A stretch of DNA of 64,000 nucleotides, taken from Phyllobates terribilis. Lineage: Eukaryota. Shown here piece after piece: positions 1 to 64,000 of the stretch. The translations under genes were made by a program, and so were the position numbers. Each line of letters starts with the position of its first letter. The stretch's first letter is position 1. Where the stretch lies: assembly GCF_046119375.1 (NCBI RefSeq), contig NW_027362769.1:374852001-374916000 (forward strand), in the 5' to 3' direction. Below the pieces are notes generated by a model, which saw only the letters and a list, made by a program, of their open reading frames with translations, had not been told where the DNA came from and searched no databases.

Positions 1-892
1 CGCTATAACAATAAATAATAATAATAATAGTTGCATACATCCTGGGGGGCCTTTGTGAGCCCGAAAAGTTCCCTTTGCCACATAAGAACACACCACTATT
101 GAAATGGTAGCTGGGGGCCTATAGTTGACAATGGTCCCAAATTTGCCTGGACTGTCCTGAAATTTCTAGAAATGGTCCCAATAAATTTAGGTATTTCCTG
201 GTCCGAAGTTTAATACTTGACCAATAGTCATTCCCACCTTCTTTTGAGCTATCTCTATTCTACCAACCGAGCACTTGGCAAATATGGCGGCTTTGGTATG
301 AGAAGGGAAGCCCTATACCTTACAGTTTAAAAAAAATGATATGTATATAAAAAAAGAATGCACAGTGAGAATATAAAACTGTATTTATTAAGAAAACAAT
401 TCATTAATATAAATGTTCCAAATTCCAACATTTATGACAATTTTCCTCTCGTTATAAAAAGGATTTGTATGATTTAAATAAAGTTTATTGAAGGTCTGCC
501 ATTTTCAAATTCTGAATCTCTCTGCTGCCCATAGCAACCAATCACAGCACAGCTTTCATTTTGTATTCTGCTTTTGAAAAATGAAAGCTGTACTGTGATT
601 GGTAACCTTCGCAAGAGGACGGCAACCATTCTGACCAGGTCCATGCCGCTGCAGGGATTTCTTACAAGCTTTTATTTTTGAATTGTGGCAAAATGAATAC
701 ATAAAAGTGTAATAGATAAATAAAAACATTGGATAAGTAAGATAAGATACATAAAAACGTGGGAATTCCAAAGCAAAAGTCCATTTTCAGATATACTATA
801 ATTATATATATGTAATAGATATATATATCTATCCATCCCTCACCTGCGTCCGGTAAAGAAGTGTTCCCATCTCCAAGATGCTATCCCAATCT

Positions 893-1173
893 GTAGTAGA
901 TGTAATAATAATATTACCAAATACATCCAATTAGAAATTAAGTACAGTTCTTCTGATTAGCTATATTGCTTACCCCATGGGCAGAGCATTGTAGTAACTT
1001 AGGTGTCCATGGTTGTGACCACTAACAGCTAATTGTCACTATATGGGTGGTAGTAACCATGGATACCTAAACTACTACAATGCCCTGCACATGGGGTAAG
1101 CGACGTAGCTAATCAGACGAACTATACTACATTTCTAATTGGAGGTATTTGCTAATATTATTACACCTACTAC
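893..1173. repeat. fold-back MITE-like inverted repeat
   Basis: TGTAGTAGATGTAATAATA../..TATTATTACACCTACTACA with imperfect arms over about 130 bp. Confidence 0.65.
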
Positions 1174-2525
1174 ATAGTAGGAAGGATCTTGGAGATAGAA
1201 ATACCTTTTTAAGCCAGCATGGCGGCCACTATGGTAGCAAAAATGTGCATTGTTTCATGGCGATTTTCCAAAATCATGGAAAATGGTTTAGTTGTGATGC
1301 AATCGCGGCAAGAAACGCAATGCACGAGCAGTGTTTGATTCCTTATCTAGGGCCATGGAGGGGTTTCCTATTGCCAAGGCTATGCTCAAGCAGTTTTTTT
1401 TGCAGGCGTAAAAAAATACAACAATTTTTCAAAGAGGAATCTGTTTTTGTTTTTTTACCTAATGTGGTACTGAAATTGAATTTTTTCCCCCACACATTCT
1501 TTCACAGCATCAAGTTTGTAGCAGATTACACGTGGAATCCTCCTCAAAGAAGTGACATGTAACTTTTTTTTTTATTTTTCCCCATGAATTGTTTTGCAAA
1601 ATCTCATTGGGGAAAAAAAAAAAAGAAAAACGAATAAAAAAATAATTCTTTCGAACAGCAGCGCGAATTTTCCAATGAAATAAATAGGAAGAGTAATAAA
1701 AGTGGATTTTATGCAGTTTAGGAGGAGAATTCTGGATTGGATCTACAGTAAAATCGTCCTTTTAAAAAAAACTGTATGTACAAAACTGGATCTTCTCCAA
1801 AATCCTCTTCAAATACTCGAACTATTTCTTCAATGGAAAATAAACTTTGCTGTTCATAAGCAGTTTTTTTTTACTAATGAGGTCTTGAAAAACTTCTTTG
1901 AGGTGGATCCTCTTGGAATTTTCCAAGTCAAAAGGCTGCAAAAACATAGGGTAGGTTCTTTTGAAGACAGGAAAAAAAATGAGTTTTTCCAAGAGAAACC
2001 CACTTCAGGAAACTTTTTTGGGGATTTTTTTTTCCTGGAGGTGTTTTGAAGAGTATTTTGAGGCTTTTTTTTCTTCTTTTTTTTCTCCATACTGTGTTTT
2101 GCAGCTTCTTGACCTGACAATATCAAGTTCGAAGAAGATTCCATGAGGATGTGTTTTTTTTTTTTCCACAGGGCATTTTTCAAACATTTCTTGGTAAAAA
2201 AAACAAACAAACAAACAAACAACAAAATAAACCCTCAAAAACATGGAGATTATTCAAAGCGTATTTGAAACCTTTTATACACAGGATTTTGGATTAGATC
2301 TGCTTAGAATTCCTAGCCAAACGCTTTAAAAACCTTTTCAAAACAATTTCATGGGAAAAAAACAAAACAAAAAACATTTCCTGAAAATCTTGTTGAACTT
2401 TTCCGTCTCCCAAAAAACGTAGTGTGAACTTAGCCTTATATCCCTCTGTTGCTAGAACAAGGGGCCCCATAACCCTGAGGACCGCGATGGGGAGTTGTAT
2501 ACTCTGGGTCTCAGTATGCGTGTTA

Positions 2526-2708
2526 GGCCATGTTCACACATTCAGTATTTTACATCAGTATTTGTAAATCAAAATCAGGAGTGGAACAATCAGAGGAAAA
2601 GTATAATAGAAACACTTCACCACTTCTGCATTTATCACCCACTCCTGGTTTAGGCTGACAAATATTGATGGAAAATACTGACCAAATACTGAACGTGTGA
2701 ACGTGGCC
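2526..2708. mobile_element. short Harbinger-type MITE
   Basis: TTA|GGCCATGTTCACAC..GTGTGAACGTGGCC|TTA. Confidence 0.75.
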
Positions 2709-2786
2709 TTATAGCTCAATACAGTGGGAGCATTCATGGCCGAGTAGCTGCTGTGCAATCAGAGGATCCCAGTGGTTGTGATCCGT

Positions 2787-5700
2787 TTACTCTGCTTCCT
2801 CCGTGCTAGCAGAGCCCTGTGGGCCTTCCAGGGCTTCACTAAGCAGCTGTATCTGTCTGCTCATCTGGGAGGAGAGACTCTCGATCCTCCGCGCCTTCTG
2901 GCGCAGCTTGTGTAACTGTTTGTTGTAGGTCTCTTTTAGTTCCATGTAGCAATTGTGCTCGTCTCGGTTTGCAGGGGTCAGCAGCGCTCCGCACCCCATG
3001 TGACACGTCTCGCTCCAATACTCGCAGCTTTGGCTGTGGTCAACTATGTCTTTCCTCATCACCTGGGCAGGACATCCAGCATTGGCGCAGGGCACCAGTC
3101 CGAAACCGCATGACTCTGCGTGCTCCTCGCTCCTCAGCAGAGGGAAGAGGGCTGGGCAGCCATTCTGCTCGTTAGGACACTGATCATCAAGACAGATACA
3201 TTATGTTATAGACCTTAAAGTAGATTTATCACTAGGTATAAAATATAGATTTTTTTTTTTTTACCTGCTGTAAATGACGCGCCCCCTGGGCCGTGGGGCA
3301 CCCGGAGCCGGGCCGGTAGATGCTGGGGGTTGTAGTCACTGTGGCGGTGACCCGGTCCCTGACCCAGGGTGGTCAATCCAAGGGGATGTATAGGTTTTTA
3401 TAATGTCTGACTACGCCACCTGTGGAGTGCGGCTAAAGGGGGGGCCACCACTGCGGAACAGTCCTCTGAAGCTGGTGGTTGCGCAGCAATGATGGTATAA
3501 CTCCCCACAGGAAGAGTTAGCTTCAGGGCAGTGTGTGAGGATGATGGTGGTTGTGCTGAGCGTTATAGTGCAGTGAGGGATGGCGCAGCAAGTAACACAG
3601 AGACAAGATAGTGCAGTCCCAGGGGCTTTACTCACAGTTATTGCAATCCAGATTATAGAGCTCAATGTAATTGCCCACGTCATTCTGTGCTTACTCAGTG
3701 AGGGGCTCAGTCCACCCTCAGGTATTTCCAGAGCACTCAGCAGGACCCCTTTCTGTGTGCCTTCCTCAGCCGTCTTCCTGCGCTGGCTCTCACCCTCCTG
3801 CCCTGCGCCTCACAGTCAGTGTCCCAAGCCGGTGGCCTCGGGTCTTGGCAGGCGACCTGCAGTCCCCTGGGCCCTATGTGGCCACCTTTTTGGCGATTGT
3901 TAACTGTGGTAGGGGGCAGCTGCACCCTGAAAGTACAGCCACCTCCAGTTGCTAGTTGGACTTAAAGTATCCGTGCTAGTTAAGGGGCCGGTCCCCTCTG
4001 CGGCTTGATCCTTCCAATGTCTTGTAGATTCGGGCGGCCTCCAGTACTGCCTGTACCCCTAGGATCCCCTCGTTCCTTCCTCCTGGAGCCTTTCCTGCTC
4101 CCCTTCTCTTCTCTTCCCAGACTTGGGCCTCACTGGCCAGGCCCGCCTCTGGAGCAGAGCTCATGCAGAGCCTCTGCTCCTGGCGCTCCTCCTCCTCTGA
4201 CTGAACACTGAACTAAGATGGTTCCCTATTTTATACAGCTTCCTGTCAAGTGCTCCCAGGATCTACTTCCTCCACCCCATCCACTACATGGTTCCCCCTC
4301 TCTAGGTTGTTCCCCCCACTCCAGCCAGAGACCAGGGACTGTGCTCTCCCATAGAAGCAATCTCGCCCTGTCCCTCGGAAATGTGTAGTGAATGCAGTGT
4401 TAGGGTCCTGAGCTGTACTCCTTCCTTACCTGAGAGTGAGGTACCACACCTCTGGATGAGATGCAATACCTCTGTGGTGACTGAACCCTCAGGGGCACCA
4501 CATAAATGCCACCGTTCTCCTGAATATGGCGATGTTTTTCTTTTCTTCCTGCGCCTCTCCGTTCCTGAGATAAAGTCCTTTCTGCCCTGTGTATCTATTA
4601 TTTTAGCCAACTGGGTGTGGTTCTTCAGAACAAACCCACAGAGAAGAGTTGGGATCATACAGGTAAGAAGCCGCCATATCTCAAGAATGGAGAGGCGCAT
4701 GAACAAAAGAAAAACATCGCCGGATTCAGGAGAACAGCGGCATTTACACCAAATTAAAAAAAAAATACATATTCATGGCAAGTGATAGGTCCCGCTTAAA
4801 GTGGTTGCACAAAATTCAAGAACAAAACATGACTGCTTTCCTTCTCTTAAAGACGCACCACACCTGTTTGAAGGTTGTGTGCGGTATTGCAGTCTCTGAA
4901 AGTTCACTGGAACGGAGCCACAATACCAGACGCAATCCATGAACAGGTGGCGTTGTTTAAGGAAGAAAGCAGACATGCTTTGTGTTTCATTTCACCACCA
5001 TTTTGTAGAACTCTGCCATTAGTAACTAGAATTACCCTTGCTTACACAAAATCAGAAATTCCAACTGCTGGCACAGGTGCATGGTTCATTAAAAGGGCTA
5101 TTTCAGACATTTTGGGCCAGATTCATTATTGAATTTACACTTTTGTCCAGATTTTGTTTTTTTATTTTTGCCCATTTCTAATTGTTGCCTTTTTTTAAGA
5201 TCTATTTTATATGTATTTGCCTATTTTTTATTGTGTTTGCCATTGTGGGAAAGTTTTGGGGTTTCCAAATGTTTTTAGTTTTTTTGGCTGATCACAATTT
5301 TTTTTGCGAAGATGTACACCACTCCCCACGAAGTGATATTTTCATGTACGTCTTTTACATACGACATCTTCAGTTATGGAAGGGACACAATCACTCTCAT
5401 TAAATGATGAAGAAATCTATGGCCGCCTTCTATCCTTTACCTTGACTTGCAGACTGTTGATTTTCCTCTTCAGCTTATGCATCTGTACATAAAGTTTACC
5501 CCTCACTTCGGTTCTACAGCACGGGCAGGTCTGCTGTCTGGGAAAAGGAAGTGCAGTCAAACAAGGATTCATGGAGATGACCCCCATTGTACAGTCTGTG
5601 AGAACCATCAACAAGCTGCTGTTGATGGAGCCGATTTTCAAGTTTCCATCACAGGAAGCTCCAACAAGCTGGAGTTAACGGAGCTGGTATTTTCCACCTA

Positions 5701-7813
5701 TTTAAACCTTTAAATCAGTACTAATATTTTATGTTTGGGCTGTGGGTAGAAAAAAAGAAAAAAAAAAGTATTGAACATATGAAGAAAGAGGTACACAAAG
5801 CCCTGGAAACTCATCTCACCAGCTGAAATTATCAGTAATTAGAACGCAATCCTGCCACTTAATGACAAATTATCTCAGTGGGTTCAACTGATGGCCAATA
5901 AAAAGGTGTCTCATTACCAAGGTGCCACACAAGAAACCTCTCATGCTGGGTAAAACAAGTGAGCTGTCTCAAGACCTTCGCAACCTTATTGTTGCAAAAC
6001 ATACTGATGGCATTGGTTACAGAGGGACTTCTAAACTACTAAAGGTTCCAGTGAGCACCGTTGGGGCCATAACTCCGAAGTGAAAAGAACATAATTTCAG
6101 GATAAACCAGTCACAACCAGGTGCTACCCAGAAGATTTCAGACAGAGGAGTGAAAAGAATGATCAAGAGTTGTCCAAGAGCCAAGTACCAACTGTGGTCA
6201 GCTACAAAAAGCCCTGGAATCAGCAGATACAATTGTTTCAAAGAAAAAAGTGATGCATTCAACCTCCATGGCCTGTATGCCCGCTCCCCACGCAAGCTCC
6301 GTGGCCTGTATGCCCGCTCCCCACGCAAGCTCCGTGGCCTGTATGCCCGCTCCCCACGCAAGCTCCGTGGCCTGTATGCCCGCTCCCCACGCAAGCTCCG
6401 TGGCCTGTATGCCCGCTCCCCACGCAACCTCCGTGGCCTGTATGCCCGCTCACCACGCAACCTCCGTGGCCTGTATGCCCGCTCACCATGCAACCTCCGT
6501 GGCCTGTATGCACGCTCACCACGCCACCTCCATGGCCTGTATGCACGCTCACCACGCCACCTCCATGGCCTGTATGCACACTCACCATGCAACCTCCATG
6601 GCCTGTATGCACACTCACCACACAAGACTCCATTGCTGAGCAAAAAGCATGTTCAAAGTATGTTGAACAACATTTAGACAAGCCTGTGAAATACGGAGAG
6701 ACTATAGTCTGGTCAGAACTCTTTGGATGCCATAATACACACCAAAAGGCACTGCATATCACCCCAAAAACACCATACCAGCAAAGAAGTTTGGAGGTGG
6801 ATACATCATGGTGTTAAAATGTAATAATAAAAAAAAAAAAAAAATGTATCGAAGGAACTAAAAGCTCAGAGTTCATAGAAGGAGCCCACGGGCTCTTCAG
6901 GATGTGAAGAGTGTTTGTATGGAAGAATGGGCTAAAAATCACACCTGAGCAATGCCTGCAACTAGTTTCCCCATACAGGAGGAGTCTTGACGCTTCATCA
7001 CCAACAAAGGCTTTTGTACGAAGTATTAACTACATTTCAGTAAGTGTTCAATACTATTTCCTTGTGAAATTTCTCATTACTACACATAATTTATGGACAT
7101 CTATGGATGATTTCTTTACCCGTGTGGAGTAGATGGGTTGCTACTGACATCTGGTGAGAACTTCATGTCAACAGCACCTTTAGAAATAGGTTTACTTAGA
7201 AAATTAGTGACAAGTTCAATACTTATTTCAACCGCTGTATAAGAAAATAGAGCAGAGCTAACCAGTGGTCAGGGGTGGCATTGCAGACCTTCTCCACAGT
7301 GCATGGATGCAAGTTTGGGAAATTGCACATTTTCCGGTCACGCTTGTCCTAGTCATGGACCTCCTCACTCAAGCTGACTGATCTTACATTCTTATGACTT
7401 CTCTAACACTAGTGCATCCCATTAACCCGCTGCAGCCTTGATCATACAGAACACACCACACTGATTTTCTCACCTTTTTAGCCACTGTAAAATGCATTTT
7501 CGGCAGAAGATGTGCCCACAGGAGATCATGACGGGGCACCTGAGCACACCATGGCAGATAGAGCACAGTAGGTCGTCATCTGGATTTTCCGTAAATATAT
7601 CTAGATCGTATCCACCTCCCTGAAAGTATGGAAGCACCAGAGGCATAAGGTCATTAATAAAAGGTCAGGGGTACTGGGCAGCTATGGACACAGCATCAGA
7701 GCTACCCTGAGACCTTACAGCTATGATCATGTCCTGGCTGCCGCCGTAAAAGCACAAGTACCCACTGGAGACCTTGAATGTACCCTGGCACACGTCACTC
7801 CAGTACATACCAT
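2787..7813 (-). CDS. RNF151: RING finger protein 151 (RING + TRAF-type Zn fingers), 4 coding exons, 212 aa
   Basis: Exons 7813-7811 (ATG|gtatgt), 7619-7474 (GGGYDLDIF..CSICHGVLRCPVMISCGHIFCRKCILQWLK), 5537-5441 (QQTCPCCRTEV..LQVK), 3179-2787 (CPNEQNGC..HNCYMELK..TAA). All GT-AG, phases consistent, 639 nt total. ATG-only first exon is the least certain. Confidence 0.92.
3275..4502 (-). mobile_element. solo LTR of the same family in RNF151 intron 3
   Basis: Minus strand TGTGGTGCCCC..GGGGGCGCGTCA, TSD TAAA on both sides, 1228 bp, clearly similar to the 32845 copy. Confidence 0.9.
4515..4736. repeat. fold-back MITE-like inverted repeat
   Basis: GTTCTCCTGAAT..GCGCCTCTCC../..GGAGAGGCGC..ATTCAGGAGAAC. 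Confidence 0.65.
5820..7237 (+). mobile_element. decayed, internally deleted Tc1 element
   Basis: GKTSELSQDLRNLIVAKH N-terminal remnant, EEWAKITPEQC C-terminal remnant, right TIR ending AACCGCTG|TA at 7237. Left end approximate. Confidence 0.8.
6270..6622. repeat. 33-bp minisatellite, about 11 units
   Basis: GGCCTGTATGCCCGCTCCCCACGCAAGCTCCGT, inside the Tc1 remnant. Confidence 0.95.
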
Positions 7814-9780
7814 TGTGGTATATATGTACGCTCCACTGCCCCAGGGAATCTGTCACATTACACTTACCACCGTCCGTCCCAGTGCAGCCATCCAACAGTG
7901 GGCTCTTTCTAGATCCATGTAACATTAGTCACCCTGATCATGTGCGGCAAGCTGAACCTCCCCCCCACCCCCCCGTCACATTCCCCATACGTTCACGTCA
8001 GCATTTATTTTGGACACGGTCCTCTATTGGCACTGCAGATCAATGGGCAAATCGCTTTCTAGCTGTGTATTGTCATAAGCCCCAAAAATGCTGCACAATG
8101 CAGGACGGGAGTGAACGTGCACCCATTGTTCTGCACCGGGGTGGAAAATTGTCAAATGTGGAGTCAAAAAATAAGGCAAAAAGTTCTGTAGATAAAGTGC
8201 AACTTTATTGAAAATAAAACAATTAAACAACGCAACAAGTATCGAAACCTACTGTAAAATTCATACATATGATAAGGACCTGCAGAAAGGAGAGGAATGT
8301 CAAATATAGTTTAGGTCCATTCATACATATGAGAAGTCACAAATCAGACTCTGGGCATAGTGGGCAATAAGTGACTACTTTTCCAGGATCAGAAAATATC
8401 AGCTCTTATATTACATTACCTTGGACAACTACTTTGACTCCTAGCTTTTTGGACTTGGGAGCCAAAGTATAGCATTTGGTCACTACACTAAAGGAAGTAG
8501 TTTTATACAGAATTTTGGAGGGGACTGTTTTGTCATTCTGTAGATTCTCTGACCTGATGATCAAGATATCACAATTTGGTCTTGGTCAGTCATTCAGATG
8601 CTCTCACTTGGGTCATTCATCTAGCTTCCGTCACACTTACGAGCTGACTATTCATTTACTGCCCCCTATATACTTAACATTGAAATTGCAACACCAGGTA
8701 GTGTTGCGTGAACATGCTCAGATAAGGCGTTAACCGAGCGCACGCTCAAGCCCTAACCGAATATCTTCGGCATGCTCGCAAAATAAGTCTGCATGTCTCG
8801 AGTCTGTCAAACAGCCAGGAGACATGAAGCCACTGCGACGCGAACATATTTTGCGAGCACACCGAAGGTACTCTATTAGGGCTTGAGCGTGCTCGGATAA
8901 CACTTTCTCCAAGCAGGTTCGCGCAACACTAACACCAGGAAGTAAAAGTTGTGGAATTATGGAAACAAGTTAATGATCTGCAAATGGTGAAAAACAGGAA
9001 ACAAAATTTCTGAATTTATTCCGTCTGGAATATGAGCACCATGTGCAAAAATCCCAGCACTGAGGTTTATTAATTGTCTTTTGAGAATGGTTCTACACTT
9101 GGGCAAATCATCAAAATCTGTTGCTAGCAGTTCCTGTGTAATCACCGACCAATGGCATCCCAGATCATTCGATGGGAGACAAGTCTGGAGACGCTGCAGC
9201 CATGGGAGCACGTTTAGGCCACGCAGGCTGCTCACAGTAGAGGGGCACTGACTATATAGCTAGCAAAATTACGTATTAATGTTACTGAGCCAACAAGGAC
9301 TGAATCAGACATACATACATAAAGCTTGCTACTAAATTAGTGACAACTACAGAGCAATAGCAAATATAAAGCTATGGAACAAAATAAAATATTTTATCTG
9401 GTTTTCAAGTGCCTCCCACAGATTGGAGCTTAAAAATGCAATTCTTTGCAGATCTTACCAACGATTTCCGTAACCCTACAACTGGTCCTTCTTGGTGTTG
9501 CTATTTCAATATTAGGAGGGGATACAGTCATTATCGAAAGTGGACACAGACTGTTGTGAAGAACCAAACCAACATGCTGAACTTTTTTTTTTATTTAGGA
9601 CACAAATAAGTCTGCGGCTACTGCTAATACACACAACCATGGGCCTTACAGCAACTTATAATCAGTAGCAGGTAATCAAATTCACATAATTTACTGCCAT
9701 ATATATACAGCAGTAAATCATAATGCTCCTGTTATTCAGCCTTAATTACAGATACATTGATGAACAGAACACATATGCAG

Positions 9781-9940
9781 TAGGATGCCCCCAGTCCTCC
9801 TCACACACAGTAGGATGCCCCCAGTCAACCCCACACACAGTAGGATGCCCCCAGTCAACCCCACACACAGTAGGATGCCCCCAGTCAACCCCACACACAG
9901 TAGGATGCCCCCAGTCAACCCCACACACAGTAGGATGCCC
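9781..9940. repeat. 30-bp minisatellite, 5.3 units
   Basis: TAGGATGCCCCCAGTCAACCCCACACACAG. Confidence 0.95.
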
Positions 9941-10185
9941 AAACTACTGATAAAAAACGCATCTTATTCCATTACCCCAATGCCTTGCAGCGTGTGGACT
10001 GAGACTGCACAGCAGGCACAATAATGACGTCATCGTATCTGCTGCTGAATGGCGGCACAGGGAGCTAAATGCTCCCTCTTCTGTTCCACCATTGAATTCA
10101 CCTGCATCCTGAGGACCAAGGCGACATTGCCCAGGTGTGTTTTATGGTATACTGAAATACAATTAAACCTTTATTGACAAATGCA

Positions 10186-11220
10186 TCAAGTTTCAGCAGA
10201 GACTGAATATTTACAATGTTGTCCCTTATTTTTTAAGACTTCTGCAATTCGCTGGGGCATGCTAGATATCAGTTTCTGGGCCAAATCCCGAGTGCTTGCA
10301 GTCCATTCTTCCCTAATCAGTGCTTGGAGTTTATCATAACTTAAATCTTTTTGTTTGTCCACCTGCTTTTTGAGGATAGACCACAGGTTCTCAATGGGAT
10401 TAAGATCTGGAGAGTTTCCTGGCCATGAACCCAGAACTGCAATGTTTTGCTCATCGAGCCACTTAGTCACCAGTTTTGCCTTATGACATGGTGCCCCATC
10501 ATGCTGGAAAATGCATTGGTCATCACCAAATTGTTCCTGGATGGTTGGGAGAAGTTGCTCTTGGAGGAGGGTTAGATACCATTCTTTATTCATGGCTGGG
10601 GTCTGAGGCAGAATTTTAAGTGAGCCCCCTCCCTTGGATGAAAAGCAACCCCACACATGAATGGTCTCAGGATGATTTAATGTTGGCATGAAACAGGCCT
10701 CAGGGAAGCTCTCACCTTTTCTTCTCTGAAGCATCATTCTTCCAGATGCTCCTAAAAGTCTAAAAGAGGCTTCATCGGAGAAAATCACTTTCCCCCAGTC
10801 CTCTACTGTCCAATCTCTGTACTTCCTGCAGAACGTCAGTCTGTCCTTCATGTTTTGCTTAGTGAGAAGTGGCTTCTTTGCTGCCCTTTTAGTCACTAAA
10901 CCAGCCTCCAAAAGCCTTCTCCTCACTGTGCGAGCAGATGCACTGACTCCTGCCTGCTGCCATTCCAGGGCAAGCTCTGCACTGGTGTTAAACTGCTCCT
11001 CTTGCTGAATCTTCTTTAGGAGACTGTCCTGGCACTTGCTGGTCTTTCTTGGACGCCCTGAAGCCTTCTTCGCAGCAATTGAACCACTCTGTTTAAAGTT
11101 CTTGATGATCCGATAAATGGTTGATTTCGGGGCAATCGTACAAGCGGCAATGTCCTTGCCTGAAAATCCCTTTTGATGCAAAGCAATGATGTCTGCACGT
11201 GTTTCCTTTGAGGTAACCAT
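10186..11220 (-). CDS. open Tc1-family transposase, DD35E (Traveler-type), 344 aa from ATG 11220
   Basis: Paired-like HTH, GRPRK, FSDE, VWGCFS, FQHDGAPCH..SPDLNPIE with 35 residues between the second D and E. Degenerate TIR at about 11480-11501; no matching TIR seen at the other end. Confidence 0.9.
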   Translation of the reverse strand: MVTSKETRADIIALHQKGFSGKDIAACTIAPKSTIYRIIKNFKQSGSIAAKKASGRPRKTSKCQDSLLKKIQQEEQFNTSAELALEWQQAGVSASARTVRRRLLEAGLVTKRAAKKPLLTKQNMKDRLTFCRKYRDWTVEDWGKVIFSDEASFRLLGASGRMMLQRRKGESFPEACFMPTLNHPETIHVWGCFSSKGGGSLKILPQTPAMNKEWYLTLLQEQLLPTIQEQFGDDQCIFQHDGAPCHKAKLVTKWLDEQNIAVLGSWPGNSPDLNPIENLWSILKKQVDKQKDLSYDKLQALIREEWTASTRDLAQKLISSMPQRIAEVLKNKGQHCKYSVSAET

Positions 11221-11717
11221 GGTTATCAAAAGACAATGATTTCATGCTCCATATTACAGCAACCATCAGCTGCCTTGTCCTAGCTGACACTTTCTCCTGA
11301 GCCACGGAGTAGATCACTGGAGTGATGTAAGCAGGTCATTTTGTGGCAGGGAATGGGTTTTGCGATAAAGGTTATTAATGGAAAGGAATGACAATATTTT
11401 TTTTGCAATTCAACTGATCGCTCTTCAAAACAATCTGGCCACAATCAAAAATGAAGCACCAAAAACAATTTGTCAGTCTCAATACTTTTGATCAGAACCC
11501 TATATACCACCTCTGACCGGCTCCATTGTCACAAGATAATCCGTGTTATTAACTTTATCCATAATGTTAACACCTCTGCCAGGTGATCGCTGCACATTCT
11601 TCTAGTTCAGCTTCCACAAATTCGGTCTCAACACGAGGACTAAAATAAGAGAAAACAGGAGGTTAGTTAGTGCAAAGTCATATGTGGCACCCACAATCCA
11701 GGCATGCACAGCCAGAC

Positions 11718-11850
11718 AAATGTAGGAGCACGGGTCTCATTACAAGCATACAGATTATGGGTAATGAGCTAAATGCTCCTATTCCTATAGGCACAGAGAT
11801 CTTACTAAAGGCTACAGAAGAGGCCAGAAGCAATTTTCAGTTTGTGCCAA
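11718..11850 (-). ncRNA. SNORA78: H/ACA snoRNA, SNORA78 (ACA64)-like
   Basis: GGCACA..TGTGCC hairpin, H box ATAGGA, AGGAGCA/TGCTCCT plus CTCATTAC/GTAATGAG hairpin with pocket, then ACA+3 nt; about 133 nt. Pocket motifs TGAAAAT.GC, GT.AGAT, AG-CTCA and TGA.ACCC resemble human SNORA78 as recalled; syntenic position. Confidence 0.8.
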
Positions 11851-12034
11851 AGTGACTATGCCAATATTGTCCAATACAAGTCATCACCTGACTTCCAAGT
11901 TCTCAGCCTACAGCAAACATCCTGCCTATACCCCCTACCCTGGGAGCCCAGCCTATGCCATATAAACCCCCACCCTGGGAGCCCAGCCTATGCCATATAT
12001 ACCCCCACCCTGGGGGCCAAGCCTACACCATATA

Positions 12035-13670
12035 CAGTTATATGAACAAGTTTGGGCACCCCTATTACTCTTAAGCTTAATGTTTTATAAAAATTGGTGT
12101 TTTTGAAACAGCTATTTCAGTTTGATATATGTAATAACTGTTGGACACAGTAATGTTTCTGCCTTGAAATGAGGTTTATTGTACTAACAGAAAATGTGCA
12201 ATCTGCATTCAAACAAAATTTGACAGGTGCATAAGTATGGGCACCCTTATCATTTTCTTGTTTTAAATACTCCTACCTACTTTTTACTGACTTACTAAAG
12301 CACTTTTTTTGGTTTTGTAACCTCATTGAGCTTTGAACTTCATAGCCAGGTGTATGCAATCATGAGAAAAGCTACTTAAAAAGTGGCCACTTGCAAGTTG
12401 TTCTCCTGTTTGAATCTCCTCTGAAGAGTGGCATCATGGGCTCCTCAAAACAACTGTCAAATGATCTGAAAACAAAAGATTATTCAACATAGTTCAGGGG
12501 AAGGATACAAAAAGCTGTCTCAGAGATTTAACCTGTCAGTTTCCACTGTGAGGAACATAGTAAGGAAATGGAAGAACACAGGGACAGTTCTTGTTAAGGC
12601 CAGAAGTGGCAGGCCAAGAAAAACATCAGAAAGGCAGAGAAGAAGAATGGTGAGATCAGTCAAGGACAATCCTCAGACCACCTCCAGAGAGCTGCAGCAT
12701 CAACTTGCTGCAGATGGTGTCACTGTGCATCGGTCAACTATACAACGCACTTTTCACAAGGAGAAGCTGTATGGGAGAGTGATGCAAAAGAAGCAGTTTC
12801 TGCAAGCACGCCACAAACAGTCGGCTGAGGTATGCAAAAGCACATTTGGAGAAGCCAATTTCTTTTTGGAAGAAGGTCCTGTGGACTGATGAAACCAAGA
12901 TTGAGTTGTTTGGTCATACAAAAAGGCATTATGCATGGCGGCAAAAAAACACAGCATTCCAAGAAAAACACTTGCTACCCACAGTAAAATTTGGTGGAGG
13001 TTCCATCATGCTTTGGGGCTGTGTGGCCAATGCCGGCACCGGGAATCTTGTTAAAGTTGAGGGACGCATGGATTCCACTCAGTATCAGCAGATTCTTGAC
13101 AATAATGTTCAAGAATCAGTGACAAAGTTGAAGTTACGCAGGGGATGGATCTTTCAGCAAGACAATGATCCAAAACACCGCTCCAAATCTACTCAGGCAT
13201 TCATGCAGAGGAACAATTACAATGTTCTGGAATGGCCATCCCAGTCCCCAGACCTGAATATCATTGAACATCTGTGGGATCATTTGAAGAAGGCTGTCCA
13301 TGCTCGGCGACCATCAAACTTAACTGAACTGGAATTGTTTTGTAAAGAGGAATGGTCAAAAATACCTTCATCCAGGATCCAGGAACTCATTAAAAGCTAC
13401 AGGAAGCGACTAGAGGCAAAAGGAGGATCTACTAAATATTAATGTCACTTTTCTGGTGAGGTGCCCAAACTTATGCACCTGTCAAATTTTGTTTGAATGC
13501 AGATTGCACATTTTCTGTTAGTACAATAAACCTCATTTCAAGGCAGAAACATTACTGTGTCCAACAGTTATTACATATATCAAACTGAAATACCTGTTGC
13601 AAAAACACCAATTTTTATAAAACCATAAGTTTAATATTAATAGGGGTGCCCAAACTTTTTCATATAACTG
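12035..13670 (+). mobile_element. Tc1 DD34E element, IR/DR type, frameshifted transposase
   Basis: 211-bp TIRs (12035-12245, 13460-13670), TA TSD, 1636 bp. Transposase from ATG 12435 is split over frames; QDNDPKH..SPDLNIIE = D34E. Confidence 0.93.
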
Positions 13671-14130
13671 TATACCCCTCCCCCACCCTACGCCATATAT
13701 ACACCCCCCCCCTCACCCTACGCCATATATACACGCCCCCAACCCTGGGGGGCCCAGCCCTACGCCATATATACGCCCCCTCCCCCACCCTGGGGGGCCC
13801 AGCCCTACGCCATATATACGCCCCCTCCCCCACCCTGGGGGGCCCAGCCCTACGCCATATATACGCCCCCTCCCCCACCCTGGGGGCAAAGCCTACGCCA
13901 TATATACGCCCCCCTCCCCTACCCTGGGGGGCCCAGTCTACTCCATATATATTACCCCCCCCCCACCATGGGGGGCCCAGCCTACACCACATATACCCCC
14001 CCCCCACCCTGGGGGGCCCAGCCTACGCCATATATACCCCACCCTGGAGGGCCCAGCCTATGCCATATATACCCCCCCACCCCTGGGGGGGTCCAGCCTA
14101 TGCCATATATTACCCCCCCCCACCCCAGAG
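13671..14130. repeat. C-rich 38-44-bp minisatellite (also at about 11925-12034, split by the Tc1 insertion)
   Basis: GGGGGCCCAGCCTA(C/T)GCCATATATACCCCCCACCCT units. Confidence 0.85.
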
Positions 14131-14150
14131 GGGCCCAGACAGCAAATATA

Positions 14151-16431
14151 CAGGGTGATCCAAAAGTAGGTGGCCAGAAAATAATAACATTTATTTTGAT
14201 TTATATATAAAATTATATTTACTAACACAGGCATAAGGCTATGTGCCCACAATGCAGAAATGCTCAGGATTTTTCTGCATCTCCCTGGCAGAAAAAAACG
14301 CATGCGGATTGTACATGCGTTTTCCTGCCAGGAACATTCGGAAGTGAAGCGTTCTCCACTTGCATTTCCACATGTGGGTTGTCAAGCGCTTTCCAAGCGA
14401 TTTTATCACCTGGAAAGTGCTTGACAACTTGGTCTCACTATATAAACCCATGCAAAAGGCATGGATTTATATAGTGTGACCGAAAGAATGTCAAAAAATA
14501 AATAAATATATACTTACCCTTCGATGGCCCCCGGAGTCTTGCTTCGCTTGGTCCCGGCTGCCGGCAGCGGTGGATTGAAGGACCTGCCGACGTCAGTGTC
14601 GTGTGACCCGTCACATGACTGACGTCAGCGCAGGTCCTTCAGTCCATCGCGAAGTGCCGGGAAGCAAAGAGGAGCGCAGTGCGGGCCGCCAGAAGGTAAG
14701 TATATATTTATTTTTTATTTTATTCTTTTTTTACAGCTTTTTTAATGGGACCTGGGTGTGGATGAGACTCTCCTCTCCTCTACACCCGGGTACCATCCGC
14801 ACATTAGAACGCGCCAATTACACAAGTACAGATGCAGTCTTGAGGAATTGGTGCGTTCTAATGCAAGTCAATGGCGGCGAAAACGCAGCACTTCTGCAAA
14901 ATAATTGGTAGTGCTGTGTTTCTTCCGCAATGATAATCCGCAGCGGAAATTTCCGCAGCATGTACACAGCACATGCAGATTATCATTGGGGAACATGGCA
15001 GGCCTTCTACCATGCGTTTTTGCCGATGCGGAAACGCTTAAAAAACGCATCGTGGGCACACAGCCTAACACTGACAATTACATTTTATTCTGAACAATAA
15101 TACAAAAGCCCTTCAATTTTACCAACGCAGGCGCTCACACTGTTTTCCATTACAATTTGCACAGCTTTGAAGTCGCCTCTTACGCTTCAACAAACTTTTC
15201 TGCACAAGTCTCTTTGGGTGTTAATTTCTTGAAATGCATCTCTTATGTAATTTTTCAAATCACTGACACTTTTTGGTTTTCGACTATAAACTTTGTCCTT
15301 GAGTACTCCCCAAAAGAAAAAATCCATTGGGGTCAAGTCCGGTGAACGTGCCGGCCAATCAAGTGTGCCTCTTCGGCCAATTCATTTATTAGGAAATGTT
15401 TCATCAAGATACTCGCGGACCACTCTTGAATAATGTGGAGGGGCCCCATCTTGTTGGAAATAAAGGTCATTTGAATTAGGCTGTTGCTGTAACTGGGGAA
15501 CAACTTGATTCATCAGAATTTCAAGATACTTATCTCCTGTGACTGTTCCATCAAAAAATATTGGTCCTAAAACACCAAAACTTGAAATACCACCCCAAAC
15601 ATTGACACCAGGCTCATTTAGTTGTGGCTCTAATGTTAAATGCATGTTCTCATTATACCAGTAAATACAATTATGTCTGTTAATATGGCCGGAGAATGGG
15701 AAAGAAGCTTCATCACTTCACATCATGTTATCTAAAATTACTGGATTTTCTTCAATTTCGTTAAGCATAATCTCACTAAATTGCAGCCGCCTGTCTGGAT
15801 CATCCTCCAATAAACCATGAATTAGATGTGGACGATCAGCTTCCACCCAATAGATTTCAGGATTCGCATGATAGAAGCTCGTGAAATTCCCAATTCCAGA
15901 GAGTTTCTTCTGGTGACTTTTTTGGACTGTGAACAAATCCTTCAGCAACAAGTTGTTTATTATCTTCTGTACAGACGGTTTTGGGTCGAGCAGTTTTTGG
16001 AGCATTAAGGATTGAGCCAGTGGCATTGAATTTGTCACGAATGCGGTAAATGGTTTGTCTCTTTGGGGCTTGAGCACCAAATGTTTCAACCCAATTTGCT
16101 CTAACGGTTTCAGCATTTTGAGATTTCCAATACTCTGTTAAAATCCATTTTCTTTGATCTGTATTTAAATTATTTGCCATTATGTGTTATCTGAAAAGAA
16201 AACAGATTTGGGGGAGATCTATCTGTGAAAACTAGATCTGTGAAACTGGCTCAGTTGCCCTTAGCAACCAGATTCCAGATTCCACCTTTCATTTTCCAAA
16301 GAGTCCGTGAGGAATGAAAAGTGGAATCTGATTGGTTGCTAAGGGCCAGTTTCACTTTACACCATGTTTGATAAATCTCCCCCATCATAACCGTATTACA
16401 CTTTCTGTCCACCTACTTTTGGACAACCCTG
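14151..16431 (-). mobile_element. decayed DD41D (Visitor/rosa-type) Tc1/mariner element with nested MITEs
   Basis: TIRs CAGGGTGATCCAAAAGTAGGTGG / CCACCTACTTTTGGACAACCCTG with TA flanks. Fragments QQDGAPPHY..WPARSPDLTPMD (41-residue spacing including an in-frame stop); HTH at 15857-16180. Confidence 0.88.
14237..15065. mobile_element. PIF/Harbinger-type MITE
   Basis: TAA|GGCTATGTGCCCAC..GTGGGCACACAGCC|TAA: 3-bp TWA TSD and terminal inverted repeats; nested in the DD41D element. Confidence 0.8.
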
Positions 16432-16929
16432 TATTTATATTACACACCCCTCCACCCCAGCCTGCACAGCTTGCCTATAAGCCCCACCCTGTGTGTCCAT
16501 AGTATACCATAGATCCCTCCAACACAGAGGTGCCCAGACATCTCATCTATATCTGTAGTGCAGCACTATACAATGGCAGACACAGATAGAACAGGGCTCC
16601 CGTGCTCTATGGGCCCTTTGTAGTGCAATAGCTCATCAAAAAGCAAATTGCCTCCAGTTTTGGAGGTCGTAGTGGCCCCCTGACCGGTTATACCAATGGT
16701 TGGTCGACCCCTGCACTATATACACTCCTATCCCAGAGGTGCCCAGCCTCCAATACTACAGATATAGCTATATATACCCGCACCATTACACTCCATACAA
16801 CACACATTGTTACCATTTCCAGTAAAGCATGTAAAAAAACAAACTAACTGCTCCATACACTAACTACTATTACCCCCATCATCCCTCCTGCAGAGTCTCA
16901 CCTTCCCCACGAGGCTCAGGCAGTACAAA

Positions 16930-17110
16930 AAGGATCCTCGCTGCCAGGGCGCCTCCTTTTATAACTTCCGGCTACACGCCTTTGACGTGACGTCATTACC
17001 ACCCAAATCTATCTGCGCATGCTCGTTGTAGAGCTCCAGCTCTCGCGCTGTTTCGCGGGTATAAGAAGCCTCTTCCGCCGGTTTCCGCCCTTCTAGTCTA
17101 TCGACATCAC
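16930..17110. promoter_or_regulatory. bidirectional RPS2 / SNHG9-like promoter
   Basis: Back-to-back TATA-like boxes (minus 16963-16957; plus TATAAG 17060), each about 30 nt from a pyrimidine start. ETS/GABP ACTTCCGG 16964, CRE TGACGTCA 16988-16995, NRF1-like TGCGCATGC 17014; CpG-rich. Confidence 0.75.
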
Positions 17111-17506
17111 GTAAGTGACTGCAGCCGGCGTGAGAGCGAGGGGAGGCCGGGTAGTAATCCGCGGACATCGGGGCCATCCCGCCCGTGCGGCCGCTTGTAT
17201 TGGGGTCGTATGAGAGTGTGTGAGCGGGTGGCTGTTTCCATGGTGATATTAGTGGGGGTTTCGCTGTAGTTGTGGCGCGGCCTCAACTGTGCCCGGCGGG
17301 TCGTTGTCTGTTTCTATTAACCCTTTACAATACCGCTGCTTGTTGTCAGTGACTGGATGGCTGACTCCGGTAATGAGGACCATGTGTTTGTTACTGAAGA
17401 CCACCCTGAGTCTTTCCTTACAATGTATCACTATAAGGGGGATGGGGGTTCATCCTTCTATAAACTCTTTGATCCTCAATGATCTAAATTTATTTCCTTG
17501 CAGCAA

Positions 17507-24486
<6,980 letters not shown>

Positions 24487-26546
24487 TCGTGTTGAATGAA
24501 ATAAAGTTCATGATTATCACTGTAACCCCTTGTGTGCTGCATCTTACTAGATGTCACTCCTACCAGGGTTTAGGCTGGCAAACCTTAATCCATAATATTG
24601 GCTCTGTCACTAATATGACCCCCTTTTCTAGAGGCTGAGGTGTAAAATTTAGATTTGAGGCATGGCCTGTAGACCAGTTTTTAGTGGAATTAAGTCCAAT
24701 ACTTGTAAAGCATTTTTGGGGAGAGATCTTTAGTTTTCGAGCTCTGAAATAGCTGGTGGCTGACTTGTGGTTGGTTGATGTGGCTGCTTCCAGCCAGGAG
24801 CTGCTCCAGGTTTTTCTGGGCCCCGGGCAAAAGTCTCAGTGGGCCCCTGTTAGACATATATACATGCGTGTGCGCACACTAGAAATATTTTTAATATGGG
24901 GATTGGGGAAGCCTTGCTCACCTGTCCCTAGACCTGTGTCCAGTCCAGCAGCTCCTCAGGTATGTGGCAGTGCAGGGCCACCACTGGCAGATATGGCCCT
25001 GCACCATCAGAGGGGCCCACTTCCTCAGCTCCTGTTCAGGACTGCCAGCGCTGCTTGATTGCCAAGACATGGCAGTGCGCTGTCTCTGCTAGTAATGAGA
25101 CAGCAGGGGTGAAACACAAGCAGAATTAAAGGCGCCTTGTCATTACTACCAGGCACTGCGAGTGACCATGTCTGGTGAAGCGCCGGCGGCCCAGGCCCCG
25201 GCACTTGGGTGCTGACGCCGACCCTGCACCCAGCCCTACACAGACCAGAATTAAAAGTCTGAGCGCAGATGTGAGCATGCATCTTTATTTTAGCCCCATA
25301 GGTCGGGTGGGGAATCTTTATTCTGCCAAGGGCTATTTATTCCATCCTTTGGGGGCCATACAAAATTATGAACCTTTGATCAAACATTTAAGTCCCTCCT
25401 AATGTGATGGCTGGAGCGGCCTGTTAGGTGGTGTGGATGTTGGTACTTGCAGCTGCTTTTCCAGGTTTGCCACAGTTTTGAGTGCAGGCAACTCTTTGCA
25501 ATGATAACTTTTTGTAAAGAACTTGCAGCAGTAAGTTGTACTGACACGTGAACACTGATGTATATTACACTGCAGGTCTGCTCATGGGGAAATTATCATT
25601 CGTTACATTTATAGAACTCAAGCAGTGAGCTGTGCTCTATATACATCAGGCTCTAACACTGCCACGTGCACCACATAGGTGACTGCGGTATAGACAAGAG
25701 ATGCTGGGGCTGCCCCTGTGGTTATGTACTGTGGGACAGGAGCGCATCACATTCTAACTCAGCCCACAATGTACATTCTGGCCCTGGCTAGTGTCTGGAT
25801 GTAATCTCATTGCAGGCGCTGCAGCGGTCAGTAGTGATGTCGTGCGCTCGCAGAGCAAGAAGAAATTAAAGGACCAGCAGCCATCAACATGTAGCTGCTG
25901 GCCTGAACACTGTGGTCACTGGGAATCTGCCTGGGGCCTGGAGGAAAGGTTCAGCCTGAGGTTCCCCACGACTGCCGTTAGGTGCTCACTGCTGCATTTA
26001 CATTTCAGAACCAAGAACCCTTTTAAAGACCTGACAAAAGTTGCACGGGTTATTGGCAGGGATAAAGTTTATCCCCTAATGCTAAATTAGGGCCTGACAG
26101 ATGTCACTTACACAGAAGCAAACCTGGATTGCTAATCTTTTTACTAAAAGATCAGTGTTCGCACTCCTTGGTGTTCTGCATCCTCTTCTGTAGGAGTTAT
26201 ACTTGCTGCTAACTCTCGGTGCAAATGATGAAATCCACAACAAATTAATACAAAGCAAGATCTGCAGCCCAAGTCTACTTCATTCAGTTACTGGGATAAT
26301 AGTTGCTCCCAGTCACAGCAATCAATAAGTTATCACCGGAGCACCTCTATAAATCTGCAGTTACCTATATGATTGGAAACCCTGCAGGGATCTAGTACAT
26401 TCACTAGAATTATGGTGTACGGAGCTCGGTATATAATCCTGCAGACACCACAACACCGATCTCCAGATCTTTATTTTACACTTTAGTTTTATTTCTTTCA
26501 TTTTGAAACACGAGAGACAAGTAACACGAGATGTACAGGAGATAAT

Positions 26547-29500
26547 TTATTCCAGATTGGCATTTTCCTGTGCGGCAGCCTTCCTCTCCTCCATCATCCT
26601 CTGCCGCTGCTTCATGAGACAGTTCCTGGCTCCCCCGTAATATCCCAGGTCCTCATCTGCAAAAAGTAGGGTTCATCTATTAGGGCAGTGATACCGGAAG
26701 CAGGAGATCACCGCAGGTGAGGTCGCTGGTGGTCTAGGGGTGACAGAGGAAGGGATTCACGGTGAGGTCGCTGGTGGTCTAGGGGTGACAGAGGAAGGGA
26801 TTCACGGTGAGGTCGCTGGTGGTCTAGGGGTGACAGAGGAAGGGATTCACGGTGAGGTCGCTGGTGGTCTAGGGGTGACAGAGGAAGGGATTCACGGTGA
26901 GGTCGCTGGTGGTCTAGGGGTGACAGAGGAAGGGATTCACGGTGAGGTCGCTGGTGGTCTAGGGGTGACAGAGGAAGGGATTCACGGTGAGGTCGCTGGT
27001 GGTCTAGGGGTGACAGAGGAAGGGATTCACGGTGAGGTCGCTGGTGGTCTAGGGGTGACAGAGGAAGGGATTCACGGTGAGGTCGCTGGTGGTCTAGGGG
27101 TGACAGAGGAAGGGATTCACGGTGAGGTCGCTGGTGGTCTAGGGGTGACAGGAAGGGATTCACGGTGAGGTCGCTGGTGGTCTAGGGGTGACAGAGGAAG
27201 GGATTCACGGTGAGGTCGCTGGTGGTCTAGGGGTGACAGAGGAAGGGATTCACGGTGAGGTCGCTGGGGGTCTAGGGGTGACAGAGGAAGGGATTCACGG
27301 TGAGGTCGCTGGGGGTCTAGGGGTGACAGAGGAAGGGATTCACGGTGAGGTCGCTGGGGGTCTAGGGGTGACAGAGGAAGGGATTCACGGTGAGGTTGCA
27401 GGTGGACTTGGGGAGAAAACATTAATAATGTAGTTGCTGGTGGTCTAGGGGAGAGGCGTGGTTAGTGGTGAGGTCGCTGGTGGTCTAGGGGTGAGAAGGG
27501 ATTCATGGTGAGGTCCCTAATGGGAGAGCAGCAGGAGACACACAAAAGCAGGTAATGGTGACGGAGTCCTTACATCTGGATTTAAATGCCTTGCAGACCT
27601 CGGCGTACTGTTTGAGCAGCGGTGCACAATTCTGGGCTGCGCTGTCCCCTTCTCTTGTTTTGCACGCCTGCACACGGCTGCGGATAATCTTCACAATCTC
27701 CTGATCTACAAGGCTGGAAGACAGAAAAGGCAATAAAGTCACTGCTGGTCAATAATGGCGGAGGACACATGGCTGCCCTAAAGGGGTAAGGGGGTGCTGC
27801 TCTCCTAGAAGTGCATGGGGGATGGGCACCTATTTGTCCCTCTCTGGGCCAGTGGGACCACCCTGTACTTAGTGACAGGCATGCTGCACTCACAAGTCTC
27901 TTTGCCACTGCATGTCGGCCTCGAAGTGACATACATAGTCCTCCTCCAAGCAGTGGGTCAGGTCGGGGATGCGTCTGAACTCTCGGTGGTAGTAGTGAAT
28001 CCTCCTCTTCGCTCGCTGACTTTCCATCCAATCTGTAAGAGGTTATGGGGGACATTTAATCATTGCGTTTGCACCTACAATTTTAGGACAATTAGTGACA
28101 TTTCCTTGTTGTAAATGCCTGCGCCAAACGCTATAAAAAAAACTTAGAGCGGATCCGTCCCCAGACTCCACAATACAAACTGCACACATTATTAAAAGGA
28201 ACTTCGAGACCCAAGAAGGCTGGTGTACTTACTTACAAAAATCCTTTAACAGTATGGCTCCGTATAATCCTTAGTTAAAATGTTGCTGCCTATAATTAAC
28301 CAGTTAGCGATATCATTATACGGAGCGGGATCAGGAGCTGAGCCTATTCCATACAGCAGAGTGCCAGCTGTAACAAACAGCCGTCACCGAGAGTAACTGA
28401 TGTGATCAGAGCTGGCTCCGACTGCACCAGTTTAACCTCTTAAATGCTGCTTTCAAGAGACCTTTAAAAAGGACTCCAAAATGGCTGCCATCATCAGTCC
28501 AGAGCCCATCAGCCCCACTCAATCACAGGGGGCTGGGTTGTCATGGCATTGCAGTGTATTTATAGGCGATCAAGAGATCGCAGGTTCCAATAATAAATCT
28601 TTATTTATATAGCTTTATTATCACTGTCCCATTGGGGCTCACAATCTACATTCCCTATCATTGTGTCTTTGGAGTGTGGGAGGAAACCGGAGAACCCAGA
28701 TGAAACCCATGCAAACACAGGGAGAACATACAAACTCCTTGCAGATGTTGTCCTTGGTGGGATTTGAACCCAGAACCCCAGCGTTGCAAGGCTGCAGTGC
28801 TAACCACTGAGCCACCGTGCAGAAATACATATAAAAAAAACATTTCAGTTCTATAATAAAAAAAATATATAAACGCTAATAGAAAAAAGTCTTAACACTT
28901 TTTTTTTGTACATTACCACTTACAAAAGGTTTAAACATAAAATATATAGATGTGAATTTTATTACACATAATAATCATGTCTATATATTTAATGTTTAAA
29001 CCTTTTGCTCAAAAGTGAGTAATACGAAAAACAAGTAAAACATTCTGCTACTGCCATGTGCATATTTGCCAGAACTAATAAAATATAAAAATATTTATCC
29101 CATAAGGTAAAACACCAAAATGGGAAAAAAAATACAATTTGAAACCTCCAATATTGTCGTCATTTTGGTCGCCGCACGTTCCCAAAATATGCAGTAAAAA
29201 GTGATCAAAACCTTGTAAATACCCCAAAATGGTATCAATAAAAACTTCAGCTCAAAGAGCAAGAAAAAAAAAGGGCCCCAATGAACAATTAGTGGTCTCA
29301 GAAAACGGCGACAATTTTTTTTTCTTTCAACATTTTGAGTTTTTCAGATTTTTTTTAACCACTAAAAAAGGAAAAAAAAAAATCTAAATAAGTTTAGTAT
29401 CGCTGTAATCATCCTGATGCGTAGAATTGAAGCGTCAGGTCATTATTATCGCGCAATGAACGCTGTAAAAACAAAAAAACAAAGAAAAACTGTTGCGGGA

Positions 29501-30058
29501 TTAAATTATTTTTTTTTTAACCCAATACATTTTATGGTAAAGTGAATGGGGTCGGTCAAATCTACAACTCGCCCCACAAATAAAGAGCCCTTATGTGTCT
29601 ACGTAGATGGAACAATTAAAAAAAAAAAAAGTGAATGATCCTGGAAAAATGGGGGAAAAAAACAAAAAACAAACTTCTGCTCTTTAAGGAGTTAAAAAGT
29701 TGCACCAAATCTATCAGCGACATTTGAAAAATTATTAATGCACTGAAGATTTGGTGCAAATTTTGACACTTTTTGGATAAACCTGGGATTAGACACAATC
29801 ATTAAGTTACTTAGACGTCTATGTTAGGCTTAGGCTGTGGTACTACAAGTCCCAGCATTACTACAGTCAGCTCTGCCCTCGCTGTTATCAGCCCAGCGTC
29901 CCCTGCTCACCATGGAAGGCTGTGACCGGCTTGTCTATGGCATAGCTGAACAGGCCGGTCAGCAGAGGTATCGGGTCGAGGAGGTTGGACTGCCTGTTCG
30001 ATACCGGGGTCTGGCGCGGAGGCTCCGGGTACACATCTCTATCCACGGATTCCGGCAT
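26547..30058 (-). CDS. NDUFB10: NADH:ubiquinone oxidoreductase subunit B10 (PDSW), 4 exons, 178 aa
   Basis: Exons 30058-29911 (MPESVDRDVYPEPP), 28032-27894 (HYYHREFRRIPDLTHC), 27713-27574 (VDQEIVKIIRSRVQAC), 26656-26547 (DLGYYGGARNCLMKQRQRM). GT-AG, 537 nt. Confidence 0.97.
26716..27513. repeat. 45-bp minisatellite, about 15 units plus degenerate tail, NDUFB10 intron 3
   Basis: GGTGAGGTCGCTGGTGGTCTAGGGGTGACAGAGGAAGGGATTCAC. Confidence 0.97.
28588..28820 (-). mobile_element. tRNA-derived V-SINE-like element
   Basis: Minus strand A box TGGCTCAGTGG, B box GGTTCAAATCC, V-domain-like GTTTGTATGTTCTCCCTGTGTTTGCATGGGTTTC, AT-rich tail. Confidence 0.85.
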
Positions 30059-32019
30059 TTCTCAGGTCACCCCGTCCCCTGTGACAGTGACTATGGCGGC
30101 CGCAGGACCCCAGCAATGCCACCCTTGCGATAATTCACACACTTGGTGGCATCAAATATATTGCATTTAATTTCTTAATACCTAACGAGGTGATTCTTCC
30201 CACACTGGACCTCCCCGCATTATCTCATATCTAAATAAATCAGGTGACATTGAAATAACAGGCGCCAAGGGCAGCTCACATTAGTCACGTGGTAACATGT
30301 AGCCAATCACATCTTGCCTTGCGTTTCATGCCTCGATTTCGCATTTATTAGTTTTATTATATTTATGCTATTCCTTTACCAGCAGGGGGCGGTCTAACGC
30401 AGCTGCATATAAATAAAACACAGCAGCCATTGAATTTTTATTTTCTTTTTTACTGAGATGTTGGGGCTAAAAATTAAATTCCATACCATAATATATTAAT
30501 ATAGATATATCAAAACTAGTGCAAATAGCAAGAGGTTACCTAACAACCAATCAGAATAAAACTCACTTCACAGCAGGACTTTGGAAAATGAAAGCAGTAA
30601 GCTAATTGGTTGGTTTTGTGTAACACTTATGTTTACTAAATCTACCCCATATTCAATTACTGGCTACCCCAGTTAACTACAAAACATACAGGGTCAGTGA
30701 CATACAGGGGTCACTCATAAACTGGTCAGGAATTGTTTATGTACTTTATTAGGTGACTGCTGGTCGTGGAGATCCAGTGTAGTCACCCAGTGACTGCAGC
30801 GCCTGTTGCAAGGCAACAATGTAACATGTACCAGCGTTGCCTTGTAAAAGTAACCGCATATTTGGAAAATTCACACATAACAGATTTGAAGTGGACAATA
30901 CCAGCACCGAATAGTGTGGATTTTGATTTTGGCAGATTCTAATTAACCCTGGTTCAGGCAGGTGTATTTCACAATCTGTACATGGACCGCAATGCCCGGA
31001 CTGACAGCGTTCTGTTTGGGAGACCCATGGTCAGTTCTAGTATTGCGGTCCGTATACAGACCGTAAAATACATCTGTCTGACCTGGCCTTACTCATTGTT
31101 TAAAATGAAAAAGAACAATCCCATGTCCCTCCCATGATGACCTTTCCGATCCCCCGCCAGTCTTTGTTGTCCCGGCTCCATTAATTACATGTTCACACGA
31201 TCATTGAGACCCTCATAGGTCGTACCCCAGCGACTACAAAGTTATTTTCTGTCCCATGCATATGAAATAACTTGTTTTTTTGGGGAATAACCCTTTAAAG
31301 GGGTTGTCCCCTTTCAGAAAAGTTTTTCCTATAAGCTCCGTTAGTAGCATAAAAAAAAATAAATTATGCTTTACTCACCCTCCCCGGGCAAGGCCCTGTG
31401 TCTCCGTCACTGGTTCCACAGTTTGTTATTGTTGTCATGTCGACAGCGTGCTACAGCCAATCAGTGAGCTCAGCGGCTCTGAGTGAACCATGCTATCTAC
31501 ATCGGCAGAGCCGCTGAGCTCACTGATTGACTTCAGCGCGCTATAGACATGACATCAGCACTGCAGACATTACCAGATGCAGTAGCAGAGACTCATCACT
31601 GGGAAGTGTGAGTAAGGCACAGTTTGGTTTTTCTACTATGAACAGAGCTCAGGGCCGCCATCAGGGCATTACTGCCCTTACTGCTGTATGGGGCCCCGTG
31701 AGCAGCAGTACGGGGGGGGGGGCCCAGGCCCATGCTGTAATGAAGGTGCGAAGCGCCGGGGCGTGCGCCGCCTTAGGCGGCACACATCTCGGGGCTGGGT
31801 TCCTTACCGGAGCTGCGCAGCTGCAGCAGCTGCTTCATACTTCTCCTGACTTCTGGTCATCTGACAGCGCATACGCGCCATCACCTGACCATAAGTAAGG
31901 AGAACCTAGCGGCGGCGTGCATCTCCTCGTTGCAGCAGGAGCGCCAGGATGCTGCCGGGATCGTATGAGGGGTACGTATGGCAACTTTATTTTTTTAAAA
32001 CAGAATTAATTAAATGGGA

Positions 32020-32520
32020 ATGGGAGGATGAGCTGCACATGGGGAATTGGGAGTAGGGGAGAGGATGAGCTGCACATGGGGAATTGGGAGTGGGGAAGAG
32101 GATGAGCTGCACATGGGGAATTCGGAGTGGGGGAGAGGATGAGCTGCACATGGAGAATTCGGAGTGGGGGGGTTGAGCTGCACATGGGGAATTGGGAGTG
32201 GGGGAGGGGATGAGCTGCACATGGGGAATTGGGAGTGGGGGCGAGGATGAGCTGCAGATGGGGAATTTGGAGTGGGGGGAAGGTGAGCTGCACATGGGGA
32301 ATTGGGAGTGGGGGGGAGGATGAGCTGCACATGGGGAATTGGGAGTGGGGGGAGGATGAGCTGCACATGGCAAATTGGGAGTGGGGGGGAGGATTAGCTG
32401 CAGATGGGGAATTGGGAGTGGGAGGAGGATGAGCTGCACATGGGGAATTGGGAGTGGGGAGAGCAAATGGTAAATTGGGAGATGGGATTAAGGAAAACAC
32501 ATGATGAATTGGGAGTGGGA
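32020..32520. repeat. G-rich minisatellite, unit about 37-39 bp
   Basis: GAGGATGAGCTGCACATGGGGAATTGGGAGTGGGG units. Confidence 0.9.
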
Positions 32521-33796
32521 GGTGGGGAGAGCAAATGGGGGGTGGGGGAGACTTAATGATGATAAATAGAGGGTGGGGTTGAGGAGAACAAGACATGACA
32601 TACTGAATTGGGGCAGAGGGTCCATGTAAATATAATGATTCAGGGGAGCAGGAGGTACAGAGTAGGGGGCGTTGATGCAGGAGTGTGACTGGTAATAAAT
32701 TGGGGGAAAGAGTACTAATTCATTTATATATTTATTAGGTGGGTAAAGTGGCTATTTACCGTTAGTGTGGGCACCGTGGTGGATTACAATTTATATTTGG
32801 AATGGTGGGTTGCATAATGACTGATTATATATTAATGGTGGGTGTGTGGCGCCCCTGCGGGTTCAGTCGCCGCAGAGGTACTGCATCTCACCCAGAGGTG
32901 TGGTATCCCACTCTCAGGTAAGGATAGAGTGCTGCTTGGGACCCTAACACCTGCATCCAACACACTCCACTTCAGTAGGGCAGGGCGAGATTGCTCCTAC
33001 GGGAGATCACAGTCCCTGGTCCCTGGCTGGAGTGGAGGGGAACCTAGTGAGAAGGAACCATGTAGTGGGTGTGGGTGGAGGATGTAGATCAGGGGAGCAC
33101 TGGTGAGGGAGTGATATAAAAGGGGGAACCATCTTGAAAGTTTAGTTCAGTTCAGTCAGTGAGAGAGAGAGAGTGGTGTTGGAGGAGGAAAGTGAGGGGT
33201 GCAGAGGCTCTGCGGGAGCTCTGATCCAGAGCGGGCCTGAGGAGAGGCCCAGGACTGAAGGAAGAGGAGAGGGAGCAGGAGAAAGGCTCCAGGAACAGAA
33301 GGGATCCCAGGGGTACGGGAAGTGCTGGAGGCCACCCATACGCCCGAATCTGCCAGGCGGTGGAGGGATCGAGCCGCAGAGGGGACCGGCCCCTAAACTA
33401 GTGGAGAACTACAAGGCTCAGCTAGGAACCGGAGGCTGCTGTACTTACAAGGTGCAGTGGCCACATCTGCAACTATATCGCCGAAAAGGTGGCCACATAG
33501 GGTCCAGGGGACTGCAGGTCGCCGACAAGACCCGAGGCTACCGGATTGGGACACTGGTTGCGAGGCGCAGGGCAGGAGGGCGAGAGCCAGCGCAGGAAGA
33601 CGACTGGTGAAGGCACATAGAAAGGAGTACTGTCAGGCACTCTTGAATTACCTGAGGGATTGCTGAACCCCTGCCTGGTTAACACAGCACGACGTGGGAG
33701 GTTGTAGTCCGGAACCTGTAACCTGAGGAACTTAACAACTGTGAGTAAACTCGGAAGACTGCACCCCACTGTCTCTGTGATTATTGTCTGCGCCAT

Positions 33797-36700
33797 TGTA
33801 GCGCCCCGAGGGCTCGGCCGCTACAGGGGTATTGCACCTCAGACCAGAGGTGTGATATTCCACTCTCGGGTAAGGATGGAGTATGGACCAGGGCTCAGTT
33901 AGCTGCATGCAGCACACACACCCCATTTCTCAGGGACAGCTCAACGGTGCTCCCACTAGACATAAGTGCAGGCACGACCGACCATGTCCCTGCTGGAGTG
34001 GGGAGGGAGGGGTGGAACACCCAGTGCTGTAGGGGCAGATAGGGGGCGGTTCCTGAGTGTAGGAAGAAGCCCATTGGTTGCTGGTCACCTGGGCTCATGG
34101 CTAGAGGGAGGTATAAAAGGTGGGCACCATCTTAGTTCTGGGTCAGTTCAGCCAGAGGAGAAGACAGGGAGTAGAGGCTCTGTAGGAGCTCTACTCCAGG
34201 AGGGCCTAGTGAAGAGGCCGAGGAGGAGGTGAAGGGGAGCTGAGATTCTGGCTCATCTCAGCTCCAAGAGAACGGAACAAGAAAGGAACAGAAAGGAACA
34301 GAGAAAGAGAAGGAGAGACAGAGAAACAGAAGGGCTCAGGAACAAGAAGGTGGAAGGGACCCTAAGAACCCACGAGAATCCAGGGTGAAGGGTCAGGCAG
34401 ATTAAGGGTACCGGATCCCAAGTTGGTGGAGGAGAAACAACCCTCAGCCAAAGACCGGTCGTCGTGATCATCTATTGGTGCGACACCTCATCAAACCTGC
34501 TAGGAAGGCACCATATAGGACAGCGGAGGACGGGGCCCACGTTTAACCGCACAAGTCCGCGGCAGCTGGACAAAAGTGGGCCACTGGTGAGGCAGGCCAG
34601 AGAAAGGATTAAAGGGGGTCCTGTGCCATGCTCCTGAACTGCCTGGGAGTTGACCGAGCCCCACACCTGGTGGACGCAGCACGGCTCGGGCGGTCACTAT
34701 CTGTGCACAAGTGACCTGGACTACCTGAACTGTGAGTAAAAGACATTGGGCTGCAGTACGTTGTCTGTGTGCTCTTTCGCGCCTCCAGCACTTTCAGCAC
34801 CGGGACCCGCACTACCATCCCTCCCAACATCCACTACACTGCCCTGGGGCCGCACTCTTCCCGTGGGGAGTCACATCACCTCAGCTGCACCCATCATCAG
34901 CCCCAGCGGACTGCCTTGCAGCGGCGGTTCCTAATAACCGCAATCCACGGGTGGCGTAGTCGGACATTATCTGAAGTACGTAGCAGACTACCAATGGCCT
35001 GACCACCCTGAGCCGCGGGACCGGGCCGCCACTACTACTACCCCCAACGTCTCCCTATCGCCCGGATCCGCGTGCCCCACGGCCCAGGGGGCGAGTCAGC
35101 TTTGGCGTAGTCGGCAGGATCGTGACCAACCTGCCACAAATGGGTATTGCGTGCCTGAAGAGAATTACACATGTACCTTAAAAAGAAGTTTCCCGCCGTC
35201 CGGAGTCGTTTCCCGCCATCCGGAGCCGATTCCCGCCATCAGACGCCATCTTGGACCGTTTCCCGCCATCTTCATCCGTCTTTCCCGCCCTGGCAGAGCG
35301 GACGCCATTATGGGCGCACCAAAAGACAGCAGGAAGCCACCTCCCATCGTGGGCCAGGTCCCAGAATGGCGCCAAAGAAGAAGCCCGCCCCCACCAGCCA
35401 TGAATGCAGCAGTGGAGATGTCCATCAACATGGGGGGGCTGCCCCTGAAAGTGATTGTCAGCAGAATGCCCCAGGACCACCCCCTCTGGGGGCGGAAAGA
35501 GAAGAAAACTGTGGGGCAGGGCGCGGTCTGGATCAGTCTGGCCAGGCCGCACCCGGAGATGGAGGGGGAAATCAGTGCCGGTACCCTGGTAAAGGGCCTG
35601 CTGCAAGCAACACCACCATGCAGCCTCACCGAGCTGTTAGCCCATCTCCCCAAGGAGGATCCCGAATACACACGGGCGGCGCTGGAAGAACTGGACCGGA
35701 GGATGGTCCGGGCGCAGCAAGAAGTGATCGCCGGATGGAAGGAGGAAGTGGCCCGGCGGGCTGTGATCCTGCAGCCGAAGGCGCCAGCAACAAGCAGCGC
35801 ACCAGCCAGTGAGGGCCGAGCGGAGGCCGAGGACGACGCCGTGGAGAAGGCCGCGACAGCAGAGGCAGGTAACGGAGACGCCCCTGCACCGAATCCTAGG
35901 GCCGCCGACCTGCCCCTGCACCCCGTCGCGGAGCCCCACGCACCGGGACCCGCTGTTGACACCGTGCCCTCACCGCCATCAACCAGCCCCCAGGCCGTCG
36001 ACGCTGCCAGCGAGCCCCGCCCCACGCCGTGCCCTCTGACCCCGGGCGTGCTCAGCCAACCGCCACCGCAGGCCCGGTCGCAAGGCCTAGCGCCCCCGTA
36101 CGCCGCCTGTCGACGGTCGTACTGCCGCCAACAGCTGGAGGTGTTCGAGAGGGAGCACCGGGAGCGGCGCATGAAACAGGAGAAGCTGCAGGCCCAAAGT
36201 GCGGAGCAGAAGATGAAAGCCCGACGAGATCCCCGAGCTGCCCGCGGTCCCGGAGTCACCGGGACTGTCGTGAAATTTCACATGGAACATGGCTGCGGTT
36301 TCATCCGAGACCCCGAGACCATCAGTGACGTGTTTGTGACAAGGAGAGATGTGGAGAGTCACCTACCGAAAGGCCATCGTGGGCGGGATTTATTCCCAGG
36401 CGACGTGGTGTCTTACACCCGACACCAAGGCGTGAAGGGGTGGTACGCCCTACACGTCCGCCGAGTAGTAGAGGAGGAGGAACAGCACTACTCGGACGCT
36501 GAGTACCAGGAGGGCCCAGACGGGCCTGAAGATCATGAGGAAGAAGGAGCATCAGGAGGACACCGTTACCAGTGAACGGTAAAGTGGCATTGTAAATAGT
36601 TACCCGTAAGGGTGCAAAAGAACTGTGTGGGACTGTTTCAAATTGAGTGTGGTCCCCGTTGGGACTGATATAGGACTGTATGAAAATTATCCCCTAAGTA

Positions 36701-38475
36701 ACCTGGCTGAGGACTGAGAACAGCCACCCCTCTTCCCCTAACAGGCTGAGGACTGTGAGCAGCCATTCCCCTATCCCCACCGGCCGAGGACTGGGAACGG
36801 CCAATCCCTTGTATATAGTTGCGCTTCTTAAAGCGCCCCCTACTGGTTTTATAAAAAGAACCGCAACGTCTACCTCAAAGTTAAAATGGACTGTTGCACC
36901 TTTAAAAAGAAAGAACACCTGGTCGCAAGTTGCACCGCGGCCATGAATCAAGAACCCAAGAATGTGCTTTAGTTAAAAATGTTTTAGATTTTATATGCTG
37001 CTAAATAGTAATGAAAAAGTTTTCTATAATGTCTAGTGAAAAGAAAAGTGTGTCCCATAAAGGGAGTTGAACCGTATTGTCTGTTTCTAATGTGAAAAGT
37101 TTTAAAAAGTTTTGCATGTCCTTTAAATAACTGTTTTTGCTCTTTTCCAGCCCGAGGACGTGCTGTGCTTTACCAGGGGGGAATGTAGCGCCCCGAGGGC
37201 TCGGCCGCTACAGGGGTATTGCACCTCAGACCAGAGGTGTGATATTCCACTCTCGGGTAAGGATGGAGTATGGACCAGGGCTCAGTTAGCTGCATGCAGC
37301 ACACACACCCCATTTCTCAGGGACAGCTCAACGGTGCTCCCACTAGACATAAGTGCAGGCACGACCGACCATGTCCCTGCTGGAGTGGGGAGGGAGGGGT
37401 GGAACACCCAGTGCTGTAGGGGCAGATAGGGGGCGGTTCCTGAGTGTAGGAAGGAGCCCATTGGTTGCTGGTCACCTGGGCTCATGGCTAGAGGGAGGTA
37501 TAAAAGGTGGGCACCATCTTAGTTCTGGGTCAGTTCAGCCAGAGGAGAAGACAGGGAGTAGAGGCTCTGTAGGAGCTCTACTCCAGGAGGGCCTAGTGAA
37601 GAGGCCGAGGAGGAGGTGAAGGGGAGCTGAGATTCTGGCTCATCTCAGCTCCAAGAGAACGGAACAAGAAAGGAACAGAGAAAGAGAAGGAGAGACAGAG
37701 AAACAGAAGGGCTCAGGAACAAGAAGGTGGAAGGGACCCTAAGAACCCACGAGAATCCAGGGTGAAGGGTCAGGCAGATTAAGGGTACCGGATCCCAAGT
37801 TGGTGGAGGAGAAACAACCCTCAGCCAAAGACCGGTCGTCGTGATCATCTATTGGTGCGACACCTCATCAAACCTGCTAGGAAGGCACCATATAGGACAG
37901 CGGAGGACGGGGCCCACGTTTAACCGCACAAGTCCGCGGCAGCTGGACAAAAGTGGGCCACTGGTGAGGCAGGCCAGAGAGAGGATTAAAGGGGGTCCTG
38001 TGCCATGCTCCTGAACTGCCTGGGAGTTGACCGAGCCCCACACCTGGTGGACGCAGCACGGCTCGGGCGGTCACTATCTGTGCACAAGTGACCTGGACTA
38101 CCTGAACTGTGAGTAAAAGACATTGGACTGCAGTACGTTGTCTGTGTGCTCTTTCGCGCCTCCAGCACTTTCAGCACCGGGACCCACACTACCATCCCTC
38201 CCAACATCCACTACACTGCCCTGGGGCCGCACTCTTCCCATGGGGAGTCACATCACCTCAGCTGCACCCATCATCAGCCCCAGCGGACTGCCTTACAGCG
38301 GCGGTTCCTAATAACCGCAATCCACGGGTGGCGTAGTCGGACATTATCTGAAGTACGTAGCAGACTACCAATGGCCTGACCACCCTGAGCCGCGGGACAG
38401 GGCCGCCACTACTACTACCCCCAACGTCTCCCTATCACCCGGATCCGCGTGCCCCACGGCCCAGGGGGCGAGTCA
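33797..38475 (+). mobile_element. non-autonomous LTR retroelement (Gypsy-like by inference) with a single cold-shock-domain ORF
   Basis: LTRs 33797-35098 and 37184-38475 (TG..CA; 8 substitutions and one 10-bp indel seen by eye), TSD CCAT, PBS TGGCGTAGTCGGCAGGAT 35103-35120 (complement of tRNA-Ser 3' end), PPT AGGGGGGAA 37175-37183, LTR TATAAAA 34112. Confidence 0.95.
35310..36575 (+). CDS. 421-aa LTR-element protein with C-terminal Y-box-like cold-shock domain
   Basis: Strong-Kozak ATG at 35310 within the 35151-36575 ORF. Pro/Ala-rich linker, charged helical segment, CSD about 36255-36464 (GTVVKF..HGCGFI..DVFVT..GDVVSY..GVKGWYALHV), acidic tail. No CCHC, RT, RNase H or integrase motifs. Confidence 0.8.
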   Translation: MGAPKDSRKPPPIVGQVPEWRQRRSPPPPAMNAAVEMSINMGGLPLKVIVSRMPQDHPLWGRKEKKTVGQGAVWISLARPHPEMEGEISAGTLVKGLLQATPPCSLTELLAHLPKEDPEYTRAALEELDRRMVRAQQEVIAGWKEEVARRAVILQPKAPATSSAPASEGRAEAEDDAVEKAATAEAGNGDAPAPNPRAADLPLHPVAEPHAPGPAVDTVPSPPSTSPQAVDAASEPRPTPCPLTPGVLSQPPPQARSQGLAPPYAACRRSYCRQQLEVFEREHRERRMKQEKLQAQSAEQKMKARRDPRAARGPGVTGTVVKFHMEHGCGFIRDPETISDVFVTRRDVESHLPKGHRGRDLFPGDVVSYTRHQGVKGWYALHVRRVVEEEEQHYSDAEYQEGPDGPEDHEEEGASGGHRYQ

Positions 38476-38949
38476 CCATCACCCCTGCACTACAACGCCC
38501 AGCATCACCTATAACATCTACACTGCCCTGGAGCTAAGCTCTACCTGTGGAGAGCCACACCAGCTTTGCTGCATTTACATCAGCTCCAGAGGACCTGCTC
38601 CGCAGCGGCGGCTCCCTTTAGCCGCATACCACAGGTGGCGTCACGAACTTTGTACATAAATCCCCTGTAAATATCTCCTTTTGTTGACCGCCCTCGGTCA
38701 CGGACCGGGTCACTGCCACTGTGACATCTCCCCTAGTAATGACCGGCCCGGCACCGAGTACCCCACGGCCCAGGGGGCGCGTCAGGTGCACGTCTGTATT
38801 CAGCTGCGTAGTGTAGAAGTTGGGGAATGTGCTCTAGATAACTGTGTGTTATGTTAGGCAGAGACGAGTCCTGGCTGGAAGAAGTGACGGTGGTCTGTGC
38901 TGGATTTAGGAGAAAAGCAAAGATGAAGGACTTCACTTAGACATATCAG

Positions 38950-39550
38950 TGTATTACATGTACACTGACACTATATACTATGTACAGGGCTCCTATGTAT
39001 AATGTCACTGGTGATCACTGTATTACCTGTACACTGACACTATATACAGAGCTCCTGTGTATACTGTCACTGGTGATCATTGTATTAACTGTACACTGAC
39101 ACTATATACAGAGCTCATATGTATAATGTCACTGGTGATCACTATATTACCTATACACTTACATTATACACTGTATACCATGTACAGAGCTCCTGTGTAT
39201 AATGGCACTTATGGTAATATTAGTATTGTGGGTTTTTTATAATGATCAGTATTGTATTATTCGGTGACAATGTGGTGGTAATATGTGGTCTGGTCATGGT
39301 GTGGTGTTTTTTGTCACTTCTATGTGGTATTATTCGGTCACTATGTGGTGGTAATATGTGGTCTGGTCATGGTGTGGTGTTTTTTGTCACTTCTATGTGG
39401 TATTATTCGGTCACTATGTGGTGGTAATATGTGGTCTGGTCATGGTGTGGCGGTATTCCTTGTATGTGGTATTATTCGGTCACTATGTGGTGGTAATATG
39501 TGATCTGGTCATGGTGTGGTGGTATTTGATCCTTGTATGTGGTATTATTG
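38950..39550. repeat. two tandem arrays (about 62-bp x4 and 73-bp x4)
   Basis: TACACTGACACTATATACAGAGCTC.. and TATTATTCGGTCACTATGTGGTGGTAATATGTGGTCTGGTCATGGTGTGG.. Confidence 0.85.
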
Positions 39551-42076
39551 GTTATTTTAAAAAATGTATATGACACATTCCCTTAAAGAATAATAAATAA
39601 AACATATACCTAAAAAGAGTATTGGATATTTTAAGAACATTTTAATAGGTTAGAATACAGTAGGGCCCGGCCAGAAGAGTCTACCTTATCGTGCTGGCGG
39701 CTTTAAAAATCTTTTGTCCAAAACAAATCTGCTGGCTATGTGTGTGATCTGGTGTTCACTGGGAACTGGTAATGTGTGATTGGTGAGGACGTGGTGCAGA
39801 AGTGGAGTTTTTCCAAGAGTGGGCGGGGTGACTGTAGAAGGTTCAAGGGATGGAGGCGGAGTCTCAAGGGGGCCCGAAAATGTTGCCAGTATGGGGCCCC
39901 GAAATTCTTGGTGGCAGCCCTGACTGAGCTTACAGGAAAAACTTTTCTGAAAGGTAAAAGTCAGAAACAAGCCTTGACAAGATTGTGAACATCAACTTCC
40001 TAATGAACCTTTACTTATACACAGCAACCAATGTGAATGAGAAAAGCTGCAGTGTAAAGCAATTTTTTAACCTTCCTTCGGGAATTGACGTCTCTTGCTT
40101 TTGGAAGATGAACATAGCAGGAGGTGGATTTCAGATTCCAATAGACAATGCAGCTAAGTCGTTAATGGAGAAGGCGTAAAGAGAAGAGAAGAACATTCTC
40201 CATAGATCTTGCTGTATGACTTGGATGGCAGCACGGCGTTTCAGTGGTACCGACAACGGGGGCGAGATTTGTTTCCGTGCCTCCTGATACATCGGCCTAT
40301 TTTACCATCTACACCATTGAGAACAGGACTTATTCAGGATGAGAAGAAAGCTCATGTCCTCCTTCATTCCTAAAGGAGCAGGCGACAAGATGCCAGCGAG
40401 CCTCTCACAATGACACGCTCTGTGCAAACAGTGCCACCTTTATAGGTTAACGTTCCTCCGGGAATTCACTTCTCTGACAACTGTCCTTCCCTCATAGGAC
40501 GCTCCTGATTGATATCAAGGGTTCTCCGCTCCCCCCCTTATACCCCGTGCCTCTGACATGAATATAGAAGACTATGAAGCTTGGAGCTAAATTTGTGCCT
40601 CCAACCTCTTAAGTATCACGGTTGGATCAGCACTTGGCACAGGTCTCTTTCCTCCAGCAGCTCGCTCCGGAACAAGTCCTATGGTCTGTATGTCTCTATC
40701 AAAACTGGGCGATTTAATATTGACCTTCTCATAGGTGGGATAGGTGGGATTTTTGCTGTCGGGAGGGACAATTATTTTGTGCCCATCAATTTTGACATGG
40801 GACCAGTCTTTGCCACTATAAACAGAGGTCTTATCTACAAGGGCAAAGTGCAATTTGGGGGGTAAATTTACTATTACAGTCACCTTTTTCTAATTTATAA
40901 GAATTGGCCTTTTCTGGTATCCATTAGTTGGGATTTGAGGGGCCACCTAGTGGGTGACCCAGCTTGGGTGAGAAACCATGTGCTTATCTAAATAGTAAGT
41001 GGATTGGGCTACGTGCTTTTATTTTTGGAAATGGAGGACACCATCGGGAATAATATGTTCAATTTTGACTTTGCTTCTTTTTGAACTGAAAGGTATGGAC
41101 ACAGGGCAGACATACAGAGGCCCAAAGGCTCAGTGGGTCCTCTTTGACTATAACCACGAAAACATTAGTCCCTCGCAGATTACACTGTAAGTCTGTAATT
41201 TGCAAGTATCTTGTCCTGTTGGAAGGGACCCACAGGTTGTATTTTTGAGCAGGTGCCCCCCCCCCCAGTTGTCCATGTTTGCCCCTGTCTGGACTTAAGA
41301 CTATAGGTGCATTGTCATAGATTATCCAGCTGTCATTGTGAAGGTTATCCACCTAGAAAATCCTATATAAAGTTGTCACTTTTACAAAGTTTTTGAAACT
41401 TTTTTGATTCGTGGTCTTGGGAAATTCTTTTTTTTCTTCCTTGTCTGAACAATTTATGGCTCCAGTGAAGGTCCGGTGTATTGTCTCTGTTGCAAATTTT
41501 ATCATTTTGGATGTGAAATTAGCCATGCGTGCCAAACTATTTTTCCCATCAAAATGACGGACATATCAACAGACCCCATTATAAGTCAGTAGGGTCTTTT
41601 GATCCTGGCCGATGTCCATCGTGTATAACGGGTCTGGCACTGAGTTGTGGTATCTGTTTATGGCGGAAGCCACTTTACAAATGTGTACAAGAGCCTAACG
41701 CAGGGTGGGGAGGAACTATAGGAAGAAGAAAAATTTGGGGAAAAGGAAAGAGAAAGATGATGGGTCAAAGAAAAAAGTGGGCAAAGGAGAGAAGCGGGAC
41801 GTAGAAGAAAGAAAGGAAGACGTTCAGAGCAAGGGGGAAAGAAGAAAAGGAAGGAAAATATAGGGTTACTAATTGGCAAAACGTATCCAAAAAGATGAAA
41901 AATACCAAAAAAACATTATTTTGCAGTCATGAGAATATCTCCAGGTGTTTACATGGTCTTACACAGAGTACGTGCAGTCAGTAAATATCAGATGATATAT
42001 TTACAGACTGATGACTTCACGTCAGAAGACGGATCATGTTACCCCTCTACTCATCCATGTAGAAGCTACAAGTGAT

Positions 42077-42124
42077 TATAAAGCGGCTCTTCCTCTTCTA
42101 AATTAAAGCTTTACCAATTCAATG
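42077..42124 (+). promoter_or_regulatory. candidate RPL3L core promoter and ATG exon
   Basis: TATAAA 42077-42082, pyrimidine run about 30 nt downstream, ATG|GT at 42122-42126 in phase 0 with the next exon; donor GTGGTC is weak. Confidence 0.55.
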
Positions 42125-45100
42125 GTGGTCAACATTTCTGGCAGAATAGGAATATGACTACTTATTTTCAATTATAGCTCCAGCGAAAATATTCTCTATA
42201 ATTTAGGATCAAAGCAGCAAAAGATAGGAACAACAGAATATTTTATTCTCACCCAAAGTAATGCAGAAGATATTGATATCAGTATCCTTCACATTCTCTT
42301 CCAAAATGATATTTATTTGCGTGAGTGATAAATGGCCTAAACTTTTCTAAATTTGTTGATATGTCGTTTACAGTCTCATCGTAAGTTCTCAGCCCCCCGT
42401 CATGGACATCTTGGGTTTCTCTCCCATAAGCGCAGCAAACGTCATCGGGGTAAAGTGAAGACTTGGCCAAAAGATGACCCCAGCAAACCTATTCACCTCG
42501 CGGCCTTCCTTGGATACAAGGCTGGAATGACCCACACTCTGCGAGAGGTCCACCGACCGGGGCTCAGTATGTGGAAAAATATGTGTGATGCAAAATTATA
42601 TAAACAATCCATCTACTCTGAGGAGAGAAAGTAGAGAATAGTCTTATCCAAAAAGTAGGACTGAGCGTTTTACTAGAGGAGGGAAGAGCCTCATCCAAAA
42701 GGTAGGATTGAGACACAGGCCTCCTTCCTCCAGCAACTCGTTCTTGGACATGTCCTATCGTCTGTATCTGTATTTCTCTGGGTGATTTAATATTGACCTC
42801 TTCATGCACATAGGAAAGATAAGTGGGATTCACTCTGCCGGCACTTTGTGACCATCAGTTGTGGCATGAGACCATCTTATGCAACTATAAAAAGAGGTAA
42901 TAGCCATAAGGGCAAGATGCAATTTTTGGGGGAGTTACTCCCCAAGATAAATTTACTATTAGTCTCCTAATTTATAAGGAATTCCCTTCTCTGATATGTA
43001 TTAGGCAGGGCGTGAGAAAGCATGTGCCTATTCAGATAGTTGAGGGCTCTTTCTTTTTGGAAATGAAGGTTTCTGTTATACCATCTGGAACAATATGTAC
43101 AATTGTGTTTACGCTTCTTTTTGAATTGAACGGTAATGGGGTGGACATATAGCCTGTTCTTCGGCATGGAAACCCAAAGAGGCAATAGGTCCTCTTTATC
43201 CACAATCATCATAACAACATCTTGCTCCACAACCTCCTCAATCTCCATTGGTCCCTCATAGACGACACTGTAATTCTGTAATTTGCAAGTATCACTGTGG
43301 AAGGAGATCCACTGGTTGTATTTTTGAACAGAGGTCCCCTCAGTTGTCCATGGCCCTCCCTGTATGGACATGTGAGTATTGTCATTGAGTCTCCACCAGT
43401 CGTTGTGAAAGACATTGACCGAGAGTAGGGACGTAGGAAAGAAACATCAAAAAACTGGACTGAGCTTTATCAAAAAGTAGGAAAGAGTCGTATCCTTGGC
43501 TAGGGCTGAGCTTTGTCCTTCAGTGGAGACTTATCCAAAAGTAGAACTGAGCTTTATACTAGAGTAGAAAAGAATCATATCCAAAAGAAGGACTAATCAT
43601 TATCCCACAATAGAGAAGAGCTTCATCTTAAAATAGGGAAAAACCGTATACAAAAGTAGGATTGAGCTTTATCCTAGAGTAAGGAAGACATGTATTAAAA
43701 AAATAGGACTAAACTTTATTCCAGAGCATGGCAGAACATTATCCAAAAGGAAGACTAAACTTTATCCTAAAGTAGGGTCAGGGAAGAACAGTATCCAATA
43801 GTGGGACAAGTAGAATGTATACTTCTGTAAAAGATAGACTGAACTATATCCCAGAGTAGGAAAGAGCCTTATGCAAAATTAGGACTGATCTTTATCCAAG
43901 AGTAAAGAAGAGCCTTACCTAAAATAGGACCAACTTTATATTGGAGTAGAAAAGAGACTTATCCATAATTAGGAGTAAGCTTTATTCAAAAGTAGAAATA
44001 AGCGTTATCCAAAAGAAAGACTAAGTTTTATTCAAGAGTAGAGCCTTTTTCAGAAAGTATTTTTTCTGGTTAGCCAATAAAGGTATCACTCCAAGAATAC
44101 TTTTGTCATTTTTGGGCATCAAAGTATTTACATCACAAAGTAGGACTAAGCTGTATTCTGAATTGGAGTCTTATTCACAAGTAGGACTGAGCTTTATAAT
44201 AGAGTACAGCCTTATTAAAAAAAATGGGACTAAGCTTTAAGTGAAAGCAGAGAGAAGCTTTTTTTTCCAAAAGTAGAAGTGAGCTTTATCTTAGAGTAGA
44301 AACGAGCATTATCCAAAACTGAGCATCACGCTTAAGAAGGGAAGAGCCTTATTTAAGAGAATAATGCTTTATTATAGAGTAGAATAAAACCTTATCCTAG
44401 TAAGACTGAGGTTTAACCTAAAGCTGAGACCAGCTTTTTTCCATAAGTAGAACTGAGTTTGGAGTAGTGAAGTGTCTTATCCAAAAGGACTGAGCATAGT
44501 CCTAGAGTACCAGAGTACGGGCATTTTTAGATATTACAGCGTAGAATCTATGATGCTTCTATAAGTAAATACATAATAAAAAACTATGTTGTGAAATTAA
44601 TTTAGAGATTTCTAAGCGTGAAGAAGTGGAAGCAGTAACAATCATAGAAACTCCTCCAATGGTCGTGGTGGGGATAGTGGGATACGTGGAGACTCCTCGA
44701 GGCTTGAGAAGTTTGAAGACCATATTTGCTGAGCACATAAGTGACGAGTGCAGGAGACGCTTCTACAAGAACTGGTCAGTCTATCAGGGATGGACCTGTA
44801 TGAGATCTTGACTATTATTTAATCAATGGTGTTATATAGGTATAAGAGCAAGAAAAAGGCCTTTACAAAGTATTGCAAGAAATGGCAAGATGAACAAGGC
44901 AAGAAGCAGCTTGAAAAAGACTTTGCCACCATGAAAAAGTACTGCAAGGTTATCCGGGTTATAGTGCATACTCAGGTAATGAAAGGTCATGGATGAAGAA
45001 GAATAGAATTAGTTTAGAACTCAAGATTTTGGTCAAGTAGGTGGAATTTTGAAAATGAGCACAGCACATTTCTTATGTCATCCTATCGAAACTGTTGAGC

Positions 45101-48100
45101 ACTGCCAATCGGTAGAGTTGAAGTTGCAACCTCAAATTGATCCATCTACTTGGTCAAAACCACGAAGTGAATCCAAGTCTCATCACTGATTTGATTTTAA
45201 CATCTGAACTCTTTAAAGTCATTGATCTTCATTTCTGCAGATGAAACTCCTTCCCTTACGGCAAAAGAAGGCCCACATCATGGAGATCCAGCTTAACGGT
45301 GGGACGGTCTCTGAGAAGGTAGACTGGGCTCATGAGAAACTGGAAAAGCAAATCCCAGTGAGCACTGTCTTTGGCCAGGACGAGATGATTGATGTTATTG
45401 GTGTCACCAAAGGAAAGGGAATGAAAGGTGAAAGAATGGGTTGTCCCCCATCTACCCTCCAAAAATATAGTCTAGTTTACCAACCACTGAACCAAAATTT
45501 CCGGACAATTTCTGTTGCCAATATTTATTAACTATTAATCTTCTATTAGGTGTAACCTCGCGTTGGCACACCAAGAAATTACCCCGTAAGACACACAAGG
45601 GTTTACGTAAGGTAGCCTGCATTGGAGCCTGGCACCCTGCTCGTGTTGCTTACACCATTGCCCGAGCTGGGCAAAAAGGCTACCACCATCGTACCGAGAT
45701 CAACAAGAAGGTACAAAAAATAGTTTTGAAGACAAAAATTGATGATTAAAATCAGCGGTTTGTCTTTTGAGGATCAAACCTAAGTTCCTAATTTACAGGC
45801 TACCGATTAGCCATGTTTGTGTTTTTCCCAAAGATTTATCGTATTGGCAAAGGTATCCATATTCTCGATGGAAAGGTTGTAAAGAACAATGCGTCAACAC
45901 AGTACGATGTCACAGACAAGTCCATTACACCACCGGTAAGTAAATCAGTAAGAAGGAAGCCCCAATGTGATGCAAAAAGAAAACCCTCCAAGTCCTTGAG
46001 TGAAGGAGACAGTTAATATGGCCACAATTTAAGCTCCACCAAAAGTGTAACTTGAAGCTCCTACCAATGCAAAATTTGTACCTGGTTCCCCTCAAAGAAA
46101 CATGTAAAATGTAGAGTGAACTTTATGGTCTTTGAGACACTAGTGCAAACCCTACTCTCCTGGTTGCCACCTACCATTTATCAGACTCCTAAACATCAAA
46201 AGTGTCTAGCAATGCACTAACGGGGCATGCCGTCATTGAAATCACCATCATTCAGCAGCATCCCGTGATGCCATCACGCCTGCCTCTCCTGCTGAGTGAT
46301 GCCCTTAAATTATCACCATTTTTTTGTTCACCAGGGAGGCTTCCCACATTACGGTCCAGTAAACAACGACTATATCATGGTTAAGGGCTGTGTTGTAGGA
46401 AGCAAGAAGCGTGTCCTCACCCTCAGGAAGGTAAGTGAATGATCGAGAGTGGTGCAAAAAAGGAACAGTGGTTTGCCCCCCCACATCTATCAATTAGTGG
46501 TGGACATAGATAATCATTGACGATCAGATCAAATACGAAGATAATTGATATAGACGATCACTACCAAACAGACCCTATAAGAAGATCGTTAATATAACTG
46601 TTAATTAACAATCAGACCAAATAGGAATATCATTGATGTAGATGATCATTATCGATCAGGCTATACACGAAGATTGCTGATGTAGACAATCATTAGCGTC
46701 AGACTAAATTTGAAGATCGTCGATATAGACGATCATTGGCGATCATACTATATTCGAAGATTATTTATGTAGATGATCATTGGCGATCAGACCATATACA
46801 AAGATTGTTAATATAATCATTGGTAATCAGACCATACACAAAGATTGCTGATGTAGATGATCGTTAGCAATCAGACCAAATTTGAAGATCATTGATATAG
46901 ATGATCTTTAGTGATTAGACCATATACGGAGATTGTTGATGTGTAGATGATCATTAGCAATTAGACCATATATGAAGATTGTAGACATAGATGATCGTTA
47001 GCGATTAGACCATATGTGAAGATTGTTGATGTAGACAATCATTAGCGATCAGACCAAATATGAAGATCATTGATATAGATGGTCGTTAGCAATCACACCA
47101 GATTCGAAGATCATTCATTGATACAGTTGGTCATTTGAGATCAGACCATATACGATGATTGTTGATATAGATGATTGTTAGCAATCAGACCAAATTTGAA
47201 GATCGTTGATACAGATGATCATTGGCGATTAGACCTTATACGAAGATTGTTGATATAGATGATCGTTAGCGATCAGACCATATTGAAAGATTGTCGATAT
47301 AGACAATCATTGACGATCATACCATATGCGAAGATTGTTGATGTAGACAATCATTAGCAATCAGACCAAACTTGCAGATCGTCGATAAAGATGACCACTA
47401 GCGATCAGACCATATTTTTAGATCGCTGATTGTTGAGATGATCTTCAGCAATCAGGCCATATTCGAAGAATTCTGATAATAATTTTAATAATATTATCCT
47501 TTTGACTTATAGAAATGTGTTTCATTGATTGGAACATGTAAGTTTCAAATTCAATATATTTCAGTTTATGCTTCTTTAATAAGCCGGAGTACAGATAATG
47601 AAAACCGAGGCCTGTCTTTATGTCTATATCCAGCTTCAGGCTGGTTTTGAAGAAAATAAGCAGCTACTGATTGCTATAGAAAACTGAACCACTTTTGCTT
47701 TACACCAGACCCTTACAATATCCTCAATGCCAGGTTGGGCTGGGTAAAGGCCTTGGTAAACATCAGGGTTGGCAACATGACCTATGAAGTCAGCCATGTT
47801 GTGACTTCATTGGGCATTTGTCGGGAAGAAGGTCCACTTGCCCAATACAGAGCCAAAAAAAGAATCACTACTGAGTATGATGTCACTATTTCACCACATA
47901 TTTTCCTCTCATAGTCTCTGTTGGTCCACACAAGTCGTCGTGCTTTGGAGTCCATCGATCTAAAATTCATTGACACCACATCGAAGTTTGGCCATGGATG
48001 CTTTCAGACATACCAGGAGAAGAGAGCTTTCATGGTAGGTTCATAGAGGTTTTCCCACCAAAAATGTTTTTCGACTAGGCAGGTCTGATCGATGGGAGTC

Positions 48101-48351
48101 TGCAATTGATCCCGAGAACATAATTCTTTGTCATGTTTCCCAGTGGAGAATTAACCGGCAACTCTCCATAGGAGATATAAAAATAGTCAGACGCACCTTT
48201 TGGTGGGAAACCCTTTAGTATGGACTTATATTGTAGTGCATTGGGAATGATGATGTCAGTATTTGACAAATCACATTTGTGTCACCCCCTACAGGGACCC
48301 CAGAAGAAGCATCTGGTAAAAGACAAAGAGGAACCAGTAGAGGAGCTGTAG
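42122..48351 (+). CDS. RPL3L: 60S ribosomal protein L3-like (uL3-like paralogue), 10 coding exons, 407 aa
   Basis: Exons 42122-42124 (ATG, tentative), 42374-42566, 44606-44774, 44840-44975, 45241-45427, 45550-45710, 45834-45935, 46335-46430, 47915-48034, 48295-48351 = 1224 nt. RPL3L-type residues ([39 protein letters not shown]); head-to-head with NDUFB10; AATAAA 48391. Confidence 0.95.
43440..44510. repeat. degenerate tandem array (about 37 bp) in RPL3L intron 2
   Basis: ATCCAAAAGTAGGACTGAGCTTTATCCTAGAGTAG-like units; also at about 42630-42710. Confidence 0.8.
46500..47470. repeat. degenerate tandem array (about 40 bp) in RPL3L intron 8
   Basis: GATCATTAGCGATCAGACCATATACGAAGATTGTTGATGTA-like units. 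Confidence 0.85.
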
Positions 48352-49925
48352 GCTTTGTGCCATTGAATGTTTCTTTAGTCAAGGAATGGAAATAAAAATG
48401 GCCTGATGATGTCATCGCTTTCATATTGTTCTGTTCTCCATCCTGAGTCCAAGCTTTAAAGGGGGGCAATCACTCTAGCAGTGGCATTAGACAGGGGGTC
48501 CTCATACACATTATAAAGTCAGTGAATCCTGACAAAAATTTCTGATGAATTTAATCTACTATGCATAGGAGCTTTAAGGGGGATTTGTCACCAAGTTAAA
48601 TGTCCACAATTTTTGCTCTTATTTTATTTCTGCGTCTCCCCTGAGTATTCGTTTTTTTGTTTTTTAAAAATCTGCTAAACGGTTCCCGAGATATGAGCCT
48701 TCTTAATTAGGCCTACTTTTTATAGCCTTTACAAAGGGGCGTGTCTCACAGCAGCTTAAAGACACGCCCCAGAGGATCCTATGAGCCACACCCCCTTGAA
48801 AGACCATAAAACTTAGCACTAAAAAGCTCATATCTCTGGAACCGTATGGCGGATTTTAAAAACGTAAAAAACAGAAAACTGAGAATAGCAGTGGGAATAA
48901 AAAAGAGCAAAAATTGGCATCTTTTCACCTAGTGACAGGTCCTCTTGATGTGGTCTATTATGACTACCTAAAAGGGAACCATTTTGATTTTTATGTTACC
49001 TTGTCTAAGCTAGACCATCTCTGAAAGAATGATACCCCCAAAAGTAGGAAACATTACTTTTGATCCACCCTTCCTCCTCCCAAGATGATGCAGATGAGTT
49101 TTTCTTATTGAGTACATCCATCATGACCCTCAGAGACAAAAATAACAACTCGTCAATGCTTGTTTAATGGCGTTTATTCCAAAGTGCCGAGAATTATCCA
49201 CAGCGAGATGGGATCCATGATGGAATAACACACGACATGGGGAAATTCACTTCATTGGACAAAAATGATATTTTATTGCTTGTGCTCCCTACTAATCACA
49301 GTTCCAAAATCAAGCTAATCTTGAAGGATTTCCGATACGCGCTCAGGAGGAGGTAGCCATTTTTGTGGGATCCAAACATAGACATCCATGGCCTTAAATA
49401 TGGGAATAATCTATAGAGCCGCAGCAATGTAGCCCAATATTAGAAAGAATTGACGGAAATTCCGGGAGAGTTCCAGAAAACTCTAACACAATGTTCTAGA
49501 AAGAGCCCCAATGAAATACATCTACTAACACTGACGAAGAGGGTCATGCTCCCTATAGAACGCTGTTATATGCTATACCAGGGCCTTTTAGGGGTAACAG
49601 AAACCCCCCAATAAACCTCCCTTCTACTAACCAGAGCAGAAAGGCTTTCTTTTTAGAAGACTGCGGTCAGCCATTAAAATAGGAGCTGTCTTGGACACAC
49701 AAAGTCCAATCCAACACCATAGCGTTGCCTATTAAGAAGGCCGAGAGTCTCCTCTCCACCGTATCTGCAGATCATACATATCTTCCATAGAAGGATCTTC
49801 TTTCGGTGAACTGGACCCATCTTCTCCTATGAACAGATGAGGCCTACAGTAGGTCATGCATTTCACTTCTGTCCAGTTATTACTATTTAACTGTAGGACC
49901 ATGCAGGGTCTTGTATCCTATGTAT

Positions 49926-52900
49926 TCACAATGGGACTGACATGGACAAGTCGCTTGATGGCTGCTTGGAGGGATCCAGCCCTGACTGCATGATTGGAAA
50001 TAATAGGTCGTCCATGTTTGGCATCACTAAAATTTTCTGTAAAATAAGAAAAAAATCATAGATAAAATGCTGCCTACCTGCTGCCACCACTAGAGGGAGC
50101 TCACTGCACACTGTTCTATTATTGAGTTCTCTGTATGCATAGTCTTCAGCGAGCTCCCTCTAGTGGTGACTATATACAGCCAGAATGTCATCATGTATCC
50201 ATTTATATCCATGCAGGGTATTTGGAGTGCTGAATCAGAAAAATGGAACTTCGACATATTAAACTTATAATTGGTACAGAATTTAGGATTTATTTAGATA
50301 AAATAATTACGTTCAAGACTGGACACTTATTTGATATTTGAGTGGGAATCTCACTGGGTAGGAAGGAGGCTATCCTGGTAGATTGTGTGTGCTATGGGTA
50401 CCTGAAACTCATCTTGTAGCTTCTTCTCGATCCACTCCGTCACATGCATGAATGTCACTTCCCTTTCCCCCAGTTTTGGCCGAACCTTCATCTCTACGTG
50501 TGGCGGCGCCCGAAAGCTGTACCTAAAATATGGGGCAGCGGATGGTGAAACTGTCATCATAGTTACTATTAAAAGAAAATTCTCTAAAATTAAAAAATAA
50601 AATCCCCAGTAAGAATAATCCAACTTTTCTTAGTTACTCAAGTTTCTGGGAAAGCTGGGTGACAATTAATATGACCGCTCATACAACTCATATAGGTGTC
50701 ATAGAACTTTCCCAACTTAGTAGAAACTTTTGGCATGAGGCAACTTGAGGACTTATATTTACTGGGGATTCTGTAATTTTGGAGATGCCCTTTAAGTTAC
50801 CATATCCGGTCAGTAGGTGGCGGTGGGATGTTCACGGCCAGCGTACCCCCCAGCTCCTGCAGCTCCACTGTCAGCAGCAGGGGGGTGTTGGACACCTCTT
50901 CTATCTTCCTCTTGATATACTCGTTCTCTGTGGCTTTCTGGAAGTAGCGAGATTTGGCGATTTTATCTACGAAGCGCAGGATTCGGCGACTGGTGCTGTT
51001 TCCACCTGTAAAACTGCAGAATATTCGGGGATGAGAAATCTTTCGGGGGGTTTCAGACTATAATGTTATATCTGTTTCTGGGAAAGCTGGGTGACAAATA
51101 ATAAATGTTCTAAACTGAGGATACCCCTTTAAGCAATTTCAAGGACAACTCAAGTGCTTATGCTTATGTCTGCTAGGGATGCTGCAGGGTACATTTAAAT
51201 GGATGCCGTGGCGTAGTGTGGGGGAGTCAGGCACAGGGGAAGTTGCCCTGGGCACAAAATTCTTAGGGGCGTAAAATTTCGAAAAAAGTAAAAAAATAAA
51301 GTTCCGCTGCGGTCAAACACCCTGGACGTGACCTGGTCCCCGGGTCTCCAGACGAGAGCCATTTTGAAATGCAGGGCATAGGCATACCCCCACAAAAAAT
51401 TATATTAATGTCGGTTGCCAATCTGACGTGTAAAGTGGCCCCCCAAATTTCCTGTAACAGATGGATTTCAGGGGAAAGAAGGATCGGACATGTCAAATCC
51501 AATGCCCAATCCTTTTGATCACAGGGAAGATAATCAGGACCCGGACAGTGGCGTACCGCCAATGGCGGCAGACCACGCGACTGCTATGGGGCTCGTGAGC
51601 CGGGAGGGCCCTATAGCAGTCCAGGGGTGGACATACCGCCGCCGGTGCAGCTGCGCCGGGTCCCCACCATGCAGCTGCACCAAGGGGGCCGCAAGGTGCA
51701 GCTGCTCCCTGCACGTGGCGGTCAGTGAGCGATCCCTGCAGCTCTGCTGCTGTCAGGAGGAGAATAGCAGCGGAGCTGGAGGGTTCATCCTCTGCTTCCT
51801 CCCTGATCCAGGCGCACGCAGCTTGATGACGTCATCATGCAGCGTGCGCCTGGGTCAGGAAGAAAGCTGCCGGCAACCAGGAGGATGCTGCAGGGGAGCG
51901 AGCTGAGGTAAGTTTTTTTTTTTTTTTGTTTGTTTGTTTTTACTGAAACGCTGGGGAGGGGAGGTGGGGGGAGAGCAATGGTGGGATGGTGGGGCTGGGG
52001 AGAGCAATAATGGGGCTGATGGGACTGGGGAGAGCAATGATGGGGCTGGGGAAAGCAATAATGCGGCTGGGGAGAGGGCTGATGGGGCTGGGGAGAGGAA
52101 TAATGTGGTTGATGGGGCTGGGCAGAGCAATGATGGGCCTGGGGAGAGGAAAAATGGGGCTGATGGGGCTGGGAAGAGCAATAATGGGGCTGGGGCTGAG
52201 GAATGATGGGGCTGGAGAGAGGAATAATGGGGTTGATGGGGCTGGGGAGAGGAATAATGGGATGGTGGGGCTAGGGAGAGCAATGATGGGGCTTGGAAGA
52301 GGAATGATGGGGCTGGAGAGAGCAATGATGGGGATGGTGGGGCTGGGGTGAGCAATGATGGGGCTGGGGAGAACAATGATGGGGATGGTGGGGCTGGGGA
52401 GAACAATGATGGGGATGGTGGGGCTGCAGAGAGCAATGATAGGATGGTGGGGCTGGAGTGAGCAATTATGGGGCTGGGGAGAGGAATAATGGAGTTGATG
52501 GGGCTGGGGAGAGGAATGAGGAGATGATGGGGCTGGAGAGATCAATAATGGGGCTGATGGGGCTTGGGAGAGGAATGATGGGGCTGGAGAGAGGAATAAT
52601 GGGGTTGATGGGGCTGGGGAGAGGAATAATGGGATGGTGGGGCTAGGGAGAGCAATGATGGGGCTTGGAAGAAGAATGATGGGGCTGGAGAGAGCAATGA
52701 TGGGGATGGTGGGGCTGGGGTGAGCAATGATGGGGCTGGGGAGAACAATGATGGGGATGGTGGGGCTGGGGAGAGCAATGATGGGATGGTGGGGCTGGGG
52801 TGAGCAATGATGAGGCTGGGGAGAGGAATAATGGAGTTGATGGGGCTGGGGAGAGGAATGATGGGATGATGGGGCAGGAGAGAGCAATAATGGGGCCAGG

Positions 52901-55582
52901 GAGAGGAATGATGGGGCTGATAGGGCCGGAAAGAGGAATGATGGGGCTGATGGGGCCGGGAAGAGCAATAATGGGGCTGATGGGGATGTGGAGAGGAATA
53001 ATGGGATGGAGGGGCTGGGGAGAGCAATGATGGGGCTGGCGCTGGGGAGAGCAATAATGGGGCTGATAGGGCTGGGGAGAGCAATGATGGGGATGGTCGG
53101 GAAGGGGAGCGCAATGACGTGTTCCTGGGAGAGAGCAATGACGGGGGTGCTGGGAGAGAGCAATGATGGGGGTGGTGGGAGAGAGCAATGATGGAGGTGC
53201 TGGGACAGAGCAATGATGGGGTTGCTGGGAGAGAGCAATGATGGGGGTGCTAGGAGAGAGCAATAATGGGGGTGCTGGGAGAGAACAATGATGGGAGTGC
53301 TGGGAGAGAGCAATGATGAGGGTGCTGGGAGAGAGCAATGATGGAGGTGCTGGGACAGAGCAATGATGGGGGGGCTGGAAGAGAGCAATGATGGAAGTGC
53401 TGGGACAGAGCAATGATGGGGTGCTGGGACAGAGCAATGATGGGGGGCTGGGAGAGAGCAATGATGGAGGTGCTGGGACAGCAATCATGGGGGTGCTGAG
53501 AGAGAGCAATAATGGGGGTGCTGGGAGAGAGCAATGATGGGGTGCTGGGAGAGAGCAATGATGGCGGGGCAGGGGCAGAGCAATGACGGGGGTGCTGGGA
53601 CAGATCAATGACGGGGGTGCTGGGACAGATCAATGACGGGGGTGCTGGGAGAGAGCAATGATGGGGGTGCTGAGAGAGAGCAATGATGGGAGTGCTGGGA
53701 GAGAGCAATTATGGGGGTTTCACTTTGCTTGTACTGTGAAGCCTTGTATGTTTTCCGTGTGCACATAGCCTTACAGTTAATTGGGGAGAGTCACAGAGAC
53801 TGAATAATTTATATTATTGGCCGGTGCAGATTATAGTTAATGGGGGGCACAGTGCTGCCTATCACTTTATATTTTGATTACTAAGTGGCTAATAGTATAT
53901 TAATGGGGGGGGTACATATCTGTATTCAGGGGCCCAGAGCGGGGGAGACACATGTATGCATACAATATGTGACCTTGTTATTTTCTAGGCTGGAGATCAT
54001 TGTGACAAGACGAGTCGTGGCTGGGAGATGTGGACATGAAGGTCTGACCAGATGGAGAAGAAGCAGCAGAAACCGACTCTGATCAGATGAGACGTCAGCG
54101 GTAAGTGCCTGGATGTAAATATTATTCTGTATCTGCACTGTGTGACTTGGAGTGATAATGTTATCTGTAAAATCTCTTAGGCTATGTGCCCACGTTGCGG
54201 AAAAGCAGAAAATTTCTGCTTCATTTCCGCATGTCCTCTCCCGGAAAAACGCATGCGGAATTCCGCACGCGTTTATTGCGCGTTTATCGCGCGCTTATCG
54301 CGCGTTTTCCACATGCGGAATTGCCTTGCGTTTTTAATGCATTGCACAAGGCAATTCCGCATGCGGAAACGCAAAATTAATGGACATGCTGCGGATTTTT
54401 GAACGCAGCATAAACGCTGCGGAAAAATCCGCAGCATGGGCATAGAACTTGCGGATTCTCATTGGGGACAATGGGATGCGGATTACCAAGCGTTTTACAA
54501 GCGTTTCCGCTGCGGAAAATCCGCAGCAAAAACGCTTGTAATCCGCAACGTGGGCACACAGCCTTAGGCCACATTCTCACATTTGTGTGAAATGTCCGTC
54601 TGCTGCCAGATTTTTTTATCAGATGGTTCACGGACTCGTAGAGTTATATAGATCCATTCACACATCCATGAAAATCACGGATCTGAAAATGATATCTGTG
54701 AGGGTCAGAGAATGTCCTGTTCTGATCCGATTTTGAGGATTAGAATAGGACATGCTCAATGCGTCAGTAAAACAGGGCAGCACACCGACACTGCACACAG
54801 ATGCAGGAATGTAGCCTTATTGTGTATAGCACAGTCCCTTAGTATATAGTGTACTCACTTATTATGTATAGCACAGTCCCTTAGTATATAGTGTACTCAC
54901 TTTTTATGTATAGCACAGTCCCTTAGTATATAGTGTACTCACTTATTATGTATAGCACAGTCCCTTAGTATATAGTGTACTCACTTATTATGTATAGCGC
55001 CATTCTTAGTTATATAGTTTCCTCTTTTATTATGTATAACACCCTCCCTTATTATGTACCATCCTCTCTAGCTCTAGGGGCTCACAGTTGGGGGATCATA
55101 CTGTGTTGGGGTCAGCATACTTTGCCCTGGGAGTTGAGGTGGGGTACAGTAGGGTCATTATACTGTGCATGTGGAGGAATTCACCATGGGGGTATCATAC
55201 TGTGTTTGGGGGGCCCTTTTATTGGCATCACACTTTATGGGGCAATGAAAGAGAGATCTAGGACTTCAGCAGGAGGAAAATTACTATATAAAGGATGTAA
55301 AGTTGTGAGATCTGATCTTTGGTGATCCCAACAATTATTTAATTTTTTTTTGGGGGGGGGGGGGGGCAATCAGAGCTTCTGCTATGGGGCCCCATGATTC
55401 CTATGTACGCCCCTGGACCCGGAGCTCCAGGCTTACGCCTCTGACTGCACCTTTCAGTATTATTGGGGCTGGCTCTTTCTGCCGGTGTCTCCGTGATAGT
55501 GATCTCCTCATCTTCGGATGAGCCGGCACTAGAGGACTCCTCGTCGCTGTCCGTGAAGATCCTGCATCTTGGTATCTTTGCC
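49926..55582 (-). CDS. TEX2-like SMP-domain protein, 3' four coding exons (5' part outside window)
   Basis: Exons 55582-55437 (DSDEESSSAGSSEDE), 51005-50801 (KIEEVSNTPLLLTVE..GTLAVNIPPPPTDRIW), 50522-50402 (PPHVEMKVRPKLGEREVT..WIEKKL), 50036-49926 (KILVMPNMDD..stop). These match TEX2 C-terminal SMP motifs. TEX2 versus tex2l orthology unresolved. Confidence 0.88.
51960..53715. repeat. compound GA-rich minisatellite
   Basis: GGGGCTGGGGAGAGCAATGAT / GGGGGTGCTGGGAGAGAGCAATGAT units of about 21-30 bp. Confidence 0.92.
54180..54816. mobile_element. two abutting Harbinger-type MITEs (54180-54563, 54567-54816)
   Basis: GGC..GCC ends, each flanked by TTA, sharing the central TTA. Confidence 0.7.
54820..54995. 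repeat. about 43-bp tandem repeat, 4 units
   Basis: TATGTATAGCACAGTCCCTTAGTATATAGTGTACTCACTTAT. Confidence 0.9.
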
Positions 55583-56169
55583 CTACAATATATACATAGG
55601 CAAATGTGTAACGTTACTGCCATCTGGAGGCTGTACAGGATATTACAGCACTTACGCTGTTTTATGTAATACTAAAAAAAACCCTTATCAAAAATAAAAA
55701 AGTGCAAAAAATAACAAAAAAAAAGAGGAAGAGCATGTGATTTGTGACATAGTAGAAGTGGCCGTCAGGCTGTAAACAAAAGGAAAGTTAATATCTCCAG
55801 AACGGCTAGAAATTTTAATAAGCAATAAATTGCAAAAGTGCTTGTTTTTATAAACACTATCCAAAAAAATATCCAATTATGAAAATGGGAGTAACCCCTT
55901 TAAGTGCATAACTCTTCAATGACAACACCTGGAATATCTTAAAGGGGTTGTCTTATAAAGCAGAAATGTCCAGAAAATCCACTTATGTAATAGTGACTTC
56001 TATATGACTATGTTTTCCAAATTACAGGACTCCACTTAAAAGAACATTCTGCCTGATTACAATGTCTCCGCAAATAGAAGTTTTAGAAGTCATTTTTCAT
56101 CACAAATTCTTAAAAATCATCTGTTTTTTTAGCAAGAATTCTATCTACTCTCTAATAGTTCCATAATAG

Positions 56170-56740
56170 TCAACAGGAAGTGACAGCATTATAACAAGAA
56201 GTGGAGTAATCAAAGCAGGAAGTGCTAGCTATCACAACAGGAAGTGCTGTCATCACAACAGGAAGTACTGTTGTTACAACAGGAAGTGCTTGCTATCACA
56301 ACAGGAAGTGCTTGCTATCACAACAGGAAGTGCTATAATCACAAAATGAAGTGCTATAATCACAACAGGAAATGCAGTCATCACAACAGGAAGTGCTATA
56401 ATCACAAAAGGAAGTGCTATAATCACAACAGGAAATGCAGTCATCACAACAGGAAGTGCTAGCTTTCACAAGAGGAAGTGCTATAATCACAAAAGGAAGT
56501 GCTATAATCACAAAAGGAAGTGTTGTAATCACAACAGGAAGTACTAGCCATCAGAACAGGAAATGTTATATAAATCATAATAGGAAGTGCTATAATCACA
56601 ACAGGAAATACAGTCATCACAACAGGAAGTGCCATAATCACAAAAGGAGGTGCTGTCATCACAACAGGAAGTTCAGTCATCACAACAGGAAGTGCTGTAG
56701 TCACAAAAGAAAGTGCTGTCATCACAGCAGGAAGTGTGGC
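56170..56740. repeat. 21-bp minisatellite, about 27 units
   Basis: TCACAACAGGAAGTGCTATAA units. Confidence 0.92.
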
Positions 56741-58119
56741 AGCCATTTTTATAGGGGTCGTCACCTATTTATTCATAACTCTAACAATGACATATTGTTA
56801 CTTTGTCTATATTGGACCAATATTAATCAAAATTGACATCCAGGAGTCTAGGAAAAACGGGTGACAACTTCCATAACAGCTTTAATGGCTGCTACTTCGC
56901 ATTCTTAGAAGAAGAAACGGTTGTAACAAGAGGAGAATAATTTGGGCCTCTTGTATTATATTCACTGGGGAGTTTTTGATATCAGGTGGAAATGCCCTTT
57001 AAAGGTGTTTTTTGGTGTTTTAAGAAAATAGGCCACAAGGAGGAAGAAGTAGCCCATACTTACCGTTTTATTCTCCCTTGCCTATTTGGTGGTCTCTGTA
57101 GGCCTTGGCTTACTTCCTTCAGTGTTGACATGCCATGTGACCGCTGCAGCCAATCACTGGCAGACGGAACGCAGAGACCATCAGGGACCACCAGAGCAGC
57201 AGTGCTAAATGATAAGCATAGGATACTTCTTTATCTTATACCAAGCTAATGTGGAAGGTTTCCAAAAAATAAAGGAAAACCCCTTTAAGTCGGAAAGTTA
57301 TCCTAGTGTTGAAAACAAATCCAACTCTGCTACGTCTGAGCCACATTCCGGACTTTGCTCCATAGACACGACCTGTTTTTGCTGTGTCTTCTGCACATGT
57401 TGCTATATTGGGCAGCCTCATGTGACAGGTGCGCCCCCTCCCAGCGGAGGTCATGGTGTAAAGCTTATTCCAGCACTTCTCTTTAATTATCTGTTTCCAG
57501 CTGAATCAGGCGGTTCCTCAGTTTTGCGCCTTGTTCTCAGCCTGACAGAGCGACGCTTCCAGCCTCCTCACAGTCTAACTACTCCTCCCAACATACACGG
57601 GTGACAATGCCGCCCCCGTCCTGAATTCATTGCTGGCGTGTCTACTTTAACTCTTAAAGGGTTCCATACCCCTAATGAATGTTTTACATAACAATTTTTA
57701 AAACGTGTGGGGGAAATGGAAGTTTTGGGCCCTTTTTTATACAGCAATTCTAGCAAAAATATAATGTACAAGGGAGCTGCGGAAACCTCTGGGGTGACAG
57801 GAGGCGGATTTGTAGCAGAAATTTTCATACCTGGATTTGAGCAAACTCCATGAATGGGTCAGTCGCAGAACTTTTTACAACAAGTCTGACACATGTGACT
57901 CCAGCCTGAGTACTTTGTGGGTGATTTTGCTGTCTGAGGTCCAATCGCAGGTCACTGTCATGTTGCCCTTTTTGCTGTAATTTTCATGTCGTTGCACACA
58001 AATGCTGAAGTTTAGCTGCAGTTTTTGTGAAAACTCCAACAAGTGTATTAGATGTAGCCCACAATGGACTGTACTAGGTAACTGCATTAGAAATAATTTA
58101 ACCCAACTGAACATCAGTG

Positions 58120-61100
58120 GGATTGTGGAGCTGTGCACCAGTGTATTATGTATCTGCAGGATTGTGGAGCTGTGCACCAGTTTATTATGTATGTGAAAGA
58201 TTGTGGAGCTGTGCACCAGTGTATTATGTATCAGCAGGATTGTGGAGCTGTGCACCAGTGTATTATGTATCAGCAGGATTGTGGAGCTGTGCACCAGTGT
58301 ATTATGTATCAGCAGGATTGTGGAGCTGTGCACCAGTGTATTATGTATCAGCAGGATTGTGGAGCTGTGCACCAGTGTATTATGTATCAGCAGGATTGTG
58401 GAGCTGTGCACCAGTGTATTGTGTATCAGCAGGATTGTGGAGCTCTGCACCAGTGTATTATGTATCAGCAGGATTGTGGAGCTGTGCACCAGTGTATTGT
58501 GTATCAGCAGGAATGTGGAGCTGTGCACCAGTGTATTATGTATCTGCAGGATTGTGGAGCTGTGCACCAGTGTATTATGTATCTGCAGGATTGTGGAGCT
58601 GTACACCAGTGTATTATGTATCAGCAGGATTGTGGAGCTGTGCACCAGTGTATTGTGTATCAGCAGGATTGTGGAGCTGTGCACCAGTGTATTATGTATC
58701 AGCAGGATTGTGGAGCTGCGCACCAGTGTATTATGTATCTGCAGGATTGTGGAGCAGTGCACCAGTGTATTATGTATCTGCAGGATTGCGGAGCAGTGCA
58801 CCAGTGTATTATGTATGTGCAGGATTGTAGAGCTGTGCACCAGTGTATTATGTACTGTATGTGAAAGATTGTGGAGCTGTGCACCAGTGAATTATGTATC
58901 AGCAGGATTGTGGAGCTGTGCACCACTGTATTATGTATGTGAAGGATTGTGGAGCAGTGCACCAGTGTATTATGTATGTGCAGGATTGTAGAGTTGTGCA
59001 CCAGTGTATTATGTATGTGCAGGATTGTGGAGCTGTGCACCAGTGTATTATGTATGTGAAAGATTGTGGAGCTGTGCACCAGTGTATTATGTATCAGCAG
59101 GATTGTGGAGCTGTGCACCAGAGAATTATGTATGTGAAGGGTTGAGGAGCTGTGCACCAGTGTATTATGTATGTGAAAGATTGTGGAGCTGTGCACCAGT
59201 GTATTATGTATCAGCAGGATTGTGGAGCTGTGCACCAGAGAATTATGTATGTGAAGGGTTGTGGAGCTGTGTGCACCAGTGTATTATGTATCAGCAGGAC
59301 TGTGGAGCTGTGCACCAGTGAATTATGTATCAGCAGGATAGTGGAGCTGTGCACCAGTGTATTGTGTATCAGCAGGATTGTGGAGCTGTGTGCACCAGTG
59401 TATTATGTATTTGCAGGATTGTGGAGCTGTGCACCAGTGTATTGTGTATCAGCAGGATTGTGGAGCTGTGTGCACCAGAGTATTATGTATGTGCAGGATT
59501 GTAGAGCTGTGCACCAGTGTATTATGTATGTGCAGGATTGTGGAGCTGTGCACCAGAGTATTATGTATGTGAAGGATTGTGGAGCTGTGCACCAGTGCAT
59601 TATGTATGTGCAGAATTGTGGAGCTGTACACCAGTGTATTATGTATCAGCAGGATTGTGGAGCTGTGCACCAGTGTATTCTGTATCAGCAGGATTGTGTA
59701 GCTGTGCACCAGAGTATTATGTATGTGAAGGGTTGTGGAGCTGTGCACCAGTGTATTATGTATCAGCAGGACTGTGGAGCTGTGCACCAGTGAATTATGT
59801 ATCAGCAGGATTGTGGAGCTGTGCACCAGAGTATTATGTATCTGCAGGATTGTGGAGCTGTGCACCAGTGTATTATGTATGTGCAGGATTGTAGAGCTGT
59901 GCACCAGTGTATTATGTATGTGCAGGATTGTGGAGCTGTACACCAGTGTATTATGTATGTGAAAGATTGTGGAGCTGTGCACCAGTGTATTGTGTATCAG
60001 CAGGATTGTGGAGCTGTGCACCAGTGTATTATGTATCTGCAGGATTGTGGAGCTGTGCACCAGTGTATTATGTATGTGCAGGATTGTGGAGCTGTGCACC
60101 AGTGTATTATGTATGTGCAGGATTGTGGAGCTGTACACCAGTGTATTATGTATCAGCAGGATTGTGGAGCTGTGCACCAGTGTATTCTGTATCTGCAGGA
60201 TTGTGTAGCTGTGCACCAGAGTATTATGTATGTGAAGGATTGTGGAGCTGTGCACCAGTGTATTATGTATCAGCAGGATTGTGGAGCTGTGCACCAGTGT
60301 ATTGAGTATCAGCAGGATTGTGTAGCTGTGCACCAGAGTATTATGTATGTGAAGGGTTGTGGAGCTGTGCACCAGTGTATTATGTATCAGCAGGATTGTG
60401 GAGCTGTGCACCAGTGTATTGTGTATCAGCAGGATTGTGTAGCTGTGCACCAGAGTATTATGTATGTGAAGGATTGTGGAGCTGTGCACCAGTGTATTAT
60501 GTATCAGCAGGACTGTGGAGCTGTGCACCAGTGTATTATGTATCAGCAGAATTGTGGAGCTGTGCACCAGTGAATTATGTATCAGCAGGATTGTGGAGCT
60601 GTGCACCAGTGTATTATGTATCAGCAGGATTGTGGAGCTGTGTGCACCAGTGTATTATGTATCAGCAGGATTGTGGAGCTGTGCACCAGTGTATTATGTA
60701 TCAGCAGAATTGTGGACCTGTGCACCAGTGAATTATGTATCAGCAGGATTGTGGAGCTGTGCACCAGTGTATTATGTATCAGCAGGACTGTGGAGCTGTG
60801 CACCAGTGTATTATGTATCAGCAGGATTGTGGATCTGTGTGCACCAGTGTATTATGTATCAGCAGGATTGTGGAGCTGTGCACCAGTGTATTGTGTATCA
60901 GCAGGATTGTGTAGCTGTTCACCAGAGTATTATGTATGTGAAGGATTGTGTAGCTGTGCACCAGTGTATTATGTATCAGCAGGATTGTGGAGCTGTGCAC
61001 CAGTGTATTATGTATCAGTAGAATTGTGGAGCTGTGCACCAGTGTATTATGTATCAGCAGAATTGTGGAGCTGTGCACCAGTGTACTATGTATGTGAAGG

Positions 61101-64000
61101 ATTGTCGAGCTGTGCACCAGTGAATTATGTATCAGCAGGATTGTGGAGATGTGCACCAGTGAATTATGTATCAGCAGGATTGTGGAGCTGTGCACCAGTG
61201 AATTATGTATCAGCAGGATTGTGGTGCTGTACACCAGTGTATTATGTATCAGCAGAATTGTGGAGCTGTGCACCAGTGTATTATGTATCAGCAGGATTGT
61301 GGAGCTGTGCACCAGTGTATTGTGTATCAGCAGGATTGTGGAGCTGTGCACCAGTGTATTATGTATCTGCAGGATTGTGGAGCTGTGCACCAGTGTATTA
61401 TGTATCTGCAGGATTGTGGAGCTGTACACCAGTGTATTATGTATCAGCAGGATTGTGGAGCTGTGCACCAGTGTATTGTGTATCAGCAGGATTGTGGAGC
61501 TGTGCACCAGTGTATTATGTATCAGCAGGATTGTGGAGCTGTGCACCAGTGTATTATGTATCTGCAGGATTGTGGAGCAGTGCACAAGTGTATTATGTAT
61601 CTGCAGGATTGCGGAGCAGTGCACCAGTGTATTATGTATGTGCAGGATTGTAGAGCTGTGCACCAGTGTATTATGTACTGTATGTGAAAGATTGTGGAGC
61701 TGTGCACCAGTGAATTATGTATCAGCAGGATTGTGGAGCTGTGCACCAGTGTATTATGTATGTGAAGGATTGTGGAGCAGTGCACTAGTGTATTATGTAT
61801 GTGCAGGATTGTAGAGTTGTGCACCAGTGTATTATGTATGTGCAGGATTGTGGAGCTGTGCACCAGTGTATTATGTATGTGAAAGATTGTGGAGCTGTGC
61901 ACCAGTGTATTATGTATCAGCAGGATTGTGGAACTGTGCACCAGAGAATTATGTATGTGAAGGGTTGAGGAGCTGTGCACCAGTGTATTATGTATGTGAA
62001 AGATTGTGGAGCTGTGCACCAGTGTATTATGTATCAGCAGGATTGTGGAGCTGTGCACCAGAGAATTATGTATGTGAAGGGTTGTGGAGCTGTGTGCACC
62101 AGTGTATTATGTATCAGCAGGACTGTGGAGCTGTGCACCAGTGAATTATGTATCAGCAGGATAGTGGAGCTGTGCACCAGTGTATTGTGTATCAGCAGGA
62201 TTGTGGAGCTGTGTGCACCAGTGTATTATGTATTTGCAGGATTGTGGAGCTGTGCACCAGAGTATTATGTATGTGCAGGATTGTAGAGCTGTGCACCAGT
62301 GTATTATGTATGTGCAGGATTGTGGAGCTGTACACCAGTGAATTATGTATCAGCAGGATTGTGGAGCTGTGCACCAGTGAATTATGTATCAGCAGGATTG
62401 TGGAGCTGTGCACCATTGTATTATGTATGTGCAGGATTGTGGAGCTGTGCACCAGTGTATTATGTATGTGCAGGATTGTGGAGCTGTGCACCAGTGTATT
62501 ATGTATGTGCAGGATTGTGGAGCTGTACACCAGTGTATTATGTATCTGCAGGATTGTGTAGCTGTGCACCAGAGTATTATGTATGTGAAGGATTGTGGAG
62601 CTGTGCACCAGTGTATTATGTATGTGCAGAATTGTGGAGCTGTACACCAGTGTATTATGTATCAGCAGGATTGTGGAGCTGTGCACCAGTGTATTCTGTA
62701 TCAGCAGGATTGTGGAGCTGTGCACCAGAGTATTATGTATGTGAAGGGTTGTGGAGCTGTGCACCAGTGTATTATGTATCAGCAGGACTGTGGAGCTGTG
62801 CACCAGTGAATAATGTATCAGCAGGATTGTGGAGCTGTGCACCAGAGTATTATGTATGTGCAGGATTGTAGAGCTGTGCACCAGTGTATTATGTATGTGC
62901 AGGATTGTGGAGCTGTACACCAGTGTATTATGTATGTGAAAGATTGTGGAGCTGTGCACCAGTGTATTGTGTATCAGCAGGATTGTGGAGCTGTGCACCA
63001 GTGTATTATGTATCTGCAGGATTGTGGAGCTGTGCACCAGTGTATTATGTATGTGCAGGATTGTGGACCTGTGCACCAGTGTATTATGTATGTGCAGGAT
63101 TGTGGAGCTGTACACCAGTGTATTATGTATCAGCAGGATTGTGGAGCTGTGCATCAGTGTATTCTGTATCTGCAGGATTGTGTAGCTGTGCACCAGAGTA
63201 TTATGTATGTGAAGGATTGTGGAGCTGTGCACCAGTGTATTATGTATCAGCAGGATTGTGGAGCTGTGCACCAGTGTATTGTGTATCAGCAGGATTGTGT
63301 AGCTGTGCACCAGAGTATTATGTATGTGAAGGGTTGTGGAGCTGTGCACCAGTGTATTATGTATCAGCAGGATTGTGGAGCTGTGCACCAGTGTATTGTG
63401 TATCAGCAGGATTGTGTAGCTGTGCACCAGAGTATTATGTATGTGAAGGATTGTGGAGCTGTGCACCAGTGTATTATGTATCAGTAGGACTGTGGAGCTG
63501 TGCACCAGTGTATTATGTATCAGCAGAATTGTGGAGCTGTGCACCAGTGTATTATGTATCAGCAGAATTGTGGAGCTGTGCACCAGTGAATTATGTATCA
63601 GCAGGATTGTGGAGCTGTGCACCAGTGTATTATGTATCAGCAGGATTGTGGAGCTGTGTGCACCAGTGTATTATGTATCAGCAGGATTGTGGAACTGTGC
63701 ACCAGTGTATTATGTATCAGCAGAATTGTGGACCTGTGCACCAGTGAATTATGTATCAGCAGGATTGTGGAGCTGTGCACCAGTGTATTATGTATCAGCA
63801 GGACTGTGGAGCTGTGCACCAGTGTATTATGTATCAGCAGGATTGTGGATCTGTGTGCACCAGTGTATTATGTATCAGCAGGATTGTGGAGCTGTGCACC
63901 AGTGTATTGTGTATCAGCAGGATTGTGCAGCTGTGCACCAGAGTATTATGTATGTGAAGGATTGTTTAGCTGTGCACCAGTGTATTATGTATCAGCAGGA
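58120..64000. repeat. 39-bp satellite array running off the window end, with about 2.8-3.0-kb higher-order repeat
   Basis: GGATTGTGGAGCTGTGCACCAGTGTATTATGTATCAGCA; rare variants recur at offsets of 2823 and 3016 bp. Confidence 0.98.

Follow-up and report, generated by a model that had tools for sequence, protein, structure and literature searches.

Traveler elements are DD35E transposons of ~1.5 kb whose transposases measure 338–350 aa and whose short inverted repeats end in CAGTC or CAGCC and are accompanied by a TA duplication (PMC7093834). In the account of Zong et al. (2020, PMC7093834), the family occurs in fishes as well as in four anurans and two squamates. Here, we report a copy on the minus strand of a 64-kb stretch of DNA from the poison frog Phyllobates terribilis (the window, 64,000 nucleotides, to which all positions refer). 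Judged by its sequence and its place in the protein tree, this copy belongs to the described Traveler (DD35E) family, of which it is a divergent new member. We consider it likely that window positions 10133–11500 hold a clipped, immobile, low-copy, and divergent Traveler relic that has been exonised in an SNHG9-like RNA with its reading frame still open, and the relic is most likely moderately young. The features of the locus are collected in Table 1.

Table 1. Features of the transposon copy and of the surrounding host locus, in window coordinates
Feature	Position	Strand	Remarks
DD35E transposase ORF	10186–11220	−	HTH, GRPR, HTH, D149, D241, E277; stop codon included
Traveler 5′ UTR	11221–11470	−	Several deletions; holds 4 of the 7 upstream ATGs
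5′ inverted repeat remains	11471–11515	−	Inner 20 nt match the family; outer 10–12 nt degenerate
Clipped 3′ UTR	10133–10185	−	Family AATAAA at 10175–10170; ~80 bp including the 3′ inverted repeat gone
Non-transposon part of putative terminal exon	11516–11639	−	Without canonical poly(A) signal
3′ splice site: branch point, pyrimidine tract, AG	11640–11670	−	Read from the sequence
ACA64 (SNORA78-type) snoRNA	11718–11845	−	Rfam RF01225; intronic
Putative exon 1, SNHG9-like host gene	16902–16933	−	CCTTTTTG start, donor AAG/GTGAGA
RNF151-like exons	2787–3095 (zf-TRAF), 5417–5641 (RING-like cysteines)	−	Downstream, on the host-gene strand

Results

A divergent Traveler transposase with an open frame

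The ORF encodes an uninterrupted Tc1-like transposase of 344 aa when read from its ATG (1,035 bp with the stop codon), or of 347 aa if an upstream TTG is taken as the alternative start. The ATG lies in a good context, ACCATGG. Pfam models matched by the protein are HTH_Tnp_Tc3_2 (1.7e-18) and DDE_3 (3e-12), as well as HTH_23 and HTH_SB. The N terminus has the order HTH, GRPRK at residues 55–59 (GRPR at 55–58), and HTH, and a nuclear localisation region reads KRAAKKP at residues 111–117. The catalytic triad consists of Asp149, Asp241, and Glu277, with 35 residues separating the second aspartate from the glutamate, and all three columns are conserved in an alignment of 32 family sequences. The preliminary description, which had been made from the letters of this DNA, had the coordinates of the open 344-aa frame and its D-D-35-E signature right. 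In the window copy, the family's TGA stop codon has become TCA, and the C terminus gains six residues.

In a maximum-likelihood tree, the ORF falls inside the Traveler clade with a support of 100/97, together with the Salmo salar founder and with carp and Umbra TR proteins, and it is sister to a "core" clade of fish and frog sequences. Its private branch measures 0.26 amino-acid substitutions per site, compared with 0.003–0.1 for intact core-clade members in the same tree. The top protein matches are fish Traveler-type transposases at 71–75% identity, a Salmo salar "transposase-like" protein among them, and a Ranitomeya imitator copy shares 69% identity with the ORF; the divergence of the protein from every Traveler sequence found is at least 24%. 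At the nucleotide level, the CDS is 83% identical to L001, a fish contig from Logan in which the UTR and poly(A) signal remain recognisable as counterparts, and the copy shares 77% DNA identity with full-length frog-type copies, L002 from Ranitomeya and L006. The tegu TR-Same consensus, of which ~400 nt are printed, shares many derived 5′ UTR and N-terminal states with the window copy when the two are compared by eye. By this resemblance to the printed part, the nearest kin of the window copy appear to lie in an already described Traveler cluster.

The Ranitomeya imitator copy in L002 deserves a remark of its own. It is a full-length Traveler (L002:22540–24160, from CAUEEQ010011991.1) that has CAGTCATGG... 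at both ends and a TA duplication and whose frame is shifted once, and it has been annotated within a 538-aa gene model that spans 20 kb; this model is probably a chimeric annotation.

Damage at both ends of the element

The inner part of the 5′ inverted repeat is kept at 11490–11471 (CAAAAGTATTGAGACTGACA), where 19 of 20 positions match the family by eye. The outer 10–12 nt are degenerate: positions 11500–11491 agree with the family end CAGTCATGGC at only 4–5 of 10 positions, and even L005, a distant outgroup, still carries this outer end. On the other side, homology to five full-length relatives ends at ~10133, ~80 bp short of their 3′ termini. The UTRs have suffered as well, the 3′ UTR by a 22-bp deletion and the 5′ UTR by several deletions that shorten it relative to fish and Ranitomeya elements and, by eye, to the tegu element. 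With the 3′ inverted repeat lost and the outer 5′ repeat degenerate, the window copy cannot be excised as a unit or move by itself. Both the degenerate repeat that the preliminary description had placed at about 11501 on the same strand and its view that the copy is immobile for want of a second repeat are thus borne out, the former with an inner part that can still be recognised.

We also considered that the element might be complete and still mobile, its inverted repeats having simply escaped recognition. A candidate for a displaced 5′ end, CAGAGGTGG at 11515–11507, has 7 of its 9 positions in common with the end of the family, but the 64-kb window offers no partner for the 5′ repeat: pattern searches of the window found no reverse complement of the 5′ repeat and no family 3′ end, local alignment of the 3′ flank with reference 3′ ends gave a score no better than that of shuffled sequence, and a TA duplication is absent at the copy. 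A hidden 3′ inverted repeat was therefore rejected. As the homology to full-length relatives halts well before their 3′ ends, the notion of a mobile element is, short of a misassembly at ~10133, already refuted by the missing 3′ end, and we regard it as next to impossible. The inverted repeats ending in CAGTC or CAGCC and the TA duplication that mark a Traveler are not found in the window copy, and their absence is damage to this copy and not the sign of a different family.

Beyond the clipped end, a 30-bp minisatellite of 5.4 copies with 97% identity occupies window positions 9778–9940, ~200 bp past the 3′ end of the element.

A probable snoRNA host gene next to RPS2

The 5′ end and protein start of RPS2 lie on the plus strand at ~17060–17640, and Rfam places SNORA64 at 21303–21439 (+) inside an RPS2 intron. 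On the minus strand of the promoter side, a TATA-like box at 16964–16955 is followed ~29 nt on by a 5′TOP-like, pyrimidine-rich start (CCTTTTTG, ~16933). The donor AAG/GTGAGA opens an intron of 5.26 kb at 16901, and this intron holds the ACA64 (SNORA78-type) H/ACA snoRNA, a full-length match to the Rfam model at 78.5 bits (gathering score 35, E 1.3e-14). The acceptor lies 79 nt past the snoRNA and comprises CTAAC twice at 11670–11662, a pyrimidine tract, and TAG at 11642–11640, so that the exon would begin at 11639. The strong acceptor leading on the same strand into the transposase that the preliminary description had pointed out is indeed present, with the branch-point motif occurring twice. 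A permissive Rfam scan of positions 8500–17500 found no second snoRNA downstream of the element, and positions 11516–11639, between the acceptor and the 5′ repeat remains, are without Traveler homology.

The snoRNA, the donor and acceptor, and the 5′TOP-like start at a bidirectional promoter together describe an SNHG9-like snoRNA host gene, with the use of these signals being what we infer from the DNA. The order RPS2–SNHG9(SNORA78)–RNF151 at human 16p13.3 is matched by that of the frog locus. Most plausibly, then, the window copy sits in the last exon, and on the same strand, of a 5′TOP snoRNA host gene that diverges from RPS2.

The host intron contains broken Tc1/mariner copies at 12479–13439 (+), with a frameshift, and at ~15160–16180 (−), in several frames. 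Both belong to other families, with 29–34% amino-acid identity to the Traveler ORF, and one carries a DUF4817 HTH domain. Three broken Tc1/mariner neighbors had been reported for this region; these two could be confirmed and the third could not.

Several further sequences of the locus are recorded here as side observations. An exact 14-nt match, GGAGCATTTAGCTC, occurs on the minus strand both in the 3′ hairpin of ACA64 (11766–11779) and in the flank past the clipped transposon end (10062–10075). In the flank, the matching sequence folds into a perfect 6-bp stem (GGGAGC/GCTCCC). The match goes no further than these 14 nt, and its score was reached by none of 500 shuffles. A palindromic hairpin at 16259–16344 gives weak scores on both strands to mir-4650 and mir-605, far under the gathering scores, and is probably a transposon inverted repeat rather than a microRNA. 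Finally, the stretch from the transposon relic to the RNF151-like exons contains a 33-bp tandem array of 11 copies with 95% identity (6260–6625), several frames of which are open.

Polyadenylation signals and leader

Past the acceptor, the minus strand carries the poly(A) hexamers ATTAAA at 10681–10676, AATAAA at 10590–10585 (inside the ORF), and AATAAA at 10175–10170, the two AATAAA being those that the preliminary description had listed within and after the ORF. Between the acceptor at 11640 and position 10681, there is no A[AT]TAAA, so a transcript that uses this acceptor must enter the transposase gene. The hexamer at 10175–10170 is the Traveler family's own conserved poly(A) signal and not a new feature. 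It is therefore probable that the bulk of the last exon of the putative host RNA consists of the relic, which would also supply the poly(A) signal.

Seven upstream ATGs fall in the leader (11638–11221), and two of them open frames of 57 and 50 codons that overlap the main start; short upstream ORFs ahead of the ATG had been given earlier as a caveat. With so many upstream ATGs and two overlapping frames, efficient translation of the ORF from a host transcript is unlikely.

Selection on the ORF

We measured selection by pairwise and three-point distances and by Tajima relative-rate counts. Between the window ORF and L001, which lies almost at the root of the core clade, dN/dS is 0.31 (dS 0.41, dN 0.13). 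A value clearly below 1 on a private branch as long as this one would fit a transposase domesticated by the host, a possibility that the preliminary description had raised. On that reading, purifying selection for a cellular function would have kept the frame intact after the termini were lost, together with the HTH domains, the GRPR motif, and the full DDE triad, and expression of the protein would be driven by the SNHG9-like/RPS2 bidirectional promoter or by a promoter in what is left of the 5′ UTR. The pairing of immobility with an intact ORF that this reading calls for is found in the window copy. Pairs of ordinary Traveler copies, however, give dN/dS values of 0.20–0.36, so that the window ORF is no more constrained than mobile copies are. 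In the relative-rate test with L005 as the outgroup, 42 amino-acid changes are unique to the frog protein and 10 to L001 (p = 9e-6), while third codon positions are even in the same test (26 in the frog vs 22 in L001). An amino-acid excess of this kind with even third positions means that the frog lineage has been under relaxed, not tightened, constraint. Taken with the dN/dS, it shows that purifying selection beyond that of mobile relatives is not found in this ORF.

The positions at which the protein has changed bear on a further possibility, that the copy is an immobile but active source of transposase whose translated ORF mobilises other Travelers while the host gains nothing. All of the catalytic and DNA-binding motifs that such a source would need are present, the start codon stands in a good context, and the inner inverted repeat of the copy itself resembles that of the frog Traveler type L002. 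Among 86 family positions that are near-invariant (at least 95% conserved), however, the frog protein is altered at nine; intact relatives are altered at 0–6% of the same positions, and decayed copies resemble the frog in this. The frog substitutions are for the most part conservative; they include K182N in the conserved TVKHP motif and P152S beside the first catalytic aspartate. Amino-acid identity to L002 is also only 69–72%, and the upstream ATGs and overlapping upstream frames would stand in the way of translation here too. Selection at the level of the transposon cannot, moreover, keep an immobile copy, and any activity would be short-lived. On balance, we think a transposase source of this kind improbable.

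The noncoding parts of the copy speak to how long it has been at its site. K(5′UTR)/dS is 0.57–0.86 for pairs that involve the frog copy and 0.57–0.81 for pairs of mobile lineages, and the number of indels per unit K in the UTR is likewise comparable. Since both measures are the same as in mobile lineages, the copy gives no sign of long residence at its site. For the same reason, we dropped the contrast between the deletions in the UTR and their absence from the ORF as an indication of selection on site. CpG depletion was considered as a clock and set aside as uninformative: the observed/expected ratio of CpG is 0.24 in the ORF, 0.30–0.33 in relatives, and 0.15–0.32 in the flanks.

Relatives and the age of the insertion

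A search with the whole ORF among ~15 billion proteins, in which annotated frogs and one poison frog are included, returned no protein more than 76% identical to it. A search of ~15 billion proteins with the N-terminal half, which would also catch fragments, likewise found nothing above 76%, and a scan of metagenome contigs yielded only core-clade Traveler copies and no closer relative. The protein collection thus contains no assembled product of this ORF, a slight hint against its expression. Neither the protein collection nor the metagenome contigs contain sister copies or paralogues of the window lineage. This is compatible with a single-copy host gene, and it also means that recent mobility of the lineage is here an assumption.

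These searches weigh differently on a domesticated gene and on a young relic. Had the long branch been gained at the present site under selection, annotated hyloid frogs should share so old an insertion, and no orthologue above 76% identity was found there or elsewhere among the ~15 billion proteins. A young insertion would instead have come after the branch was formed, and its open frame then needs no special explanation. The position of the ORF on the sense strand of a likely housekeeping transcript favors expression of a host gene, but the seven upstream ATGs in the leader tell against it, and the ORF has neither been fused to host exons nor acquired a new domain. With selection no stronger than among mobile copies, constraint relaxed, UTR decay that does not indicate long residence, and an AATAAA inherited from the family, we judge a host-domesticated transposase to be quite improbable. 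Of the earlier interpretation, the immobility of the copy and its sense orientation in a probable last exon of the host gene hold, and the further move to domestication is not supported.

Discussion

The account that we favor is that of a clipped, immobile relic. A Traveler copy would have inserted on the sense strand, ~125–140 nt past the start of the last exon of the frog SNHG9 counterpart, the ACA64/SNORA78 host gene on the bidirectional promoter shared with RPS2; the loss of the 3′ end and of the outermost bases of the 5′ inverted repeat would have followed. The differences that set the copy apart from other Travelers would have accumulated while the lineage was still mobile, and too short a time as a neutral sequence is the most likely reason why the frame is still open. 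In this sequence of events, the relic would give most of the terminal exon, with candidate polyadenylation signals at 10175, 10681, and 10590. The ORF would seldom be translated from the host transcript, and no function for the host is indicated.

Two considerations run against a relic. An intact frame of 1,035 bp is not what one would expect of an old, neutral relic with both termini gone. Likewise, if the amino-acid excess had arisen by neutral decay on site, at ~3–8% divergence, the frame should usually be broken.

To our knowledge, no domestication of a Tc1-type (DDxE) transposase has been established in a vertebrate. Domestication of a Traveler (DD35E) specific to poison frogs and expressed through the housekeeping SNHG9-like/RPS2 promoter, doubtful as we hold it to be, would if true be the first such co-option as far as we know. 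Were the ORF kept at its site across species, a coding frame carried on a noncoding housekeeping transcript would also be an unusual route of expression. As it stands, the copy has little significance: it adds a divergent, clipped member to a family that has already been described in frogs, and it offers an example of a transposon relic that probably forms the end of a snoRNA host RNA, as commonly happens to such elements.

Comparison with known systems

Domesticated transposases of the Tc1/mariner and pogo groups, such as SETMAR (PMC7386202, PMC13548663), resemble the window copy in that an immobile ORF occupies a fixed site. The known cases are marked by orthologues across species, dN/dS values well below those of mobile relatives, and documented expression, and often by fusion to host exons or loss of catalytic residues; the window copy has a dN/dS within the range of ordinary Traveler copies, no orthologue above 76% identity among the ~15 billion proteins, a full catalytic triad, and no fusion to host exons.

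With Traveler (TR) elements, the copy shares the DD35E spacing, a transposase of ~340 aa, the HTH/GRPR/HTH arrangement with a nuclear localisation region, the conserved layout of the UTRs with their poly(A) signal, and membership of the clade in the protein tree. It departs from them in its lack of CAGTC or CAGCC ends, of a 3′ inverted repeat, and of a TA duplication, as well as in the six-residue C-terminal extension that follows from the lost stop codon and in its protein divergence of at least 24%.

The surrounding locus resembles SNHG9/SNORA78 in that a short noncoding host gene diverges from RPS2, carries ACA64 in its single intron, and has RNF151-like exons downstream. The frog intron differs in its length of 5.3 kb and in being full of broken Tc1/mariner copies, and the transposon relic appears to make up most of the frog terminal exon. 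In that respect, the locus comes close to transposon-derived terminal exons of lncRNAs. The coding frame of the exonised element is still complete here, an unusual state but an uninformative one when taken alone; as in those exons, a sense element lying just past the acceptor gives the first canonical poly(A) signals.

Follow-up and report, generated by a model that had tools for sequence, protein, structure and literature searches.

How does a retroelement without gag or pol move, and why is its only gene a cold-shock domain (CSD) protein? These questions are raised by an LTR retroelement at positions 33797-38475 of the analysed window, a 64,000-nt stretch of Phyllobates terribilis DNA. Its paired LTRs of 1302 and 1292 bp (33797-35098 and 37184-38475; features are on the + strand unless stated otherwise) have the ends TGT...TCA and were aligned with 1284 matches, 8 mismatches (7 of them transitions) and 10 gap columns. 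The element is flanked by a CCAT target-site duplication (33793-33796 and 38476-38479) and is nested in another, related solo LTR (32845-33796 and 38480-38784) that has its own GGTG duplication. The U3-R part of the LTR (33797-34734, with the boundary inferred from a poly(A)-like signal) contains TATAAAA at 34112-34118 and is followed by an AGTAAA signal and U5 (34735-35098). The primer binding site (PBS, 35103-35120), whose first base is 4 nt past the end of the LTR, is complementary at 18 of 18 positions to the 3′ end of tRNA-Ser(TGA) including CCA. It pairs without mismatch with the final 15 nt of tRNA-Ser(TGA) genes in genome G000 and the added CCA, the tRNA identity being taken from full genes found with ARAGORN at three of six fetched places (ARAGORN found no tRNA at the other three, nor at the first two places tried, one of which was a 3′ fragment). 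Inside U5, 12 nt of the PBS are repeated (34952-34963, and again at 38329-38340). A leader with CCCGCC repeats spans 35099-35290, and the polypurine tract (PPT) AGGGGGGAA is at 37175-37183. The paired LTRs, PBS, PPT and 4-bp duplications show that the element moves as an LTR retroelement, and all of these signals, listed in the preliminary description of the locus, were re-found.

The single ORF of 421 aa (35310-36575, + strand) is preceded by four ATGs in the 1.2-kb leader; two other overlapping frames encode 213 aa (+) and 335 aa (-). A low-confidence N-terminus is followed by a helical region (residues 91-155, 35580-35774, no family match), a Pro-rich linker, a long basic helix (residues 263-312, 36096-36245), the CSD (residues 317-385, 36258-36464) and an acidic tail of 33 aa. 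The CSD was matched by Pfam PF00313 (E 7.4e-7, 29.4 bits against a cut-off of 27) and, modelled alone in AlphaFold, was predicted as a five-strand OB barrel (pLDDT 84.9), which bears out the domain assignment made earlier. A Pfam scan of the 421-aa protein at E ≤ 1 returned the CSD alone, without any capsid family, and CCHC, protease and YxDD motifs were all missing from a six-frame scan of the interior. The gene set of an autonomous Ty3/Gypsy element (gag, protease, RT, RNase H, integrase) is missing. The earlier reading of one intact ORF without gag knuckle, protease, RT or integrase, in a young and non-autonomous element, is upheld.

The CSD elements are a large young family. A genome search returned 1,195 exact matches to the PPT/3′-LTR junction. 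The same interior was found at all 30 of the first junctions sampled; the frame through coil, CSD and tail was unbroken in 22 of these copies and the CSD was missing from 2. Contigs of guessed or unknown type from four runs gave short pieces across all 30 bins and do not bear on expression either way; contigs that skip 35935-36744 represent CSD-less derivatives. Of 27 complete copies that were parsed, 24 have a 4-bp target duplication, and LTR divergence in complete copies was 0.38-1.87%. Members of the same CSD clade are found in lineage 2, a further LTR lineage whose LTRs are unrelated (no matching helper LTR was found for it among the LTRs examined), in mini elements with just a 100-135-aa CSD ORF, and among proteins named from three genera of dendrobatoid frogs. 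Some copies have become part of gene models in the host annotation (P0002, P0019, P0022, P0027).

The best sequence matches of the CSD among solved structures were YBX1/2 (54 bits) and CspA (46 bits), with weaker matches to UNR (≤25 bits), LIN28 (≤24) and CARHSP1 (23). The predicted fold was compared with CspA (Z 12.1, rmsd 1.7, 69 aligned) and YB-1 (Z 11.2, rmsd 2.6, 75 aligned), which tie. The aromatic binding patch of YB-1 consists of W, Y/F, F, F and H. Only part of this patch is present in the element CSD: the Phe residues of RNP1 and RNP2 are retained (26 of 26 copies), the position of the first Trp is Lys and that of the RNP2 His is Thr (26 of 27 copies in each case), and the position of the Tyr is Trp in 24 of 27 relatives and Cys in the window copy. 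As judged from sequence, two RNA-stacking residues are lost, and given the Lys, Thr and Cys replacements, nucleic-acid binding may be different from, or weaker than, that of known CSDs. In the copies L111 and L204 the CSD is divergent and retains the RNP2 His.

The element protein has the CSD fold and both RNP Phe in common with YBX1/YBX2 and CspA, and resembles YBX further in a YBX-length loop, an Ala/Pro-rich stretch preceding the CSD and a charged tail. Its CSD is about 34% identical, whereas the human and zebrafish YB-1 rows are identical over the aligned stretch. It also differs in a new W/P-Y pair in the last strand, in the long basic helix that precedes the CSD, and in having the short acidic tail in place of a long basic/acidic repeat tail. 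A cleaner YBX retrocopy was sought in genome G000 and the query itself was the only match, so the CSD tree is without an intact YBX; a decayed YBX-like copy, the sole YBX present, was placed outside the element clade. The label 'Y-box-like' in the preliminary description is best taken as resemblance and not as a demonstrated origin. It agrees with YBX1/2 as the best sequence match to a solved structure, but not with the structural tie or with the replaced Trp and His.

The CSD is under purifying selection, about as tight as that on the RT and integrase of the likely helper described below. Its dN/dS was 0.07 (CI 0.04-0.14) against 0.52 for the linker. The CSD value was 0.11 both in 27 DNA-picked copies (CI 0.07-0.17) and in lineage 2, and 0.12 in three mini elements; the helper values were 0.11 for gag, 0.08 for RT and 0.08 for IN. 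All of these were computed from overlapping pairs and are not independent. The helical region had a dN/dS of 0.18, and the long basic helix 0.19 in DNA-picked and 0.65 (CI 0.25-1.67) in protein-picked copies. The ORF could be a passenger, kept for the RNA stability that translation provides, or a gene kept for the frog's gain. The copies within host gene models would fit this, as would captured ORFs of rotifer LTR elements, for which part of PMC5408684 reports no departure from neutrality. Constraint is centred on the CSD, however (third-position p-distance 0.146 against 0.027 and 0.018). It is seen between dispersed young copies and subfamilies, and therefore arose while the elements were replicating and not at one fixed site in the host genome. 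The domain-specific dN/dS largely refutes the passenger or host-benefit explanation, which we regard as quite improbable.

The autonomous partner with the same LTR end and PBS, for which a search had been suggested, was found. The candidate helper is a Ty3/Gypsy element with a PNMA-like CCHC gag and a full pol. Of 8,730 LTR-end/PBS junctions, the first 30 were followed: 24 led to gag-pol and 4 to the CSD ORF. PNMA, RVT_1, RNase H, rve and H2C2 were above cut-off in the two helper copies scanned, and the CCHC knuckle was present in Gag at 12 of 12 loci. The AGTAAA signal and U5 (73-89% identity) and the leader (71-90%) are common to the CSD element and the helper at 12 of 12 loci, U3-R at 0 of 12, and the PPT is identical. 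Complete helper copies have a 4-bp duplication (6/6) with the flank bias of the CSD element, purine before and pyrimidine after. Their LTR divergence is 0.9-2.5%, and they are coeval with the CSD family. On sequence grounds, the CSD element is non-autonomous, with cis signals common to a coeval gag-pol family, and its leader is a candidate packaging signal. The CSD was also considered as an accessory gene of the helper; this was rejected, as the CSD ORF was found at 0 of 12 helper loci, a small sample.

The helper also bears on the suggestion, made in the preliminary description, that the CSD replaces the nucleocapsid. On that reading the protein would stand in for Gag nucleocapsid, or be a cryptic Gag, and only Pol would be borrowed. 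CSDs are nucleic-acid chaperones, the ORF occupies the usual position of gag, and the helical region is constrained. However, the helper Gag already has a CCHC knuckle, the element protein showed no similarity to it (hhalign probability 0.1%), and the mini elements retain only the CSD ORF under equal constraint. Pfam gave no capsid family, and in the low-confidence model there are a long helix and a pair of short ones, but no capsid-like bundle. A wide fold search matched the CSD alone; the absence of a capsid match is weak, because the N-terminal half was modelled only as part of the longer, low-confidence structure. The best ESM Atlas scores, 0.84 (residues 255-400) and 0.77 (residues 25-160), are leads at most. 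Since no capsid was observed in the element protein, nucleocapsid replacement is judged very improbable.

U3-R is the sole LTR part that differs from the helper, and it could be a target of the protein. In that case the CSD protein would regulate transcription or translation of its own element through ssDNA or RNA in U3-R or the 1.2-kb leader. The four upstream ATGs would suit such a role, and YB-1 is active in both transcription and translation according to part of PMC6040738. Yet lineage 2 has an unrelated LTR and an equally constrained CSD, so no conserved target is evident, and we consider self-regulation improbable.

A further explanation is offered by the PBS, which is of the tRNA-Ser type in all three CSD element types looked at. 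By analogy, the CSD may serve in counter-defence and protect the element at its PBS from silencing RNAs, such as 3′ tRNA fragments, by binding or displacing them, with the U5 copy perhaps a decoy. According to a review (PMC10393972), LTR elements are blocked at the PBS by 3′-CCA tRNA fragments, and the YBX1 CSD binds tRNA fragments. At 106 of 115 TCA-ended junctions (some loci were fetched twice), the internal PBS copy is found about 150 nt further upstream. It is also present in the helper, which is without a CSD, yet missing in 11 of 11 lineage-2 junctions, which do carry one. An action of this kind would be in trans and harder to maintain under strong selection. Counter-defence is considered unlikely.

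We lean towards the CSD element being a parasite of the PNMA-gag Ty3/Gypsy retrotransposon; helper use is inferred from the common signals. Very probably, the element RNA would be transcribed from its own promoter, packaged by helper Gag, primed by tRNA-Ser, and copied and then integrated by helper Pol. For the protein, we find it somewhat probable that it binds mostly its own ssRNA and raises the chance of that RNA making a new insertion. It would stabilise or unfold the RNA that encodes it and deliver this RNA to helper particles, in competition with the helper's own RNA, acting in addition to the helper nucleocapsid and not in its place. An analogy is host YB-1, which supports HIV RNA levels and particle production according to part of PMC6040738. 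Action in cis is suggested because pure trans action would favour ORF-less free riders, yet most sampled copies keep the frame; since CSD-less derivatives exist, there is no strict requirement for the protein in cis. More tentatively, the CSD might have been acquired from a Y-box gene in a single event, then remodelled and spread among unrelated frog LTR lineages. It could then be a cis-acting, Gag-independent RNA adaptor that gives the element an advantage over helper RNA in the competition for particles, or that shields the tRNA-Ser priming site, and its carriers an undescribed class of satellite.

Non-autonomous LTR elements are commonly regarded as hitch-hikers that encode nothing. The protein of the CSD elements belongs to neither Gag nor Pol, and it is held under RT-strength selection in at least two unrelated LTR lineages. 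This would imply an unrecognised step, in which the parasite RNA benefits from its own RNA-binding protein, and makes competition between helper and parasite RNA for packaging and priming testable. In frogs with large genomes, genome size and recently active Ty3 elements go together (PMC12822217, in part), and pol-based counts would overlook CSD elements in such work. The elements also explain spurious 'CSD-containing' frog gene models.

A literature search listed no report of a CSD within an LTR element, and 'cold shock' or 'cold' had 0 matches in the available text of PMC4585706, PMC11152451, PMC6278860, PMC5408684 and PMC12822217; cold-shock cargo in an LTR element thus appears to have no earlier description, although repeat libraries (Repbase, Dfam) could contain the family. 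The Xenopus laevis elements 1A11, Xretpos(L) and lambda-olt 2-1 are likewise frog LTR elements with one ORF and without pol, present in tens to hundreds of copies and transcribed in early embryos (PMC4585706, in part). The 71-kDa protein of 1A11 is set apart by its description as Gag-like in the same text, and no Xenopus-named protein was among the matches to the element protein. Captured genes are common to unrelated lineages of LTR retrotransposons, as here; parts of PMC5408684 and PMC6338049 list rotifer DEDDy, GDSL and dUTPase, an insect SF1 helicase and a chromodomain. There the cargo is on autonomous elements, and that of rotifers is without significant departure from neutrality (PMC5408684, in part), whereas the CSD is the only gene of its element, is missing in 12 of 12 helper copies and has a dN/dS of about 0.1. 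The PNMA-gag Ty3/Gypsy helper is alike in U5, PBS, leader, PPT, 4-bp duplication and flank bias, and differs in its gag-pol, its unrelated U3-R and the missing CSD. LARD, TRIM, ETn riding on MusD, and MaLR retain LTR, PBS, PPT and a helper-like leader, borrow Gag and Pol, and are non-coding or carry gag remnants. The CSD element has the same LTR, PBS, PPT and helper-like leader, but the gene in its interior is neither gag nor pol and is selected as strongly as RT.

The CSD element is real: it is a non-autonomous LTR retroelement whose cargo, a cold-shock domain (CSD), is under selection, and its support now goes beyond the preliminary description, whose structural features were all present in the window. 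The 5′ LTR (33797-35098, + strand) and 3′ LTR (37184-38475, +) have the ends TGT...TCA, with 8 substitutions and 10 gap columns between them, and a CCAT target duplication lies on each side. Over its whole length the PBS (35103-35120, +) complements the tRNA-Ser(TGA) 3′ end, CCA included, without a mismatch; full genes for this tRNA were present at three of six places fetched from the same genome. The PPT lies at 37175-37183 (+) and the 421-aa ORF at 35310-36575 (+). The sole Pfam match in the ORF was CSD PF00313 (residues 317-385; 29.4 bits, cut-off 27), in agreement with the domain first proposed. Six-frame motif checks of the interior gave no knuckle, protease or RT, also as described. Two further frames overlap the ORF, one of 213 aa (35171-35812, +) and one antisense of 335 aa (35165-36172, -); at locus L127 the upstream ATG shares the reading frame of the CSD ORF.

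AlphaFold modelling of the element protein (13 sequences, mean pLDDT 52) placed helices at residues 90-154, a long helix at 264-306 and a barrel at 315-385, with residues 1-110 and 155-262 at low confidence. Folded alone, the predicted CSD reached pLDDT 84.9 and resembled CspA (Z 12.1) and YB-1 (Z 11.2) almost equally. By sequence profile YBX1/2 scored best (54 bits), followed by CspA (46), with LIN28, CARHSP1 and UNR at 25 bits or below. The earlier label 'Y-box-like' describes a resemblance in profile and in loop length, which is YBX-like. In CSDs a Trp, the RNP1 Tyr, a Phe pair and a His stack on RNA. Because both Phe are retained (26/26 copies) while K replaces Trp (26/27), T replaces His (26/27) and W replaces the RNP1 Tyr (24/27; C in the window copy), the binding face, as read from sequence, is partly kept and partly remodelled.

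A protein search of the source genome (10.6 Gb; 99 scored out of 73,058 candidates) gave at least 101 matches at 82-100% identity. The 30-nt PPT/LTR junction occurred exactly 1,195 times (control, 0). The first 30 hits, selected on position and not on protein, all carried the element interior; the coil-CSD-tail frame was unbroken in 22, had stops in 6 and was mostly or wholly missing in 2. 27 of 40 fetched copies parsed as complete, 24 of them with an exact 4-bp duplication. Their LTR pairs diverged by 0.38-1.87% (median 0.79%), which bears out the young age originally assigned. Four loci (L044, L054, L058, L066) are tandem three-LTR copies (LTR-interior-LTR-interior-LTR), each with a single target duplication, and several family members were inserted in relatives or satellites.

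dN/dS was calculated from pairwise counts. In a sample chosen on protein likeness (52 sequences: 51 of 57 copies, those without stops, plus the window copy; 526 most distant pairs), the CSD stood at 0.07 (codon bootstrap 0.04-0.14), helix 91-155 at 0.18, the linker at 0.52 and residues 31-90 at 0.65. The DNA-picked sample (27 copies, each with 60 or more CSD codons) gave 0.11 (0.07-0.17) for the CSD, 0.19 for the helix preceding it and 0.38 for the tail. The intervals are optimistic because pairs overlap; the domain contrast was seen in both samples. Helper controls were 0.11 (gag), 0.08 (RT) and 0.08 (integrase). The CSD is under strong constraint and is not evolving neutrally; beside these values, a passenger or host-benefit gene is a very improbable account of the ORF.

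The autonomous partner anticipated earlier is probably a Ty3/Gypsy gag-pol family with the same LTR end and PBS (the helper). The LTR-end-plus-PBS pattern occurred 8,730 times (control, 0); among the first 30 hits, 24 led into gag and a pol start, 4 into the CSD ORF, 1 into pol only and 1 into neither. A CCHC gag lay in a single frame at 12/12 gag-bearing loci fetched, two of which had a pol frame above 1,300 aa; PNMA, RVT_1, RNase H, rve and H2C2 matches were present in both helper copies scanned. At all 12 loci the helper resembled the last 364 LTR bases (73-89%) and the leader (71-90%) of the CSD element, and the PPT is identical. The first 938 LTR bases and the CSD ORF were matched in 0/12. 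All six complete helper copies had 4-bp duplications (LTR divergence 0.9-2.5%). A purine just before the duplication was found in 23/24 element and 5/6 helper copies, a pyrimidine just after it in 22/24 and 6/6. Since the U5 end, leader, PPT and duplication are common to both families, and the first 938 LTR bases and the ORF are not, the CSD element is a chimaera: the promoter region and gene are its own, and the priming, integration and probable packaging signals are those of the helper.

The CSD element has retroelement structure, lacks gag and pol and shares these cis signals, and helper Gag and Pol very probably package, copy and integrate its RNA. Replacement of nucleocapsid or Gag by the CSD protein is the least probable role considered; the protein has no likeness to helper gag. 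On balance, the putative CSD protein would bind its own RNA and better that RNA's survival or entry into helper particles. Such cis action is suggested because selection in replication favours a gene mainly if its product aids the RNA that encoded it. Against this overall reading stand the loss of two aromatic residues, the occurrence of derivatives without the CSD, and lineage 2 (below), for which no helper was found. Counter-defence against 3′ tRNA fragments (PMC10393972) is an unlikely function, and self-regulation by the CSD protein a distinctly less likely one.

The first 12-13 nt of the PBS recur within U5, ~150 nt upstream of the LTR end (window 34952-34963, 38329-38340, 38636-38648 and 3418 (-)). 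This second copy was present in 106/115 TCA-ended junctions, helper included, and in 0/11 TACA-ended ones. Genome-integrated tRNA-Ser 3′ pieces with CCA appended (L217, L219, L220, L223) suggest reverse transcription of mature primer tRNA. The CSD element inserted in a solo LTR related to it (32845-38784), which has its own GGTG duplication and an internal PBS copy of the other tRNA-Ser-type version; another solo LTR, 76% like this one, lies at 3275-4502 (-) with a TTTA duplication. Elsewhere in the window are Tc1-type transposase ORFs (10186-11220 (-), 344 aa, open; 13008-13442 (+)), a near-perfect 946-bp palindrome lacking a spacer (19146-20091), exon-like frames at ~21500-21660 and 45241-45430, which we take to resemble ribosomal proteins S2 and L3, and a tandem satellite with a 39-bp unit (57976-64000).

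A first look for Pfam CSD in the source genome gave 33,380 candidates. The loci read were relatives of the ORF of up to ~800 codons, apart from intronless CSDE1/UNR-like copies (L101-L106, G000:C1:734.44 Mb) and a decayed YBX-like copy (L121), names presumed from the translations. In three mini elements the ORF is cut down to 100-135 aa and starts right at the CSD (L144:2928, L145:2847, L146:3064, oriented; CSD dN/dS 0.12); two have a PBS of what is presumably a different tRNA-Ser type. A second lineage has LTRs of ~1,030 bp ending TACA, with no likeness to the CSD element or helper except the PBS. It showed 4-bp duplications in 3/3, 544 junction hits and a CSD dN/dS of 0.11 (0.06-0.16); at 12 places picked from the first 24 listed, the CSD was present in 10 and sense gag or pol in none. 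A very basic region precedes its CSD (47 K/R of 141; L197-L203, L205-L214). CSD-carrying elements comprise at least two LTR lineages, one of them with a likely helper. All 23 frog element-type CSDs formed one clade (support 0.99; FastTree, 52 domains). A local cluster (L111, L143, L204; G000:C4:791.48-791.52 Mb) has a divergent CSD retaining the RNP2 His (VYVH/VFVH).

Database relatives were named from Phyllobates, Ranitomeya and Anomaloglossus, and were not counted as independent of the source genome; the remaining hits were weak, to multi-CSD proteins that were protist, bacterial or unnamed. Absence from other animals is weak evidence because element ORFs are seldom annotated. Four public gene models (P0002, P0019, P0022, P0027) join the element CSD to other proteins, from their accessions presumably a Harbinger-type nuclease, R3H/coiled-coil, astacin/CUB and MIF4G. 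These fusions probably arose when intronic insertions were annotated; exonisation is a possible alternative.

Full-text literature searches, which did not extend to the repeat libraries Repbase and Dfam, to supplements or to the original 1A11/Xretpos papers, listed no CSD-bearing LTR element, and passages of poison-frog and anuran repeat papers (PMC11152451, PMC6278860, PMC12822217) made no mention of one; that the family is already catalogued is rather doubtful. Single-ORF, pol-less LTR elements are known from frogs (PMC4585706), and autonomous elements that have captured additional ORFs are known as well (PMC5408684, PMC6338049). Host YB-1 increases HIV RNA and particle output (PMC6040738), a case that bears on the CSD element by analogy only.

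Follow-up and report, generated by a model that had tools for sequence, protein, structure and literature searches.

Candidate U5 contact sites for both acceptor-stem strands of the primer tRNA-Ser in a Ty3/gypsy-type retrotransposon group of Phyllobates terribilis

Why should an LTR carry, within its own sequence, a second motif resembling a primer binding site (PBS)? The question is raised by a 64,000-nucleotide stretch of the Phyllobates terribilis genome (contig NW_027362769.1, positions 374,852,001 to 374,916,000; hereafter "the window"), all four LTRs of which exhibit such a motif. Retroelements rarely change their primer tRNA, and contacts of the tRNA outside the PBS are thought to be the cause. 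The evidence that such contacts limit primer change comes mostly from laboratory mutants of HIV and Ty elements.

The elements of the window and their family

Three insertions with such LTRs are found in the window, the host genome of which amounts to 10.6 Gb. A young, non-autonomous element of Ty3/gypsy type occupies position 33797 to 38475 on the plus strand, flanked by the 4-bp duplication CCAT. Its 5' LTR (33797 to 35098) and 3' LTR (37184 to 38475) are identical at 1284 of 1292 aligned bases. An 18-nt PBS complementary to tRNA-Ser(AGA/TGA) (position 35103 to 35120) follows the 5' LTR after a 4-nt spacer, and a polypurine tract (37176 to 37183) immediately precedes the 3' LTR; all these features are on the plus strand. 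Structural hallmarks of Ty3/gypsy LTR retrotransposons are thus present: TG...CA LTRs, PBS, polypurine tract and target-site duplication. The young element interrupts an older solo LTR of its own group (plus strand, 32845 to 38784, now in two parts, 32845-33796 and 38476-38784; duplication GGTG). A second solo LTR lies on the minus strand (3275 to 4502; duplication TTTA). The 4-bp duplication sits at the ordinary GTCA end in all three insertions. Across the window and the loci L001-L030, such duplications are frequently TATA or a similar sequence. Two other repeats were also noted in the window: about 6 kb of a tandemly repeated 39-nt unit (57976 to 64000), and an inverted repeat of 473 bp (19146 to 20091) that is near-perfect and has no spacer.

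The young element lacks pol. Its open frame (34938 to 36575, plus strand, 545 aa from stop to stop) exhibits a C-terminal cold-shock domain (Pfam CSD), which is also encoded by another non-autonomous element of the group (L211, position 228 to 1724); in contrast, one autonomous relative exhibits a CCHC knuckle. The CSD protein of the non-autonomous elements might assist tRNA annealing as an RNA chaperone. Two relatives with the same U5 (L253 and L215) do contain pol, in the order reverse transcriptase (RT, 402-561), RNase H (633-764) and integrase (901-1069), and the best PDB match of their pol is Ty3 Gag-Pol (E-value = 3.9 × 10-99). Because of this domain order and this best match, we assign the group to Ty3/gypsy. 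Membership in the Gmr1-like gypsy group, where the integrase precedes RT, was considered and rejected, since the integrase comes after RT in the relatives. A dUTPase-like domain is present 5' of RT in one of them (L215, position 4793 to 6553).

Two U5 sites and their covariation with the PBS

The PBS-like motif, hereafter the internal site, is located 144-149 nt before the 3' end of all four LTRs, in agreement with the preliminary description of the window, which had placed it at about 145 nt. It reads TGGCGTAGTCGG in both LTRs of the young element (34952 to 34963, a 12-nt complement of the 3' end of tRNA-Ser(AGA/TGA), and 38329 to 38340), TGGCGTCACGAAC in the older solo LTR (38636 to 38648, plus strand, a 13-nt complement of the 3' end of tRNA-Ser(CGA), hence the CGA state), and TGGCGTAGTC in the second solo LTR (3418 to 3409, minus strand). 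As also described earlier, CCACA-GG precedes it in the two solo LTRs; in both LTRs of the young element the preceding sequence is CCACG-GG. From the positions of a TATA motif (34112) and an AGTAAA motif (34735), we infer that the internal site, and the box described below, lie in U5 and would therefore be present only at the 5' end of the element RNA.

A genome-wide search with the internal-site context returned 147,407 matches, compared with 405 for the reversed pattern; the internal site is therefore not a chance occurrence. Among the first 100 context matches listed, a non-random sample from the first 5.7 Mb of one contig, 73 are of AGA type, 27 of CGA type and none of another state. A large GCGCAGTC class was considered as a third state and rejected: in the loci read, it mostly corresponds to one solo LTR with a fixed flank carried inside a larger repeat (L256-L278), probably present in thousands of copies.

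Both states complement the 3' ends of tRNA-Ser genes that ARAGORN calls in this genome (L061-L065 and L072 for the AGA/TGA state, L093 for the CGA state). The earlier claim of a match to real isoacceptors is thus borne out, over 11-14 nt only, compared with 18 nt for the PBS. The match is at least 87% at positions 1 to 11 and fades after positions 12-14, the length of the acceptor arm; at positions 15-16 the identity to the tRNA is 0.00-0.03, and the 18-nt match of a PBS is absent. Accordingly, the internal site covers the acceptor arm only. It stays fixed while the adjoining bases diverge freely. With regard to the genes themselves, the tRNA-Ser(CGA) form priming the CGA lineages was matched by a single gene (L093, at G000:C2:193078438), AGA/TGA tRNA-Ser genes are many, and another Ser form occurs as a tandem array on C11.

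A second segment, the box, is found about 75-80 nt downstream of the internal site and is complementary to nucleotides 1-11 of the tRNA. In the 5' LTR of the young element (35028 to 35038, plus strand; 38405 to 38415 in the 3' LTR) it complements these nucleotides of tRNA-Ser(AGA/TGA) at 10 of 11 positions. The box of the older solo LTR, in the CGA state (38715 to 38725, plus strand), pairs with nucleotides 1-11 of tRNA-Ser(CGA) with one G-U pair, and that of the second solo LTR (3345 to 3332, minus strand) is in the AGA state with a 3-nt bulge. In the wider group, CGA lineages exhibit the form GCCACCGTGAC; the main AGA lineage exhibits GCCAC and GACTAC with a 2-3 nt bulge, or the one-mismatch form GCCACTACTAC; and a second AGA lineage exhibits a 12-nt form in register, with G-U pairs.

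The cognate tRNA 5' end is the better partner of the box in 114 of 129 U5 tails (70/81 AGA, 44/48 CGA), a sample obtained from 146 sites after thinning by shared flank. In the main AGA lineage the cognate tRNA is only slightly ahead (median -16.7, compared with -14.6), and the non-cognate tRNA is the better partner in 11 of the 81 AGA tails. When 15 segments along the tRNA were compared with shuffled tails, only nucleotides 1-11 stood out clearly (median z of -2.6 and -5.0, from 16 copies in each case); the middle of the tRNA and its D arm gave no signal in the U5 tails. Folding of 49 chosen aligned copies predicts a long conserved hairpin (35006 to 35089, plus strand) presenting the box in its loop. 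A small predicted hairpin just 5' of the internal site (34924 to 34941, plus strand; columns 5-22 of the same alignment) exhibits compensatory changes. The predicted cost of opening the box is 1.5-4.1 kcal/mol, compared with -15 to -21 for the duplex with the tRNA.

Does the state of these sites follow the primer actually used? The true PBSs of the group occur in the same two states, AGA/TGA and CGA. Loci were collected by a long PBS, a variant PBS, the internal context or near-identical LTRs, and form a non-random sample; L218-L243 stand outside the pair counts. Among 105 distinct PBS-like matches with an LTR-end-like context, 86 have a readable internal site in the 5' LTR, the other 19 being five tRNA genes, two members of a different LTR family, a single duplicated tail, and 11 copies in which the context is deleted or mutated. 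The internal site has the state of its own PBS in 84 of the 86 (48 AGA/AGA and 36 CGA/CGA), and no cross between AGA and CGA was found among these 86 5' LTRs. The remaining two (L304 and L309) carry a PBS from a third tRNA-Ser above an internal site of CGA type. Given this concordance and the lack of any cross, the internal state belongs to the lineage and is not rewritten at each round. Sequence variants of the PBS do not reappear in the internal site (position 6, 0.73 versus 0.98). Roughly half of the first 100 matches listed for variant PBSs share one T-to-C change, located at position 6 of the AGA-type PBS.

A phylogenetic analysis was carried out on the 67 copies left from the 86 after thinning at 93% likeness (248 columns, with the internal site excluded and the box masked). 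The resulting tree, which is unrooted and has some long branches, requires two state changes (2-3 in the bootstrap replicates), and an earlier tree of 131 rows requires two as well. A single origin of the AGA state, with all AGA copies in one clade, is rejected (p-AU = 0.0175), in a test made with the first tree already known. The box was rebuilt differently in the two AGA lineages (bulged or one-mismatch versus 12 nt in register), which supports separate switches. Taken together, these comparisons indicate that the internal site, the box and the PBS switched jointly at least twice. The preliminary description had seen an isoacceptor switch between copies; the tree and the 84 concordant pairs place the difference between lineages instead. 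At the level of sequence, the extra segments both complement the primer tRNA and covary with primer identity, as in multipartite primer binding sites, and the feature appears to represent a naturally covarying form of multipartite primer binding.

Some PBSs in the group reach 30-55 nt into the tRNA (L217, 1150-1199; L216, 1595-1650; L041; L045). That of L216 extends through the anticodon, and such long PBSs show that these tRNAs are copied as primers. In L217, two tandem LTRs are joined by a 49-nt antisense tRNA piece.

Possible roles of the internal site and the box

We see about an even chance that the two U5 sites, complementary to both acceptor-stem strands of their own primer tRNA-Ser, act as a capture-and-open clamp that passes the tRNA to the true PBS. 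The free CCA end of the tRNA would start pairing at the internal site, which complements the CCA and the 3' acceptor strand, and the tRNA 5' strand thus freed would be held by the box. The 18-nt PBS would then take over the tRNA 3' end, while the box would keep the stem from re-closing. The two sites follow each other in an order that allows a single tRNA to occupy both with no crossing of pairs. In predicted co-folds, the internal site is occupied by the 3' end of the cognate tRNA in 77 of 84 cases, compared with 3 of 84 for the other tRNA, and both tRNA ends are paired with U5 in 66 of 84; in some co-folds (L002, L058) the partner of the 5' strand is a U5 stretch other than the box. The internal site is not predicted to be more open than the true PBS (its 5-nt toehold is the more open one in 36 of 84), which weakens the reason for a landing step. 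L304 and L309, for which a third tRNA-Ser served as primer although their internal site does not match it, indicate that the match is not strictly needed in every round. Somewhat below even we place a further model, in which the U5 of this vertebrate gypsy lineage would be a two-armed RNA chaperone: the duplicate 3'-end site and the loop-displayed 5'-strand box would pull the acceptor stem apart, and a natural change of primer would have been possible only with a joint rewriting of the three sites, which would have happened at least twice.

The sites might instead keep a second tRNA stably bound, be it to package it, to link dimers or to slow strong-stop synthesis, with nothing being passed to the PBS. 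The same covariation with the PBS is expected in this case, and the site order and the 66 co-folds with both ends on U5 fit it as well; in Ty1, sites outside the PBS are described as serving tRNA packaging (PMC5371799, PMC4974528). However, the free 3' end of a held tRNA could prime, yet no integrated product ending at the internal site was found in the 101 loci described below. We regard this possibility as unlikely.

These loci bear first on the proposal, made in the preliminary description, that CCACA represents a normal but cryptic LTR end, at which insertions with their own target-site duplication might be found. All loci with CCACR not followed by GG (86) or with a break after CCA (15) were read; these searches depend on an unchanged upstream context, so that copies altered there escape them, as do ends followed by G. 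Of the 86, 39 are double substitutions and 43 are deletions that leave the tail in place; one is a join to a full PBS, and three are tail-less. Of these last three, the flanks of L164 are unlike, L187 is a fragment, and L157 is ambiguous, its flanks CAAA and CACA lying inside a CA-rich repeat. Ten of the 15 loci broken after CCA retain the tail and five do not, a duplication at the break being present in none. Thus, a clean target-site duplication at the internal end is seen in none of the 101 loci, with L157 ambiguous; together with a match short of 18 nt, this speaks against a functional LTR end plus PBS. The exact sequence CCACAGG is itself present in only 39 of the 84 paired copies, others having CCACG or CAACG.

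A back-up priming site, or an acceptor for plus-strand transfer, occasionally rewritten from a tRNA copy, is a different matter, and three cases could be read in its favour. In L216, an 18-nt copy of the PBS replaces the internal site in register and the U5 tail is duplicated; in L100/L214 and L341/L344, the tail is missing in the 5' LTR only, which is joined to the true spacer and PBS. The repeat takes part in rare rearrangements in L216, L214 and L344. However, these are three loci among about 147,000 copies, and recombination between short repeats could explain them as well. Besides the lack of clean duplications, double changes of the GG pair, considered as a scar of priming, show no excess (54 versus 90 at a control CC pair), the PBS variants at position 6 are unmirrored, and the box is left unexplained. 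Back-up use therefore seems improbable to us. The earlier suggestion that isoacceptor tracking implies use is retained in part: the site is probably functional, while the junction counts speak against routine priming.

There is also little chance that the sites form an intramolecular RNA switch in which the partner of the box is the internal site or the PBS, both of which have seven bases in common with the tRNA 5' end. Such pairing would covary too, and some AGA subfamilies carry a further complement of the internal site nearby. In 24 leaders, however, the box is predicted to be mostly free (median pairing 0.0-0.02 with the internal site and 0.0 with the PBS), and it follows the tRNA's own order of nucleotides 1-11, which is absent from the internal site and the PBS. 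If the internal site served 3' tRNA fragments, or repressors that bind the PBS, as a decoy or target, it would likewise follow the PBS state, and 3' fragments of 17-22 nt are reported to repress LTR elements through the PBS (PMC12853362). Yet the internal match covers only 11-14 nt, at the 3' end of such fragments, an extra target in cis should add repression, and a box matching the tRNA 5' end has no place in this explanation, which we find very improbable.

It is scarcely credible that the sites are a non-functional relic of a captured LTR end, PBS and leader, or of a whole antisense tRNA: CCACA-GG-TGG does resemble an LTR end plus PBS, and tRNA read-through copies of about 49-55 nt follow the true PBSs in L216 and L217, but the tail is unlike the element's own leader (median z 0.01, 1 of 66 above 3), contrary to the capture of an ancestral U5-PBS-leader proposed earlier, the D arm and the rest of a whole antisense tRNA give no signal in the segment comparison above, and the site, fixed among diverging neighbours, switched with the primer twice. 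The internal site may have originated by capture, while its present uselessness is argued against.

Comparison with known primer tRNA contacts

The clamp reading can be set beside several systems. Contacts of the tRNA beyond the PBS are well documented for Ty1, Ty3, gypsy and HIV (PMC5371799, PMC4974528, PMC1635307, PMC5066621), and PBSs have also been treated in Candida (PMC4139406). We found no description in the open-access literature of a duplicate PBS accompanied by a 5'-strand box in U5, although it may sit unremarked in repeat libraries; the present sites point to a tRNA contact type of this kind, combining the 5' acceptor strand with a duplicate 3'-end site. This one genome amounts to a natural experiment, in which about 147,000 copies and two primer states come together with at least two joint switches of three sites.

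PBS-like sequences are reported to be bound by tRNA 3' fragments (PMC12853362). Targets of such fragments share with the internal site a PBS-like sequence, but they are host-side repression sites without a 5'-strand box. In Ty1 and Ty3, the extra sites are described as pairing with the T and D arms, the tRNA 5' end being left free (PMC5371799, PMC4974528). The likeness lies in an element RNA that pairs with its primer tRNA outside the PBS, as is predicted here; the difference lies in the partner, the T and D arms in the accounts of Ty1 and Ty3, and here the 5' acceptor strand together with a repeated 3'-end match, both within U5. Drosophila gypsy exhibits a second site for tRNA-Lys, 11 nt long and near the RNA 3' end, pairing with the anticodon and T stems (PMC1635307). 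It likewise is a second 11-nt tRNA site in a gypsy element; it lies near the 3' end and is not a copy of the PBS, whereas the present group carries a PBS-like site in U5.

A further parallel, in terms of primer change, concerns HIV-1, where the primer activation signal (PAS) pairs with the T arm of the tRNA. The PAS is 8 nt long and upstream of the PBS, and a switch of primer needs both to be changed together (PMC5066621). The likeness is an upstream site that must change with the PBS; the reported HIV-1 switch was made in the laboratory, whereas the switches seen here are natural ones, involving two extra sites.
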